Assembly (NCBI GenBank): GCA_010093605.1 | Contig: MU004193.1 | Location: forward strand, 1,433,520-1,497,519 | Length of the DNA: 64,000 nucleotides | Origin: Lophium mytilinum | Taxonomy: Eukaryota | Reading direction: 5' to 3' | Part shown: piece by piece, positions 1-64,000 of the stretch | Numbering within the stretch: the stretch's first letter is position 1 | Layout: the number at the start of each line of letters is the position of its first letter | Position numbers and translations under genes: made by a program | Notes under the pieces: model-generated | Told to the model about the DNA's origin: nothing | Databases searched by the model: none | The model's input: only the letters and a program-made list of their open reading frames with translations

Positions 1-3000
1 TGCCGTTCTCTGAAATCGGTTATCGGGAAGTGTGCCCGTGCGTGTCGAACTGCGTTCAAACATACGTTAGCCACTGGACGACACTCGATTCTAATATCAA
101 CACCTCCTGCTGACAGCCTGCCGGTGAAGATGACCGTGTTTCCTCCGAGGAAGCCGAAATGGTCTTGACCCACCAGCAGGGATGTAGCGTGCGAAGAGGA
201 GATCTCGAGACGAACCTTTTTCGGACCTTTCGGACGACAGCAAAGCTACGGATCGGATCCGAGTCCGAAGATGTCGTAAATCGTGAGGTTCGTTGCAGGT
301 TCTGCAGTTTTGGCGAAGCCTTGAGGACTTGACCGCTCAGAAGTAAGATTGAAGAGCTGTGTTAGAGAAAGTGATGATAGTCGAGACCAGTACCGTGAGA
401 GTGGACTGGAATATGCAGGACACACACATTGCTTCATACTCAGCGGTCTGCGAGTCGATTTTATACGTCTTTCCTCATGTCACAAGGACAGGAGCCTGCT
501 TCCGCTCCTGGCGTGTGTTGCAGTAGAGTCCAAGGGCTTGCCGCCCTCCCCTATTGGTCTTCCTTTTCTTCCTCTTTCTGATAGCTTCCCGAGTGCGTTG
601 CTCACATATGGCAAGACTGATTCATGTGCCGAGTGTTCAGCTCATTGGAGCCACAGCGTCGGGAGACGGCGCTGCTGGGGGTGCCAGAATGCAGGAAGCA
701 GGTGGCTTGACCGCTAGATACCTGTCCAAACATTGCCGCATGTCGGCCGCCGCCTTGCTGCACGATGGCGCATCCGATCAGGAGGGATGAGCCACTGGCA
801 CATTCCAGGCTTTCGGCTTCCCATCCACATGGAACCTTTTCTGCAGCTTGGGAAACGCCACCACCGTGTTGCCAATACCAACTTCAAGGGCCGCAGTTCC
901 TGGGGGTCCTCCTGTCCCACCAGCCCTCTGCGATGGGTTCCCTGTCTTATTGGTCTCATTGAAGCATTCCCTAGCTAACCCGAGTCTCTACTCAAGCTCC
1001 CAACTTTGTCGAATCTGGACACTTTAGATGGGGTGCTCACCCACTCAATAGAATCTGTCTTGGACTGATCCCTGTGACATCAAAATCCCAGCTAAACCCC
1101 GGACCAACCAGAGGGAACGCAGCAGTTTTTGTTCCCCCTGGGACTGCAGTATGGCTTCGCTATCCTGGCGACTTATCACCTACATGCAGACTTTAAGGCG
1201 AAAGCAACATGACAGGTCATATGGAAATCAATCTCTCACAAAACTCTCCGACCGAAGCTGGCCATTCAGAAACAGCCCCAATCTTTGAGACGACGGGAGC
1301 ACGCAAGAATACATTCTCTCCGAAGAGCTCATATCCGACCATTCTATGTAAAGCTCAAGACAAGCATTTTGACTTTGCTCTCAAGGTATTGGGGGTAATC
1401 GTAGCTCCTGCCTCACGTCCTCGCCAAACCGGGATTCATTATCGTTCCCTGCTATTTGACCGCCCTGCTTAACACGCCGTCCAGGGTAGTCGTACCTGTC
1501 TATGGCCCTTCAAGATGTGCCACGGTCTCGTAATAGCGTGGGTTGCATCATCTTGATCAGTCCGTCGCACCAGATCCATGACTGTGCAGCATGGGGACAG
1601 CAATCCGATTACCGAGCGATTGGGTCTAGGACCACTTTCCAGCACAGCGGTAAAATCGGTGTGGCAATCGCAAGATTTTCGCAAGGTCTCCGTCGTGGCC
1701 TACTGCATAGTCCCGTCTCAACTTAGTCTGGCTGACCCTTCCACTTCTCTCCTTTGGTTCACGGATGCAGCGATCATCCAGAATCTCCAGAGCGCCCACG
1801 AGCGACGTGGGTAACCCCACTTATCCGGAAATCCAACCTCAATTACTGGAATTGATGACTCCTCCACCGTGATACTGCACCTGATCACATTTCGTGAGGA
1901 TTCGCATCCAGGTCAGGTGGACGGCATCGAGCAGCCCACAAAACCGCCTCCACTTTCTATGTGCGCAGGCTTGAAAATAGACCGTCGCCTCTCTAGTGCC
2001 AGTTCAAGGGAATAAAGTCGAGGAGTGGGATTGAAGGAAACTTCCTCGCAGCAAACCCCACGAGGCAGCAATTTCTTTCCAACGCTATACTTTAGGATGT
2101 CAGTGGCATTCTTCATACTACCAAACCCGTCGTACTGTCCAAGCCACAGCTCCGGGGCTTAGCCCGATTTCTGAAGACTCTGCCATACACCGAGCACATG
2201 CACTCCTGACGCTGACCAGATATGGTACTCTTCAACTACTGGGACATCCCGGCTGCTTATCCACGGTGGAGGCTGTGAAGAAGTACGAAGATTTTGCTGA
2301 TTCCATCTTTAGAATCCAGAGCATTGCACGACACTGGTCTGAGACAAGAGTCACTTCTCCTGTGTTCTGCCCCTTTTCGAAGCTGTCGAGTTTAGTACCC
2401 CCTAAAATACTTGCTGAGAGGACAGATGTTCATAGCTGGGGCTTCTATATCTATTATTTAGGCCGCACTTTACACAATATCTCATGTTGTTCAATCGCAC
2501 GCGTGATCAGCGGAGGCTACCAATGATAGCCACCTGTGCGAATCTTAAACCTCGAGCTTTCATCTGAGGCCTTCCTGGATCTACTTATAATCGACCTGGA
2601 CTCGTCATCAAACCTGATTTGCGCCCCGTTGAGGCTGTCAATATCGCGACTGAGGAAGTGCGCCCTTCACTTCATACTATCTGTCTTTGATCTTTCCCGT
2701 TCGGAGCAACTCTGAGGTCTCTTCCGTGCCTCCAACCTCATTAGACTCGGGCCTGAACTAACACCTCCCAACTAGCATATGCTAATCTCAGACCGAGTTC
2801 GCGCATATTTTGCCTTGGGCCTGCGACTTAGCATCGCAATAAAAGCTTTAATGCTTTGTTCCACTTCAATGATATAGACATCTCAACGGTTGTCGCATCC
2901 AACACACTCAGTACCATTACTTAACTCATCCGGTCGAAGTGGATAGCTGAGACTTTCGAGACTATTTAATACTAATACCTACGAAAATGCCGTACTCCTG

Positions 3001-3623
3001 GAAGCATTCATCTCGATTTCGATACGAATGTAGCGATCTCGAATTATATAATTTACTGTACAAAACATTTAGTAGCTTTTGTCTCGAGCACCCAATACAA
3101 AGCTGAACACCCTACCATTTTGTGAGAGTACTGCGATCATTTGAAGAAAAATTATGCTTGATTGACTTGGGGAATCAGCCCTGAAATTGTCCAGGCTGTC
3201 CTTGCCGGAATTGACCAGGGGGGTGAACGCCATTTGTGCTTATGCGGAGGCGCAGAGGGCCGTGACCGCGCCGAGATGTTCAATGCTCCCGTCGTTTCCT
3301 CGTCCACTCGCTCAGAGGATTCAAACCGCTCGAAGGATTCTCCTTCCACATGCACATGGTGAATCGAGATGAATCTTGGAAGGGGTACCTAGTGAGTAGT
3401 GCCTTGGCGGGCCAAGAAGCGGGAAATGACTAGTGGCCAGCATTCATTCCCTCGAGCCTAAGAAGGGCAGCTCACCACCTCCACCTCGCTCCACTCCTAA
3501 GGCCGACGAGCTGCAATTAAGCTCTACCTCAATTAAGCTCTACCTACGCGACTATGCGACTCTAGGTTTGAGCGATGCGCCTCCTCTCCTTATCTCTTAC
3601 CGACTAGACATTCGTAGACCATA

Positions 3624-5498
3624 ATGGCGTTATCCATGACGGCGCGCATGTTCTCTGGGAGAGCGCTCCTCCGCCTCCTCGTGTTCCTTGCGATTGCATT
3701 TATATTCAGCTGTACGCTATTCATATGGTCGCATCCGATGATAATAAACTCCGGCGGCGCCTCTGTAATCTCCCACCACAATGCAGGTGGCGGCAAGAAG
3801 CCAGCGACGCACCCCATCGACACGTTGATCAAGAAGGCCGGGCGCGAATACCACCGTCTTATGGCAAAGGAGACCACCGACCTCGAATCCGCAGCGAAGG
3901 CATATCGGTACCGGAGAGGGCGGCATCCACCCCCGTGGTTCGACAAGTGGTTCAAGTTTGCGCAAGACCACGATGCCGTCATCGTCGAGGACTTTTTCGA
4001 CCAGATATACCACGACCTGGGCCCGTTCTGGGGGGTTGAAGCTGCGAAGATACGGACACAGGCGAAGAACTTTGAACAAGTGGTCAGTGTGCGGAATGGC
4101 ACAGCTTCGCAGAAGACGGACAAGCCGAGGGACTGGATGAATATATGGACCGATCTCACTTCTACGATTGCGGAATGGCTACCAGATATCGACGTTCCGA
4201 TCAACGTTATGGACGAGAGCAGGTTGCTGGTACCTTGGGATGATATCGATCAGTATATGAAGGCGGAGCGCGCGTCGCGGAAGATAGTCCCCAAGCCGGA
4301 GGTCATAACGGAATACGCTGGGCTGCAGAAGTTAGATGAGAATCCGGGGGAGCCATTCGATCTGGAGTGGCACGGTGGCAACTACTGGGAAAATGCGCGC
4401 GTTGGATGCGCTCCAGGATCACCTTCGAGGAATGTTGAGGCTGCGACCAACTTCTCTGGGCCTCCGCCTATGCCGCAAGGTTTTCCAGAACGATCCTATG
4501 AGGGATACGTCATGAACTGGACGTCCGCAAGGGATCCATGTCTCCAGCCTGATATCCGGGAAAGCCATGGAACGTTTGTGGAGCCAATCTCTCAGTCGAC
4601 ATCGAAGTTCCTGTTCCCCATATTCGGCGGGTCGAAACTGCCCATGAATAACGAGATTCTACTCCCACCGGCGATGTACTGGAGTGATGATCCATTTTAC
4701 TCTGGCGGCGAAGAAAGCCATGGAGGCCCTTGGGAAGAGAAGGACCCAGGCGTAATGTGGCGCGGGGCTGCGTCGGGAGGCCGTAACAAGGAAGACACCT
4801 GGACACGCTTTCAACGTCACCGATTCTTGAGAATGATCAACGGCACTGCTGTTCAGATGGCAGAGAAGCATAGCAATGGCGTAAGCCAGAACTTCGTACT
4901 GTCGAGCTACAGTACCTACCATCTGACAGCTACTTCTCGCATGGACCTCGGTACATGGCTGAATTCTATCGTTGATGCTGCTTTCGTCAGCCTGCTGTGT
5001 TTTCCCAACCCTGGAAATGAACACTGCTGGTATACGGACCCCTTCTTTCAGACTAAGCCAGGCAAGAAGATGCAGGAGCAGTATGCTTACAAGTACCTAC
5101 CTGATATCGACGGCAACAGTTTCTCTGGGCGCTACAGAGGCTTCCTAAGATCAACATCTCTCCCGATAAAAGCAACGATCTATAGCGAATGGCATGACTC
5201 CCGACTCGTCCCTTGGGTGCATTTCGTTCCGATGGATAACTCCTTCGTCGACATCTACGGCATCTTGGATTACTTCATTGGTACCGGAGTCGAGGAGAAA
5301 GACAAAAAGGGCAATGTTTTCGTCGAGGGCGCTCATGATGAGCAAGCCAAGGAGATTGCCTTAAAGGGACAGGAGTGGGCAGAGCGCGTCCTACGGAAGG
5401 AAGATATGCAGGTATATGTCATGAGACTCTACATGGAGTACGCGCGTATCTGCGACGATAATAGGGATCGATTAGGGTTCATTGGTGATATGGGATGA
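3624..5498 (+). CDS. Glycosyltransferase family 90 (Cap10/Cxt1-like beta-1,2-xylosyltransferase family), type II membrane protein
   Basis: Intronless 624-aa ORF with an N-terminal TM anchor (LLRLLVFLAIAFIFSCTLFIW) and GT90 motifs YRYRRGRHPPPWFDKWF, WRGAASGG, YKYLPDIDGNSFSGRYRGFL and SEWHDSRLVPWVHFVPMD. Confidence 0.9.
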   Translation: MALSMTARMFSGRALLRLLVFLAIAFIFSCTLFIWSHPMIINSGGASVISHHNAGGGKKPATHPIDTLIKKAGREYHRLMAKETTDLESAAKAYRYRRGRHPPPWFDKWFKFAQDHDAVIVEDFFDQIYHDLGPFWGVEAAKIRTQAKNFEQVVSVRNGTASQKTDKPRDWMNIWTDLTSTIAEWLPDIDVPINVMDESRLLVPWDDIDQYMKAERASRKIVPKPEVITEYAGLQKLDENPGEPFDLEWHGGNYWENARVGCAPGSPSRNVEAATNFSGPPPMPQGFPERSYEGYVMNWTSARDPCLQPDIRESHGTFVEPISQSTSKFLFPIFGGSKLPMNNEILLPPAMYWSDDPFYSGGEESHGGPWEEKDPGVMWRGAASGGRNKEDTWTRFQRHRFLRMINGTAVQMAEKHSNGVSQNFVLSSYSTYHLTATSRMDLGTWLNSIVDAAFVSLLCFPNPGNEHCWYTDPFFQTKPGKKMQEQYAYKYLPDIDGNSFSGRYRGFLRSTSLPIKATIYSEWHDSRLVPWVHFVPMDNSFVDIYGILDYFIGTGVEEKDKKGNVFVEGAHDEQAKEIALKGQEWAERVLRKEDMQVYVMRLYMEYARICDDNRDRLGFIGDMG

Positions 5499-5947
5499 AA
5501 GAGTACGAGGGTGTTGAGATTTATTTGATATTGCACAGATATGTACATATGAGGTTCTGGATACCCAATGTAATGAGATACGCTTTTTACCATGGAATGC
5601 TTGCGATTGATATATATATATTTCCCTGGTAAGCTGACGCTTACTGATATTCCGCCATGACGGTGTAAAGGGATTGGGTCGTATATTGGTGCCCTCTTCC
5701 ATAGCCCGCAGAGTGGATCTCAATTACTTTAGGTGGAGTTTCTCGGGGCTCCGGATAATAGAAGAATTGTTAGTATAGCGAATTGAAACATCTTGCTTTC
5801 TTGGAATAGAGACTGTGAGGTCTGAAACGAGTGCTCAGGCCTCCATATTTTATCTGCACGTGCTTGGGCAGAAACCTCAAACCTCGACCCACTACTGCAA
5901 GTCTCTAAGCAGCCCCTCCACCTCCAATTGGCACCTCCGATACTTGG

Positions 5948-8376
5948 ATGCCGTGTCGTATTACTCCATTGACCACGCGCACCAGGCGTCTCTTCAATTC
6001 TTTCACCCCCAATTTGCTGAGGCCGCTGGCGACTCACCAGCCTTTGACTCACAGCCCACCAACAAACTTTCTTAAAACGTCCTCCGTGCCCCTCCAACGC
6101 GTATTCTCCTCCAAACCACGCACACATATCCAACTTTTCGCAATGGACGTCTCCAAAGCGCAATCCGCGTCGGTCGACGACATCGCCGAGACCCTGAAGC
6201 AGTTCGGCCTCGATACTGTGCCCCATGCCCCGAATACCTTCCCCGCGCTCAACCCATTCGATGTATACCGATCGCATATAACGGAGCTGCTAGCGAAAGC
6301 GTCGGGTATTGACGCGAAGATTATATACCCGGCGCTGCAGTGGACGCAGACGCTGGAGAAGGGCGATTTGTGTATCCCAGTGCCCGCGCTGAGGGTGAAG
6401 GGCAAGAAGCCTGCAGACTTCGCGGCGGAATTGGCTCAGCTGGTACATATGCGTCTCAAACTATATGAGCCATCTCGCAGTATTCTGTATATATGAATTC
6501 CAGCTGCTAACCTGTTTATTGATTAACAGTTCCCCGAATCCCCCCTCGTCCACCCCCCCACTGCAAAGGACCAATACCTCCAATTCTTCTTCCGCGCCGC
6601 ACCCCTCACATCCCTCGTGCTCCCTTCTATCCTTAAAGCCGAGTCATCCTTCGGCTTCAACCCCTCCCTCGGCCTCGTGGACCCCTCCAACCCCTCCTCG
6701 CACCGCAAGAAGCTCATCGTCGAGTTCTCCTCCCCCAATATCGCAAAGCCCTTCCACGCTGGCCATCTCCGCTCGACAATCATCGGCGGCTTCCTCGCTA
6801 ACGTCTATGAGGGCGCTGGCTGGGACGTCATCCGCATGAACTACCTCGGCGACTGGGGCAAGCAGTACGGCGTACTGGCCGTCGGTTTCGACGAGTTTGG
6901 CAGCGAGGAAGAGCTAGTCAAGAACCCGATCGGCCATTTGTACGATGTGTATGTCAAGATTAGCAAGATCTCGGCAGAGGAGGCGGACAAAGTAAAAGCC
7001 CTAAAGGAGCAGGCGACAGCGGCAAAGGAGAAAGGGGATACGGAGGGCGCGGAGAAGCTAGAAAAGGAGTACACAAAGATTCAAGAAGATGGTGTGGATG
7101 AGCGGGCGAGGAAATATTTCAAGCGCATGGCGGATGGCGAGGAGAGGGCGCTGGGTATCTGGAAACGCTTCCGTGATCTCAGTATCGAGAAGTACAAGGC
7201 TACCTACGCGCGTCTAAACATCCAGTACGACGACTACTCTGGCGAGTCGCAGGTCAAGGAGGAGAGCATGGAAGCTGCGGCGCGAATCATGGCCGAGAAG
7301 AAGGTTAGCGAGGAGAGCGAAGGCGCTGTGTTGGTTGACTTGACGAAGTATAGCAAGAAGCTCGGTAAAGCGCTTGTGAAGAAGAAGGATGGCACGTCGT
7401 TGTACCTCACTCGTGACATAGGCGCCGCGTTTGAGCGTTTCGAGAAGTACCACTTCGATAAGATGATTTACGTGGTTGCGTCGCAGCAGGATCTCCATCT
7501 CGCGCAGTTGTTCAAGATTGAGGAAGCCATGGGCCGCAAGGACGTGGCGGACCGCTGCCAGCATATCAACTTCGGTATGGTGTTAGGCATGAGCACGCGT
7601 AAGGGGACTGCGAAGTTTCTAGATGACATCCTCAGGGATGTGGGCGAGAAGATGCACGAGGTCATGCGTGGGAACCAGGCCAAGTACGAGCAGGTGGAAG
7701 ACCCAGTCAAGACTGCGGATACATTGGGCATCTCGGCCGTGATGGTCCAAGATATGAAGGGGAAGAGGTATGTCTGCTCATTCAAAGCCCGTTTCCCTTT
7801 AGCCGATATCTCTCGTTTCTCCATTCGCATACTTCTCCACGGCACACCTTCTATCCATCCAAAATTTGTTTTCAAACATGAACAATATTGACATTAGCTA
7901 GGATCAACAACTACACCTTCGACATGGACCGCATGACCTCCTTCGAAGGCGACACAGGCCCCTACCTCCAATACGCCCACGCCCGCCTCTGCTCCATCTC
8001 CCGCAAAGCCGGCTTCTCCCCCGCCGACCTCGCCACCGCCAACCTCGCCCTCCTCTCCGAACCGCACGCCATCGACCTCGTCCGCCAGCTCGCGACCTGG
8101 CCCGACGTCTTCCTCAATACGGTCAAGACCCAGGAGCCCACAACCGTGCTAACCTACCTCTTCAAAATGGCGCACGCGCTGTCGAGTAGCTACGACCATC
8201 TGCAGGTCGTGGGGAGCGAGAAGGAGGTTAGTAAAGCGAGGGCGGCGCTGTACGCGAGCGCGAGGCAGGTGCTGTGGAATGGGATGAGGGTGCTGGGCTT
8301 GAGTCCGGTGGAGAGGTATGTGCTGGCGCGCTCTTTCTTGTGAGGTGACTGGTGCTGACACGTGTGCAGGATGTGA
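5948..8376 (+). CDS. Arginyl-tRNA synthetase (4 exons; in-frame starts at 5948 and 6143)
   Basis: Motifs VEFSSPNIAKPFHAGHLRS (HIGH-type), NYLGDWGKQYG, DGTSLYLTRDI, GMSTRKG and GDTGPYLQYAHARL. Introns read at 6443-6529, 7768-7901 and 8316-8369. A 7-nt terminal exon gives the canonical ArgRS C-terminus ...PVERM*. Confidence 0.97.
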
Positions 8377-11300
8377 GCGTTTCCGCCGACTTGGAAACGA
8401 GGGTTTCGAAATAGGCCGGGTCGTTGGCTACATAGACGCGGGTCTTTTCCAGCGGCATGGGCCGTGGACTACGATGGCTCGAGGGATGGACGGCGGCGGC
8501 TGGAGTCATGGTGTTTCGGAGGCATGATATCACGGGTGAGAAGACGGACACCGTCAAAGGGGAAAATAAGAGGCTCGGAGCCGACGGCCCGATAGCGACG
8601 GAGCATCGTGAGGTGAGGGGGCTGGGGGAGGCGTTTTCGGGATACCGCTACCGCCCACCTCCGCTCTTCCCGTGGATGATGGAATGATAGTAGAAAAAAT
8701 GATAAGCCGATTCTTTGCAAGGATGGTCCTGAGTGGTGTTCTTGTCGCCCAGTGTACGCGAGGTGATTTTGAAACTAAGGGTTTGAAGCTAGGGAAATGG
8801 GGTGGTGGGTGTCATTTTTTGCTGACTTGAGCACGTCGTGATGGCTTGAGGGGGTGGTCAAATGTGTACAGATCTGACTACTCGAAGGTAGCTTTCCAAA
8901 CGCGGAGAGGGGTTGTTGAGTAGCGCTTTTGGACGAGAAGAGGCAGTTCCGTACCGTATAACGTGGCCTGGAGGGCTATCAGGTCTAGCAAGCTTTTCGC
9001 CTGATACATTTAGAAATGCACTAGAGGACCTCGGACGGTGCTGAGCATGTGCACACACAAGTGGTGGTGGTCGATGACAGATAAGCGGCGTTGCTAATTC
9101 TATATTGAGGTCTAGAGCTTTCTTATTCGAGTCTAGATATCTCAGATCCGAGTACAGAGATGCCAGATTTGAGTTACGAGAATCCAGATCCAAGGTTTAT
9201 AGATTCAGAAAGTATGAAGTATTCCAAATAGTTAGCTATAGTTTTCAGGGCGCTAATCACTGGATTTGAAATTTGAAAAAACAGTGAAGAATGAAGTAAC
9301 GCTATTACCCGAGACGCAGCTTGGAAGACATACATGATCAGAAGAACTAACCCTTGATATTCCGCACCGTTAGGCATAAACATAAAGTAGACGTTGGGTT
9401 GAAACATCGCTCTTTCTGTTAAGTATTCAGTGTTGAAAGGCTGCTAGGCTGGCAAAATACATGTAAACATTAACCAGACGTAACGTCTAAGTTTAGGAGA
9501 AAGAAAAATCTCTTGTAAGTAAAAGGTTTCTTACTATCTTTGACAGAGGTAGAAAGCGCCGAGCGAAGCATCCGCTATAAACCTAGCTAGTCCCAGGTGA
9601 GATTTTTTAATACATAGCAAGCACATTCCAATGCGTCATGAAGATATTCAGCAAGATCACGAAAGAGCTTCTGGGTTCTTGAGCAAGAACGTATATTACC
9701 ACTTGTCCACATTCCACGGCCCTGATGAATGATGGAAGGAGACGGACCCGCTATATTCGTTAGTAAAGGGTGTGCACCTAGGAGTTAATGATCTCAAGCT
9801 AAATCCAACGCAGTATGGAATTACTCGCCCATCCCACCCGCACACGCCATACCAACCCCACTAACATCTGATGTCTAAAACCAAGCAGAATCCCACGATA
9901 CGGTGCAACGACATCAAGCATATCAACAAAAAGAAGCGGTAGCACGACATCCTGCGCTCGTGCTTTTTTGGACGTGTGGTGGTCGACACGTGCGCGAGAG
10001 GGTCTGCGGAGCGGAGTTCGTGCGGCGGCGGCGGGGGTCGAGATGGAAAATATCTGGACATCGTGAATTGATGTCTTCGTGCTCCTGCAGACGGCCCTTT
10101 TTGAAAATTGTGCGTGATGGCTCCCAGGCTGCGTTGCTGGTGGAGCTGATAGCGTCGTCGTACTACTGATTGCAGACATTCGGGTTTCGCTCTTTTTATG
10201 TCAGCAGTTGCACGAAAATAGCAAATCGCAAATACTGGGAATCAACCGCAAGGGCTTCGGGCCGCGTCAATCGCAGCTGTGAGCACTGCTCCGAAATCGC
10301 AACATCTGTGATACGCCGCAACGGGAAGCCGAATCCGTGATGCTGTAGGGTGCCAGGAGGAAAACTCTGTCGTGTGTAACGCCCGCAGGCGAGCCTGGTT
10401 GTCGGACTGTGAAGGTGGTACATATGTGTTTATGGTGGTGTGAAGGTTTACGAGGGATGGGATGGAGTGGTGGGACAGATCTTAGTGGGGCGGTGGAATG
10501 CAGGATATGAGACTTGCATTTGGGGTTGTACGGGTTGGATCAAAAAATCAAGGTGTTGTTAGAGGTCAGAAATGTGTTGAGGGGATCGATTTTGCTTCTT
10601 GCCTCTTTCTTCATGGAACAAATACGAATGCTGCTTGACTGGCTGTAGTACAGACGTGCCTTACCGCTTACTTCGCTTGCTAGTGCGTTGCAATGTTGCA
10701 ATTGATCAAACCTTCTCGGTGCGGTCTACGAAGTGGACATTGCTTTGCTAAAGTGATTTCCCGGATTCGACTGGCCAAGGTCAGGAGTAGGGATTCTGCA
10801 AACTTTGCAAACATCCGGAGTCGCTTGATTAGGAAAAGGCGCCACTGGCCGGTGTAGGGCATTCGAAAAAGCCTGCAGTCAGCCTCCACGTCGACACGTG
10901 GTAGTCAGTGGTCAAATGACATGCGTCCCTACAGCTGTGTGTTTGTGGAAGAGGACTACTGCGGTCACTGGTTACAGGTTTGACACCCCCGTCGTCAACA
11001 GTGGGACGGGAAAAATGTTGAGGGTCGAAGGACGCCCACGATCTCTCAGCCTCACTCCAGATCTGTGACGAGGATCACGGCTGGGTTCTTAGCGATGCTC
11101 GCCTTGACTATGCGAGTCACTGATTCGGGGCGGAGCCATTGACGGCGATCCAAGTTACGCGGCTCGGACCGCGAGCAAGGACGAAGAACTCACTCGCCCG
11201 GTTACACAGGATACAAGTGTTTATATGTCGTTGGAGGTGACTCTGGCTCGATGCGCTGTCCACGCGCCAGCGACACGGGCCGGGCACGCGGCCCGGCCAG

Positions 11301-13557
11301 TCAAGGCTCACTCGGGGCTCTCCCGGGCGTAGGAGTGGCGAGAGACATTTTACTAGCGCGCAAAGTCTGATGAAAGGAGTGGAGACTGTCTGTTGTTCCT
11401 GCAGCGCGATGACTAGACGCTCGCTGAGGCGGAACTGACGTGGCTGAAGTGTGTGGCCTGGCAGCGAAAAAGAAATTGACTGGATTTTGGACTCCGAGCC
11501 GCAATGATTGGACGCGGTGTGCTATTGGCTGGACGGAGAGTATTATTCGCGAGCTGAAGCGGCAACCAGCGCCCAAAGGAGCAACAAAAAGGGAAACACT
11601 TCGAGTGTCTTACAGGCTGGCATCTAGCAACAATTCATGAAAGGTTTTACCTACAGTGGATGTTTAAAATTGCAGCGATGGCGCAAACCGCTCGCGAGAC
11701 GCCGCTAGAGGGAGGGGCATACGGACCGTTATATGCACCTCGAAGATGTGGTTATTGGGCCCTCTGTAGAGCCCAATTGGCTCCACTTAGCCAGGCAGTT
11801 CGCAGCAAAGGGCGGTGAAGACGGCTCCCAGATGGTCGGGCTGGATTGCGAAAGAGAGCAGGCGGACACGCTGGAATACTCACTGCGGAATAACGAGGTG
11901 AGCAAGCGGACAATCCCGGATAATGTGAGCACAGCGACGCCTTCTACGGGCTTCTATTCGCCCATCAATGCGACGCAGAAGCACCAAGGGGGGTCCGCGC
12001 AAGGGATTGATGAGGGCCATCCAGGTCAAAGCTGGCTGGGTTCCCTCAAACGGACCAAGCAGCGCAGTCGAGTGTGTTGCGCATCGTGCATACACCCGAC
12101 CACCCTATCACGGCCTGGATAACGGCCATAGGGCACACCGGGGTCGCCATAGTGACGGCCGCCATCGTGATGTGAGTGCGGTTGAGCCTCTCCACACACG
12201 GCAGGTGGCCAGCGGACATGCTGCTCTGGCCATGGTAATGTCGATGCTGGAGGTGAGGCGTGCTGCTGGAGTGGCAGTGGTGGCACGTTGGTGGGCTATT
12301 TGCTTTTTCTCACCCACCTAGCGGAGTCGGCGTGGTGCATACGAGAGCGCAGCTCACCTCGCCCTGGGCCGGTAATTCTGCGCGCTCGAGGTCGGGGAGT
12401 CCTGGGAGGGCGACAGCCACCGCGACTGAGAGGCCGTCGGTATGTCGTGAGCGGCCCGTTAGACACGCTTTGGTCGCGAAGGAGCGTCGCGAAGAGCCAG
12501 TGCGGGCGCTGCGTCACCACACCTCCAGGCAGAGCCAATGGCCGATGATGTCTTCACAGCCTGCGACGGCCAGGACGGGCGTGGAGAGCGGAGGCGTATC
12601 GGGAGATGGGCGAGGCGAGGGACTCTGTAAATTGACATGTCTTGGCAGCATAACTCCTTCACAACGCCCGTCACAACTCCAGACAGACCCCGGATCACGC
12701 CTTCCACAATGGTCAAGCGAGTTTACGGAGTGTTTGGGATGGCAGGCGTGCGTTTCCTCTAGCAGCTTGGACGTGAGGGAAGCACTTGAAACCGCGTCAG
12801 ACGGATATGAACAGCGCCCGAGGGGGTCAAGCGCTACCACAGCGCTGCCATTTTACTAGCCCCCTTCCTGGCGATGCAGAGGAGGGCCTGGGAGGGGGCA
12901 CTGGGGCATTTAGAGCGCAGAGTGCTGCAGCCAGCCAGGCAACCTCGCGCCCGCCCGTGATGGCAGCAGAATTGGCCAGTGTCACAGGGCAGGTGGCACG
13001 CCTGGCACTGGGAGAACGGAGCCGGCATATATTCGCACGCCCTCTGGCCCTCGCTGGCTTCGCACTGTTTTCCTCATCGCCCGTTTCTGCGTGTGTCTGT
13101 GTGCCCCTTCACTTCCCCTCCGAAGTCCGTTCACGCGTTGGGCGTTAGTGATTGGAAGCCCTACCAACTGTCAACCCAAAGCCTTCAGGCCGCGACAGCT
13201 TACCTCGCTGCCAAAAATACTTAAGCACCATATGCGCCCAGCCTGACCCCCGACTCGAAAAAATTCCGTCGGCCTGCGAGCGAGACCACACCACGCTTTC
13301 TCGTCATACCCTCCGACGAGCAGCCTCCCCCCTCTTCAAGCATGGGCGCTCATCCGTAGCACCACCACTTCACACACACTTTTCAGGCCCCGCGTGCCAG
13401 GACTCAAGGCCCAAGTTCTCCCCGGCGAGCTACGGCGACTTTTGTGCCCCTCCGCGACTTATCGATATCACCACTCGCTCCGTTCCGCCATCCGGGCTAT
13501 CGCGAGATCCTCGCCCCTCACTACATCACCACCACCACCACCAAACCCCTCAACGCC

Positions 13558-15639
13558 ATGGCGGGCACCAGGCCGGCGCTGGCAGCATACTGCGAGGACG
13601 CCTCCGACGACAGCGATACTCAAACCGACACTCGCCGGCACAACAGCAGCGGCGGCCATGCCAATGTGGCCGCCAAACGCTCCCATCCCTCGGACCTCAA
13701 CAACGTCAAGTCGGTCGAGGTCGTCGGACCAGACGCCGCCTCAGACAGCGGGTACTCGAGCCACACCGCCGCTACCATGAGCAGTGCTGATTCTGCCCAA
13801 AGTCACCAGTCGAGTCCGCCGACGAGCGCGGGCACTGGCCCGGCACCGAGTCCGAGCAGGAGGAGGCCAACCCTCGAGAACACCAGAGAGCGCAGCAGCC
13901 AGAGCAGCCCGCGGAAGCCGCTGGTGCGCGTTGCATCGTCGGCGCGGAGGGATAGGGAGAAGGAGGTGGAGTGCAATGTTCCGAATTGCGAATGTAAGCA
14001 GAGCCAGAGCCAGCGGCGCCGCAGACCGCAACTCTCCTCACTAGACTCCGCCGTCGATGTCAGATATCCTTCCTACGACGAGCGCTCACAGCGCTCTGAC
14101 CCATCCAACTACCCTCCGCCGTCGCCGCAGTCTGCTCGTCAGCCGCCGCCCTACAACCAGGGCTCAGCCATTATTCAGCCAGCCTCATCTATGCGTCGTC
14201 GGACATCATCTACCTCGCGGCCTCGTCCCGTCAGCTACCATTCGGGTGTTCCCTCCGAGGCAGGAGGCTACTGGGTTCCCGGCATGCCGATCCCAGATCG
14301 AGGCCCTCCTCCCTCCATGTCCGCTCAATACGCCGTCCCATCACCTATGCAGCAATTCCCCCCAATGAGCCAAACTCCAACCAACGGTTACTATCCTCCT
14401 GGGCATCCCATGTACCCGGCACCCTACGAGCCGTCCCGCCCTCCTCTCGCCCAGCGAAACTCCTCCCAATACAGCACCCGACGACCCTCCTCCCAGTACG
14501 GGGCACCAGTCATATCCTACGAGCAGCAGCCGTATCGCGAAACAAACGTTTCAGCCCGCCCTCGTCCTAGTGCACGCTACGACTCCAACCAGCCTCCCAC
14601 TTTCGACAGTTCGAGCTCTGAAGAGAGCGAATCTGAAGAGGAGGACGATCGCCGTCGCATGCCGCCTCCACCACGAAGGCCAAGCATCCGCCAGTCAAAC
14701 CCGAACTCTTACAGCGATCGGATGACCCAGTCTCAACAGCTTCCCCCGCGGGACCGAGACCGAGACCGAGAACGGGAGCGGGAACGTGACCGCGAGTCCC
14801 GCCCACCTCGGCCGACAAGCCGTCCAGCTCGCCCAACCAGCACTGCTCCGACTCGTACGCCCTCTCTCCGTCGACCATCGTTAGTCCAGCGAGAAGTGCC
14901 GAAATCCGTTTCATACTCTAATTCAGCTGGCAATGCCAAGGTCGTCGTTGAGACTGCTAAATCTCGCCGGCGACAGTCATACATGGGACACGAGCTAGCG
15001 TACGAACTGGAGTCCAAGTCACGAAACAACCATCCCCTCTATCGCGGAGAGACTGTCGTCAACAACAGCCAACCGAGACGCCGCCAAACTGTTACTGACG
15101 ACCGCCGACGCGATGAGAACTTTGTGGACACCAAAAAGCGTGATGCCGAGGCCTATCAGCAGCGCATGCGCGGAGACCCCGTGCTCCCACTCACCGAACA
15201 ATTGCTCAAAGCATCCAAACGAACGTCACGTGTTCCCTCTGGCGCATCGGAAGCTGGTTCCACCCGCAGCAAGAACTCCCACGACCGAGCCACCCGCGTG
15301 AGCCAATCCGGCCAATCCATTGTCACCAACTCTGGAAACGGGGAAATCAAGCTCCGGCTCGATGGTGCGACCAGCTTCAACTTGCAACTCTCAGGCGGTG
15401 AACGGACCATCCGCGTAGAAGAAGCAGAGAACGGCATGCGTGAGCTGACTATCGCAACCCCACGCGGAAACGAGGTCAATTACAACAGGAGCGAAAGGGG
15501 CAGCATAGCGGGACGACGACCGCTCATCATGGCACGACGAGACGCTGAAGAGACCAGCGTCAGGAGCAGGAGAAGTAGCCGCAGCGGCCGAGCCGAGACT
15601 GAGCGGCGTCCTCTACGACGCGAGAGGTACGAGGATTAA
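13558..15639 (+). CDS. Ser/Pro/Arg-rich, largely disordered hypothetical protein (~690 aa)
   Basis: Long uninterrupted ORF whose first ATG (13558) is in a good context (CGCCATGG). Contains DSGYSS, a CNVPNCEC cluster and an RD/RE dipeptide run; followed by a T-rich 3'UTR-like region. Confidence 0.75.
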   Translation: MAGTRPALAAYCEDASDDSDTQTDTRRHNSSGGHANVAAKRSHPSDLNNVKSVEVVGPDAASDSGYSSHTAATMSSADSAQSHQSSPPTSAGTGPAPSPSRRRPTLENTRERSSQSSPRKPLVRVASSARRDREKEVECNVPNCECKQSQSQRRRRPQLSSLDSAVDVRYPSYDERSQRSDPSNYPPPSPQSARQPPPYNQGSAIIQPASSMRRRTSSTSRPRPVSYHSGVPSEAGGYWVPGMPIPDRGPPPSMSAQYAVPSPMQQFPPMSQTPTNGYYPPGHPMYPAPYEPSRPPLAQRNSSQYSTRRPSSQYGAPVISYEQQPYRETNVSARPRPSARYDSNQPPTFDSSSSEESESEEEDDRRRMPPPPRRPSIRQSNPNSYSDRMTQSQQLPPRDRDRDRERERERDRESRPPRPTSRPARPTSTAPTRTPSLRRPSLVQREVPKSVSYSNSAGNAKVVVETAKSRRRQSYMGHELAYELESKSRNNHPLYRGETVVNNSQPRRRQTVTDDRRRDENFVDTKKRDAEAYQQRMRGDPVLPLTEQLLKASKRTSRVPSGASEAGSTRSKNSHDRATRVSQSGQSIVTNSGNGEIKLRLDGATSFNLQLSGGERTIRVEEAENGMRELTIATPRGNEVNYNRSERGSIAGRRPLIMARRDAEETSVRSRRSSRSGRAETERRPLRRERYED

Positions 15640-18153
15640 GACCATTTACGTGTGATGAGGCATGAAGTATGAAGTACGAGCAGCGTTGATTTTCACTTTT
15701 GGATGCAGCGGGCGCCACATTTGTTTTTGCATGTCGTTTTCTTGGATTCCTTTCACATGCACGCAACTAGCATTCGATGTTTTCGCCCCCCATCGTAAAT
15801 TTCTACCTTCTATGTTGTGCTACTGCAGCGATTTCACTTTTTCATTGGGCGGACTGGATTGGAATTAAAAGCTTTTGACCAAAAGTTTTACTGTCTCGCC
15901 GCCATTGGGAAAAGGAAAAGCCGGATCAGCGCACCATCTTCTCTTGCTACTACCCGTTTTCTGCCACGTTTTTGGCGTTTCACTGGATTCCCCCGTTGAC
16001 ATCTTGTTCTTCATCCTCCATCGGCCCGCGATTTGATTGATTGGTTCATGCGTTTTTGGCTCCTGCAACGCGCGTGTTTTGGGCTTGCTTACTTTGCTTT
16101 GCTCTACTTAGATGTAAGTGCGTGCTCACGCACAAGCGTCGAAGGAGAGGAGGCATGGGGCTGGGCCTTCATGAGATTGAGTTGAGAAGAACACACGGAA
16201 TACGAATTTGAGACTGTACGATCCCCCGTCTACGGCTGTTGTTTCACCTTCCTTGGTTTCACCCCTTGTTGTTTTTGTTTCTGATTCTAGCAATGTGTTT
16301 TTTCTTCGTCGTTGGCCCTTGTCACTTTCTTCCATCGTCTTCATACCCTTCTTGAGCTAGCGGATACCTCTTTGCTTGGTCTATTAGCATGTGGGACACG
16401 CACTAGTGGGCTTTGGCCTACCCTTTTTCTCTTTTTCTACATAGGCTTTTAGCATTCGTGATGTTGCGTTTCTTCAAAATCTTGTGGTGGGGCTTTTTGT
16501 GTTGGGAGGATTTAATACCCTTTGCGCCCTCTATTGTAGTTAGCAACGACGGTAGGGAGGCGTGAGATTGGATGGATAGGCGGGTGTGCGGTCTGCATTG
16601 GGTTGGATGGAAACGGATCGGGGGTTACGGCTGCATGATGGGATGGATGGATTGGGGGGGTTGGAGTTCAACACCCGCAGGCTCGCTGCCTGGAGCATAC
16701 GTGCTTGAGGGTGCATGCTGGGACGACGACGACGACGATGGTGATGGTGGTGGGCCACGGCAGCCTGGCGAGCGAGCGAGCTACGTAGCATCAATCCTGA
16801 AGATGACGTTTGTTGTCTACACACCCTGTCCTTGTCTATCTCGCTTCAATGATGATGTCGCTGATATGTTTAATCCCGTTACAGCAGCACGCCTTCGTCT
16901 AAAGCAGTACAGTACGTCTCTATGTAGAGTAGCCTCGCGTCTACCTCAATCACCTTCTAGGTAACCCGCCGCATCCCCCCATCACGCAATCACCGATCCC
17001 CAGCGTCAACATCAACGTCATAACCACACCTATCTCCCGGAGCTTCAGCTCACTTGCCCTAGCACGCCACCCGTACCTCCGGCTCCAACCGACCGACCCC
17101 CGCATGCGGAAGCTTGCGAGCAGCCCGTAGCTCGCAGCCACGTCCCCCGATTCACCGCAGGTTCTCTTATCGCTGAATCCCCGGGGGCCACCCCCGCACC
17201 CCACAGATGCACCCAGCACCACCACCACCACCCCACAGATGGTAGATGGCGGGTGCTGATCGCTGGGCGGTGAGAGCTGCAGGGAGCGGAGCTAGGGGGG
17301 CGGGTGCATGGGCTGGGCGTGGCGGTGGATGGGGCCAAGGGGAGGGGGACACGTAGGTTGGGGGAGGGGGTCATGTGATGAGGGAGGTGGGATTGGGAGC
17401 TGGAGCTGGGAGTGGAGGTGTGGGTGATGGGGGTGATGTCGTTGGTGGAATCTCGATGGGGTAGGGCGACGGGGGATTGGATGAGGGAAGGCGATGGGGA
17501 TTGGGGGTGGTGGTTGGCTGGGTCGTCGATGGCTGGGGGAGGTTAGACTCGGAGTGGTCGGGGTATATGTACTACGATTGCTGTGTCTGAGGTTTGAGCG
17601 AGTTGGGAGGTTGGGGGGTGCGTGTGCTTGGGAGAGGTTTGGCGTTTAATGTTAGAGGGAAGAGGTTGGGGTGGAGTGAGGTGATGGTACGGTGTCCGTG
17701 AATGCTATGTGACTCGCTCTCGTCATGGCCTGTAGTAGGTCTACGTCAAGCTTTGAGATGCGTTAGGAAGTACAGATAGATCTCTGGGTGAACGTGTGGC
17801 TTTCATATAGGCAGGGGAAATGTGTGAAATTTTGGAAGCGTGCAATACGGAGCTGTGGAATCATTTTGTGATTGCGACCAGAGAACCTGCTTGAAACGAA
17901 AGCTGGTTGAAAGGTGCATAGAGACGAGATGTTAAACCGATATACGAACGTTATATGAGCAATGCTCAAATGTGAATGAAAACAACTCGCCCATTTTCTC
18001 TCATCAGCCGAGCAAAAACGTGAGTATGTTCACTCATGCACGCACAAGGCCAAAAAGTAAAACCAACCGCCACCCACTTCCACATCGCCGTCAGGAGTCT
18101 CTTATGTCGTCGTATACGTCCTAAAAGAGGTAGACGTAAGGAACTAAGCGACT

Positions 18154-18170
18154 AAAAAAAAATCAAAAAA
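18154..18170 (-). terminator. RNA polymerase III oligo-T terminator of the tRNA-Asp gene
   Basis: T6 (18165-18170) and T9 (18154-18162) runs on the minus strand, starting 12 nt after the tRNA 3' end. Confidence 0.8.
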
Positions 18171-18181
18171 GTAATTTTTAT

Positions 18182-18328
18182 CTCCCCAACAGGGAATCGA
18201 ACCCTGGCTGCAAACATCCGTTAGCATGATTGTTATCATGAATGGTTAATTGTGGTAGCTTACTCTCCCGCGCTTGTTAAGCAAGTTGCTTTGACAAGCG
18301 GAAATCATGACCACTAGACCATTGAGGA
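18182..18328 (-). tRNA. tRNA-Asp(GTC) with a canonical 19-nt intron (18273-18291) and a 56-nt GT-AG insertion in the variable loop (18208-18263)
   Basis: Spliced sequence TCCTCAATGGTCTAGTGGTCATGATTTCCGCTTGTCACGCGGGAGACCAGGGTTCGATTCCCTGTTGGGGAG (72 nt) folds as a cloverleaf. Acceptor stem TCCTCAA/TTGGGGA, anticodon stem TCCGC/GCGGG, anticodon GTC at 18295-18293, T-arm CAGGG-TTCGATT-CCCTG, discriminator G73. A box TGGTCTAGTGG, B box GGTTCGATTCC. Confidence 0.93.
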
Positions 18329-20547
18329 ATGTTGTGATATCCGTATGTTGGATGAGATGGTGGCGGAATTATTGTTCTTATATTGGCTGAAAAGTGACGT
18401 GGCGAGGGGCCGTAGAGGGGTGCATTAGAAAGAGTGGGCACGGGAGGAGAATTTGCGAAGTGGAGTGGGACTTGGAGAGTGGGGTCCGCCAGCGGGGGCT
18501 GGGTAGTTTTGATGGGTGACCGCGGAACAGCTTCAAGCGCCAAATCACTTCGGAACTGTGCTGCTATCTTCCATGCATGCAACATACCTTGTCTAACAAG
18601 CTTGTCTACGTCTACCGAACTTGCTATCCTAATCCCATCTCTTCTTTTACATTGAAATTATAAGCTTTTCCATCATGACACGCGGGGCGCCGAGCAGCGG
18701 GTCGGCACGCGCGCGAAAGCTTCGCACGACGCATTAAATCGGTCCAACTCAAACACTTTTCGACCTCCAAAAGTCGAGTCAGAATCTCAACGCATACATC
18801 TGAGGTGCTGCTACGCGGAATGATGATTAGAGGTCTCATCATGAAAAGTATAAGGGCTCGATAGCCGCCCGAGATCATAGCTTGCATAAAACAATCTCTG
18901 CGCGCTCACCACGTGACCATTTCCAGCTACATATCGCAATATCCTCCATTTCATCCGTATTGCCACTCTTCAAGTGCACTCCTTCCATATTATCCCTGGT
19001 TAGCATCGTTATATTTCATATTGGTTTCGCAATGGCAGCAACGTCTCTGCCCCAAACCTCCGCCATCTAGCCAAATCAAACTATTTACTTTCCCTACAGC
19101 TCATAGCTACAAGAACTCCTCTTGCTACCCAACAGTTCGGCAAAGATTGTTTGTTTGTGTTTTGAATGTATGATCAAGCACGCGAATAAAGTGTAGAAAC
19201 AGCAATTCGCTACTACTGCGCTCGTGGTGAGCTCGATTGTGCTGATTTTGAAAGACATCGCGTGGCCGGAGCGGCGGGTGGTGTATATACAACAAGCATT
19301 AGGTATGGGGCGGAGGAGGTGGTGAGGGGTTTAGTTTGACTCTAGTGATCAGAGAAAGTGCGAGATTGAAGGGCCCCGGTAGAGGAGGAAAAGGATATAG
19401 GAAAAAGAAGAGAAGAGTATAGATTAGGAGAGGAATTGTGGTGTTGGTAGGTTTGGTGTTTGGGATGCTCGTGACATGTGCAGCACTGATCGTGGAGGAG
19501 ATATGTTGGAAGGCAGCCGTTTGGGGTATCCATACTCGCTATTCGTCTTTACATGGACAATTGTGGAGATTGCACCGAGGGCGATAGATAAGTTCTTTAT
19601 TTGTGTCATGTTCTTGATCTTAACAGTCACTTCTTCTATTTGAGCCGCTGTTTTGGATATGGATGAGTACCAATTTGGCGTTCAGGTAAGGGGCAAACAT
19701 GCAAAGATGTGAAGTTCGACGCTTGACTTGACTATGTGAGTAGACACCTAGTATATGTAAAGAAGCAGACTCAAACTGATCTTAGCGTATTTGTGTATGT
19801 AGTGGAGCACGTAGGAATCACCTGACTCCTTCCTTCGCAGACTCAGAACAGTATAAAACCTCAGCACTCCTCGGAATCTTCATCTGTCATCGGTGTCATA
19901 GCAGTGGTTGTCGGGATGGAGCATCAAAAGTATGACTCGGTAGGGCCTTATGTGCTTGGGGTTTTCCGTGGCGGGCGAAACGGGCGGAGTCTGGGTCTGA
20001 TGTGATTTATTGAGTCTCTATTAAAGTTGATCAGCATCCTTAACCGAAAACGCCGAAGCTGGTTGTTAAAAAAAGATGTTCGTAGTCATCTATATCTCCA
20101 TTTGAAGTGTTGTGAGTTGTCTTCATACTTCACATTGAAAAAAACTCGCGAGGTTCAGTCTCTATAGAGGTGGTCGTTATCACTTTCACTTGATTCTGAT
20201 GCAGTTCACCAAATCAACCTCCTGCTTTCCCTCCACCAAGCACCAACATGAAGTATTATTCCGTGAATTCTTGCAAACGATGGCCGAGGCCATTCAGGCA
20301 GCATCCGAGACATGTCGTACTGGTCTGCGCAGACTAAGAGTGAGTGAGAATGAAGCGCTACTTGGCTGCACTGTTATCGTAGGTTCGGGCTCTCGGAAAA
20401 AAGAATGTCCATGGTTTCCGATATCTATATACAAGACTCCGGGTCCGCCAATGTTGGAAAGAAGATAATATATACATCTCAACCCCCGCCCATAGTCTCA
20501 GACCCTCCTTTTCCCTTCAATTTCCTTTCCCCTCACCAGCAGGTCGT

Positions 20548-21529
20548 CTAGCAAGTCGCCACATCCTCCTCCGTATACACGCACGCCTCACTAATCCCCT
20601 CGCTCACTTCCTCCGGCTCATCCCCCGTATCATTCCCCTCAAACTCTTCACACACCTTCTTAACCCCCGTCAAACAACTCCCCGTAATCGTCGCCGTATC
20701 CCCATAATTCTCATTAATCCCCACCAGCAGCTTCCCCTCCTCCGCCACGACTCCCTCAATCACAACATGCCGCTCATGCTGCTCCTTACAGTTCCCGAAA
20801 CTGCGATACAGCTTCCTGAAATCGCTCACGAAGAACCCGCTAATCGACACCGTGCCCCCGCCGTTATGCTGCACGACTTTATCCGTCGCACCCTTTGCGC
20901 CGCCCCCGATCACGTACGAGGTCCCCGAGGACTGTTTGATGGTTAAAGCGTCCTCGCATACGGATTCCCACCACACGTTTGTGAGCGTGCAGGCGCCCAG
21001 GCAGTGGATCCCTTCGATCTGGTCGGCGCCGATGATGACGTTGGAGAGCGAGCCGCCCTCGGAGACATGGAAGACGGCGTCGCTGTCACCGCCTTCGGCT
21101 TGGCCGGTGCAGGTGGCTTGACGGCGGTTAGTCGTGGGAGGAATGGGGGCGGCGTGGGAAGGACTTACTTCCGCGGTCGAAGCGGTACATCCCGCCGTCG
21201 AAGGCGCCGTCGATGACCATGGGCTCACTGAGGGAGCTGGTCCCCGCGGCGGAGGGGAAGGTGGTTGTTGCGGTGACGGCGCGCGCCGCGTGGGGAGGGT
21301 GGCTTGAGATGCCTGTTGGGTGGGGGAGTGTCACGTTGGAAGGCTGGGTCGGGAAGCTGGTTGGAAAGACGGTCGGGGCTGGATAGGAGACTGAGCCCGA
21401 TCCAAATGGGTGGTCTGGCTTGAAGTGGAGGTTGCCATGGCCATGCGGTCGGCCTTGGGGAGAGGCGTTGACTGCTACGAGGATGGAGCCCGAGATGGCG
21501 ATTGTGGAGAGGAAAGCGGTGGGATGCAT
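20548..21529 (-). CDS. Secreted pectate lyase, polysaccharide lyase family 3 (2 exons)
   Basis: Signal peptide [22 protein letters not shown], Pro/Thr/Ser-rich linker, intron 21117-21168. PL3 motifs [37 protein letters not shown], KLYRSxGNC and GINENYGD. Confidence 0.92.
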
Positions 21530-22496
21530 GCTGATGGATTTGAATCGTCGATATTGGGTTGGAAAAAGCGAAATGAGGGTAAAGAAATAGGGCCTATGGC
21601 AATAGAAAATGTTCAATTCTATGACCGGCGCAGATCTAAGGAATGTAACATGCGGATGAATGGAAAGCACAGGAGGTAAATAGTAGCGATTGCATAGCTT
21701 CTCTTTTATCGTGTACGATGTCATGACTTTGGCAGTTTCTCTGATGAGCGCCTACAGCAGGCATTGAACATCAAACGCCAAGATGGTTATCAGTGGAGAG
21801 GAAACGCGTCGATCTTGGCAAGCTTGAGAGCAATAGGAGAACTTTCAAGGAGTTCTTCCACCATGGAGACAGGCGGAGCCTTGGCAGCATCAGCTATCAG
21901 ATGCAGGGGCGGAATCATGCGAAGTCCCGAGTGATACGCGAAGTTATCAGTGGGACTTCGACTCTATTGGCGGAGATTTTGAGTACTGAGCCAGAGACTA
22001 TAGTGTCGGCTTTGGCACAATCGGAGAATTCAACTGCGTCGGGAGTATCTGGTGGTCTTCCGTAGTTTCACTTGGCAACGGTTCAGTGCATGCGAAGGCA
22101 CTAAAAAGATCAACTCCGGGTTTCGCCATCTATTGGGAAAGCCAAGACTCTGAGGAGCAAGACGGCGTTTCACACAGCCCAGGGACAAGATATTAGGATA
22201 ACCGTGGAATCCTGATTGATGCCAGGCCTTGTTTCCTGGATATGGGTTGAGAAAGGCCGGTGCAGATGGCTGGCAAGAGGTCAGTGTGTTGATTGTGGGA
22301 AAGGGGACTTGGAGCTTACTCCCACGGCCGAAGCAAAAGGTCCTCCATCGAAGCCGCAATCAATGACCATAGGCTCCCCGAGTCCTTCTGCCTTTCATAG
22401 GCTTCAGTATGATCCTCGATGTCCGACCCTAGCAGCCTTTCCATGTGAGACACTGATGTTCCCTCACGTAAATTTGATATCAGCCTCCTAAAAAGA

Positions 22497-24597
22497 TTAC
22501 CCTCCCAGTTCGAAGGCGTTCGAGCCTGTTCTGGATCTATGAAAAGGATTTGTGGGATGAAAATCATTTGTGGAATGAAAAGGATTCATGGATCTACGCA
22601 GGGTTTCTGAGTCCGTCGCCCAGGCAATGGTATTAGGTAAGGCAAAATAGTCAGGACTACTCTGAACAGCCTCATCCGGCTCCATTGGGGTGATTTGACT
22701 TGTCCTTGTGACCGTCGTTATGGATGATCGGCCCTGATCTTTGCAACGACAAGATCCCAAATTAACTGAAAACGATGACAGGTTGCGCACCACGCTATGT
22801 GCATTACATCGCTCTTCCTGCTTCAAACAAATCATGGGTGCGATGAGTCGTTCAAAAGTGGGCCAGCCGGGAGTTCCCTTGAACCAGAGCGGAGTTTGGT
22901 TCGTGGCACGGCTGTAGAGGTAGACATTGCCCGGTTCTGCGGCATTTCCATGTCCCGGATGCTTCCACAGGAATTTATGGAAGTCGTCGACAGACTTACC
23001 ATTCAAAACCGAGAGCATCTCCGAGAAGACGCATCCAAGAGAAAAAATATCCGCTTTGCGGCCATGCTTGCGTAACGTTCCGTCGACGAAGTTATTAAAC
23101 ACCTCTGGCGCGGCATACATAGCGGAAATCCGTGCCGGGTTCTCGGTGGACGTTGTCTGACCAATTGTGAATCGTGAGGAAGAGCTGAAGTCCGTGAAAA
23201 GAACCTGGGATCCGCGATGGACAATATTTGAAGGCTTAATATCTTGATGCCGAATTCCTTGCCCATGCATGTAAACCAGAGCAGACGTCAGGCAGCCAAA
23301 CCAGCTGCGAAGCCAGCTAGCCTCCTTCAATGCTAGTCCACGCTCTCCAGCCTCGTCTAAGAAGATTTTAAGGTCATTTTCGCCGACAGGTGACATAAGA
23401 AGGCAGTAAAACTCCTTCCTTCCTTGACTTAGATCCTCATACGATCCTAGCATCTGTACAATGTGGAGATGACAGAGGTCTCCTAGGACTTTGGCCTCTG
23501 CTTGGATGATTTTGAGGCGCTGTGTCCGCTGGTGGGGGGGAATTCGAACCCGCTTACGAACGAAACTCTCGAAACCGGGTCTAGGAATTCGGACTTCTTC
23601 AACGACACCGAGTGAGCCGATTCCAAGATGGCCGCACACGATGAGAGAATCTGTCGAACCAGGAGCGAGAACGCTGTGGCCTATAGTGAGGCCACATTTC
23701 GCAGCAACGGTATCGCGATCGCCTGCCCACATAGCGTCGATAGCCTCAGACTTAGCGTGATTTTGTTCAAGAAGCTCCTGCCCTTGCATCCTGGCATTTA
23801 GAGTCTCCTCAGTCTCCGGGGAGACCATCTGCGTCTCGGATAAGAGATGATGAGCGATTCGGGACTGATCCCGGCTAAGATCTTCCAGGTTTTCGACTCT
23901 CGATTTGCAATTGCGCTCTAGCACACGCAGACGAAACTGCAGAGTCTTTTCGGTCTCGGATCGAGGGCGGTAGTTGGCGTGAAGGTTATGATTGTACTCG
24001 TATAGCACTCTGAGTGCATCATGCCAGATCTGCAAGGCGTCCTGTAACGTGCCCTATGGTTGTACAGCATAGTCAGCTGCGGCACTGAAGATTCAAAGGA
24101 GGAGATCTAATAAATAGGCATACCTGTCCATCGGAGAGGTCGAGGGCATGTGAATACAGCTCAGAGCATTTGTCGTACGTGTCCTGCATCAAACGCTCTG
24201 CCGATGAACTCTGTGTTGATCTCTCCCATGTCTCCTGCGTTGATCTCTTCCTTGTGTTCTGCGTTGATCTCTCCTCTGCTGTGGTGCTAGTGTGTACCGG
24301 CGGGCGGGCGGGACTGACCAGCGGGGAACGTGTATACTCGGGTACTTGCACTTCCCGGATTCTCGCAATATCGGGGACTGCTGAGGTATCACTGGGCATC
24401 GACGGGGGCCCCAATTTGGGTAGCGGTAAACTTTTATGCCCGGGCAGTATCTCGGGCGGCTTGAACGACTTGCTGGCGCTGCGGAACAGACCAGTAAGCT
24501 TGTTCTCTTCCTGGATGCTTGCAATATCAGGGGTGAGTGCTCGTGCATTGAATGGTTTCTCCTTCCGACGAAGGCGGTCCGCAACCTTGGACCACAT
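22497..24597 (-). CDS. Fungal-type Ser/Thr protein kinase with long N-terminal extension (2 exons)
   Basis: Intron 24054-24123 (GTATGC...GCTGAC...TAG) joins two ORFs in frame. Kinase motifs GIGSLGVV, VRK, HQDIKPSNI, DFS (DFG variant), MYAAPE and DIFSLGCVF. Confidence 0.85.
24211..24282. repeat. Three imperfect 24-bp tandem repeats inside the kinase N-terminus
   Basis: ctgygttgatctct... units at 24-nt period, encoding ERSTQ/KRSTQ/ERSTQ. Confidence 0.8.
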
Positions 24598-25354
24598 GTC
24601 CTATTCCACCACGAGTCGAGCGATCGGAATATAGGGCCAACGCGTTGGCGAGAGCTGTTGCTTCCACCTCTGAGTGCCCTCTGCTGTAAGACACCCTCTC
24701 AAAGGGCTTCAGATAGAAGGCTAGCGGGCTAGCTACGACGGAGTACCGCTTAGGCGAGGATTACCCTTGTAGAGCATTCTAGGGTAACTACTAGATAGAG
24801 TAGGGGGCGTTGGAAAGAACACTAGCTTATTGCCAGTACCAGGAGCGAGCGTACTAGCTCTCAAAACCTATATCGAGGGCAGGCTGGAGGAAGGTAAGGA
24901 AGAGGTTGAAGACAAACGGACGAGGCTCTGTTCTTCCCCTCACCAAGGTTTAAGCCACCGCCACGGTAGCCTAGCTGCCCTGCAACGCCAATCATGTCCC
25001 CGGTTTTTACCGGGCTTATCATAACAGTAATGCAACACCAATAGGATCTTTTATAGCATCGAACTGCTTCATGTAAGGGGAGAATACTGCGCATTTACAC
25101 AGTATATTCTAGTGTAAATATTCTATATATCACGCCAGCTATTACTTGCAATTGACAGATTTAGAAGACCTAGAGCCTCTAATTAAAGACCAGGCCAGGG
25201 TCTAAGCAGGATTGACTGGATTGTAACATAGTAAATTGGCCAGGTATATGCGATATGGGACGCTTTTAATAGCTTTTCCCCGGTTATTTCAACCCGCCTA
25301 TCCTCCAAGGGTGCCCATACTGTTCCATGTCAAGACGCCATTAGAACTACTATA

Positions 25355-27772
25355 CTACACTCTCCCAGCAGCTTTCTGGATTCTTCCAACGACGTGGATC
25401 TGAAAGTATTTTTGGGCCTCATAGGTATCCATACCCTTTGTACGGTCCTGAAACTCAAGGCAAGCAAGAACCGTCTCGTAAAAGTTGTCGCCGACCATGT
25501 GAGGAAGCTTATCGTGACACTTGTCGAGCACACTTTCTCGCAGCTCCGTAGCCACGATGCGCTGTCTGTCCCGTTCGTTCGCAGATATCTTCGCTATTTG
25601 GCGGATATTCTGCCAAAAGGCAATCTCGACCAGTACCACTCCCTAGATTGTACCACGATATTAGTTCAATGTCAAGGTACGTAGGCCTTTCAAGAGTCAT
25701 ACCAATGCGTGAATATCATGAGCCTTTTCAAAAGGTAGCAAGGGCCGTCCCCACCGGTCAGGGTGCCGATAAAGGTTGCGATCAAGGGAGTGATCCTCCT
25801 CCAAATTCGTTCCGGCATCCCCCATTCGCATGTACTCAAAACCGAATAGATATGGACGAGCGAGATCAAGCGAGCCCTGGCGGGCAGTAAAGACGTCCGC
25901 AATGCCTAAAGAAGATGCAGCATCATCGGACACCTGTGGGAAATTCAGAGGGGAAAAAGCTATGTTCTCGCTTCGGATGCCCTTGTGGACCCAGCCAACC
26001 GTGTGAAAATGATCTAGTGCAACGGTGAGGGCGCAAGCAAGTCGGATGCGGTGTCCCAAAGAGACCCGCTTCTCCTGGTTGTATAATTTCAGTAATGTGA
26101 CCGGCTTGTCATGGATATTCGAATGTGGGGGTGTTTTGAATGCAAGGCCGAAAGTATGGTTTGGCTTGTCATGAAAGAAGCCTAGACATGGTAGGATATG
26201 GAAAGACCTAGCTTTGGGATGGCAGAGAAGACTTGTCATCTTGCGAACTTGCCGTAAGGTCTCCTCGTAAGGTTTCGAGGTTGTCGGATCTGCCACGTAT
26301 CGGTAGGTCTCGATGACGACTTCTAGTTTTGCAACGGTGCCGGAGTTGAATCTAGAAGGAGATGGCGTGAAGTCGACTTGCTCTCGGGGGATTTCTTCGT
26401 TTTCTGGGACCAAGCGATTGTCGTGATATATCTCGTGCAAGGATAGGGCCGTATCAGTTCCAGTCTTCTTCACAATGTCATCTTCATAAACGGCATCGTA
26501 TTCGCGAGAATTGAGCTGGGCAAGGACTGGTGTTTCGACCGCTTCACATGCAGCATCCACTGAGCTCTCGATGCTCTCAAGCATCCCCTCGATCACTCCG
26601 CTATCTCCTTGATGGGCTGGATCAGTTGCTAGCTGGGAAGACGTAACTAGTGTCGTATCTAGAGTCCGAAACGCCCGAATAATCTCGGTTTGGGCAGGCT
26701 GTGATAGTTTTCCCAGGACAGATCCAGTCGGAAAGACCTTGTCAAGCCCTTGCGCTAGGCCCTGAAGTCCACGAGCTCTGGTCACAATAGCTTCAATTCG
26801 AACTGCTGTTATATTCATTGGCGAGGCCGTTTTCAACCAATTCGCAATCTCAAGGCCCGTGAGATCATCGGAAAGTGAGACGCGGAAGAAGATATAGCCC
26901 GAGGGCTTCGCCATGAAGTTCTGATCTTGCGGTGCTTCGAGGCGGTGGAGCTTGATATTCGTAGATTCATGCCGGGCAAAGTCGTGAAAGACGGGAGTCT
27001 CTATCATCGCAGTTAGTCAAAGCTCATCCGCTTGTACAATTCAACAGTGGCAGTCTACCTGTGATCTTTGGGGTTTCCCGGAGAATGGAAGCAAGTTCCC
27101 CGACGAAAACTCCCTTCTCTACGCGACGCTGAAGTTCTTTCACTAGCAGATTCGAGAACGACCTTGAGCTCGGAAACGGTGTTGGTCTTCCCGTTGCACA
27201 AGCAGCAAGCAGCTCGAATCTACCCGTTTCTTTCTTTCCATTCATAATCAAAGAAGCATGACAGCAGTCAAGGATGAGGAGGACATCTCCTCTAGCTGCA
27301 AATAGCAGTTGCTGCGTGACATGCCACTGAACCGTAGGCCCTCCTTCAAGGAAACTTGAAAATCATAGTCAGCGTCAGTAGATTTTGAATGCGAGGAAAG
27401 GACATACGCTGCCCATTCGGCAAGCCCGTTTTCGTCCGGTGCACAATGTCCAGCATAGTACACCACTATCAAAGAATCCTCGGAAGGAGACTGGTTATGT
27501 ACGAATTCCCCGATTTCTCTATTCAGGAGACGTTGTTGGGATCCGTCTTTCGGAAGAGGCAGTGAAGTAACTGTGTATTTGAAGCGTTGCTCGAAACATT
27601 CGCGAAGCTCGTCGATCTCTTTCTCCGGATTAAAATCGTTCTCTTGCCAATGGATAAGAAGAACATGAGCCTGGGTATACACCTGGCGGCTGGTGAAGTA
27701 GGCCCCAACTCCAGTCTGGAAAGAGTGGACAACTTTGTATTCCCACTCGTCCGCCATGTTTGGCTTCGGCAT
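25355..27772 (-). CDS. Caspase-like (clan CD, peptidase C14-like) domain fused to a C-terminal kinase-like (probable pseudokinase) domain (4 exons)
   Basis: Introns read at 27355-27407, 27001-27058 and 25643-25702, all restoring frame. N-terminal part has HVLLIHW, LIVVYYAGHC (His), DVLLILDCCHA (Cys), ELLAAC and SFS. C-terminal part has FHILPCLGFF, HTVGWVHKGIRSENI, PYLFGFEY, LYRHPD and HDIHALGVVLVEIAFW. Confidence 0.82.
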
Positions 27773-28098
27773 AGTAGGTTGTCGCAAAAGGACGTGTATT
27801 TGAGAGAAACCAATGCCAATTCCAGGCTAGCCAGGGTGTCATGCAGATGTTTGAATGCGTCGACACTCCCACAAGGCTGGCAAATAGCATGCTCCATCGC
27901 TCATGCGTGGAAGGTGACTGATAACGCTACGTAATCTCAGCTCTACTTCATTGGATGATCTGTTCCGGCGTGCAGTTACACAGGTTGCCTGCTTGATGCC
28001 TAGTCTTGAGTTTTCGTTGATTTTAAGACTGACCGGATATTTATGTTATGTATTGATCCCGCAGCCTTGAAACCTCACCGGTCAAATTACACTGCGAG

Positions 28099-28542
28099 AT
28101 GTCTGCCGAACAAAGAATCCGAATGAGAACAAAACCGGCGGAAGATTCATCGGACGATGAGGCTACTACCGTCAATGTGAGCTCCTCAGCCTTGCGCCCT
28201 ATAGCTACTTCTAATGCTATTATCAGCTTTCCGCGCCGTTTTCTAGCAGTGTCGCTGGTGAATTTCGCGGTCGCACAGATACGTACCAAACTCCCGCTCC
28301 GGTCAGCAGTCATGATCATGGCTAGAGCATGAAGCGCTGATTTGTCCCAGTGGCCTACAATCCCGCGCTACCAAAAGGATGAGGTCGTGTATCTCATGAT
28401 AGTTGGCCAGCCGCAACCCGCAGGTCCATACGTCATTGTTTCCGTGACGGCCGATGGTCTTTATGTGATCAAGCGTAGAGATAACAACGAGCAATACCCC
28501 GAGTACATTACTGAGGATCGTCTGGTGGTGCCTGCCCAATAG
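28099..28542 (+). CDS. Small (~114 aa) hypothetical protein with a C-terminal SH3/Tudor-like beta-rich pattern (3 exons, manual model)
   Basis: Introns 28177-28226 (GTGAGC...CTAAT...CAG) and 28302-28350 (GTCAGC...CTGAT...CAG) give one frame ending YQKDEVVYL...GPYVIVSV...GLYVIKR...YITEDRL. The fold assignment is inference. Confidence 0.6.
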
Positions 28543-28795
28543 CGTACGAGGTGTGTTGGGCTGAGCGAGAAGGATCTGCTTTTTGCTGCAGCCTACTAGA
28601 GTACCCTGCTCAGCTGAGGCAACGCGGGGCTGTTTCTAGGGAATCCGGCTTTCTCTAAGGCACTTTTCAAATCTATCTCATTCCGCGAGACCAAAATCAA
28701 CTTTCGGGGAGGCAGATTGTACAATTAAACCTCTTTTGACAACGCGCACATAAAATCCCCCCGGTAGGAACTTGGGTGTACATCAGTCGTGAACA

Positions 28796-29982
28796 ATGCA
28801 GGCCCCTACAGAGCAAATACCGATGCATTTCGTCCAACGGCTGCCAGGTTGACCATCACGCCTTGAACACTGAGCAGCAAGAAAAGCTAATCAACCGCAG
28901 CATATCCAACTAGTAATGTCGCTAGACAGTGCTTTGTTCATCATCCCACATGTAGTAAGTCGGCTCACTATGGCGTATCCAATGCCTCCGGCTGACGAGA
29001 CCACAAAGTTGAGAGTTTTCAGCAAGGCTACCCTCGATTGTCTGCTTTCATGAACAGCGACCGCGATTTTGTGACATTCCGCTATTTTGGGCGTCTACAT
29101 GCTCGCATTCTATTACAAAAGCAAGACGAAATCATCGAACTTGAGGAAAGACTGGACGAACTCGACAGAAATGAAGCCACCGCGCACTTCCACCGTTCTC
29201 GACGACATGATAGAAACACGATTCGACAAGACATCCTACGAGAAGCGGAGAGAAAGCTTGAAGATTACAGTAATGACTGGAGTTTGCGAAACGATGATTT
29301 GAAATGCTAACCCTGTGGTAGACAAACTTTTACACTCCTACTACGAACACATCGAGAGGCCTAAGCCAGAGCGTATGAAAACTCAGAGTGTGTGTAATTG
29401 GATGAACGGCAACAAACCTTTGATCCAACCCGAATCCACTTTCCTCAATGACTTTGACGATCTATCGACTCCAAACGAGCGTACTGATCAAGGAGGATTG
29501 GACCGTGTTCTGGAGAAGTATGCATACTCGCTTCGCAAGAATGGCCCCAGAAAGGTTCGCAGTTATTCCCTTGCCAAATTTAATGCACCGAATAACCTCT
29601 GAACAGCAATTCTTCTCCGCACTCGTAAGTTCCGAGTCCTTCATATTGCACACTTCGTACAATAATACGTGACGCACAGGACGACAGTTCCAAGTCCAAC
29701 GACCGCCACGTACTTTTGTTGAGTCCTTCGCGCATCCATGCAGTGTCTAGGTTCTTGACGACGGCTCTTGCGGTGCTGACTTTGACTGTGCCCATCGTCG
29801 TCCTCTATGTGGTACATGCGATGACTTCGAGACTCTGCATCATCTCGCTTTTTACCGCGCTATTCTCTTCAGCCTTGTCCTGGCTCACGCATTCCCGGAA
29901 CTACGAGATTTTTTCGGCGACAGCAGCATATTGCGCTGTGATGGTTGTGTTTGTGGGAAACATTCCAGGTGGGCCCTCGTGA
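28796..29982 (+). CDS. DUF6594-like membrane protein (N-terminal helical/coiled-coil region, three C-terminal TM segments; multi-exon)
   Basis: Family signature GYPRLSAFMNSDRDFVTFRYFGRLHARILLQKQDEIIELEERLDELD, and C-terminal ...LTVPIVVLY...ISLFTALFSSAL...RNYEIFSATAAYCAVMVVFVG. Several short GT-AG introns including an 18-nt micro-exon near 29.6 kb. The 5' exons are a manual model. Confidence 0.8.
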
Positions 29983-29993
29983 TCCGGAAGAGT

Positions 29994-32900
29994 TTATCTC
30001 GTAGACCCTTTACTCAACAATACTTGAACTTCTTCCAGACAGCTCAAAAAGTGATTCGCGGCAGCCGTTTCTTCTCCGTCTCTTTTAAAAGCTTTATGAT
30101 CGACACCCAGTCCTCGCTCTTTGGTTTTCTCGATCAGCCTGCAAACCAGCTGGAAAGGAGTTCCCCCTTGGCTCATCAAGATAGGTCTTTGAGGAAACTT
30201 GTATAATGTGCAATCAGCTCCGGCTTGTAGAAGGGCTTGCACACCTTGAATATCACCGAAATAAGCTGCAACATGCAGCGGGGTCCAACCAGCAGAATTG
30301 AAGGCATTGAGAACACCTTCAATCGCATCCGGAGACAGCATTTCCAGGATCTGTTTCGCGACCGAGCCTCGATTACTCGCGTTTCTGACAGCGACATGAA
30401 GTATGTTCTCAGAAGGAGCTCCGTCTTTGACGCCGAAAAGTATCTTGGCGCCAGTTTTGATGAGGAGTCGGGCGACTTCCAGATGCCTACTGTTCACTGC
30501 TGAGCACAACGGTGTGTCCCCTCTCCTGTCTGGCTTTTCAAGAGACGCCCCAGAATCGATCAGCAAATTGGCGACAACTTTAGATCCGAATTTGGCGGTA
30601 TAAGTTAACGCAGTGTTCCCATCCGAGGCTTTGCAATCGATGTCAATGTTGGGTCGGGCGAGCAGTATGCGAGCCATCTCAGCCCCATCGAAAAGAGCAC
30701 AATAATGCAGAGCATTGCGGCCAAACTTGTCGAGATCATTGGCTTCATCGACGTGATCGAGAAGCACACTCAACTTCTTCGAGATGAAACGACGATCGAC
30801 GCAGCAGCGTGCCGCCTGCGCCAGGATACCGCCCTCCTCACACGGCTTCTTTGCACTTGCACCGGCAGCCAGAAGCTCTTCCATGATATACGACTCGGAA
30901 TCATGGTCCCTAGTAGCACATATCAAAGGTGTCCTGCCCACGGAGTCCAGGATATCGATATCCAGCCCCTTGGCGAGTAATGTTCGGATAGTTCGAATGG
31001 CAGCAGTGCGGCTTTCGTGGCCATGAGCGACGTATCTCTCGAAGGGGATTGTACTCCGCCCTATCATGTGAAATGGTGAAAACTTCCAGTAGTAATCTCC
31101 CCCGTAAGTATCAGCTCCATTATCTAGAAGCGTTTCTGCAATTTCCGCAAAGTGGTAAGCGACTGCCACATCCAACGGGCTGAAACTTGGAAACGGAGGA
31201 TCTCGTAGGTCACCATAACCTGCGATCTTGCCCTTCCATCTTTTGTTGATATCTGCACCATGAAGGATCAGCTCGTTGACTAAATCCAGATAGCCGCAAC
31301 GTGCTGCCCAGTGTAATGGCGTGCCAACCAGCTCCATGCAATATTCCGGTAGACTGACTTTTGCTTCGCAGGATGAGTCGAGGCCCAAGTGGCAAATGCC
31401 TTTGCGGATCGTATTCGACTCCGAAGAACCAACCACTAGCAGTCTTAACAAAGCTTTGGCATCCGTGGGAGAAAACATAACGAGCCAATGAAGAGGATTG
31501 GGGGCATCTTCTGGTGGAAAAACTTTGCAATGTGGTATCAGACTATTTGCCAGGACGTAATCTCCGTTCTTGCAAGCAGTTATGAGTAATTTATGGAGAC
31601 CAGCTGGACGATCAGAAGTTCCATTTGGCATCTGTTTCAAAAACGTCCGAACTCGCAATAGGTTCAAGATTCCCATGCTCGGGCAATCCTCTCCCGGGCG
31701 ATCATAAGCACTGTTATCTGGGTCTGCGTCCTGTTCCGATCGGTTTTTGTCCTCAATGCACTTCAATGCTGCGGCAACTCTCGGATATATGCATTTTGCG
31801 ACCTCGTTGTATGTTGCCGCTTTAGCAAGATTGATCATAGTTTGAGAAGCATCCGGCAGAGTACCGTATCCAATGTGGTACACCACAGAAAGCTGAAGAT
31901 GTACGAATGCACTCCTAACAGGGTCTCTCTCATCAACTACAGCATTTTTCAGTCGCTCTGCTGTTCTACATTGGACATCCCATGTAGGCGATATTGTCAT
32001 AGAAACCTAGAGTGTGATTAGCGTGAGTCTTTCCACCAATGATTTTGCAACGAACCCGGAACATATCTAGGTCTTCGTACTGATACTTTCTTGGCACATG
32101 CACAAGAGGTAATGCAAGATGAGTTGAACGCAGACTTATGCTTGCATTAGATGCTTGATAGTCCTCTTTTGGATCGACGGCGCGTAAAGTCAAGTTCTCA
32201 GATGATGGGGGCATCAACCGGGTAACTGTTCCGGGGTTTCTTTTCAGCGGTTTGGAGTCATCCGGTGATCTGGACATCAGGGGACTCGAGCGTTGGATCG
32301 GGCCAGTGTACTGTGGCCGGGCTTCATCAGTTCCTTGGGAGAGTGTTTTTGTAATCTGATCTAGGCTTCCGCGCCGAGATGCATTATCTCTCAGACAGAG
32401 CTCCAAGGTGTCTTTAATGTAGCGTACGAGAAAGGGATCCTCGGAGGGAAGGCGGCCAACGGAGTGTAGTACAAGCTCTAACATATAATCTTCCCTGGTT
32501 GCCGCTACTCTTGCCAGAAACGCGTGCACAGTCTCGCCCTGATCGACCAAATCTTCATCTACAAAACTCCCCCCGTTAAGAGCCACTTCGACCAGAAGAA
32601 GCCCGAAGGAGTAAGCATCAGCCTTTTTGAATGAATCAAAAGAATTTTCAAACTTTGCAACTCCAGGACCTGTACGCGAAGCAATCTCTGGAGCATTATA
32701 CCTTGTAGTGCCAAGGTAGTAGACTTCCGGCTGCTTCACAAAATCATCTTCGAAAAAAGCGCACCCAAAATCTGCAAGCTTAGCAACTTGTGGCCGCCCA
32801 CTTTTGTCATCTGCGTTGCCGAAGACCAGCACGTTGTCGATCTTCACATCACCATGAATGATGTGGCAATCGTGAAGAGACCGAAGTGCCATGCCTACAT

Positions 32901-33414
32901 CGGAAGCCAACTCGCGTCGTTCACTCAAAGGGATTTTGCGAGTCTGCAGAAATTGTCGGAGCGTACCGTCGCCGGAGTAGTCCATGACTAGATATGGTGA
33001 AATGCCTTGCAACGGATCGTTCTTCCACCCGTAGCCTAGAATCGAGATGACGCAGCTATTCGACCGCAACGGTGGATGCATCAATACACGCAGTTCGCGC
33101 CTGACGCTGGAAAAGCGCTTTTCGAGCTCCTCGGCCGAATTTGTCCTAGTAACTACATGTTTGACAGCGACGTAGTATTCGGGTCCCTCTTGCTGATGGA
33201 GGATCTCCCGGGTTACCTGGAAGCTGTTTCCGCTGCCGAGGAAATCCACTCTTCGCAGATGCTGTGGTTCGATGAAGGCCAAGTCACCCTTCGTTTCAGC
33301 CACGATTTCGCTAAAAATGATTGTTCCATTGTCTTTCTGGGCATTAGGGTTGCACACTGCAGCCTGTTGCGCCTCAGCTGTGGGGCGGGTAAAGTTGGAC
33401 CAAACAGAAGACAT
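29994..33414 (-). CDS. Protein kinase - ankyrin repeat protein (2 exons)
   Basis: Kinase motifs GSGNSFQV, VAVK, HGDVKIDNVL, DFG and GTTRYNAPE. Intron 32007-32055 joins in frame to an ankyrin array (GTPLHWAA, SPLDVAV, GRTPLICA, GRNALHYCA, GNTALTYTA, GDTPLCSAV, GWTPLHVAA). Confidence 0.88.
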
Positions 33415-34011
33415 AGCCAGCAAACTTGAGCGAGGCGTGTAAAAGACGAGATGCAAAAGTAGTCGAGGTTGTTGGAAAATGAGATAGTTTACGTGGGACC
33501 GTGTTTGCTCTAGGATGGGGGCGGAACACATCAACGTGGAAGGCCTCTGTCCCTGTTACACAAGCCCCTCATCAGCTTCTGCGGTGCCAGCGCTAAGAGA
33601 ACATGAGCCCTAGGATGGGCTTCTTTCAGCTTTGACGGCAGTAGACCAGTAAGATAGGCATTTGAATGGCAATAGGCTCCAGCCAACGCCACCTTACACG
33701 GAGCCCTCCGTCAGCCTTGCCAGACACATCTCCGGTCGATGCCTATTGGCTTAGGAACTGCAGCCTGGTGACAGCAAAGCCTATAATTATCTCGAAGGTG
33801 TACAGCCTGGTCACGTGTACGGCAAATAGTCTTCTAGTGGCTTTCAATGTAAACTAAGCGTGAAAGGCAGCGCTCGTTGGTTCCCTCACGTATCTATGTG
33901 CGGATTCGGGAGTGGAACTGGGTGACTCAAGACAAGGGTTACAAGTACCGGGCTAGCGACATGCTTAATCAGACTGAGGACACAAAGGAGAAAGGTCTTG
34001 TAAAAAGAAAA

Positions 34012-36485
34012 TTATTGGTACAGATGCCCCGGAATCGGTGGCGCAACATCGTACGCCGTCGTAACACTGCAATGCCCAACCTCTTTCCGATGGTTCCAAC
34101 TCACGACACCCCACTGAACGGGTAGTAGATGAGCCTCTTTATCTTCCGTTGGCCGATGACACTGTGCACTAATCGCCGCACTACAGGTCCGCACCAACGG
34201 CGCAGACTGCGCGCCCCGTGGTAGTTTCCGGAATCCAAAGAGGAGGACGGTTAAAACAATGATGCAGCCTGACACCAAACTAAAAATGATACCCATAATC
34301 GACCACCCGACGCGAGAAGCGTCGTACTGATAGTTCCGTGAGCCATCAGCATTCCATCCTGCTGTCTGTACCACGAAAACGCTCTGAGATATGAGCCAAT
34401 GTAACAGAATCGACGAACCAGAAAGTGGAATAGCGTAGCGAAGTGGCAGTGACAGGAAGTAAGACGAGCGTTGGATGCCAACGGGGAAAGAGACTCGGAG
34501 CGGTCGTCTATGGCTCGCCATGTTAGCCCACTCGCAGGCTACCAGGACGCTCGTAAGGAGACCATTGACAAGCAGATAGAGGAAAGAGCAAAGGATCTGG
34601 AACATGTTGGCAAAGAGAACGCAGACTAAGAAGCCGGTCGTTGGGTTGGATATCTCGAAGCTTCCACCAATGAGCGAGTATGCTCGCACCTGTCCAAAAC
34701 CCTGTTTCCATAGGTCTGGGATATCTATAGGAATGCCTTCCTTTTTGAACAAGTTGATAGTTTGGGATAGGAGAACTCCAACGACGATGAGAACTACTTT
34801 GCACCTACGGAAGGTAAGTTTGAGAAGTAAAGGTTCGGAGGGACAACCTACAGAGCCACGGTGACTATCCACCTACGTATACTGGCTGCCTGAAACCACC
34901 GTGGTCGGTTTCGAGGGTGCCACGAAATCTGTGCGGAATCCCATTTTTGGTTGTTGAAATCCGCGAAGGTTGAACCGCACATATTCTCTGTACTCAAATC
35001 GCGGTGTGTTAGGAAGGAGTGAATGGCATCGCCCAAGATCACCAGAGTGTTATCGTTAACGCAAAGAGCCGTGTAGCAGATCAGCGTACACTTAAGCGCG
35101 TTTAGTATGCAGACCAAGAACATAATAGGCGGACTGTAATGTAGAGAACAACGCCTGCTATTGGAACCGGCAGCATCGCTTAGACAGCGGCTAACGGGCA
35201 CGCTGTGGCCTGGCCATACCTCAACGGTCCAGTTTGACAAGTTTGGAAGCATGTGGTCGAAGCTACATGCTTCCTTAGGATGCACACTTGGATCACATAC
35301 CCAATTGGAAGCGCCGTCCCATCCGGTTCGATGTGAAGGGTTGTGAAATCCTGCAATTAATGAGGTTCCGTCGTTTGAGGTAATCGAGTTGTTTGTGAAG
35401 ACAGTGACTACCACAACGTCCCCAACGGCTGCGAGGGGATCGGTGTATCGCTCGAGGCAAGCCTCTTTACTCAACTTCTGGAAGTTCCGTCTCTGTGTTT
35501 GCAGTCGAGATATAGCTACATCTGATGTATTCCAGGGCGTATTGTTATCCAGAAAATCGCTTGTAACATATGCAGTAACGTAAGTGTTGATGGGTACTGA
35601 TGAAAACACCGCGGAATTCCAACTGATTGTCGATTAGTTCCCTCTTTTAACGAGCTCAACTACCATGGCTTCCTGATCATGACTGTTCGGAAAGGAATAC
35701 GGGATAGATATTAGAGGAGATAAAAGGGTAAGCCATTCTCATGACTTTGATTAAGCAACTCTTCTATCTCACGATGAATCAATCGTCAGATGCGCAAGAA
35801 AGAAAATGGTGAGGACTAACAAGAGACTGAGGAATCCAGAGCTGATGAGTAACAGAAACCAGATAAGTTTTCTTATCCAGACGATGTGTCGAAGGTTACG
35901 GATGCTCGGGCATCCAATGTCAAGCCATTCGTGCTTTTGATGTGCCTCATCCACTTCTTTTCGAGTCGGTGCAACTAGGATTTGCATGCAGAAATTGCTT
36001 GAACCAAGTAGGACGGTGGATAAAGCGTTGATGATCAAATGTAGCCAAAGATCCAATTGCTTAACCACGTCGCAATTTCCTTGATAAATCGTGCCGATTC
36101 CATTTCTGGTGTTTCTCTTGGACATCGCCCAGGCAGTCCAGGCGACGTTGATAACAAAAACAATGCCCGATAACACCTGCTGACAGGTCAATGCCGTTTT
36201 CCTGTCCGAAAGTAGCCTTATCCATAGAGAATGCGACTTGTTCGGATCGGTGGCAGGAAACCAGCGTTTGACCATTTCCACACTGGCAAATCGAGTGCTA
36301 CCGATGTTGTTAGTATGTGACAGCGGCTGGAAATAAGAGTGAGCAGATACGCACTTGATCAACTCTGAGCTTTGTGGGGTGGTGGGCAACGAAGAGTGAC
36401 ATTCCGGTGTTGCGAAATCCAAAGAACGACCTCCTTGATCTGGAGGGGTGCACCCGGTAGGAAGAAGAAACACAGCAGAGTTCAT
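34012..36485 (-). CDS. DUF6536-like multi-pass fungal membrane protein (multi-exon; start uncertain)
   Basis: Motifs HLIINALSTVLLGSSNFCMQILVAPTRKEVDEAH...WLDIG.PSIRNL, a Cys-containing luminal region, and LRVSFPVGIQRSSYFLSLPLRY...LHWLISQSVF. These are spread over three collinear ORFs separated by intron-like gaps. Confidence 0.75.
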
Positions 36486-36903
36486 ATCGTAAGTATTGTG
36501 GGCGACTTACTGCCCAGAGGTGTTGGTAGCATCAATTCCGTCCTCGTTCTGAGATGGACGGATAAAGACCACGGTGAGATATCTTAGTGAACAGGAGATT
36601 CAAGCTTGATAGAGCGAGGCCTGGTAGAGCACAAAGGAGGCTTAGACATGCGCAGCCGCTGACCAGCAAGCATAGGAGTCGACATGTCTGCCAGCGGTAG
36701 AGGGGCACAGTAGGCGGTCGCGGGGCGAGAGGCGATCATCAGCGCCACATATGCGCATCCGGCTTCTTTCAGCCTTGCCAACCTTGAAACGCAAGTAGGC
36801 ATTGATTCGCTTAGGTACTCCAGGTTGGTGGTGATATTATGGGGCGATATCCAAACAAGGCATGCGGCTGTAACGAAGGTACTCTAGGCTGAATGGGTGC
36901 CCT

Positions 36904-37994
36904 TTACAGGCTCCCAGGCCCCCTCAAAACCTCACTCGTCTCCTCCTCCAGCCCCTTCAGCTGCGCGATTGGCACGTCCACCAAGAACGTCTTCCGCCCC
37001 GCCCGATCCGACTTCGTAACCCAGAACCCAGCCACCCGCCCGAATCCCGCGCTGACAGTCACGGTGACCATCACACGCACGGCATCGGAAGCGGAGTACA
37101 TAGAATGCTCGCCAAGACGACCGTGCCGTACGCAAGGAGTCCGAAAGACGAGATAGCGATCAGGCCTTGAATGAGCGTCGATGTCGGTGTCTGCTTCGCG
37201 CTGCGGAGGATAATCGTGACGTCCTGCAACTCTCTTCCCGAGTTTAGGTACTGCGGTTCTGAGTTGAACTCTGATGGCCCGCTGAATTCGGGTCGATGGG
37301 TAACAAGCTCGATGTTTTCGTCATCGTGCGGGTCTGATATCGCACCCCGGAAACTTTGATATAGCTTCGTGACTTTTATCCGTCTTGTTTCGAAAAGCAG
37401 AGGCCGTAATGCAATAGTGACGCACCCGATTAGCTGAGTAAGTCCAGCCCAGACCGGAACATTGGCTTTGAGCGGTATCGCGAAGACGACGACGCCGTAT
37501 CGAGTGACATCGACCAGCATGTACCAAATAACGGCGCTAAGACAGACAAACGCGACGCAAAAGCAGGCGAACTGCATCCGTTCGTTCTGTAGCCAGAGCT
37601 TGAAATGGCCGTGGCGTTGGAGGGCTCGGTGCAAAGCGTGGACATCACGCTTCCTACGGAACTGAGATTCTGGCGATTTGAAGTCAAGACGCGATGAAAA
37701 TGCCGTGATAGAAGAGAGAGAAAGCAAGACCGCGAGAATAGGCGAGTGATACGAAATTATTTGAATCTCATCCAAGCTATTAGAAATTAGACCTAGTATC
37801 GTCGGTATAAACGCTAGGATAGACGCCGCAGCGGACCATCTAGCTGCAATATCGCTGCGCACATTATCGAGAACGCAGGCGAAGATAGTGTAGTGTTCAT
37901 CCGGACTGCGCGACTGCTGGTCAATGCAGTTGTCGATGATGGCGGTGACTTCGGCACCCTTAGCCTGGAAAATGAACTTGTTGCCGAAAGGCAT
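36904..37994 (-). CDS. Hypothetical multi-pass membrane protein, apparently frameshifted near 37102
   Basis: 307-aa ORF with several hydrophobic segments (AASILAFIPTILGLI, PILAVLLSLSS). The natural-looking continuation MYSASDAVRVMVTV... lies in a different frame, with no room for an intron. Confidence 0.6.
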
Positions 37995-38320
37995 GGGCCA
38001 GAGCTGGACAGTTGGATGATCCTGGTGGTGTTGGTAGGTGCAGACTTAGTAGCCTGAAGAAAGGCAGAGAATCTTTACGCCCCAGGGTGTCGCCAGGGTT
38101 GCACACCCTGACACGCGTTTCCGAACCATGCTGTAGATCGTGGAAACTTATGCGCATAGGCCCTGCTTGCTCCGTAAGTAGATGGTATCATGGACGTTTT
38201 TCAGAAATTGAAGATGTGATCAAGTGTGCATGGTTACCCGAAGGCATATTGTTCAATGAGGTCCATCTAATATCTACAGCAGATCTCATAATTTTATAGA
38301 GCCATTATCGTGACAACCTA

Positions 38321-40658
38321 CTATGACTGCTCTTCAAACTCCACCAGCGCTGTGCCCGCCTTGCAAAGATCCTATAAGATAGTTAGTTTGTAATAATCTG
38401 ATACCAGTCTTTGGGAATGAGTTTTGACATACCCCTTTACCATGCACGACCTTCGCTATAACACCGTCATGTGGACTCCGGATTACCGTCTCCATTTTCA
38501 TGCTCTCGATAACCACAAGTGGCTGATCTTTCACGACTGTGTCGCCTTCTTGAACCTCTACTCTCAGCACCTTGCAAGGCATTGGCGCTAGCACGCTATT
38601 CGTGACATCCTTGATTCCCAGCGCCTTCTCTGCCCATTTTGGCACAGCAAGCTGCAGCCTGTACTGCTTGCCTTGCTGGAACAAGATCACACGCTCCTCA
38701 TCCTGGATGAAGGTAGTAGCGAGGCGTGTGTGTGGATAAAAGCTCGTGATGGTTTTGGAGGCTGGATCTAGCACACTCTCCACATTTAGGTACTCTGTGT
38801 CATTAACTTCGACGTTGAATTTTCCCGGTGAAGTCTGCCGTACCCGGACAGTCGTAGCCGTGCTGTCGCCCTTGCCATCTGCGGGTATTTCGACGAGATG
38901 GAATTCGCGTTGCTGGTATCCGCTGCCGAAACCGACGACGGAGCCAGAGGCACGGGCGAAAGCGTCGTGCTCCAGTTTCTCAGTTTCTTGAAGTAGGAGA
39001 CCAATTGCGGCCTGACCAAGAACTTCTGGTTTCATCGTTTCCCGTTCGAAAAGCTCTTCGCGGTGTTTCTCGATGTAACCAGTCTCAACATTGCCGGCAA
39101 TGAAGTCGGGGCTCACACAGACTTTCTTCAGAAACTCGATGTTGGTGACGGGACCGGCAATTTCGTACTCTTCAAGCGCCGAATGCAGTTTCTGGAGTGC
39201 GGCTTCTCGCGTCGGTCCTTGGACGATGAGTTTCGCAATCATAGGATCGTAATGTGACGAGACTTCATCACCGGCAACGAAACCTGCGTCAACACGAACT
39301 GTGGGTGTGACCTTGGGTGTTTTGAGATGGAGAAGGAGGCCTGAGTCGGGAATGAAGTTCATATCTGGGTTTTCGGCATATATTCTGGCTTCGATGGCTG
39401 CACCACGTTCTGATATCTGCTGCTCAATCTCGGCTTGGGTTAGAGGGAGCTTGCCGCCTTCAGCCACGATCAATTGCCAGTGGACTAAATCTTGGCCTGT
39501 CACCATCTCAGTGACGGGGTGCTCGACTTGTAGCCGGGTGTTCATCTCCATGAAAAAGAACTCGCCGGAGTCGTTGTCGAAGATGAACTCAACGGTACCA
39601 GCACCTTCGTAGTTGACTGCCAGTGCTGCAGCGCGAGCCTTCTCCCACAGATCTTGTCGAACATCCTCGTTGAGGTGTGGCGCGGGCGATTCCTCTAGGA
39701 CTTTTTGGTGCCGCCTCTGAATGCTGCAATCCCGCTCTCCTAGAGCGACGCAATTGCCGTGCTTGTCGGCGAAGACTTGAACTTCAATGTGCCGTGGTGT
39801 GGTGATGTACTTCTCGACCAGCATCACGTCGTCGCCAAAGGAATTCCGTGCTTCTGATTTCGCAGACTCTAACTGATCGAGGAACACTTCCGGGGTGCTC
39901 GCGATGCGCATACCCTTGCCTCCGCCGCCTTTTACGGCTTTGAGGAGAACTGGGAAGCCAATCTTCGCAGCTTCATCTTTCAAATACTGCGGGTCTTGTT
40001 CGTTGCCATGGTATCCAGGTATGCAGGGTACTCCAGCAGCTATCATGATGTCTTTCGACTTGCTGTGATCCAAAAATCAGCTCATTATCCTCAGGCCTTG
40101 TCTATGTAGCCCCACCTTTTGCTCCCCATAGCTTCTATAGCTTCCCATGGCGGGCCAATAAATGTAAGGCCTGCCTCTGTACATTTACGCGCGAAGGTTG
40201 GGTTCTCGCTCAGCTGTATACCCCGTCAGCCTTCACGTCGGTCTATTCTGCCTCTGATAACGTACGAATCCATAGCCCGGATGGATCCCCTCACAACCTT
40301 CACGCTTCGCGACTTCTATTATCCGGTCTCCATCTAGGTATGCAGTTGGATCTCCCAGATTTATAGCGAACGGAGAGCTTAGAGCATGCTGTGATCGCGC
40401 GTCAGGGTCGGTGTAGAGGGTCGTCGTTCGAATGCCGTACTCGGATGCGGTCCGTCCAACGCGCCTAAGTAGCTTTGGTTAGCTTGAGGATTCGTGCTTT
40501 TCTTCTTCCACATACAGAGCGATCTCTCCACGGTTCGCAATCAGCACTGAGGTCAGTGGCTTCGCTACCGGCACAGCTGTGGAGTTCCTGCGGGCGCCCG
40601 AAGCTGTGCTGGCATTGAGAAGGCGGGCAAGTTGGTTTGGTCTACGAAGGGCGCGCAT
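38321..40658 (-). CDS. mccA: 3-methylcrotonoyl-CoA carboxylase alpha (biotin-containing) subunit, mitochondrial (multi-exon)
   Basis: Arg-rich presequence [16 protein letters not shown], then [45 protein letters not shown] and YDPMIAKL. Biotinylation motif ESMKME; last exon [16 protein letters not shown]. Confidence 0.9.
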
Positions 40659-41344
40659 GATGATTGAAAACTTGGTGAGAATATGGGTATTAGGAGTGGC
40701 ATCCGATCTGAAGTCTTTAAGAGTGCGGCATTTCTCGGTGTTTGGGGAGGGAGGAAAGAAGTGAATGTATCCGGGGAAAGTGCGTCCCGCGTCTAGCCGA
40801 AACGTGGGGAAAGCTGTTGATGTGAATGTCTTGGAAGTCTCTCAGCACGCTGCATTTTGATGATAGAAGCTAAAACTGCTGTATCGTATGTCTGTATAAT
40901 ATCAAATATGTTTCAATGTGTTTCCAGAGGAATGCAAGGTGCTGTCAAGTGTCACCGGGTCCGTTCGTTGGCCGCACCCCAATCGACAACGGCGGCCAGG
41001 GTTGATGGACAATCACCACGACCACACTCCTTCACTGAACATCACCCTTCGAATTGCCTCTCTTTCTTGACCACAATACTCATCTGCTCCACGCATCGAG
41101 TGCCTCACAACTGCCTACTCGACTCATCTCCGACGTCAGCGGTGCGCTGCCAATCTGCCCCTCTCTCGACGCGTTCAGCTCCGCGTAGTGGGATACCCCC
41201 ATCGCAGCTCCTGGCCCATAACAACAAGTCCTGAACCGCGTAATCATTCCTCAAAGTCTCTGACTATCGCGAACTCCACTCCTCAATTCGACGTACCGAC
41301 AGACGCGCCCCGCCGAGCGCTCGTTACACTGCATCTGGACAAAC

Positions 41345-42796
41345 ATGAGCGATTATGGCGATGGTAACTACTCAGACGGCGATTACGACCCGTGGTATTA
41401 CATCGAAGAGACATATCAGGCTGCAGTACGATACAATCTGACCCGGGAACGTGCTCTTGGGAGCACATCCGCGAGATTTCCTGCGCTTATCCGCTGACTT
41501 GTGTTTCAGGACGACCTCGCAGAACACGCCGTAGCTTCACCCCCGCCTATATACATGGACGAGGACCAATACGATGATTTCGACTTGTTTGACTTCTGGT
41601 ACGACATAGAGGAGGGTTCTGATGCTGATGTAGAAGAGGTGGAGGGAAAGCCAAGGTCTAAAGACCACTCCAAAGCAGGCCAAAAACGGAAGAGGGGCGA
41701 AAAAGCACTGCCCAGCAGGAAAACACGCAAGGTTAAGGATAGGAAAATTCAAGCACTGCCCGTCCGGTCAATGTCGCCAACGCCGACCGTTTTGTGGCTT
41801 TCGCAAAACGACCGTGACGCCCAGCGTGCCGCGAAAGCCAAATATCTCGATGACACCACCAAGCCATATGCGCTACTCAAAGACTGGCGAGATCTCGCCG
41901 CAAGAAGCCCGAAAGGAAAGGGTCGGGTAGTAAAGGAACTAGAACAGACGTCCGAATATCCTGCTGCTCAGTCAGGCAAAGGAAGAAGAGCATCGATTAC
42001 AGGCCCACTTTCGCCATCACCGGGATTAGAAGACGACGAGATGCAAGAGCTCATTTCAGCCAGTGGGATCGATCCAGAAGCCCTCATGACTGCGCTGCAG
42101 AACCGTATGGCAGACGCCCAAGGTCTCGAGGGATTTGACCGTACAATCCTCCTAAAGTATGCTATGCGGATGATGGCCAACGAAGACGAATCCGAAGACA
42201 TTGCTGGAGAACTGACAGAAGAGATACTCGATCGCGATGATGACGACCCTCAAGCTGCCGGTATCGCGTCGTGGATCTCTCAACAGATGGGCACAACAGA
42301 GCAGGACGATGAAGTTGAACCTGATGGCGCAAGGAACGACAGCTTTGCAGACTCATCTACTCGATCGCCATTCGCTGTGCCAATGTCTCCCGCCGTGGCC
42401 ACAGCTGATCAACACCCACCCACTCCATCTTCTACCGAGACAGCCAATAGCACGACCACCACGGCTGGGTTGGGGCTTACTGCGACGCGAGTTGGACCAG
42501 CAAGCTCGAAAAAGGCCGCAGAAAAGAAGGCGGCCGCAAAATCTTCGAAAGCCAAAGAGACATCAAAGGCTTCAGTGACACTTGATGCGACGGATGCCAG
42601 TCGACAGCCACGCACGCGCAAACGAAAGGCGGACGCTGACGATGCGGAAATCACCGAGCCTGCTCCGGAGCCGAAACGAGCAGCTCGAGGGGCCCGATTT
42701 TATAATGCTCCTACTGCAGCTAGCCAGGCTAGGTCTGCCGCCTCCGACACTTCAACTTCGAAAGCGACCAGGTCCGGGAGGGCACGGCGAGGTTAG
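41345..42796 (+). CDS. Hypothetical acidic/basic low-complexity protein (2 exons)
   Basis: Exon 1 MSDYGDGNYSDGDYDPWYYIEETYQAA is spliced (intron ~41426-41509) to DDLAEHAVASPPP.... Contains NLS-like KRKR and RKRK clusters. Confidence 0.7.
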
Positions 42797-44978
42797 CTTA
42801 AGTCGTCACCACTAACAATGGTGCAATATCTTTTCTATCGCTCTGAGAGCCCCTTTCATGCATGTTTATCGAAGTTACTTACTTAGGGTTTTTCTTGTGC
42901 TATCATGTTGAGCACAGTAGCAGATTTGGACATTATCGGCTTGGTGTTTGGGTTGGTATCTTGGGTATGCATTGCAATACCCGTGGGTATCAGGGTCCCT
43001 TATAGGCACTTCTAGGCAGGTACATACATCCCCGGTTTTCGGATTTCGGCAATATCATGCAGCTATGACTAGTATTTGAATACTAGCTCGTGAGCTTTCT
43101 ATAGCTCATGAATCACTGGAATGGCTATAACTCATCCGTCATTCTTTAACCTTGAGCAACACTCGCTCCCTCATTTCACACTGGGACCGCTATACTCGCC
43201 TCTTTCTCAGAATCTTTGTCTCAAATTCAGCTCAAATGACTCCCAAGCCTGCATTCGGCCAAACGTCTTATTCATAGCTTCGTCACTTCCTTACAGTACT
43301 ACCCCGTGACCTCAGCATCGGAAATACTCTCACCGCATGACCCGCCACGGAAGCAAGTCGGGCCGCCACACTTTCGACGCAGCGACATAAAAAGCTTCTA
43401 GACTCCTGTTCAGTTCTTCCTTCATAAACTTCCTGTGAGTTTGAGATCGCAACGGTGAAAGGCGAAGATCGATGGGAGCCGTCAAAAAACCAATATTACC
43501 GATGCATGGGTGGGCTGTGCTCTGGGATCAAAATCGACCATATCAAAGTGTTATGTGTGGGTTGGACGTAATTCTTGGCGGTGGATGGGCCATATCCAGC
43601 TTGGATGACGATGCTGAGCGCCGTCAATAGATACGGAACAAGTTCCTCATGACATCCAGTTAAGACCCTTCAGGCTCTGCTACTCTACTTCATCAAAGTT
43701 AACATACATTGACCATAATCAGCGGCATTTGATAGGACTCCAAGCCTCCGGGTCCATGCGACTGTCCAGTTGGTCATTTTACTCCAGCACACCACGCCCA
43801 CCTCCCCATCGCGATCAAACAGGTTCTCTTTTTGATCCACAGCCCAACGAACCTCCATCATATCTTGATCGTCCAAGTTTTGATTTCTTCCAAGTTCCTC
43901 CTACCACCCCATGAAGCCTACTCCCCCACCTCGAAAGATCTTATATACCCCCCCCGCACGAACCACCCTTGGCGTTCCCGTGCTTCACGTGCCTACGATA
44001 GCCTGACCACTGAACCTTTCTATCACTTGCTGTGACAGCTGCTCTAATTAGCATTTCCTACGTCACTTTCGTTGATTGGACACAGCCGCTTCACGTGTAA
44101 ATCAGATGACCTCGCCAGATTTCTCCTGGATACGCGATATAAAAGGGGGCCGGACGGAAAATTTACTGGACATCGGGGTTTGACTTGAAGGTTCGAAAAA
44201 TGGAAAAAATAGAGAGGAATGGCTCTGAGCTGGTTGGATTATCTGCTTGTACGGGGTATCAACAGAACTAGACATATATTACAATGTTTCTTGTGGATCA
44301 GAGGTGTTGGGACGTGAGGGGATTGAAATCCCGTGCGGAACAGATTTATGTTGGTTGGTGGGTGCTCGGTGCTGGAGTTTAGGGGGAAGGTGTTTGGAAC
44401 CTCAGGGTAGTGATGGTGGTTGCCATCTTTGGGCATTTGATATAAGGAACACTACTTCTAGCCCGTCATTCTTTTCACTATGGGGGCGGCATTGATAGAG
44501 GTTAACAGTTTACCGAGATGGTATCGTTCAGCACGAGGGCAGCGAAGCCCAACAACAGCATCCTTCCCTTCAACTTGACACCACACAGTCGCAAATCTCA
44601 CACACACCTCAAGCTGAAACTGTTATCAATCCCTTCCTACATCCTCAAAGAGGAACGAAAACGCTCACCTCTAACACATAGCAGATACACAAACATTCAA
44701 TCCGAAACCGGACAATTACACCCCTGTCATCTAACCAGAGATCGAGGTCATCGACAGAAGCACAGGTATCGTTCGTTGCTTGCCTAACACCTCCAACAGC
44801 CACAAAAAACAAGCCCAACCGCCCCGAAAGAAGTGCATCAAAAACAAGAAAAACATGGCACCCATCAATCCATCCATCAATTCACAAAACCCCACTCGCC
44901 ACACAATGCTTTACGAGCGCAGCCCATATTAACCACACAACCCCTAATCCAACCCATCCCATTCCATGCCGTCTTCCC

Positions 44979-47900
44979 TTACTCCTTCTGCCCCTCATTA
45001 AGCAACAACTCTACCACAATCTGACACCTCTCCTGCTCCGGATGCTGCAAGCTCAACTTGATCGTCCTAACCGCCCCATTCGTGCCCCCAAGCCCATCAT
45101 CCAAGCACTTCACGTCCCTCCCCGAAATAACCTGCCGCAGCCTCCCATTCTGCGCATTCCTAATCTCCACGAAATCAGGATCAAACAGCAGTACATACGG
45201 CCCATATACTGCCGCGCTCTTCGCCTTGCCCACGAATTCCATAATCACGGACCGCGAGATGTCCCCGTGCTTGTTGACGTACACGGCGCACTCCTCGTAG
45301 CAGAGTAGGAATTCCGAGTCGGAGAGGCGGAACATGCCGAGCGGGTCCTGGTTGATGAGGCGGGAGGCGATGGTGGCGACGTGGGGGGCTTTGAGGTCGG
45401 GGACGGACCACGGTTGTTTCTTGTCGAGGGTGAGGACTTCGAAGCCTTTGGAGGTAGACACGGCGAGTGAGGAGTGGAAGAGGTTGATGCCGTAGCATTC
45501 GGTGGGGATGTAGAATTCGTCGTAGTCGCGGAAGAATTCCGTGCGGCCTGATTTCCAGATGCGGGATTTCTTTTCGGTGGACTTTTGGTAGACGGGCTCG
45601 AGGACCTGCGAGGGTGGGATGTTAGTTGTCTACTGCGGGTGAGGTTGAGGGAGTTTCAGGGGTCACGACGAACCTTGAAAGTGGAAGAGAGACCCTCGCG
45701 CTTCTTGTAGAAGACGAGAGTCCGTTCCTTCATTTTGCCGGTGGAGAAGAAGCCGACGTCTCGGGCCCCTGATAGCTTTTGAGGGGCTTTCCGGGCGGTG
45801 TCGCTTCCTGGTGCCGCGCCACCAACAGGGCACACGGCATCAAGATGATATGCAATTAGTGACTTATCGGAGATGAGTATCATCAAGCTGAACTCCTCTA
45901 AAACCGCGAGTTGAGTGACTCTTGGTATTTGGATTCCCTAGCAACGATGTTAGTAACATAATACATTGTCTGAAGGACAGGAGAAGTTCTACCTTGGACC
46001 ACCCACGAGGATTATCCATTTCCGAGATGTAGACACCGATATCAGTACCAATTGCAATCATAGGCTTGCCATACGGTTGGTTGAATGCCGTTGCGCAATT
46101 GACTTTCGCCCTGCAAATCGGTACGGGGCGACCACGCTCAGCGAATAGTTTCTCCACATCGTCAATCGCTCTGTCCAGAGGAGTGCCTTTGATAGTGATG
46201 TTTCTCTGGGCAGGCATTGCGCTTTCGTAGGCAAAGGCCGAGTCTGCCATGACTCGCAAGCGGAAAGGTTCGGCATTCTGTGCAAACAGGGCCGCTGCGT
46301 GCTTCGTCTTCGCAATGATGATCTTGTCGCACCACTCTGCCCTGTTGGCGGCGCTTGGAGCGAATAGAGTGTAGACCTCTTTGCCGAGATGCTTTATCCG
46401 GAAAGGATATAGAATCTTTTCGTCCTTCGGTTGGTCGAGGTTGTTGTTTTGAGTCAACGTCTTGCCAGACGAAGTTGTGCTCATTGACGTTTGGGAAGTT
46501 CCAGTATTAGTATGTTGTAGAGTCCCCGGACCCGGGCTCTGATTAGAGGCTGTCCTTCCGAGGCGTGAGTCCTGCACGCCCTTTACGGGGTTGGCGATTG
46601 GTGTGAACCCCTTGACAGCTGATTTGATGACGGGATCGTCGTCTTCGCTTTCTAGAACCAAAAGGTCCATTGGTATTGGCTAGGCATAAGTCAGTTGAGA
46701 AGTCGGCCTAATGTGCAAGGGAGCTTACGAGTTTCGATATGTCATACTTCTCCGACGCTGTGACTCCATCGGCTTCCCTATGCTTAATCGTCTTCGCGAG
46801 AACAAGATAGTGGTCAAATAGCAACGCATGGTTTTCCACCCAGGTGAATCGGTTCCCTCCTAGTCGTTGCAGGTCGTTCTTGTAGATCAGCTCTCGACCA
46901 AGGTGGTTGAGGTTCAACTCGACCCGCTGCATTCCCGGCCGCAGGATCAATTTGTCTTGTAGGTCTGTCAAGTCGACTTTGCGTGTCATTTCGGCGACGC
47001 GATTGTCACACTCCATGGTGACAGCTTTGATCTCTTCCATAGCAATTTGAAGATTTCTCTTCTCTTCCCCGTCCTGCGTGGTTCGTCTGAGAACCGTCCC
47101 AAGGAGAAGACTGTAATGCTGCAACCTAGTGATTGGGGCTTTGAGGAAAGTGTCCCAGCTCAACTTGTTTGACTGCTTGTTTGCTCTTGCTTCATCCAAA
47201 AACGTGCGGAACAGGATGTTCCTGTCTGCTTCCTGCCGCACTAGAAACGTCGCATACGGAAACGCCGCAGAATACTCAATATAAGCCTGTTTCGCTTTCC
47301 TTATCCATTCCCGGAAGATGTCACTGAAGCCAACAACCCATGGGCCTTGTTCTTGTTGTCGATACTTCATCTGGGGTAGGAGATGGTCTTCATTCGCCTT
47401 TTTCACAGCATCCACCTTGCCAAAAACGTCGCGAATGAAGACTTTCAACTTCTTGGGACCGATAACGGCAGGTTGTGATGACAGCAGCTTGTCCCGGTAG
47501 AGCTGTCTGAGCACATCCAGGTTTTCCATGAATTTGTCTTCTCCTTGGACGATCTCGTGTAGGATGTTCTGACGCTCAATTTCCTTCGCGTTGATGCCCT
47601 CGACGTCTTCTTTCTTGACAGTGTAAAACGTTGCCCAGTCGTCCGACCGCGGGACGGCGGTCTGTGATTGAAGATCGATCTTCTTCAATGTCCTCTGGCA
47701 GTGGTAGGCATAGCATCGGCCACCCGTGTGGTGTTCGTGCACCTTTGGAGCGTAACAACCAGCGCCAGTCAGCTGGAATATTACCCCAGTCATCGTCTCC
47801 GAAGAAAATTTGAGCCACTCTTCCTCGTGGACTAGAGTGCCGGCTTTGTACATCTCTGCGACAACACGGCTACCTAATGTTTCTGCGTCGGCTACATTCA

Positions 47901-50280
47901 TCGTCGGGACTTTATGGGTGAACAGAGCGACCAGTCCGTCTCTAATAGCGCCCTCTTTAAGATCAGCCTCCCCTTCGGCCATGCTTTTCAGCCAAGCAAT
48001 AACAGAAGTGAGCGCCCATGGCTCCAGACATTTTCTAAAATCACTCGGGGTAAGCTTCGCGGGGTTGAATCGTCTACCGCTCGGGAGCGCGGGAAGATCG
48101 AGAGCCACGGCATCACCGCTTGCTGGTGTTAGTGTATTCCCATCACTATCAACACCATATGCATTGTTTCTGGATGCGATTTGTTGCTGACGCATCCGGT
48201 ATTGCTCAGCATCTGTCTTTGACCTCGGTAGAGGGATAGCCTGGGTATGATTGCTGTGATTGAGTAACGACGTTGATCTTGGTACTGCCGAAGTCGGAGT
48301 CTGTATGGAATCGGGGGAAGAGTGGTAAGACTGCCGAGCAGGTTGCTGGTATCTCCAATCAGCGCTTTGCGATGAGGCATGTTGCTGATACCGGGCTTCA
48401 TGGGCTGGTGGTGGAGGCAAGGGTCGTCGGACAGACATGCCTGGGTGAAAGAACATATCAGCTGGTTCTCCTGCCGCAGCTGCAACTTGAGTATCAGTGA
48501 GTGTGACCTCGTCTCCCTCGTCGTAGCTTAGTCTGCGCCTAGCTGTAGGTTCAGCAAGCCCGCCAGTACCAAAAGTGTCAACTCGTGCGTTTGCATTGAA
48601 AGGCGGGAACGGATGTATGGGATCTGCGTAAGAGCCGTCGCTGGTAGCTTCTGATCGCCGTTGCGAGCCAGAAGACGTTACAGTGTGATTTTGGTTGTCC
48701 GAAACGCTTGCGAGTTGATTTGGCCCTCCGCCGTAAGAGAATTGTGGCTCGTAGTTTCCGCCATACAATCCCACATCAATTGGTACGTAGTCGCTGTCGC
48801 TAGCACTGCCCGAGTCTTGCCGATGGGAAGTCTCAGGGCTGAGATAACCTTGAGCTGGTGGTACCGCAGTAAAGTTGCTGAATAGCCCACTGCCCCCGCT
48901 CCGTCGTCGAGCTTCATCAGCTTTCTCTTGTGCCTCTGCCGCCTCTAGCGCAGCCAGACCTGCAGCTGCCTCGACATCACTTTCATCGCTGGTATTGTAG
49001 CTATCCGGAGCAGTGTATGGCGAGAGATGGCCATTGACCGTATTTCCATTCCGTCCAGACGCTTGTCGATGTACGGATGAGTCGTAGGATAAGCTATGAT
49101 TGCCTCCGTTTACAGGTTGTTGGACTTGGATGCTAGGATTGTAGCCGGGGCTGCCTGCGCTAGTACTAAAAGTATTCTCGATTTGGTCGAACAGCTCATC
49201 CTGGTCGACATAGGCAGTGCTGTTGTTACCATTCGGATGGGCAAAGTAGTCGTCACTGTCCGATTCATGTGGGGGTGGAGGGGGTAGAGGCCGACGACCT
49301 ATAGTATCAGTTCGCTGCGGAGATTGATGTGGTGGAACTTCTGGCGTTGGCGGGAGAGTGTTCCCTGAATGATGGCTGGAAGAGGACGGATATCTCTCCG
49401 GCCTCCCCTGGCCATAGCCAGGATTGTATCCTGGAGGCGATGGTAGGCTATTTTGTCGCGAAATATCCGGGTCCGAGGTCCGGTAACCGTGGTACGATGG
49501 TGCATTCGACGACTGTCTCAAGGGCATGCTACCCACCCAATCATCCGATGGAGACGTGGCACTTCCTGGCGGTACTGGAAGTGGGGGCGGGGCAGGGGCC
49601 GCATAACTCAACCTTCCCGGGACAGAGGAAGAACTCGAGTGAGGCGATTGTCCATACTGCTGGGATTGCCTATGGTCCTGCACCGAATATGTCCGCGCGA
49701 ACTGAGATTGCTGCACGGGAGGAGTGGGGTATTGCTGAGGTGGTGTCGGGTATGACGCAGAGGAAGGAGTGCTAGGCGAGAAGCCGTATGGATGGCTCAC
49801 CGTGTTGTTTCTCGCGAGGTTCGTTTCGGCATATAAAGCTGGATTGTACGGCGTGTGCGATGAGGGGGCGGCAAATGATTGTCTGTTGACGCCTCCATAG
49901 GTCTGCGGGTTGGGTAAAGGGACGGGAGCAGCATACTGCCCCGGGTTGTATTGGCTCTGCGCCTGCGAGGAATTCTGGTAGCTGTATCCTCCATACCCGG
50001 GCGAGCTCGGCATAGGAGGGCTCATGCCTCCGCCGTTGTTGCTTATGAAGAGCTCATCCTGCTGCACAGGCACGCTACTCCGCTGCCCGGCGGCGGGCAT
50101 CGGGGGGTATCCGTAGCTGTTCTGTGCGCCTCCATTCGGGCCCACGGCCGGATCCTGTCCATTGTCGTAGGTAGGCGTTCGCTGGTCGTAGGGGTTTTGA
50201 TACTGGCCCTGCTGGGGCTGAGGCGCGTGAGCAGAGTTAGCATTGTAGTAGCCACCCTGCCCGTTCCCGTAGTAAGACAT
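44979..50280 (-). CDS. Rho guanine-nucleotide exchange factor with DH-PH-CNH domains (Rgf3/Tus1-like; 4 exons)
   Basis: Long Q/P/S/Y-rich N-terminus; DH domain (ERQNILHEIVQGE...FLKAPITRLQHYSLLL); PH region (LLFDHYLVLAK, YTLFAPSAANRAEW); CNH domain (GTDIGVY, EFLLCYEECAVYVNKHG). Three intron gaps near 46.7, 45.96 and 45.64 kb. Confidence 0.9.
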
Positions 50281-50809
50281 GGTGCTTAATCGCGTCGGTG
50301 CGGATTCGAAGGTCGAGTCCTGAAGAGAGTGGCGGCCGGGTCATTCACCAGGCTGCGCAACGGGGAGTCGTAGCGGGCAGCACTCGGAGCGCAAGACCTC
50401 TTCCCGCCTGATGCAATGTCCGCATCTGCCTTGCTCTATGCCTCGTCAGGGTGGGCGACAGACGAGAGGGGCCGCGCATTCGATGCTGCCTCTAGTGAGG
50501 TTGCTGGCGATGCTGGCGGAGCTGCCAATGTGCGGTGGGACGTGGTGTTGCGGGCGAAGCGTGGCGGCTGGGCGCAGAGAGAGGAGCGGGCGTGCAGACG
50601 TCAGCAACAAGAGCGCGGAGAGGGCTGTGGATGTCGAGCGGCGGGGGGCGCAGAGGCAGCAGTTGGTGAATGAGGTTTGTCAGGGCAGGGAGTGGGATCG
50701 TGGATCATCGACTGTCGTCTTACAAAATGTAGAGCTTAATGCCAGCAGACAGCGAATCTACCTACCGCTGGCATTGGGCTCCTCTCCAGCTCCGTAATAT
50801 TCTACGGCG

Positions 50810-51138
50810 TACAGTAAAGCCCCGGTACAGCAATACGGTCGGTCGCCAGGGTTTGTATTACTGTGTAAAGATTATTACTACATCCAAAGTCACGTGTACC
50901 TGATTTGTAAGTTGTCAGCCCCGGAACCGCAAGACTAGGGGGTTTCTAGGGAAGATTAGAGGCGCCTTAGACCACCCGTGGATTCAAAACCCACCTCAGG
51001 ATAGAGCATATTGATGAGTGGGAGCTTGTAATATACTGTAAGCAGCTTACTTCTCAGAAGCGTACGGTCAGCCGAGATATATTACTTTGTAGAGTATACT
51101 ACTATATCCCCATATTACTATGTACATGTTTTACTGTA
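50810..51138. mobile_element. Putative degenerate Tc1/mariner-pogo-type MITE (~325 bp) with TA target duplication
   Basis: Left end TA-CAGTAAAGCCCCGGTACAGCAATACGG; right end (reverse complement) TA-CAGTAAAACATGTACATAGTAATATGG. Repeated internal TATTACT motifs near both ends; no ORF. Confidence 0.55.
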
Positions 51139-51808
51139 ATGCAACTCTACAGTGTCCCTCCTGGCCCGCGCCGTTTGATCGCCCCGTCATCAAACCGTTT
51201 CCCTCACCATCCTGACCATCTTCAGCTCTGACGGCTACCTCTACGCTCGCCACGGCGTCTCCGAGTCACCTCATCCCAGTGCCACCGCCCTAGTCGTCGA
51301 CATCTGACATGCATGGCATCGCTGCTCCACGTGAATCTACGGCCCTGGTACTCCCGTTCCACGGGTCGCCCTTCTTTAGCTGTGTACCACCCGTGGTGGC
51401 CGAATCCTTCAGCCCTACGACTATTAGACCCTACTAATAGTCCGTCAACTATCACTTGCAGGCGGATAGCAAGTTCCCACAAGCATGGAACATGGGTTGA
51501 AGAAGGGGTGCATAGCCGTTGCTCCCAGCGGACTTAATTCGGCCAGTCCTCCCGAGCTGTGCTGATATGTACATCTTTCTACCCCGCTTCGGCGTCCAGC
51601 TATGATAAAGCTCGCATTTTGGAGAAGTGGGGTCTCCGAATGCTGATTCTCCGAGGTAGGGTCTGGTAGTGGACTGACAGGGCGTCCTTTACTCTCGTCC
51701 GCCATCTTTATATCAATATAATTACGTTGGTACCGCCACTGTTCTCTTCTCCTTTCGTGACTCCCTTTAGCTTCCTCTTGTTAGCATTCTCCCCATCTAT
51801 TGAGAAAT

Positions 51809-53893
51809 ATGGCCAACCATCTGGACTCGAACTTCTCTACTAATGGCAACAATCGCATCGACGCAGACTTCAGCATCAGAGATCAGCCTGCACCGGAGAC
51901 TGACCAGTATGGCTACAGAATACGTGAGCAACCAATGGGTACGAAGCGACGGGTGAAAGTAATTCTAATGGGTGCTGGTGCATCTTCCTTGAATTTCTTC
52001 AAGAGAGCCGAGGAAGAGATGGAGAATCTGGACATAGTCTGTTATGAGAAGAACCACGATATAGGAGGGACCTGGCTTGAGAATAGGTGCAGCGCCGCCT
52101 TTTTGGCTATCACAAAGAAGCCATATGGCTGATCCATACAACACAGGTACCCTGGAGTTGCGTGTGACATTCCATCCGTCAACTATCAGTTTTCCTGGAA
52201 GATCACGCTATGGACCCATTATTACTCATACGGCCCTGAGATTTGGCAGTACCTAAAGTTAATCGAAAAAGAGAACAATTTCATTAAGAAATACATCAAG
52301 CTACAGCACCAGGTTGAGGGAGCAGAATGGGATGACAAGGCCGGAGTCTGGCGCTTCAAGGTGCGAAATCTAGAAACCGACGAGGTCATAAACGACAGCG
52401 CAGAATTCTTCATCAACGCCGGCGGCGTTCTCAACAACTGGAAATGGCCCAACATACCCGGTCTCCACGACTTCAAAGGCAAGCTAATGCACTCAGCGTA
52501 CTACGACGTATCGTACGATATTACTGGAAAGAAGGTGGCTGTTCTGGGAGCAGGCTCCAGTGGTGTCCAAATCGTTGCAGCCATCCAAAAGAAAGTCGGG
52601 AAGCTGTTTCACTGGGTACGCTCTCCTATCTGGATAACTGCCGGCTTTGCACAAACCTGGGCAGGCAAAGACGGCGCCAACTTCGCATGTAAGCCACCAC
52701 GTACATGTGGTAATATTCCCTCCCATGCCCTGCGCTACTAAAGCCAGCTAGACAGCAAAGAGCAGCTCAAATTCCTAAAAGAGAATCCGAAGAAATACCT
52801 CGAATACCGCAAACAAATCGAGAACGAATTGAATCAACGCTTCAGGTTTATCCTTAAAGGCAGCCCCCAAGCCCGTCTAGCACGCGAGTACGCCGAGGCA
52901 GAAATGACGCGCAAACTTTCCGACGATCCCCGACTCGTTGAGAAAATGATCCCGAAGGACTTCAACCCGGGTTGTAGACGGCCGACCCCGGCCCTTGGCT
53001 ATCTGGAAGCCCTCGTCGCGCCGAATGCGACTATTTTCACAGATGAGTTGAAGTGCTTCACTGAGACCGGCTTCGTGGATCATGCGGGCATGCATCACGA
53101 CGTCGACGCTGTAATCTGCGCGACAGGCTTCGATACATCATGGCTCCCGCGCTTCCCCTTCAAAGCGCACGGGAAAGACCTGCGTGAGCTGTGGAGCGAC
53201 GAGAACGGGTTAACATCATACCTCAGCATTGGAATCCCTACGTTCCCGAACCACTACTCTTATTGCGGGTATGTGATCTACTCTTCCGTCCATGTTCGCT
53301 TACCTTTCCTCCTGTCCAAATGTCTCTCTCGCTTCGATCTCTACTTCCTTAAATACTCGTATCTTAAATACTCGTATTGATGTGACGACCGCAGCCCTTA
53401 CGGCCCCCTCGGCCACGGCTCCTTCATCCCCCTGATCGAGGAATGGACCCGCTACATCTTCACCTGCATCTCCAAACTGCAAACCGAGAACCTCAAATCC
53501 CTGACCCCCACCCTCTCCGCATCTAGCCAATTCCGCCGGCATGCAGACCTCTTCCTGCAACGCACCGCGTGGTCGTCTCCCTGCGCGTCATGGTTCAAAC
53601 AAGGGAAGCGGGATGGCCAGGTGGCGGTGTGGCCGGGCAGTCGCTTACACTTCCTGGAGATGATGAAGGCGCCGCGGTATGAGGATTATGAGATTGAGTA
53701 CTGGGACGAGAATCGGTTCGCGTGGTTGGGGAATGGGTTTGTGACAAGGGAGGAGGAGGGAGATGGACGGGATATAACGTGGTATCTTGGGAGTTTGGAG
53801 GAGGGAGGAGGGGATGTGCAGCCGGTGTATGGGGAGGAGTTGAAGGGGGTGCTTGCTGGGTGGGCGATTGATGATGAGCATGAGGGAGAGTAG
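51809..53893 (+). CDS. Flavin-dependent Baeyer-Villiger-type monooxygenase (StcW/MoxY-like family; 4 exons)
   Basis: Motifs GAGAS, GGTWLENRYPGVACDIP (across an intron), FKGKLMHSAYY fingerprint, GAGSSG, GCRRPTP, ATGF and CASWFK. Confidence 0.88.
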
Positions 53894-54017
53894 AGACTGG
53901 ATGTGGTCGGAGGGGATCGCTTCAGTGGTGTCATTGATGTAACAAGGTAGAACCGTTAAACCACGGCCTATTTTCTCGGAAAACCTTTATCGACACCCAT
54001 GCAGTGAAAGAGTCGAA

Positions 54018-54100
54018 GGGGATATGCATCCGGTGTATGGGGAAGCGTCCAAGGGGGTGCTTGCTGGGTGGGCCGTTGGTGAGGTGAATGAGGGAGAGTA
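54018..54100 (+). repeat. Diverged 83-bp direct copy of the BVMO 3' end (53810-53892)
   Basis: Ungapped alignment at 208-bp offset, about 12 mismatches in 83 nt by manual count. Confidence 0.85.
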
Positions 54101-54308
54101 TAATACTAGGCTGTAAGTCTCCGCACGGATGGCACTGCTTGAGTGTTGCTTTGCAAGCTGGATGAAACTATCAAAAGCAGCCCCATTTTGAGGATACCTC
54201 ATGGTTAAGAGGACACTCAGACTATACTATCTAATATTTGACATGGCGTCTACGTTTTGGTCATTCTATAGGGGCACTCCTGGCAGTGGCAACCCAGTGT
54301 GCATAGAG

Positions 54309-56454
54309 TTATGGCCTATCACTGGAACGAGTTAGTGTGGTACGAGAGGATCGTTCTGGTCGTGGTGTCGTTAAGACAAGGCAGACCACGATCAGCGGGA
54401 AAAAAAGGATGAACGCTGCGATTCCCGCAATTCCATAACCCAAAACCCGACCGCCAAGCTTGAAGTCTCGAAACATGCCCAGGGCAAAGCATGCCAGAAT
54501 GATGCCCCAAACGGCTAGGTAGACCAAGAGCTGCATGACGACGAATATTCTTGAAGCCAACTTCGACACCGGCCGCTCGAACTTGCGGCCTACGGTCCAA
54601 CCGGCCCATGGCGACCAAATCGCCCGGCTGATCTTCGCTTTGGCGTACAATATCGCCCTGACACCAAAGTTCAGGACGATAGTTGCCGAGCTAATGATGA
54701 CGAGGACCCCTAGCCAATCGTAGAGGAGCGGCCCGAGGTTTTTGAACCTGGTGGACATGCTGAGGAAAGAGGAGGCGAGGGAGGCGGGCAGGAAGAGTGC
54801 GGCGAGGATGGTCAGCCGTTTGACGCTGGTGGATTCGCGGATATTTAGAAGTTTATTCTGCGTCTCGATTGTGCGATTGATTCGTTCTATCCTCCTCTCA
54901 CAGTTGAGGACGCGCTGGGAGCATGTCTCCCTAAGTCTAAGATACTTAGCCCTATGCTGGCATTCGAAGCTAAGTTCTCCTCCTGTGGGTGAGGTAGAGG
55001 GCGGCTGCAGGTCCATTACTTTGAGGAGGAAGAGGATCGCGCCGGTCACGTCCTGTACGGTCTGCAGAATCTGCTCACATTCTTGCAGCTGGCCAATGAT
55101 GTCGGAGTCTGACCCTGAGGGGACTTGGTTAAACCGATGGGGCAGGCTAAAGATCATGTGGAAGAGTGGGTCGTCCTCGAATTTTTCTTGATCCAGCAGC
55201 AGGAAGTCCTCAAAGTAGCTCGCTTCTTGCAGATAGACACAGGTGAGGAGAAAGTCCATGACCAGGAACTGTGCACACTGCTTCAGTGCGCCACTCGCGA
55301 TGCTGATCCACTGTGTGCGGCCGGCCAGTATGCGATCTACGAGGCTTTAGTTTGAGAACGTGAAGTGTTCAGCTGGGCGGAGGGATGGATATACAGAGGA
55401 TGCCCTGCTGTGGCTCACGATGACAACTGGGTAGCTCAGCTAAATGACAATGCACATCAATAGGACTCCACGACTTACCGACCAGGCGATTCTCCCCCAC
55501 CTCAGCACAACAATAGTATGATTTACTCATAGCCAGCGGGCCATCCAACATGCCTGGCCTCAGCATCGAGCGCGTCCAGATCTTCTTCAATGGGAATGAC
55601 TCAGAGGTTTGCAAAAACTGGGAGCATATGGCCTCGATGTCTGTCGCTGGGGTTCCCCGATGGCGCTTGAGACCCTCGCCATGTATCATGTAGTCCAACG
55701 TAGGAGATTCAAGCCCGTATGCGTTCGCAAAGTGTTGCACTAAATTCTGCTGAATTGGCAACTCATATTTCAATGGAATGAACTCTCTGTCAAAGGTGTA
55801 TTCAATGATTCTTGCCCTGCCCCCCGAATGCTGCGTTACCCGTTTTAGGGAAGCACCAATGTCTTGAGCTGGATCATGTACGAGCAGGATCCTGCAAGGA
55901 TCGCTGCGATCAAATGGCACGTCTACAATACGTAGGATCCAACTTGAATGGAGTTCTTCTGAAGTCTCTATTGGGGACTGAGGAACGTCATCTCTTTCTG
56001 GGTCGTTCAGGCTCGGCGTACGTCGACCGACACGCGGACCAGGCGGCGGCTGATTTAAATCTATTGTAGGCTGACGAATGGGTGCGCGAACGAATTGACC
56101 GGCAGCGTGACGTAGAGACGAGTTGGTCGCGCAGCGATTTGTTGGATCAATAGGCTGGTGATGCACTGTACTCTTGGTCTTCTCTGTTGGTGTCTGGCCG
56201 CGTGCGTGTTGAGGTATTTGAAGCACTAGGTTGGCTAGCGGGCTGCCCACCGCAACCGGCCTGCTAGATAGGCCCACGGCTTTCTCTACCTCCTTCGCAT
56301 CCTGTTGCACATCATTGCGGGGAGCAGTCACTGGTTGCTCGGTCGGATGCTGAGAGCTCGGAGGATTAGGCGCGTTTGCAGTAGAGCTAGGCGTCGGAGG
56401 AGCGGCGACAAGGCTGAACCTTGGTTTCGCGTCCGACGATGTGGGATCTGACAT
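54309..56454 (-). CDS. CorA-like (Mg2+ transporter-like C-terminal TM) fungal protein; possibly interrupted by an in-frame TAA at 55347-55349
   Basis: Coiled-coil followed by SVKRLTILAALFLPASLASSFLSM (GMN position degenerate) and further TM helices. The upstream ORF ends at a GTAAGT donor (55478). Confidence 0.6.
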
Positions 56455-58606
56455 GCTAGAGCTACAGAGCGAAGCTAGTTGCTGGTTGATATATTATAGC
56501 TGTCAAGGTCGACAAAATTTGAGTTGTGAGAAAGAAGAAGTGGACGAGAGGCTGAGTTGAGAGATGCAAGTATGATTGAGATGCCTGCTCGTGGGCCGTG
56601 GCTTGATCTGCGGGTGCTCATAGGCTGTCAATCATTGTGGCTGCTAGGGGAGATACGAGTTTCAAGTTGCAGCTGAAGTACATAGCACAGAGAAAATATT
56701 TCCTAGGTTGGGCTGCAATGTGTTAGTTTATCGGGTTGTTTCCCCAAATTCTTTAGAAAATCAGTTAGTTTGAGTTCTTGAAGGAAAAGAAGAGAGTAGG
56801 AGAAAGTAGAGTCACGTGAGGGTGTATCTTCAAGGCGGGGTTGGATATCGTCGTCTGAGTACCTTGGTAAGAGGTATCTCTTGAGTGCGAAGCATTCTCT
56901 TGGACTCGCTAGACTCGAAATATCTTTCGGCGTGGGGGATAGGGAAACATACTAGACATAGGAAACCCTTGGGAAGCTCGCTATCAATTATGGGGCGTAT
57001 CGCACCACCAACCCGGTGGAGACTGTGGTTGCCAAGGAAGATTATCCTACCTTTGTACATTTCGTATCATGAAGCAAAAGATAAATCAAGTGGAGCAGCA
57101 AATGAAAGGAACCCTTGGCTCTTCTAGAAGTGCGCTAGAACTTTGAAGCCTGGGGAGTGGAAGGGGGCTTGGCTCCCAACAAATGGCGCAGAACTATAGC
57201 CGCATTTCACTGCGAAACCATAGAAAAGCTGACGATGCCGAAGCTCGTACCTAGCGCCAACTATACACTAACACTAAGCAGGCGTATTTACAAGGCAGGC
57301 GATGTGCCGGTGCCTGAGGATGACATGCTACTGAGAAATCATTCAGTGATGGATGCTGAAGAAGTTTTATTCTCTTAAAACGCTGGATCCCTCATGATGC
57401 CACCAATCTCTTGGTCCCGATGGATATTCATGATTGATCAGTCGATTTGCGTCGTACAAGTGCAACGTACTACACACTCCTCAATCAAGAGAGGTCTCGC
57501 AACAAGGGGTCTGCCGATGCTGACTGCCTTGCTCACAAGATCTAGAACTCGGCTCATACCCAGCCTCGGTGCCATGAGGTTGCACACACAGCCCGCCATC
57601 CCCAGCTGCATCTGCTTACAGGGTGTGAGGGCTTCCTCCACGCCATACTGCCATGCACATCCGGACTGGCGTGGAAGCCTTCTAGCGCGGCACTCTAGAA
57701 AACTCTTGGTGCCCGCAGTGGGGCCAAGTCGCGCCAAAGGGCGCGCAGCCTCCACCAAGGAGCGCGTGCCAGGTCTGTGAGCCTTGTCTAAGCGGGCGCG
57801 GAGAGAATTTTACGCAATGATGCTGCGCGACTGGGGATAGAATTTTGCGCCCGCTACGTGGGACAAGAGGGCCAAGCAGCGCGAGCCATGAGAAATGCCG
57901 CTATACAACGTCTCTTATCTCTCATTTCACAACTGCGGCCACGGCTCAATCGCACCAGGCCATCCAACGTCGCTGGGCCGGCTTGGATGTGCTTGGCTCC
58001 GCTCGGAAACGAGGTTGACTCCGCTCCGCCAAGCTGAGTGAGGCCGCAGCTTATCCACATGAAGGAGGAGATTATGGGGATCCTGGATGACAGCCCATGG
58101 CCTGTCGCACACGCTCGATCGATGGCCCGTCCGTTTATAAACCTCCACATTCCCTGGACTCCCGTCGCAAAACACCATCTCAACAGCCTTGGGTTACGAA
58201 TCAAGCACCGTGCCCTTCCCTCGACAGCCCTGCACCACTTCGAGCCTCGAGGCTGTGTGCTACTGATTGCCAGCGCGGCTGCCTGGACTCTCAGCCTAAC
58301 GGACCCGCGTGAGATCCGCAAGATCATCTTCGGACTTTGAACCGGTATGTGCATTTCTCTTTATCTTAACTTCGCCTTTTCTTTGCACGTCGTTACGTTC
58401 TGTCTTCTGAATCTGTGAGTCGAGACCCTTGGAGGCATCCTACGCCAGTACAAATGCAACGTTAGGTTGACGCGAGCCGGCTGTGGCGCCGTCCTTGACC
58501 CCAGATACCCACTCAACTCTATTCACGTCACTCAACCACATGCCCGCAATATTACAACGGACCCCTCAAAACACTTTACTGACTTCCACCAGAAACACCA
58601 TCTGCC

Positions 58607-60438
58607 ATGGCCATTTGGAATAGGAATAGCCACTCTTCCGGCGTCAGTCCACAGCGGAGCGAGGAATATGGCATCAAGAATGACTACAACCCTCACGAGT
58701 ACCCCGCTGGGGAGTACCCGCAAGAGGGTGTCATGGTGGAGCCTGGAAGCGGCCAAACCAAGCTCACTCGAGGTCTCAAATCCCGCCATATTACTATGAT
58801 AGCAATCGGCGGTGCTATTGGAACTGGCCTCATTATCGGCACGGGCGCTGCGCTGGCAAAGGCTGGTCCGGCCAGTATCCTTATCAGTTATGCGTTCGTC
58901 GGTGTTCTCGTCTACATGGTCATGTGTGGTTTGGGAGAGATGGCTGCTTGGCTTCCCCTAGGCAGTGGTTTCTCTGGCTATGCTACTCGCTTCTGTGACC
59001 CTGCCCTCGGGTTTGCTCTAGGATACGTGAGTCCACCATCCGACCATTTTCCTAACTCTTCTAACGGGTGGTAGACCTACTGGTTCAAATATATCATCGT
59101 CACCCCTAACCAGCTCACCGCAGCGGCACTCGTAATACAATACTGGTGCCCGCCTGAGCGTGTCAACCCCGGTGTCTTCATCGCCGTCTTCTTCGTCGTC
59201 ATCCTCACTATCAACTATTTCGGGGTCAAGTTCTTCGGCGAATTCGAGTTCTGGCTCAGCAGTATCAAAGTCCTCGTTATTATTGGCTTGATCCTATTGT
59301 CCTTCATCCTTGCCCTTGGAGGCGGTCCCACCCATGACCGTACGGGGTTTAGGTACTGGAAAAACCCCGGTGCTTTCAAGCCCTACATTGAGAGTAAGGA
59401 GTCATGAGATCAGCCCTACATAAGAAGTCTACTAATCCTACAACAGCGGGAAGTGGAGGTAAATTCCTTGGTTTCTGGAGTTCGATGATTACAGCCGTGT
59501 TCGCCTACCTCGGAACTGAGCTCGTTGGTGTGACTGTTGGCGAAGCACAAAACCCGAGGAAAACGATTCCCCGCGCCATCAAGTTAACCTTCTTCCGGAT
59601 CATGTTCTTCTACGTCCTCAGTGTCTTTTTCCTGGGCATGATCGTGCCGTACAATTCCAAGGAACTAATATTCGCCAACAAGCAGGGTAGCAAGGCGTCC
59701 GCCTCTCCCTTCGTGGTTGCCATCTCCATTGCCAAGATCAAGGTTCTCCCTGGGTTCATCAATGGCTGCATTCTGCTCTTCGTCTTCAGCGCTGCTAACT
59801 CTGATCTCTACATTGCCTCCCGTACCATCTACGGTCTTGCATCCATGGGTAAGGCTCCCCGCATTCTAGCCAGAACCGACAAGCGCGGTGTTCCAATCTT
59901 CGCCCTCGGCCTCTCCTCCCTATTCTGCCTCCTCGCCTTCATGAACGTCAGCGACGACTCCAAAATAGTCTTCGGTTACTTCGTTAATCTCGTCACCATG
60001 TTTGGCCTCCTCGCCTGGATCTCCATCCTGGTCACCCACATCTACTTCGTGCGCGCCCGCCGCGCCCAAGGCATCACCAACGACCAGATGCCATACGTAG
60101 CGCCCTGTGGCATCTGGGGCTCATACATCGCCCTCTTCTTCTGCGTCCTCATTGCCATCACCAAGAACTTCAACGTCTTCACCAAGGGCGACTACGGATC
60201 GTTCGACTACAAGAACTTCATCACCGGCTACCTCGGCATCCCGCTCTACCTCATCATGATCTTCGGCTACAAGCTAATCATGAGGGAGGAGGGCGTGAAG
60301 CCCATGCACGCAGACTTCTATTCCGGAAAGGCGGAGATCGATGCCGAAGAGGCGGAATTCCTAGCGCAGCAAGCGGAGAAGCACCAGAATCCACAGGGTG
60401 GCTGGTTCTATCGGACGTTTGTTTCGTGGTTGTTCTAA
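58607..60438 (+). CDS. Amino acid permease of the YAT/APC family, Dip5-like (3 exons)
   Basis: Motifs RGLKSRHITMIAIGGAIGTGL, FFGEFEFWLSSIK, FAYLGTELVGVTVGEAQNPRKTIPRAIK and SAANSDLYIASR. Introns near 59.03-59.07 and 59.39-59.45 kb. Confidence 0.92.
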
Positions 60439-61429
60439 GCGTGGAGCGGCGTCTTGTTTTGGTTCCGTGTTACGATCGTTATTCGTGAGCATAGAGAATC
60501 GTTTACATGAGCGTGATAGATACCAGCGACTACGTTAGTCGTTTTTTGGACGATATACCATGTATCGAAATGCCATCTGAGTTTTACTTCAATTTGGTGT
60601 CTTGACTGCGCTATGTGCCTTTTCGGACCCGTGCTAATCGTAGCCCAAGAAGACCTTCAACCCCAGGAGTTTGCGCTTAAAAATCTTACGTCAGCCGTGG
60701 AGTCTCCGAACGTGGATGACGTTAACCCGACTTTCTGCTGATATTGCCCATGGAAATAAGCCCGGATCATCTTTAGTCTTTCGTTCTCTCAACTCGCGTT
60801 TTGTTCGTCTCGAATCTGCCCTTGTACACTACCCGCCGGACTCCCATTCGCAACAATCAGCAGATAACCATTCCGGACCTGATGATCTTTCAGCATTCGC
60901 TACCTCGAATTCAGCTTTTTGGAACCCCTCAATTAGGCTATCTATAGTGTTTGTCCTGGTGTTTACCCCCGTTATGATTCTTTAGCGTGACGGTACCGTG
61001 AAAGCCATAGACTGCGGACGAACTAACATTCATTGAATGGACATGCCCGTGATCCCACTTGACGACGTTAACCATTCACTATTCGACCATGTATGATATA
61101 TTAAACCAGTGGCATTTAGAAGTAGGAGGTAAGACCTCGATCTAAGTCCCCCATGCGACAACACTACATTGAGACAAAAATGTGAATGCCATTAATTACG
61201 TGCATTTTGACATTCATTGGTAGAAGATGTGACTGCTGGCTATAGCACTAAGACGTTTGAAGATTGATTGAATCGAACCTGAGGTTATATTGAAGTGAAT
61301 ACGTGAGCTTATACACGTGATAAAAAGGAGAGCAACGTGACGCTTAGTACCTACGTAGGATATACGTACTCATACGTATGAAGCTGTATAGATCCACACG
61401 AATTGACGGTGTAGGTGTGGAGGAGGATG

Positions 61430-61710
61430 TCGAGCCTATAGATTATATCTACGTTCTACTTTACTACTATAATAGTAGAGCTATAAAAAGTTAATAGGTT
61501 GTAATATTTTCTTTATCAAAAGGGGTAAGTAATTCTATACTTCTCTATTCTAGTTTTATACCCCCCTTCTATATATCCTCTAATTACCTTAGAGAGCTTA
61601 GATTACTACTCGAGTACTTGATTCTTATGTATATTTATATAATATAGAAAAGCTATATAGCCTTACTATTTTATTATATATTTTTTCTATTTCTAGTAGC
61701 CATAGTTGTA
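61430..61710. repeat. AT-rich, TpA-enriched patch consistent with a RIP-degraded repeat remnant
   Basis: Abrupt drop in GC with abundant TA/TAG/CTA and few CA/TG dinucleotides, located between two convergent genes. Confidence 0.5.
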
Positions 61711-61767
61711 AACTGATTATCGAGGCGTTTCTATCTTGTCGTCTCCCTTCTAGGCTGAGCCTTCGGC

Positions 61768-63449
61768 TCATGCAGCAGGAACAGGATTGTAGTACTCAAA
61801 CGTTTTTTTGGGATCCCACGCGCCCTTCAATCCCTTTAGTTTCTTAGTCCTCCACGGTTCATACCCATACATTTGCTCGAAGCCCTCCACGCCATTCGCA
61901 TAGTTGACATAGGTATGCCTAGTCTGATCCTTGGCCAGGCCAGAAAACCAGGTTTGCCGAATCTGCTCCCCGTACGCGTACGCATCGGCATTTGTTCGGG
62001 TATCATTACCGGCCCACCAGATGGTCGGGTTAGCAACGATTGGGTACACACGCTCGTCGAGGGAGAGAGAGGTGGAATTGGGGTTGACGGCTGTGACGCC
62101 TTGCATCCCGTAGTTCTCCATGAGCATAACGGAGGTGTTGAAGCGCGTATCGGCCGTCATTTTGGTGAAGACTTCGAAAGCTTTCCGGGCTACCGTGGCA
62201 TTCCATACTGGCAGGGAGGCTCCAGCACCCAGGGCGTTGAGGTTTGCTCGGCATGCGGTACTGTTCAGATTGTTCTGGGTCACGGTGTATAATGCGACGT
62301 AGTCGACATCCGTTGATACTGACGTTGAGATAGGGCCAACGGCTTTGAAAGGCGCAACATATTGCGCGGCCTCGGCCTCGTTACCCTCGTAGCCAATCGT
62401 GTATGCAATTATGGGCTAGACCTGGGTGTCAAAAAAGACTGACTAGAATAGAATTGGGAAACACTGACATATTTGGCATCGATGGGCGGGACCCTGGTCC
62501 AAACGCCGGTAAAAAACAGTTTCGCCGGACGGGTAGGGCTGCTGTCCTGTTCATTGATGACGGGGAGCAAAGTCTCAAGTTTGCTCTGGTCGTAGATGAG
62601 CGAGTACACGGTCCAGTTGCTCGTGATGTCGTAAATGGCGAGCTTCATGCTCGTCACCACAGCGAAGTTGTGGCCTGCACCCCGTAATGCCCAGAAGAGA
62701 TCTGCATGGCTGGTGTTCGAGGCCGTGAGAGCTGTTCCGTTTGCGAGAACAACATTGGCAGAGACGATGTTATCGAGCGAGAAACCGTGTTGGTTTTGGA
62801 GCATGGAGTGACCACCACCCATGAGAGGGCCGATCACTGACACGCATTCGCAGAGCCCAGTCACTGTTGGTTCCTCGTCAGCAGGCGCGCACATGGGATG
62901 ACAGGGACACCCTCACCTGCTTGTTTGTTATGCGCGAAGAGCTCCCTGGTAATCTCATACTGCAGAGTGCCGCCTCCCACCGTGGCAGTCTTGCCTCCAG
63001 CGTCAACTGTGGTGGTGTTCAACCTGCGCATATTAATCTGGATTCCATTCGGCAGGTTGTTGAGCGTCTTGGTCCAGCCATGGGTCCCTGCGCGCACAAG
63101 TTAGGCGCATCGCTCAGTGGCTGCTCTGGAATGACATACCGGACACAGTGAGGAAAGGAATGCCATGTTCGTGTGCGACTTGCACGGTTTTTTGGACATC
63201 ACCCTCGGTGCCAACCTCGACTACGACGTTGTAGTTGGGGTAGATACGAGGCGACGAACCCCGGACGAGCAGCTCGGCCCAATCAGGGTCATGGGGATAG
63301 ACAATCGCGGCTTTGTTGGAAAGCTGTGGCTCCAATGCCGCGCATGCAGCTTTCAGATCTTCAGCACGGGGTGTGAGTGGGTGCGCAGACACAGGAGCTG
63401 GAAGGCTGCCCAACCCCAGCCATGCGGCGAAGGCGACGAGAACGTGCAT
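61768..63449 (-). CDS. Secreted FAD-binding oxidoreductase (berberine-bridge-enzyme-like / AA7-type; 4 exons)
   Basis: Signal peptide MHVLVAFAAWLGLGSLPAPVSA; FLTVSG/THG FAD-attachment region across an intron; GPLMGGGHS, DLFWALRGAGHNFAVVT; C-terminal BBE motif YVNYANG...YGYEPWR..KL..LK..WDP. Confidence 0.88.
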
Positions 63450-64000
63450 GATGCTCCTGCGGAGAGATGGTGAAACTCAGTTGGTATCGCAGCCGCACGA
63501 CGTGCAGATGTGAAAAGGAAAAAGAGGGAGGTGAGTGGTGGGCGGCACTGGGAGCAGCTGGGGGCTCCTTCAAACTTGTGCCCTGCGCGGAAGGCCGACG
63601 CCTGAGACTACTGCGTTCCTTCGCGACGCTGTTGCAGCAACGCCGTATGGCGACTAGTGCTAGTACACGGCACGCATCGCGGGAAGCGCATCCGCGCCCA
63701 GCCTACAGTCTCCCCCATGTACGGGCGCCGCTTGTCAATGCTAGAACAAGGGTCAATTGCGCTGTAAAAAGCCTTGACCGAGCCTTGACCGGCGGCGCCC
63801 AGCCTGCATACTTCTGTGTGCAGTTTAGCGACGGTGCAGAGTGGCAGTCTCGGCAAAGCGTGGCTTGCTTTTGCAGCTTCCCACCAATATCATGGCGCTC
63901 GGTGCTTGACTCGACGTCGTCCTGCAGCATGCAGACGCTCAAATCTAGGTACGCGACCGGCGGTCGGGTTCGAGCAGGGGACATTCTTGAAGAGCTGAAG

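Follow-up and report, generated by a model that had tools for sequence, protein, structure and literature searches.

As read from the sequence, a tRNA-Asp(GUC) gene on the minus strand of the Lophium mytilinum DNA studied here (the window, that is, the whole stretch of 64,000 nucleotides that was analysed, or 64 kb) is interrupted by two introns of two kinds: an ordinary tRNA intron of 19 nt next to the anticodon and, in the variable loop, a 56-nt insert carrying the signals of an mRNA intron. On balance, we favour the view that these 56 nt form a true intron of the mRNA type that is spliced out, leaving a tRNA body fit for completion by the usual tRNA pathway. The features on which this view is built are collected in Table 1.

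Table 1. Features of the tRNA-Asp(GUC) locus and of its neighbourhood (positions are those of the window)
Feature	Position	Strand	Basis and remarks
tRNA-Asp(GUC) gene	18182..18328	-	147 nt including the two inserts; Rfam RF00005, ARAGORN with introns allowed
Exon 1	18292..18328	-	tRNA positions 1-37, with the 5' strands of acceptor and anticodon stems, the D arm and the GUC anticodon
Canonical tRNA intron, 19 nt, position 37/38	18273..18291	-	Rfam alignment, ARAGORN, constrained fold
Middle exon, 9 nt	18264..18272	-	C38, anticodon stem 3' strand, variable-loop bases 1-3
Candidate spliceosomal-type intron, 56 nt, variable loop	18208..18263	-	GT-AG and branch signals; between tRNA positions 46 and 48
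Donor GTAAGC of the 56-nt insert	18258..18263	-	fits the 5' splice site GTRNGY
Branch site GCTAAC of the 56-nt insert	18220..18225	-	branch A at 18221, 13 nt from the insert's end; fits CTRAY
Acceptor CAG of the 56-nt insert	18208..18210	-	first AG past the branch site, none between
Exon 3, 26 nt	18182..18207	-	last variable-loop base, T arm, acceptor 3' strand, G73
A box	18311..18321	-	sequence, within the D arm
B box	18193..18203	-	sequence, within the T arm
Pol III terminator-like T6 and T9	18165..18170 and 18154..18162	-	12 and 20 nt past G73
CCAAT/TATAAG motif	18377..18386	-	49-58 nt upstream of tRNA position 1; sequence motif
Contig record 3, run X1	17515..18207	- (inferred from GT-AG orientation)	697 nt, depth 15.6
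PL3 pectate lyase gene	20548..21751	-	PF03211
Intron of the PL3 gene, 52 nt	21117..21168	-	RNA-confirmed
Intron between the PL3 lyase and kinase frames, 50 nt	22270..22319	-	RNA-confirmed; donor GTAAGC
Protein kinase gene	22497..24053	-	adjoins the PL3 gene
Intron at the upstream end of the kinase frame, 70 nt	about 24053..24122	-	
Open frame of 759 aa	13360..15639	+	rich in Ser, Pro and Arg; without a Pfam family

The gene is recognised by the Rfam model RF00005, which matches it over model positions 1-71 of 71 with 33.5 bits (gathering score 29) and gives the sole Rfam match in the 64-kb window. In its alignment, 2 model positions just past the anticodon are occupied by 21 letters, and a long insertion lies in the variable region, where the original prediction had placed an insert within a tRNA-Asp(GUC) gene. 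Removal of both inserts yields a 72-nt cloverleaf, and no 72-nt product is obtained if either is left in. The original prediction had arrived at this cloverleaf by the GT/AG cut alone and had described it as fully paired; it thereby overlooked the 19-nt intron at 37/38, which must also be removed, and a mismatch, U13.U22, the one exception among 21 stem pairs that are otherwise standard. The 72-nt product keeps U8, A14, GG, U33, the TTCGA T loop, C38, G10.U25 and G73; the GUC anticodon, C38, G10.U25 and G73 are what we take to be the identity elements of yeast tRNA-Asp. Judging from the sequence and from an Rfam score above the gathering score, the cloverleaf, the anticodon and the invariant bases are those expected of a functional nuclear tRNA-Asp(GUC) gene, and the elements of a Pol III type 2 gene, namely A box, B box and oligo-T terminator, are all found, together with G73, as had been anticipated. 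The distance from A box to B box, 107 nt, is wider than usual. The CCAAT/TATAAG motif upstream is a possible Pol II or Pol III element. The 2-kb bin in which the gene lies (18001-20000) has the second-lowest GC content of the window (0.470, against 0.457 for the lowest, 60001-62000, and 0.486-0.624 for the remaining bins); it contains few ORFs, and RNA depth is low upstream of the tRNA gene.

The smaller insert raises little difficulty. It directly follows A37, the sequence ACAAG at its 3' end is complementary to CUUGU, nt 31-35, and in a fold constrained to the cloverleaf it lengthens the anticodon helix, forming an anticodon-intron helix. When the 56 nt are deleted, ARAGORN returns a textbook tRNA-Asp with a 19-nt intron. 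By its position and its anticodon-intron pairing, the 19-nt insert is an ordinary endonuclease-type (SEN) tRNA intron.

On the undeleted sequence the outcome is different, as had been expected of standard scanners: ARAGORN in default mode reports no tRNA in the 64-kb window and, with introns allowed, finds a tRNA-Asp(gtc) but models it wrongly, with one intron of 69 nt. As for tRNAscan-SE 2.0, the available part of PMC8450103 describes it as seeking non-canonical introns in archaeal mode only. Since default finders miss or mis-model the gene, fungal tRNA gene counts may be slightly too low. The 69-nt model nevertheless deserves to be weighed as an explanation in its own right, as it is what ARAGORN returns and would require nothing beyond the known endonuclease pathway: a single canonical intron at 37/38 and a mature tRNA of 78 nt with a 10-nt variable loop. 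We consider it very improbable because (i) it creates a C31.A39 mismatch, loses C38 and has a variable loop of 10 nt, against the 4 nt that we take to be the length in yeast tRNA-Asp, (ii) the Rfam covariance model favours the alignment with two inserts, (iii) it would place the 3' cut some 15 nt upstream of the boundary at 18207 seen in an RNA contig (see below) and (iv) it leaves the GT..CTAAC..AG signals unexplained.

These signals are the main reason for regarding the 56-nt insert as an intron of another kind. Minus strand 18263-18208 is identical, letter for letter, to the 56 nt that the original prediction had quoted with their GTAAGC, GCTAAC and CAG. Another CAG follows the predicted acceptor at a distance of 4 nt (18204-18210 region, minus strand), and its use would wreck the T stem; the contig boundary at 18207 fits the first AG. 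How rarely such signals coincide was estimated in two ways. A strict pattern, GTAAGY-N25-55-CTAAC-N6-20-YAG, when scanned over the 64-kb window, picks out this insert only, twice, in overlapping matches that end at one or the other CAG, where 0.38 would be expected in a shuffled window; two or more matches occurred in 5 of 100 shuffles. A looser set of signals (a GT[AG]NG[CT] start, CT[AG]A[CT] at 8-30 nt from the end and a [CT]AG end) is found in 2 of the 127,890 intervals of 56 nt on both strands of the window, and the tRNA insert is one of them. As the interval is fixed independently by the tRNA structure, the coincidence of the signals with it has a chance of roughly 1 in 100,000.

The borders of the insert are equally sharp. 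Shifting the cut by one base either way alters the product, so there is no repeat, microhomology or target-site duplication at the borders, and this lack of any duplicated base suggests that the 56-nt piece entered as an intron. A stable structure within the insert was considered and rejected: its own ends pair (-8.7 kcal/mol), but with a z-score of -1.2, and equally good folds were obtained from 26 of 200 shuffles. A search of the 64-kb window for further copies of the insert found none, the best other matches being 12-15 nt long with E-values of at least 0.14.

The mRNA introns of the neighbourhood offer a direct standard of comparison. In neighbouring minus-strand genes, contigs of a public sequencing run (X1, see below) skip four introns of 50, 52, 60 and 70 nt, which start with GTAAGT, GTAAGC, GTATGC and GTATGA, have the branch sites CTAAC, CTGAC, CTGAC and CTAAT at comparable places and end with AAG, CAG, TAG and TAG. 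The claim that the insert resembles the mRNA introns of the window in size and signals is thus borne out: its 56 nt fall among lengths of 50-70 nt, its donor, branch site and acceptor match those of the four introns skipped in RNA, and its donor hexamer is that of the RNA-confirmed intron at 22270-22319. The further GTAAGC intron that had been mentioned near 46.7 kb was located at 46728 on the minus strand. Taken together, these features support the assignment of the 56-nt insert, by its signals, to the spliceosomal-type (U2-type GT-AG) introns. Among the genes concerned, the PL3 pectate lyase gene is split by the 52-nt intron, and the protein kinase encoded next to it is 100 % identical to a protein of Lophium mytilinum, a Dothideomycete.

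Could the tRNA splicing endonuclease remove the 56 nt as well as the 19 nt? Non-canonical eukaryotic tRNA introns are known in nucleomorphs and in Cyanidioschyzon merolae, where the available parts of PMC3978253 and PMC4090602 link them to the endonuclease. According to the same material, C. merolae, the nucleomorphs of cryptophytes and chlorarachniophytes, and Crenarchaeota resemble the present case in having more than one intron per tRNA gene, one of them non-canonical, and Thermofilum pendens even has an intron within a tRNA's variable loop, the location of the 56-nt insert. The existence of variable-loop and other non-canonical introns in Archaea and a few algae is the argument for considering the 56-nt insert as one more of this type. 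However, these algal and archaeal introns are, in what is accessible of those sources, mostly dependent on a bulge-helix-bulge (BHB) and cut by the endonuclease, with no described splice-site consensus, whereas the 56-nt insert has the full set of spliceosomal signals and no BHB; PMC3978253, in its available part, also reports many nucleomorph tRNA introns without a defined BHB. At the junctions of the 56-nt insert, no BHB was found in free or constrained folds or by hand, the hand check giving a central helix of GGGA/UUGC with a G.G mismatch and no outer helix. Moreover, the insert lies off 37/38, the place to which fungal endonucleases are described, in the same partial source, as measuring from the mature domain. 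Given a position off 37/38 and no BHB, removal of the 56 nt by the tRNA endonuclease is unlikely, and we regard this explanation as extremely improbable.

RNA data bearing on the locus come from run X1, the sole public run in which the locus was found. Its type tag, 'RNA?', is the guess of the tool, and we treated the run as RNA because its contigs skip the four introns described above. The contigs, of which 8 of 31 aligned pieces were displayed, show neither strand nor RNA ends; the parts of 18208-18537 that have no displayed contig were kept out of the evidence, and the orientation of the record coordinates was verified on record 6 and its joint. Contig record 3 starts aligning at 18207, the first base past the predicted AG, and follows the window from there with 0 other letters. 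Beyond 18207 it holds 4 further letters, which do not fit the last four bases of the insert and are otherwise unread. An unspliced molecule was rejected as the source of this contig, as the alignment would then have continued into the insert. The length of the contig's start is itself informative: 4 letters and the 26-nt last exon add up to 30, the k-1 of an assembly graph built from 31-mers, and 31 is the k with which we take Logan contigs to be assembled. A start of 30 letters is expected if an intact tRNA-Asp 3' end joins this trailer and the graph branches at sequence common to other copies. A false path through the graph, from the unspliced locus and a mature tRNA-Asp, was also rejected: the two would have only 26 letters in common, too few. 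That other copies exist is suggested by a contig with a loose end at 18328, which matches the tRNA to its first base and then continues with at least 255 letters of another upstream flank, so that the data contain at least one other tRNA-Asp-like locus. We thus consider the evidence that the insert is removed in RNA at the predicted sites to be fairly good but indirect.

The same observations can be read against splicing. In that case the insert would never be removed, the locus would be a dead tRNA copy, and the boundary at 18207 would have another cause: a duplicate or allele lacking the insert, the start of a transcript or a quirk of the assembly. It speaks for such a reading that a joint from 18263 to 18207, across the insert, is absent among the listed joints of run X1, for which at least 31 letters were required on each side of a place (record 3 has 4 beyond 18207), and that those letters are unread. 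Likewise, none of 42 metagenome loci contained a tRNA-Asp gene with a variable-loop insert of 40-70 nt, in a search of low power that required exact matches to two exon anchors in metagenomes, where fungi are rare. These loci comprised tmRNA-like sequences, tRNAs of other kinds preceded by a fortuitous match to the upstream anchor, and a single tandem tRNA-Asp piece, L029, where an ordinary tRNA-Asp gene without interruption (401-476 region) has, 26 nt downstream of it, part of a second copy of its T arm and acceptor 3' strand. An insert-less second copy of the locus, a polymorphism, or decay in orthologues may yet come to light. We nevertheless hold a dead, unspliced copy to be improbable: a full donor, branch site and acceptor at the exact borders of the insert would not be expected in it (2 of 127,890 intervals), the contig boundary falls on the predicted base, the sum of 4 and 26 letters suits the logic of a 31-mer graph, and the displayed contigs of run X1 have 0 other letters relative to the window, which argues that they come from the same strain.

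If the insert is spliced, the nature of the transcript becomes of interest. Contig record 3 extends at least 667 nt past G73, through both T6 and T9. Pol III read-through is typically of 50-200 nt and T7-T8 tracts terminate effectively, according to the available part of PMC5356446. Compared with this usual read-through, an RNA reaching at least 667 nt past T6 and T9 is probably a product of Pol II, and we thus propose that the long RNA on the tRNA strand is probably a Pol II transcript. A coding gene was sought up- and downstream of the tRNA gene, but the small ORFs that flank it have no Pfam match, being low-complexity Pro- or Gly-rich frames, and a dicistronic snoRNA or other non-coding RNA was sought with Rfam in E-value mode over 16400-19000, where the tRNA alone was found. 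Further downstream on the tRNA strand, the region 17000-17700 is of low complexity, strongly C-rich on the minus strand, and carries overlapping Pro-rich frames without a family match; by depth arithmetic, 17312-17514 has no contig cover. Beyond it, on the opposite strand, the 759-aa open frame has by far the highest contig depth of the region (440, vs 7 for its neighbours), and its contig extends about 945 nt beyond the stop, to 16584.

A long transcript of this sort leads to another explanation, namely that the intron is real and spliced but that no tRNA is made from the locus: the tRNA-Asp copy would have turned into the 5' portion of a non-coding RNA made by Pol II, to which the intron would belong, and all tRNA-Asp would come from other, uninterrupted copies. 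The only RNA hint at the locus is indeed the long RNA, which keeps a trailer of at least 667 nt, and since no family-matched ORF and no other Rfam family lie downstream, a long non-coding RNA is plausible. The further tRNA-Asp-like locus revealed by the loose end at 18328 points the same way, and the intact cloverleaf may just reflect a recent insertion. Where eukaryotic tRNA genes have insertions at non-canonical places, these are usually taken, in the available part of the review PMC4090602, to mark pseudogenes, a presumption that the review bases on the existence of other copies. On the other hand, the promoter boxes, the terminator and the invariant and identity bases are all intact, 20 of 21 stem pairs are standard, and without the insert a whole tRNA fold is present in the RNA, of the kind that RNase P and RNase Z excise from long RNAs. 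In addition, RNA data of the poly(A) type are blind to short tRNAs, so the absence of tRNA products from them is uninformative. The mature tRNA of this locus may, moreover, have the same sequence as that of other copies. We therefore consider that a spliced locus making no tRNA is a serious but unlikely explanation.

We return to the reading that we prefer, a spliced mRNA-type intron in a tRNA-Asp gene. Its fuller form, which we put forward tentatively and with less confidence than splicing itself, is that a single precursor of 147 nt is processed by two splicing machines into a working tRNA-Asp, the spliceosome removing the 56 nt and the endonuclease/ligase system removing the 19 nt that lie nine bases upstream. 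The following sequence of events may be suggested. A U2-type GT-AG intron of 56 nt would have entered the variable loop, between positions 46 and 48, as a clean insertion without target-site duplication. The locus would be covered by a long transcript, probably of Pol II, on the tRNA strand, and Pol III transcription from the intact A and B boxes is also possible; for the latter case, fission-yeast U6 provides a precedent, as a Pol III transcript that can serve as a spliceosome substrate (PMC5855946, in its available part). Guided by GUAAGC, by the branch site CUAAC and by the first AG, the spliceosome would remove the 56 nt and restore a standard tRNA-Asp body still bearing its 19-nt intron. 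RNase P, RNase Z, endonuclease, ligase and CCA addition would then mature this body, the 19 nt being cut out by the tRNA splicing endonuclease. What we infer in this scheme is the part played by the spliceosome, the polymerase responsible for the precursor, which of the two introns is spliced first, and that a working tRNA is released.

How does this gene compare with the known cases of spliceosomal introns outside mRNA? Such introns are known in the genes for U6 (a Pol III product), U1, U2 and U5 snRNAs and in rRNA genes (PMC5855946, available part). The introns of fungal U6 (Tani and Ohshima 1989, 1991) and those of Rhodotorula hasegawae U1, U2 and U5 share with the tRNA insert the GT-AG ends and branch site and the location in a gene for a small, structured and abundant non-coding RNA; the U6 intron also shares a Pol III host gene, and the snRNA introns are thought to have been gained by reverse splicing, with no target duplication (same source, same part). 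In contrast to the snRNAs, a tRNA is not a component of the spliceosome, so that the argument from proximity that can be made for U6, U2 and U5 does not apply to it. Two further differences are the endonuclease-type intron in the same gene and the source of the RNA hint, a long transcript resembling those of Pol II. Spliceosomal introns of ascomycete rRNA genes (Bhattacharya et al. 2000, cited in the available part of PMC5855946) are closer in taxonomy, being spliceosomal-type introns in non-Pol II genes of Ascomycota; unlike the tRNA gene, their hosts are Pol I genes. tRNA genes are absent from the hosts named in reviews of spliceosomal introns in non-coding RNA genes, as far as the accessible text of PMC5855946 goes. 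A literature search, with about 1.7 million PubMed Central articles and most subscription journals outside its coverage, found no spliceosomal-type intron in a tRNA gene; an apparent match to the phrase was discarded, as the text reads 'non-spliceosomal tRNA introns'.

Introners also come to mind as a source of the insert, given that in the same fungal class they represent recently gained spliceosomal introns that are short, non-coding and devoid of transposon features. However, introners are defined by many near-identical copies in unrelated genes of one genome, whereas no further copy of the 56-nt insert was found in the 64 kb; others may lie elsewhere in the genome. The portions of the introner literature that were available mention no tRNA host.

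Textbooks separate the nuclear introns of eukaryotes by type: spliceosomal ones reside in Pol II transcripts, with a few genes for snRNA and rRNA as additional hosts, and those of tRNAs are cut out by the endonuclease. If our reading is true, this tRNA gene would be the first with a spliceosomal intron, and the boundary between the two intron types would have been crossed in a new host RNA. This would raise the question of what the spliceosome takes as its substrate, a Pol III pre-tRNA or a tRNA carried by a Pol II transcript. The gene would also be a clean record of intron gain: the tRNA structure gives the empty site to the base, with no target duplication, which is the pattern that reverse-splicing models predict. 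Finally, more such genes may be hidden from standard tRNA scanners, in fungi and in other genomes.

Follow-up and report, generated by a model that had tools for sequence, protein, structure and literature searches.

A tRNA-Asp(GUC) gene of Lophium mytilinum with a canonical 37/38 intron and a second intron of spliceosomal type

The canonical intron of eukaryotic tRNA genes lies between positions 37 and 38 and is removed by the SEN endonuclease and a ligase, as described in the excerpted text of a review (PMC10275265). In the 64,000-nt stretch of Lophium mytilinum DNA analysed here (the window), a tRNA gene on the minus strand carries, besides such an intron, a 56-nt insert with the ends GT and AG in its variable loop. 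The locus therefore raises the question of how its precursor is matured: by which machineries, in which order, and from which kind of transcript. In our view the locus is probably a functional nuclear gene for tRNA-Asp(GUC) in a fungus-like genome, and its precursor has to be spliced twice, by two unrelated machineries.

Gene architecture and the two introns

The Rfam tRNA model (RF00005) matched the locus at 18182-18328 (-) with 33.5 bits (gathering threshold 29) over model positions 1-71 of 71, and had no match elsewhere in the 64-kb window, the locus being its sole tRNA match. The alignment places two inserts in the gene, one in the anticodon loop (37/38) and one in the variable region. On the form spliced in silico, ARAGORN reports a tRNA-Asp(gtc) of 72 nt, with 7/7 pairs in the acceptor stem and with the discriminator G73, which we take to be an Asp identity element. 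The locus is a tRNA-Asp(GUC) gene with a 37/38 intron and a second, spliceosomal-type intron. Its features are as follows, the paralog being the second version of the gene described below.

18182..18328 (-): tRNA-Asp(GUC) gene, 147 nt with two introns, 72 nt without both; identified by Rfam RF00005 and by ARAGORN on the in silico spliced form
18292..18328 (-): exon 1, tRNA positions 1-37, 37 nt; acceptor 5' strand, D arm, 5' strand of the anticodon stem
18293-18295 (-): anticodon GTC, within exon 1
18273..18291 (-): canonical tRNA intron AAGCAACTTGCTTAACAAG after position 37, 19 nt
18264..18272 (-): exon 2, CGCGGGAGA, positions 38-46, 9 nt, between both introns
18208..18263 (-): 56-nt spliceosomal-type intron in the variable loop, between positions 46 and 48; sole split that restores the T arm, GT-AG
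18258..18263 (-): 5' splice site GTAAGC, unchanged in the paralog
18225..18240 (-): hairpin CATGAT-AACA-ATCATG inside the 56-nt intron, formed in the MFE fold, probably incidental
18220..18224 (-): branch-site motif CTAAC, branch A 13 nt from the last base of the intron; unchanged in the paralog
18208..18210 (-): 3' splice site CAG, from the signal and boundary scan
18182..18207 (-): exon 3, positions 48-73; T arm, acceptor 3' strand, discriminator G
18311..18321 (-): A box TGGTCTAGTGG, 0 mismatches to TRGYNNARNGG
18193..18203 (-): B box GGTTCGATTCC, 0 mismatches to GGTTCRANNCC, 107 nt after the A box
18154..18170 (-): runs T6 (18165-18170) and T9 (18154-18162), 11 and 19 nt past the gene; Pol III-type terminator

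The 19-nt intron resembles the canonical SEN-type intron in its 37/38 site, in its length (the 37/38 introns of intron-bearing relatives measure 8-28 nt and end in ACAAG, TCAAG, CAAAG or ATAAG) and in a 3' end complementary to the anticodon loop. Its terminal ACAAG can pair with CUUGU in the anticodon arm and does so in the MFE folds. When the 56 nt were removed from the window gene, ARAGORN reported the intron as i(38,19). Both the position of this intron and its ACAAG/CTTGT pairing had been proposed in the initial annotation, and the Rfam alignment and the MFE folds bear them out.

The 56-nt intron is unlike the canonical SEN type: it lies at 46/48, carries spliceosomal signals and lacks an endonuclease-type structure. 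Only one candidate split of the insert restores the T arm, and this split is GT-AG. A GTAAG start, an AG end and a CTAAC 13 nt from the end would coincide with a joint chance of about 1e-6 (a rough estimate), and the intron shows the U2-type fungal set of GTRAGY with G at +5, CTRAY and YAG. Its length falls within the 48-70 nt of the candidate introns that join open reading frames in the window and contain CTAAC or CTGAC, in gene models that are unverified; one of these candidates (46680-46728 (-), likewise in an unverified gene model) also begins with GTAAGC. Over the whole window the strict intron pattern showed no enrichment: it matched 7 times, and first-order resamples averaged 3.8.

The bulge-helix-bulge, as used here, consists of two 3-nt bulges with the cut sites and a 4-bp helix between them. 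At the 56-nt intron 3/4 pairs of the central helix, 1/3 of the outer and 1/3 of the inner helix can form, which falls short of the motif. Every coordinate previously given for the exons, the introns and the hairpin holds. So does the earlier description of two intron classes in one 147-nt gene, one canonical at 37/38 and one with full fungal spliceosomal signals and no bulge-helix-bulge, separated by a 9-nt exon (18272-18264).

Paralogous copies and related metagenome genes

In the source run, X1, the unitig depths of 151.9 and 286.6 against 436.7 for the merged path, together with three different upstream flanks, indicate three copies of the gene, the third of which has an acceptor variant. 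A 128-nt contig of this run at double depth carries both introns, and two of the three copies share this paralogous version. Compared with the window gene, the paralog has 0 listed changes over 53 exon positions, whereas the 75 intron positions show 10 substitutions and 4 indels (Fisher p = 0.0003), and its 5' splice site, CTAAC and CAG are untouched. A search of the X1 unitig graph, which by our reasoning covers copies with the same exon 1, found none that is intron-free. Because all three copies detectable in X1 carry the intron, the suggestion that tRNA-Asp supply is coupled to splicing is plausible, although other tRNA-Asp genes, with a different exon 1 and no intron, may exist.

For metagenomes, the scan pattern demanded an uninterrupted anticodon arm, and the frequencies below refer to the matches listed and are not population estimates. 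At least 113 metagenome loci were collected; with the window, 105 of 114 were resolved, giving 82 distinct genes. Among the matches listed, extra GT..AG inserts of 45-60 nt were present in 15 of 81 distinct related genes, as 19 introns at 12 sites other than that of the window. With the window included, this amounts to 16 genes with 20 extra inserts of 45-60 nt at 13 positions. In related lineages one 72-nt tRNA may hold up to three introns, some of them inside the B box. The metagenome contigs are presumably fungal. ARAGORN found a single neighbouring tRNA on the at least 113 loci (Glu, L025); its other non-Asp calls there overlie the Asp gene and look like mis-modelled versions of it. The recurrence of such introns at other tRNA-Asp sites was absent from the initial annotation.

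The inserts share their signals. Among the matches listed and the window, G at +5 is found in 20/20 inserts, with A3 in 15, A4 in 16 and T6 in 14; 17/20 have CTRAY at 9-14 nt from the end, and 18/20 end in YAG. Where only one boundary is possible, it is GT-AG in every case (9/9 among the same genes). The complete 4-bp central helix of a strict bulge-helix-bulge occurs in none of the 20 inserts.

The exons, in turn, restore the same tRNA. ARAGORN calls a 72-nt tRNA-Asp(gtc) from the in silico spliced form of all 16 intron-bearing genes, with 7/7 acceptor-stem pairs in 15 of them, and the window gene, L001 and L113 give the same mature sequence despite different intron sites. L070 and L097 agree at 72/72 exon positions, at 39/52 positions of the intron (ungapped) and at 27/54 of the 50-nt trailers. 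Architecture, signals, their conservation and their recurrence are direct observations here, and the window gene probably belongs to a wider class in which spliceosomal-type introns were gained at many sites of fungal-type tRNA-Asp genes. In their genomic forms, 12 of the 16 were missed by ARAGORN and the other 4 mis-modelled. Standard tRNA finders would miss such genes, and fungal tRNA counts, as well as models of codon usage and tRNA supply, may therefore be wrong where they are present.

Further ideas on the 56-nt intron fared less well. The initial annotation had pointed to its hairpin and to a second CATGAT in the D arm (18309-18304) as a possible source of alternative folding. Both elements are present, but a role for the hairpin and a mimicry of the D arm find no support: two sequences of 56 and 72 nt should by our estimate have about 0.8 6-mers in common, hairpin and shared 6-mer are not above chance, and the hairpin is altered in the paralog. 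There, 18239 in one arm is changed and its partner 18226 is not listed as changed, the loop is changed at 18234, and insertions stand behind 18232 and 18240. Complementarity between intron and exons, compared with shuffles, gave z = -0.54 for the window gene and a mean of -0.58 over 20 introns, few of them individually low; being no better than shuffles, it was rejected as a general way of unfolding the tRNA. For this reason no weight is given to the in silico fold, in which the MFE structure pairs the D arm with the intron and the cloverleaf-enforced fold is 7.4 kcal/mol weaker. The idea of introner-like relatives found no support either, with no second copy of the intron in the 64-kb window or among the at least 113 metagenome loci. 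In run X1, for this stretch, its sole match beyond its own locus is the paralogous tRNA copy, with 80% likeness.

Splicing order, source transcript and competing explanations

We infer that the 56 nt are excised by the spliceosome, that the two steps are ordered and that the gene functions. In this pathway the spliceosome would remove the U2-type intron (GT-AG, with a branch site) from the variable loop first, in the nucleus. The tRNA splicing endonuclease and ligase would then remove the 19-nt intron at 37/38, and the product would be a tRNA of 72 nt with the sequence that related genes also give.

The order of spliceosome before SEN and ligase, already suggested in the initial annotation, is consistent with a contig of another run, X3. 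Its record 9 (347 nt, depth 80.4) has adjoining pieces on 18189-18207 and 18264-18328, with exactly the 56 nt absent, and retains the 19-nt intron in the version of the paralog; it continues into the upstream flank of X1 record 7 (30/30 letters). Against this stand a short side of 19 letters, below the 31-letter bar for a bridge, with no joint listed, and the status of X3, which is only guessed to be RNA. Record 8 tracks the trailer of the window locus itself as far as 18207 and breaks off after 4 further letters. Reasoning from a k=31 graph, such a stop would be expected if the window locus also occurs in joined form, which we take as a hint. X3 has no cover on 18208-18263 and 18329-18545; such holes prove nothing and are given as context. 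The runs X4 and X6 gave no match on the stretch.

The gene has the marks of Pol III transcription. The sequences TRGYNNARNGG and GGTTCRANNCC, which its boxes match, we take to be the A box and B box consensus. Among the matches listed and the window, a T5+ run lies within 60 nt downstream of 16/16 intron-bearing genes versus 45/64 others. With the intron in place, the B box has 2 mismatches in 5/16 intron-bearing genes and 3 in 1/16, and such B boxes would sit badly with plain TFIIIC-driven Pol III transcription. T5+ runs within the 20 introns number 0 against 1.09 expected, a difference that is not significant. The X3 contigs attach a 263-nt leader or a trailer of about 690 nt to tRNA exons, and these are unlike Pol III transcripts. 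The spliced precursor may be either a Pol III product, as the intact A and B boxes and T-run terminators would have it, or come from longer transcripts of Pol II type.

Could the gene be dead? On such a reading the locus and its two paralogs would be tRNA-Asp genes with an insertion that is never removed, and working tRNA-Asp would come from other genes; ARAGORN in default mode indeed finds zero tRNA in the window. We consider this very unlikely. The exons stayed constant while the introns diverged (0/53 versus 14/75), with the splice signals kept; all 16 such genes restore a perfect tRNA-Asp in silico; the intron of L070 and L097 is retained although the trailers are randomised; and A and B boxes and terminators are kept, with no intron-free copy having this exon 1 in the X1 unitig graph. 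It is hardly credible that the 56 nt are a non-canonical intron of the kind known from Cyanidioschyzon, nucleomorphs and archaea, taken out by the tRNA splicing endonuclease, or that the gene has a single 69-nt intron at 37/38. The conserved GTAAGY, CTRAY and YAG would have no role in endonuclease splicing, and the bulge-helix-bulge is lacking both at the window intron and in complete form throughout the class, even though eukaryotic tRNA genes with several non-canonical introns do exist (excerpted text of PMC3978253). The single intron is what ARAGORN models with the option -i, as an 80-nt tRNA-Asp with a 69-nt intron; this model was rejected for its mismatched anticodon stem and odd long variable loop, and the two-intron model yields a sequence identical to L001 and L113.

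Two more explanations concern the joined form and the transcript behind it. The joined form in X3 might be genomic DNA of a close strain without the 56-nt insert, that is, a presence/absence polymorphism and hence zero RNA evidence of excision. The label of the run ('RNA? (a guess: may be DNA)'), its other organism label, a longest contig of 29,983 nt and the fact that 0.79 of the words from an 8.1-kb stretch, intergenic DNA included, occur in the run all speak for this. Yet the flank shows 0 differences in 763 nt, while both loci would need to be intron-free; in strain A the introns of the two loci differ by at least 7 substitutions and 4 indels and are therefore old. A DNA library would also hardly give contigs with depths of 80.4, 15.6 and 3.8 next to each other on single-copy DNA. 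We regard DNA as an unlikely source: the depths and the identical flank probably reflect RNA of the same or a near-identical strain. A possible, if doubtful, reading confines splicing of the 56 nt to longer read-through transcripts of Pol II type, which would either release the tRNA by way of RNase P and RNase Z or be by-products. The spliceosome would then not act on Pol III transcripts from the locus; the spliceosomal-intron core is common to this reading and to the one we prefer, and the polymerase alone differs. Spliceosomal splicing is normally coupled to Pol II, and spliceosomal introns are situated in Pol II transcripts in the excerpted text of PMC12530127. X3 record 9 has at least 263 nt of upstream flank, record 8 extends about 690 nt past T6 and T9, and the intron splits the B box in several related genes, with 2-3 mismatches in 6/16. 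A contig spanning neighbouring features, however, need not be a single transcript, and the window's A and B boxes are perfect, with T5+ runs after all 16 intron-bearing genes and, as a weak point, none inside the 20 introns (1.09 expected). Moreover, in S. pombe the Pol III transcript U6 contains an mRNA-type intron (excerpted text of PMC5855946).

Significance and comparison with known systems

Beyond this locus, we see an even chance that spliceosome-dependent tRNA maturation is real, widespread and overlooked in filamentous fungi, with every tRNA-Asp(GUC) gene here needing the spliceosome and then the endonuclease, and with repeated gains at 12 or more sites elsewhere. If so, either Pol III transcripts would be routine spliceosome substrates or such tRNAs would be cut from Pol II transcripts, and the supply of an essential tRNA would be tied to spliceosome activity. 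In the excerpted text of reviews, spliceosomal introns and tRNA introns belong to two distinct systems, each acting on its own class of genes (PMC12530127, PMC10275265); a precursor needing both machineries would break this separation. The 147-nt gene, its structure being known, would also offer a compact natural system for the action of the spliceosome on a tightly folded Pol III-type RNA, for intron gain and for the tolerance of promoter boxes towards introns. In the open-access literature of PMC and bioRxiv, our search brought up no account of tRNA genes with spliceosomal introns, and PMC11146597 offered nothing relevant. The non-coding hosts of mRNA-type introns named in the excerpted text of PMC5855946 are U6, U2, U5, U1 and rRNA, tRNA not being among them there; it would join this short list.

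Multiple non-canonical bulge-helix-bulge introns and permuted tRNA genes occur in Cyanidioschyzon merolae, nucleomorphs and archaea (excerpted text of PMC3978253). The genes described here are like those in having more than one intron and introns beyond the anticodon loop. They differ at the junctions, where the bulge-helix-bulge is complete in 0/20 and GT-AG with a branch site is found instead. Nuclear rRNA genes of ascomycetes contain spliceosomal introns as well (Bhattacharya et al. 2000, cited in the excerpted text of PMC5855946). These resemble the present ones in type and in lying at many scattered sites in non-Pol II genes of fungi, but they sit in Pol I rRNA, whereas that of the window is in a tRNA.

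The fungal snRNA genes offer a further comparison. U6 genes of S. pombe, Rhodotorula and others, as well as U1, U2 and U5 genes, have mRNA-type introns (Tani and Ohshima 1989/1991, Takahashi 1993/1996, Canzler 2016, as cited in the excerpted text of PMC5855946). As in U6, the host is a short, highly structured non-coding RNA gene (U6 being Pol III-transcribed) with a short GT-AG intron and a branch site, and insertions occur at several independent sites across lineages. Unlike U6, a tRNA lies outside the spliceosome, and reverse splicing into a neighbour in the active site therefore gives no obvious account of the gain. Unlike U6, too, the window gene also has an endonuclease-type intron, which places two splicing systems on one 147-nt precursor.

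Structure of the gene and of its 56-nt insert

The Rfam tRNA model spans 18328..18182 on the minus strand end to end with 33.5 bits (gathering threshold 29), the alignment being interrupted twice, by an insert in the anticodon loop and by a long one in the variable region. With E values up to 1 allowed, the same search returned no other tRNA match in the 64 kb, and ARAGORN in default mode found no tRNA in the window. The coordinates and strings that the initial annotation had assigned to 18182..18328 all proved correct on the minus-strand reading.

Parts of the tRNA-Asp gene
18328-18292, minus strand: exon 1, 37 nt, with anticodon GTC
18291-18273, minus strand: 19-nt intron, directly after position 37
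18272-18264, minus strand: exon 2, CGCGGGAGA
18263-18208, minus strand: 56-nt insert
18207-18182, minus strand: exon 3

The gene sits in a stretch of ~4.9 kb where no protein gene could be recognised, flanked by a 759-aa low-complexity ORF on one side and a PL3 pectate lyase gene on the other; a protein kinase gene was found further along the window. The 759-aa ORF (13360-15639, plus strand) is Ser/Pro/Arg-rich, contains an (RD/RE)n run, matches no Pfam family and falls within a GC-rich block (12001-16000; 0.60 versus ~0.51 around it).

Only one boundary of the long insert restores the T arm, and that boundary is GT..AG. The insert begins with GTAAGC and terminates in CAG, and 13 nt before its end lies the branch A of a CTAAC motif; the fungal intron consensus is GTRAGY...CTRAY...YAG. 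Candidate introns joining ORFs elsewhere in the window, taken from unverified gene models, are 48-70 nt long and have CTAAC or CTGAC close to their 3' ends, and one of them (46680-46728, minus strand) likewise begins with GTAAGC. A strict count of the intron pattern across the window showed no enrichment. With both inserts removed in silico, ARAGORN reports a 72-nt tRNA-Asp(gtc); with only the 56 nt removed, it reports a tRNA-Asp whose 19-nt intron lies at 38. Its one-intron model of the genomic form (69-nt intron, 80-nt product) was discarded, as it requires an imperfectly paired anticodon stem and an unusual variable loop. Judged by these signals, the 56-nt insert resembles a spliceosomal intron.

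Extra introns in metagenomic tRNA-Asp genes

Metagenome contigs were scanned for the tRNA-Asp anticodon arm with 0-30 bases permitted at 37/38, which gave at least 113 loci (L001-L113). The pattern needed an intact anticodon arm, so that introns there were not findable and the frequencies should not be read as population estimates. Among the matches listed plus the window, 105 of 114 loci were resolved, corresponding to at least 82 distinct genes. The other nine comprise five whose gene runs off the end of the locus (L021, L067, L072, L095, L105), three with variant or mutated arms (L083, L107, L112), and L062, a non-tRNA sequence on a GC-rich bacterial-looking contig that matched the pattern by chance and was excluded from the counts. 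L112 and L088 are near-identical loci, both with the same two extra introns, that differ in the T loop (TCTGATTCC versus TTCGATTCC); L112 is possibly a decaying copy. At L083, ...CCCTAG precedes the D-arm half and the 5' exon could not be placed within 260 nt, which points to a longer intron or a truncated gene.

Most resolved genes among the matches listed are of the plain tRNA-Asp type, their sole intron being the canonical one of 8-28 nt, and L025 is the only one among them with no intron, 37/38 included (a tRNA-Glu(ttc) gene lies ~230 nt off). At least 16 different genes, that of the window and 15 from the metagenome, bear 20 extra inserts of 45-60 nt at 13 positions: 14/15, 20/21, 24/25, 25/26, 46/48, 49/50, 52/53, 53/54, 54/55, 58/59, 60/61, 61/62 and 62/63. 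Position 46/48 is occupied only in the window, among the matches listed, and at least four genes have three introns in total.

A GT..AG boundary could be drawn for 20/20 of these inserts (matches listed plus window), and all nine that allow a single boundary are GT-AG. The +3 to +6 bases, CTRAY and YAG were not selected for when the inserts were drawn. In the same set, G occupies +5 in 20/20, A +3 in 15/20, A +4 in 16/20 and T +6 in 14/20; CTRAY lies 9-14 nt from the end in 17, the remaining three having the near variant TTGAC or TTAAC, and 18/20 end in YAG. ARAGORN reads all 16 spliced forms as a 72-nt tRNA-Asp(gtc), whereas of the genomic forms it missed 12, assigned a wrong isotype to two and called two Asp with a wrong single long intron (matches listed plus window). 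The acceptor stem has 7/7 pairs in 15 of these 16 genes. From the intron signals, we infer that the metagenome contigs are fungal.

The bulge-helix-bulge recognised in endonuclease-type introns is a 4-bp helix between two 3-nt bulges, each of them cut behind its second base. Tested against this geometry, none of the 20 GT-AG inserts (matches listed plus window) has a complete central helix, which is present in 4/16 canonical introns of the same set; the window's 56-nt intron scores 3/4 for the central, 1/3 for the outer and 1/3 for the inner helix. A non-canonical intron of the endonuclease type was rejected on this ground.

The window, L001 and L113 encode an identical mature tRNA with extra introns at different sites (46/48; 25/26 and 61/62; 60/61, respectively), which argues for independent gains. 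L070 and L097 agree at 72/72 exon positions and, ungapped, at 39/52 positions of their intron at 58/59, with 50-nt trailers alike at only 27/54; the intron has therefore persisted while the genes diverged, with exons and signals under selection. In two environmental tRNA-Asp clades, the stretch that separates the tRNA 3' end from the oligo-T run contains a conserved element; one set includes L004, L020, L024, L034, L043, L064, L068, L074 and similar loci, the second L012, L041, L049, L050, L053, L054, L075 and similar ones. The element of one clade is a short hairpin of the CTGAGCTCATG(G)CTCAG type and that of the other a ~75-nt block with a terminal stem of the CCGGTGYTGG...CCARCAYCG type; they might represent a processing signal or a second small RNA transcribed together with the tRNA.

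Paralogs, folding and the likely order of splicing

Seven sequencing runs contain parts of the region, of which X1 and X2 are probably from the source organism. The X1 contigs, compared over 17700-18800, behave as a k=31 unitig graph. Two contigs stop at 18316, that of the window locus at depth 151.9 and one of 128 nt at depth 286.6, and fuse into a 36-nt node (depth 436.7), which branches to three upstream flanks (records 5, 6 and 7, depths 119-160); depths and split together indicate three gene copies. The 128-nt paralog contig, at double depth, spans 18189-18316 with both introns present. It differs from the window by 7 substitutions and 4 one-base indels in the 56-nt intron and 3 substitutions in the 19-nt intron, so that listed differences number 0/53 in exons versus 14/75 in introns (p = 0.0003), while the 5' splice-site hexamer, CTAAC and CAG are unchanged. 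Because no intron-less path joins the shared exon-1 node in the X1 graph, we read all source-organism copies with this exon 1 as carrying both introns; the graph covers only genes of this exon-1 type. In the third copy (record 5, window 18293-18322), acceptor positions 5 and 6 differ (TCCTTGA versus TCCTCAA), and the start of the paralog contig at 18189 suggests a matching change at position 67; the third copy would then be a compensated acceptor variant, also with both introns.

The presence of two intron classes in one tRNA gene, as initially annotated, is backed by sequence, paralog and cross-lineage evidence. The same annotation had pointed to a hairpin abutting the branch site (18240-18225), which is real and present in the MFE fold. 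In the paralog, one arm base (18239) is altered while its partner 18226 shows no listed difference, the loop is altered too and two insertions are present; we treat the hairpin as incidental. CATGAT, common to the intron and the D arm, is at chance level for sequences of these lengths. Of the alternative folding proposed from it, pairing of the D arm with intron ACCAC and ACCAU does appear in the MFE fold, and the cloverleaf-enforced fold is weaker by 7.4 kcal/mol; the intron-exon duplex energy is no better than that of shuffled introns (window z = -0.54; class mean z = -0.58, matches listed plus window). No further copy of the 56-nt intron turned up in the window or among the matches listed (113 loci), so nothing there speaks for introner-like relatives. 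The hairpin and D-arm ideas were rejected, and the introner idea is unsupported.

For excision and its order, the evidence is one sub-threshold contig, record 9 of X3, a run with a different organism label, taken as RNA by guess, with three contigs in the region. Record 9 (347 nt, depth 80.4) has adjoining pieces on 18189-18207 and 18264-18328, with exactly 56 nt absent; its short side has only 19 letters, below the 31-letter bar for a bridge, and no joint is listed. It retains the 19-nt intron with the X1 paralog's three differences and runs on into the upstream flank of X1 record 7 (30/30 letters shown). Record 8 (697 nt, depth 15.6) is the window locus's own trailer, with 0 differences to 18207, and ends four letters on, where a k=31 unitig must stop if the window locus is joined, the junction being common with the paralog; intron retention would give an unbranched path, as seen in X1. 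The run type itself being a guess, X3 is probably RNA, since as DNA it would have to lack both of two introns ~20% diverged from each other although 763 nt of flank show no difference, and since neighbouring contig depths are 80.4, 15.6 and 3.8. If so, the molecule is the intermediate initially predicted, with the spliceosomal intron gone and the tRNA intron kept. In budding and fission yeast the tRNA endonuclease works in the cytoplasm following nuclear export, and the same order would also follow from a cytoplasmic endonuclease here. The explanation we favour, with good though incomplete confidence, is a working tRNA-Asp gene in which the spliceosome would remove the 56-nt intron first and the tRNA endonuclease would then take the 19-nt intron.

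Transcription and relation to known systems

Which polymerase transcribes the gene is finely balanced, with a slight lean toward Pol III. On the Pol III side, the A and B boxes of the window gene are perfect and 107 nt apart, with T6 and T9 downstream, and among the matches listed plus the window a T5+ run lies within 60 nt of 16/16 intron-bearing genes against 45/64 others. The A box is intact in 14 of these 16 genes and the B box has at most one mismatch in 10, partly because a junction GT or AG rebuilds it, but two or three mismatches in the other six. These mismatches count against Pol III, as do the X3 contigs, which, though a contig need not be one transcript, link the tRNA exons to a leader of at least 263 nt or a trailer of ~690 nt past the T runs. 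TATA-dependent, TFIIIC-independent tRNA transcription exists in some fungi and plants, according to the part of the literature consulted (PMC3978253), and upstream TATA-dependent transcription might rescue split B boxes. In L040, L071, L051 and L052, the splice-site GT or AG often restores an interrupted A or B box at the DNA level, examples being AG|GTTCGATTCC, which matches the B box in full, and TGGTCTA|GTAGG, one mismatch away from the A box.

Full-text literature searches turned up nothing on tRNA genes carrying spliceosomal introns; subscription journals were outside their coverage, and absence from print is unproven. In the passages available to us, the introduction to a 2025 paper places spliceosomal introns in Pol II transcripts and makes tRNA introns the business of the endonuclease, two types that it describes as 'completely unrelated' (PMC12530127), and a 2023 tRNA review brings in the spliceosome merely as a contrast (PMC10275265). 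The accessible part of a review on U6 records mRNA-type introns for U6, U2, U5 and U1 snRNA genes and rRNA genes, tRNA not being among those it names, and describes S. pombe U6 as a Pol III transcript carrying such an intron (PMC5855946), a precedent for Pol III here. Among known systems, the mRNA-type introns found in fungal snRNA genes, U6 among them, come closest: the window intron would work in the same way, but its host is a tRNA, a new host class, with an endonuclease intron in the same gene.
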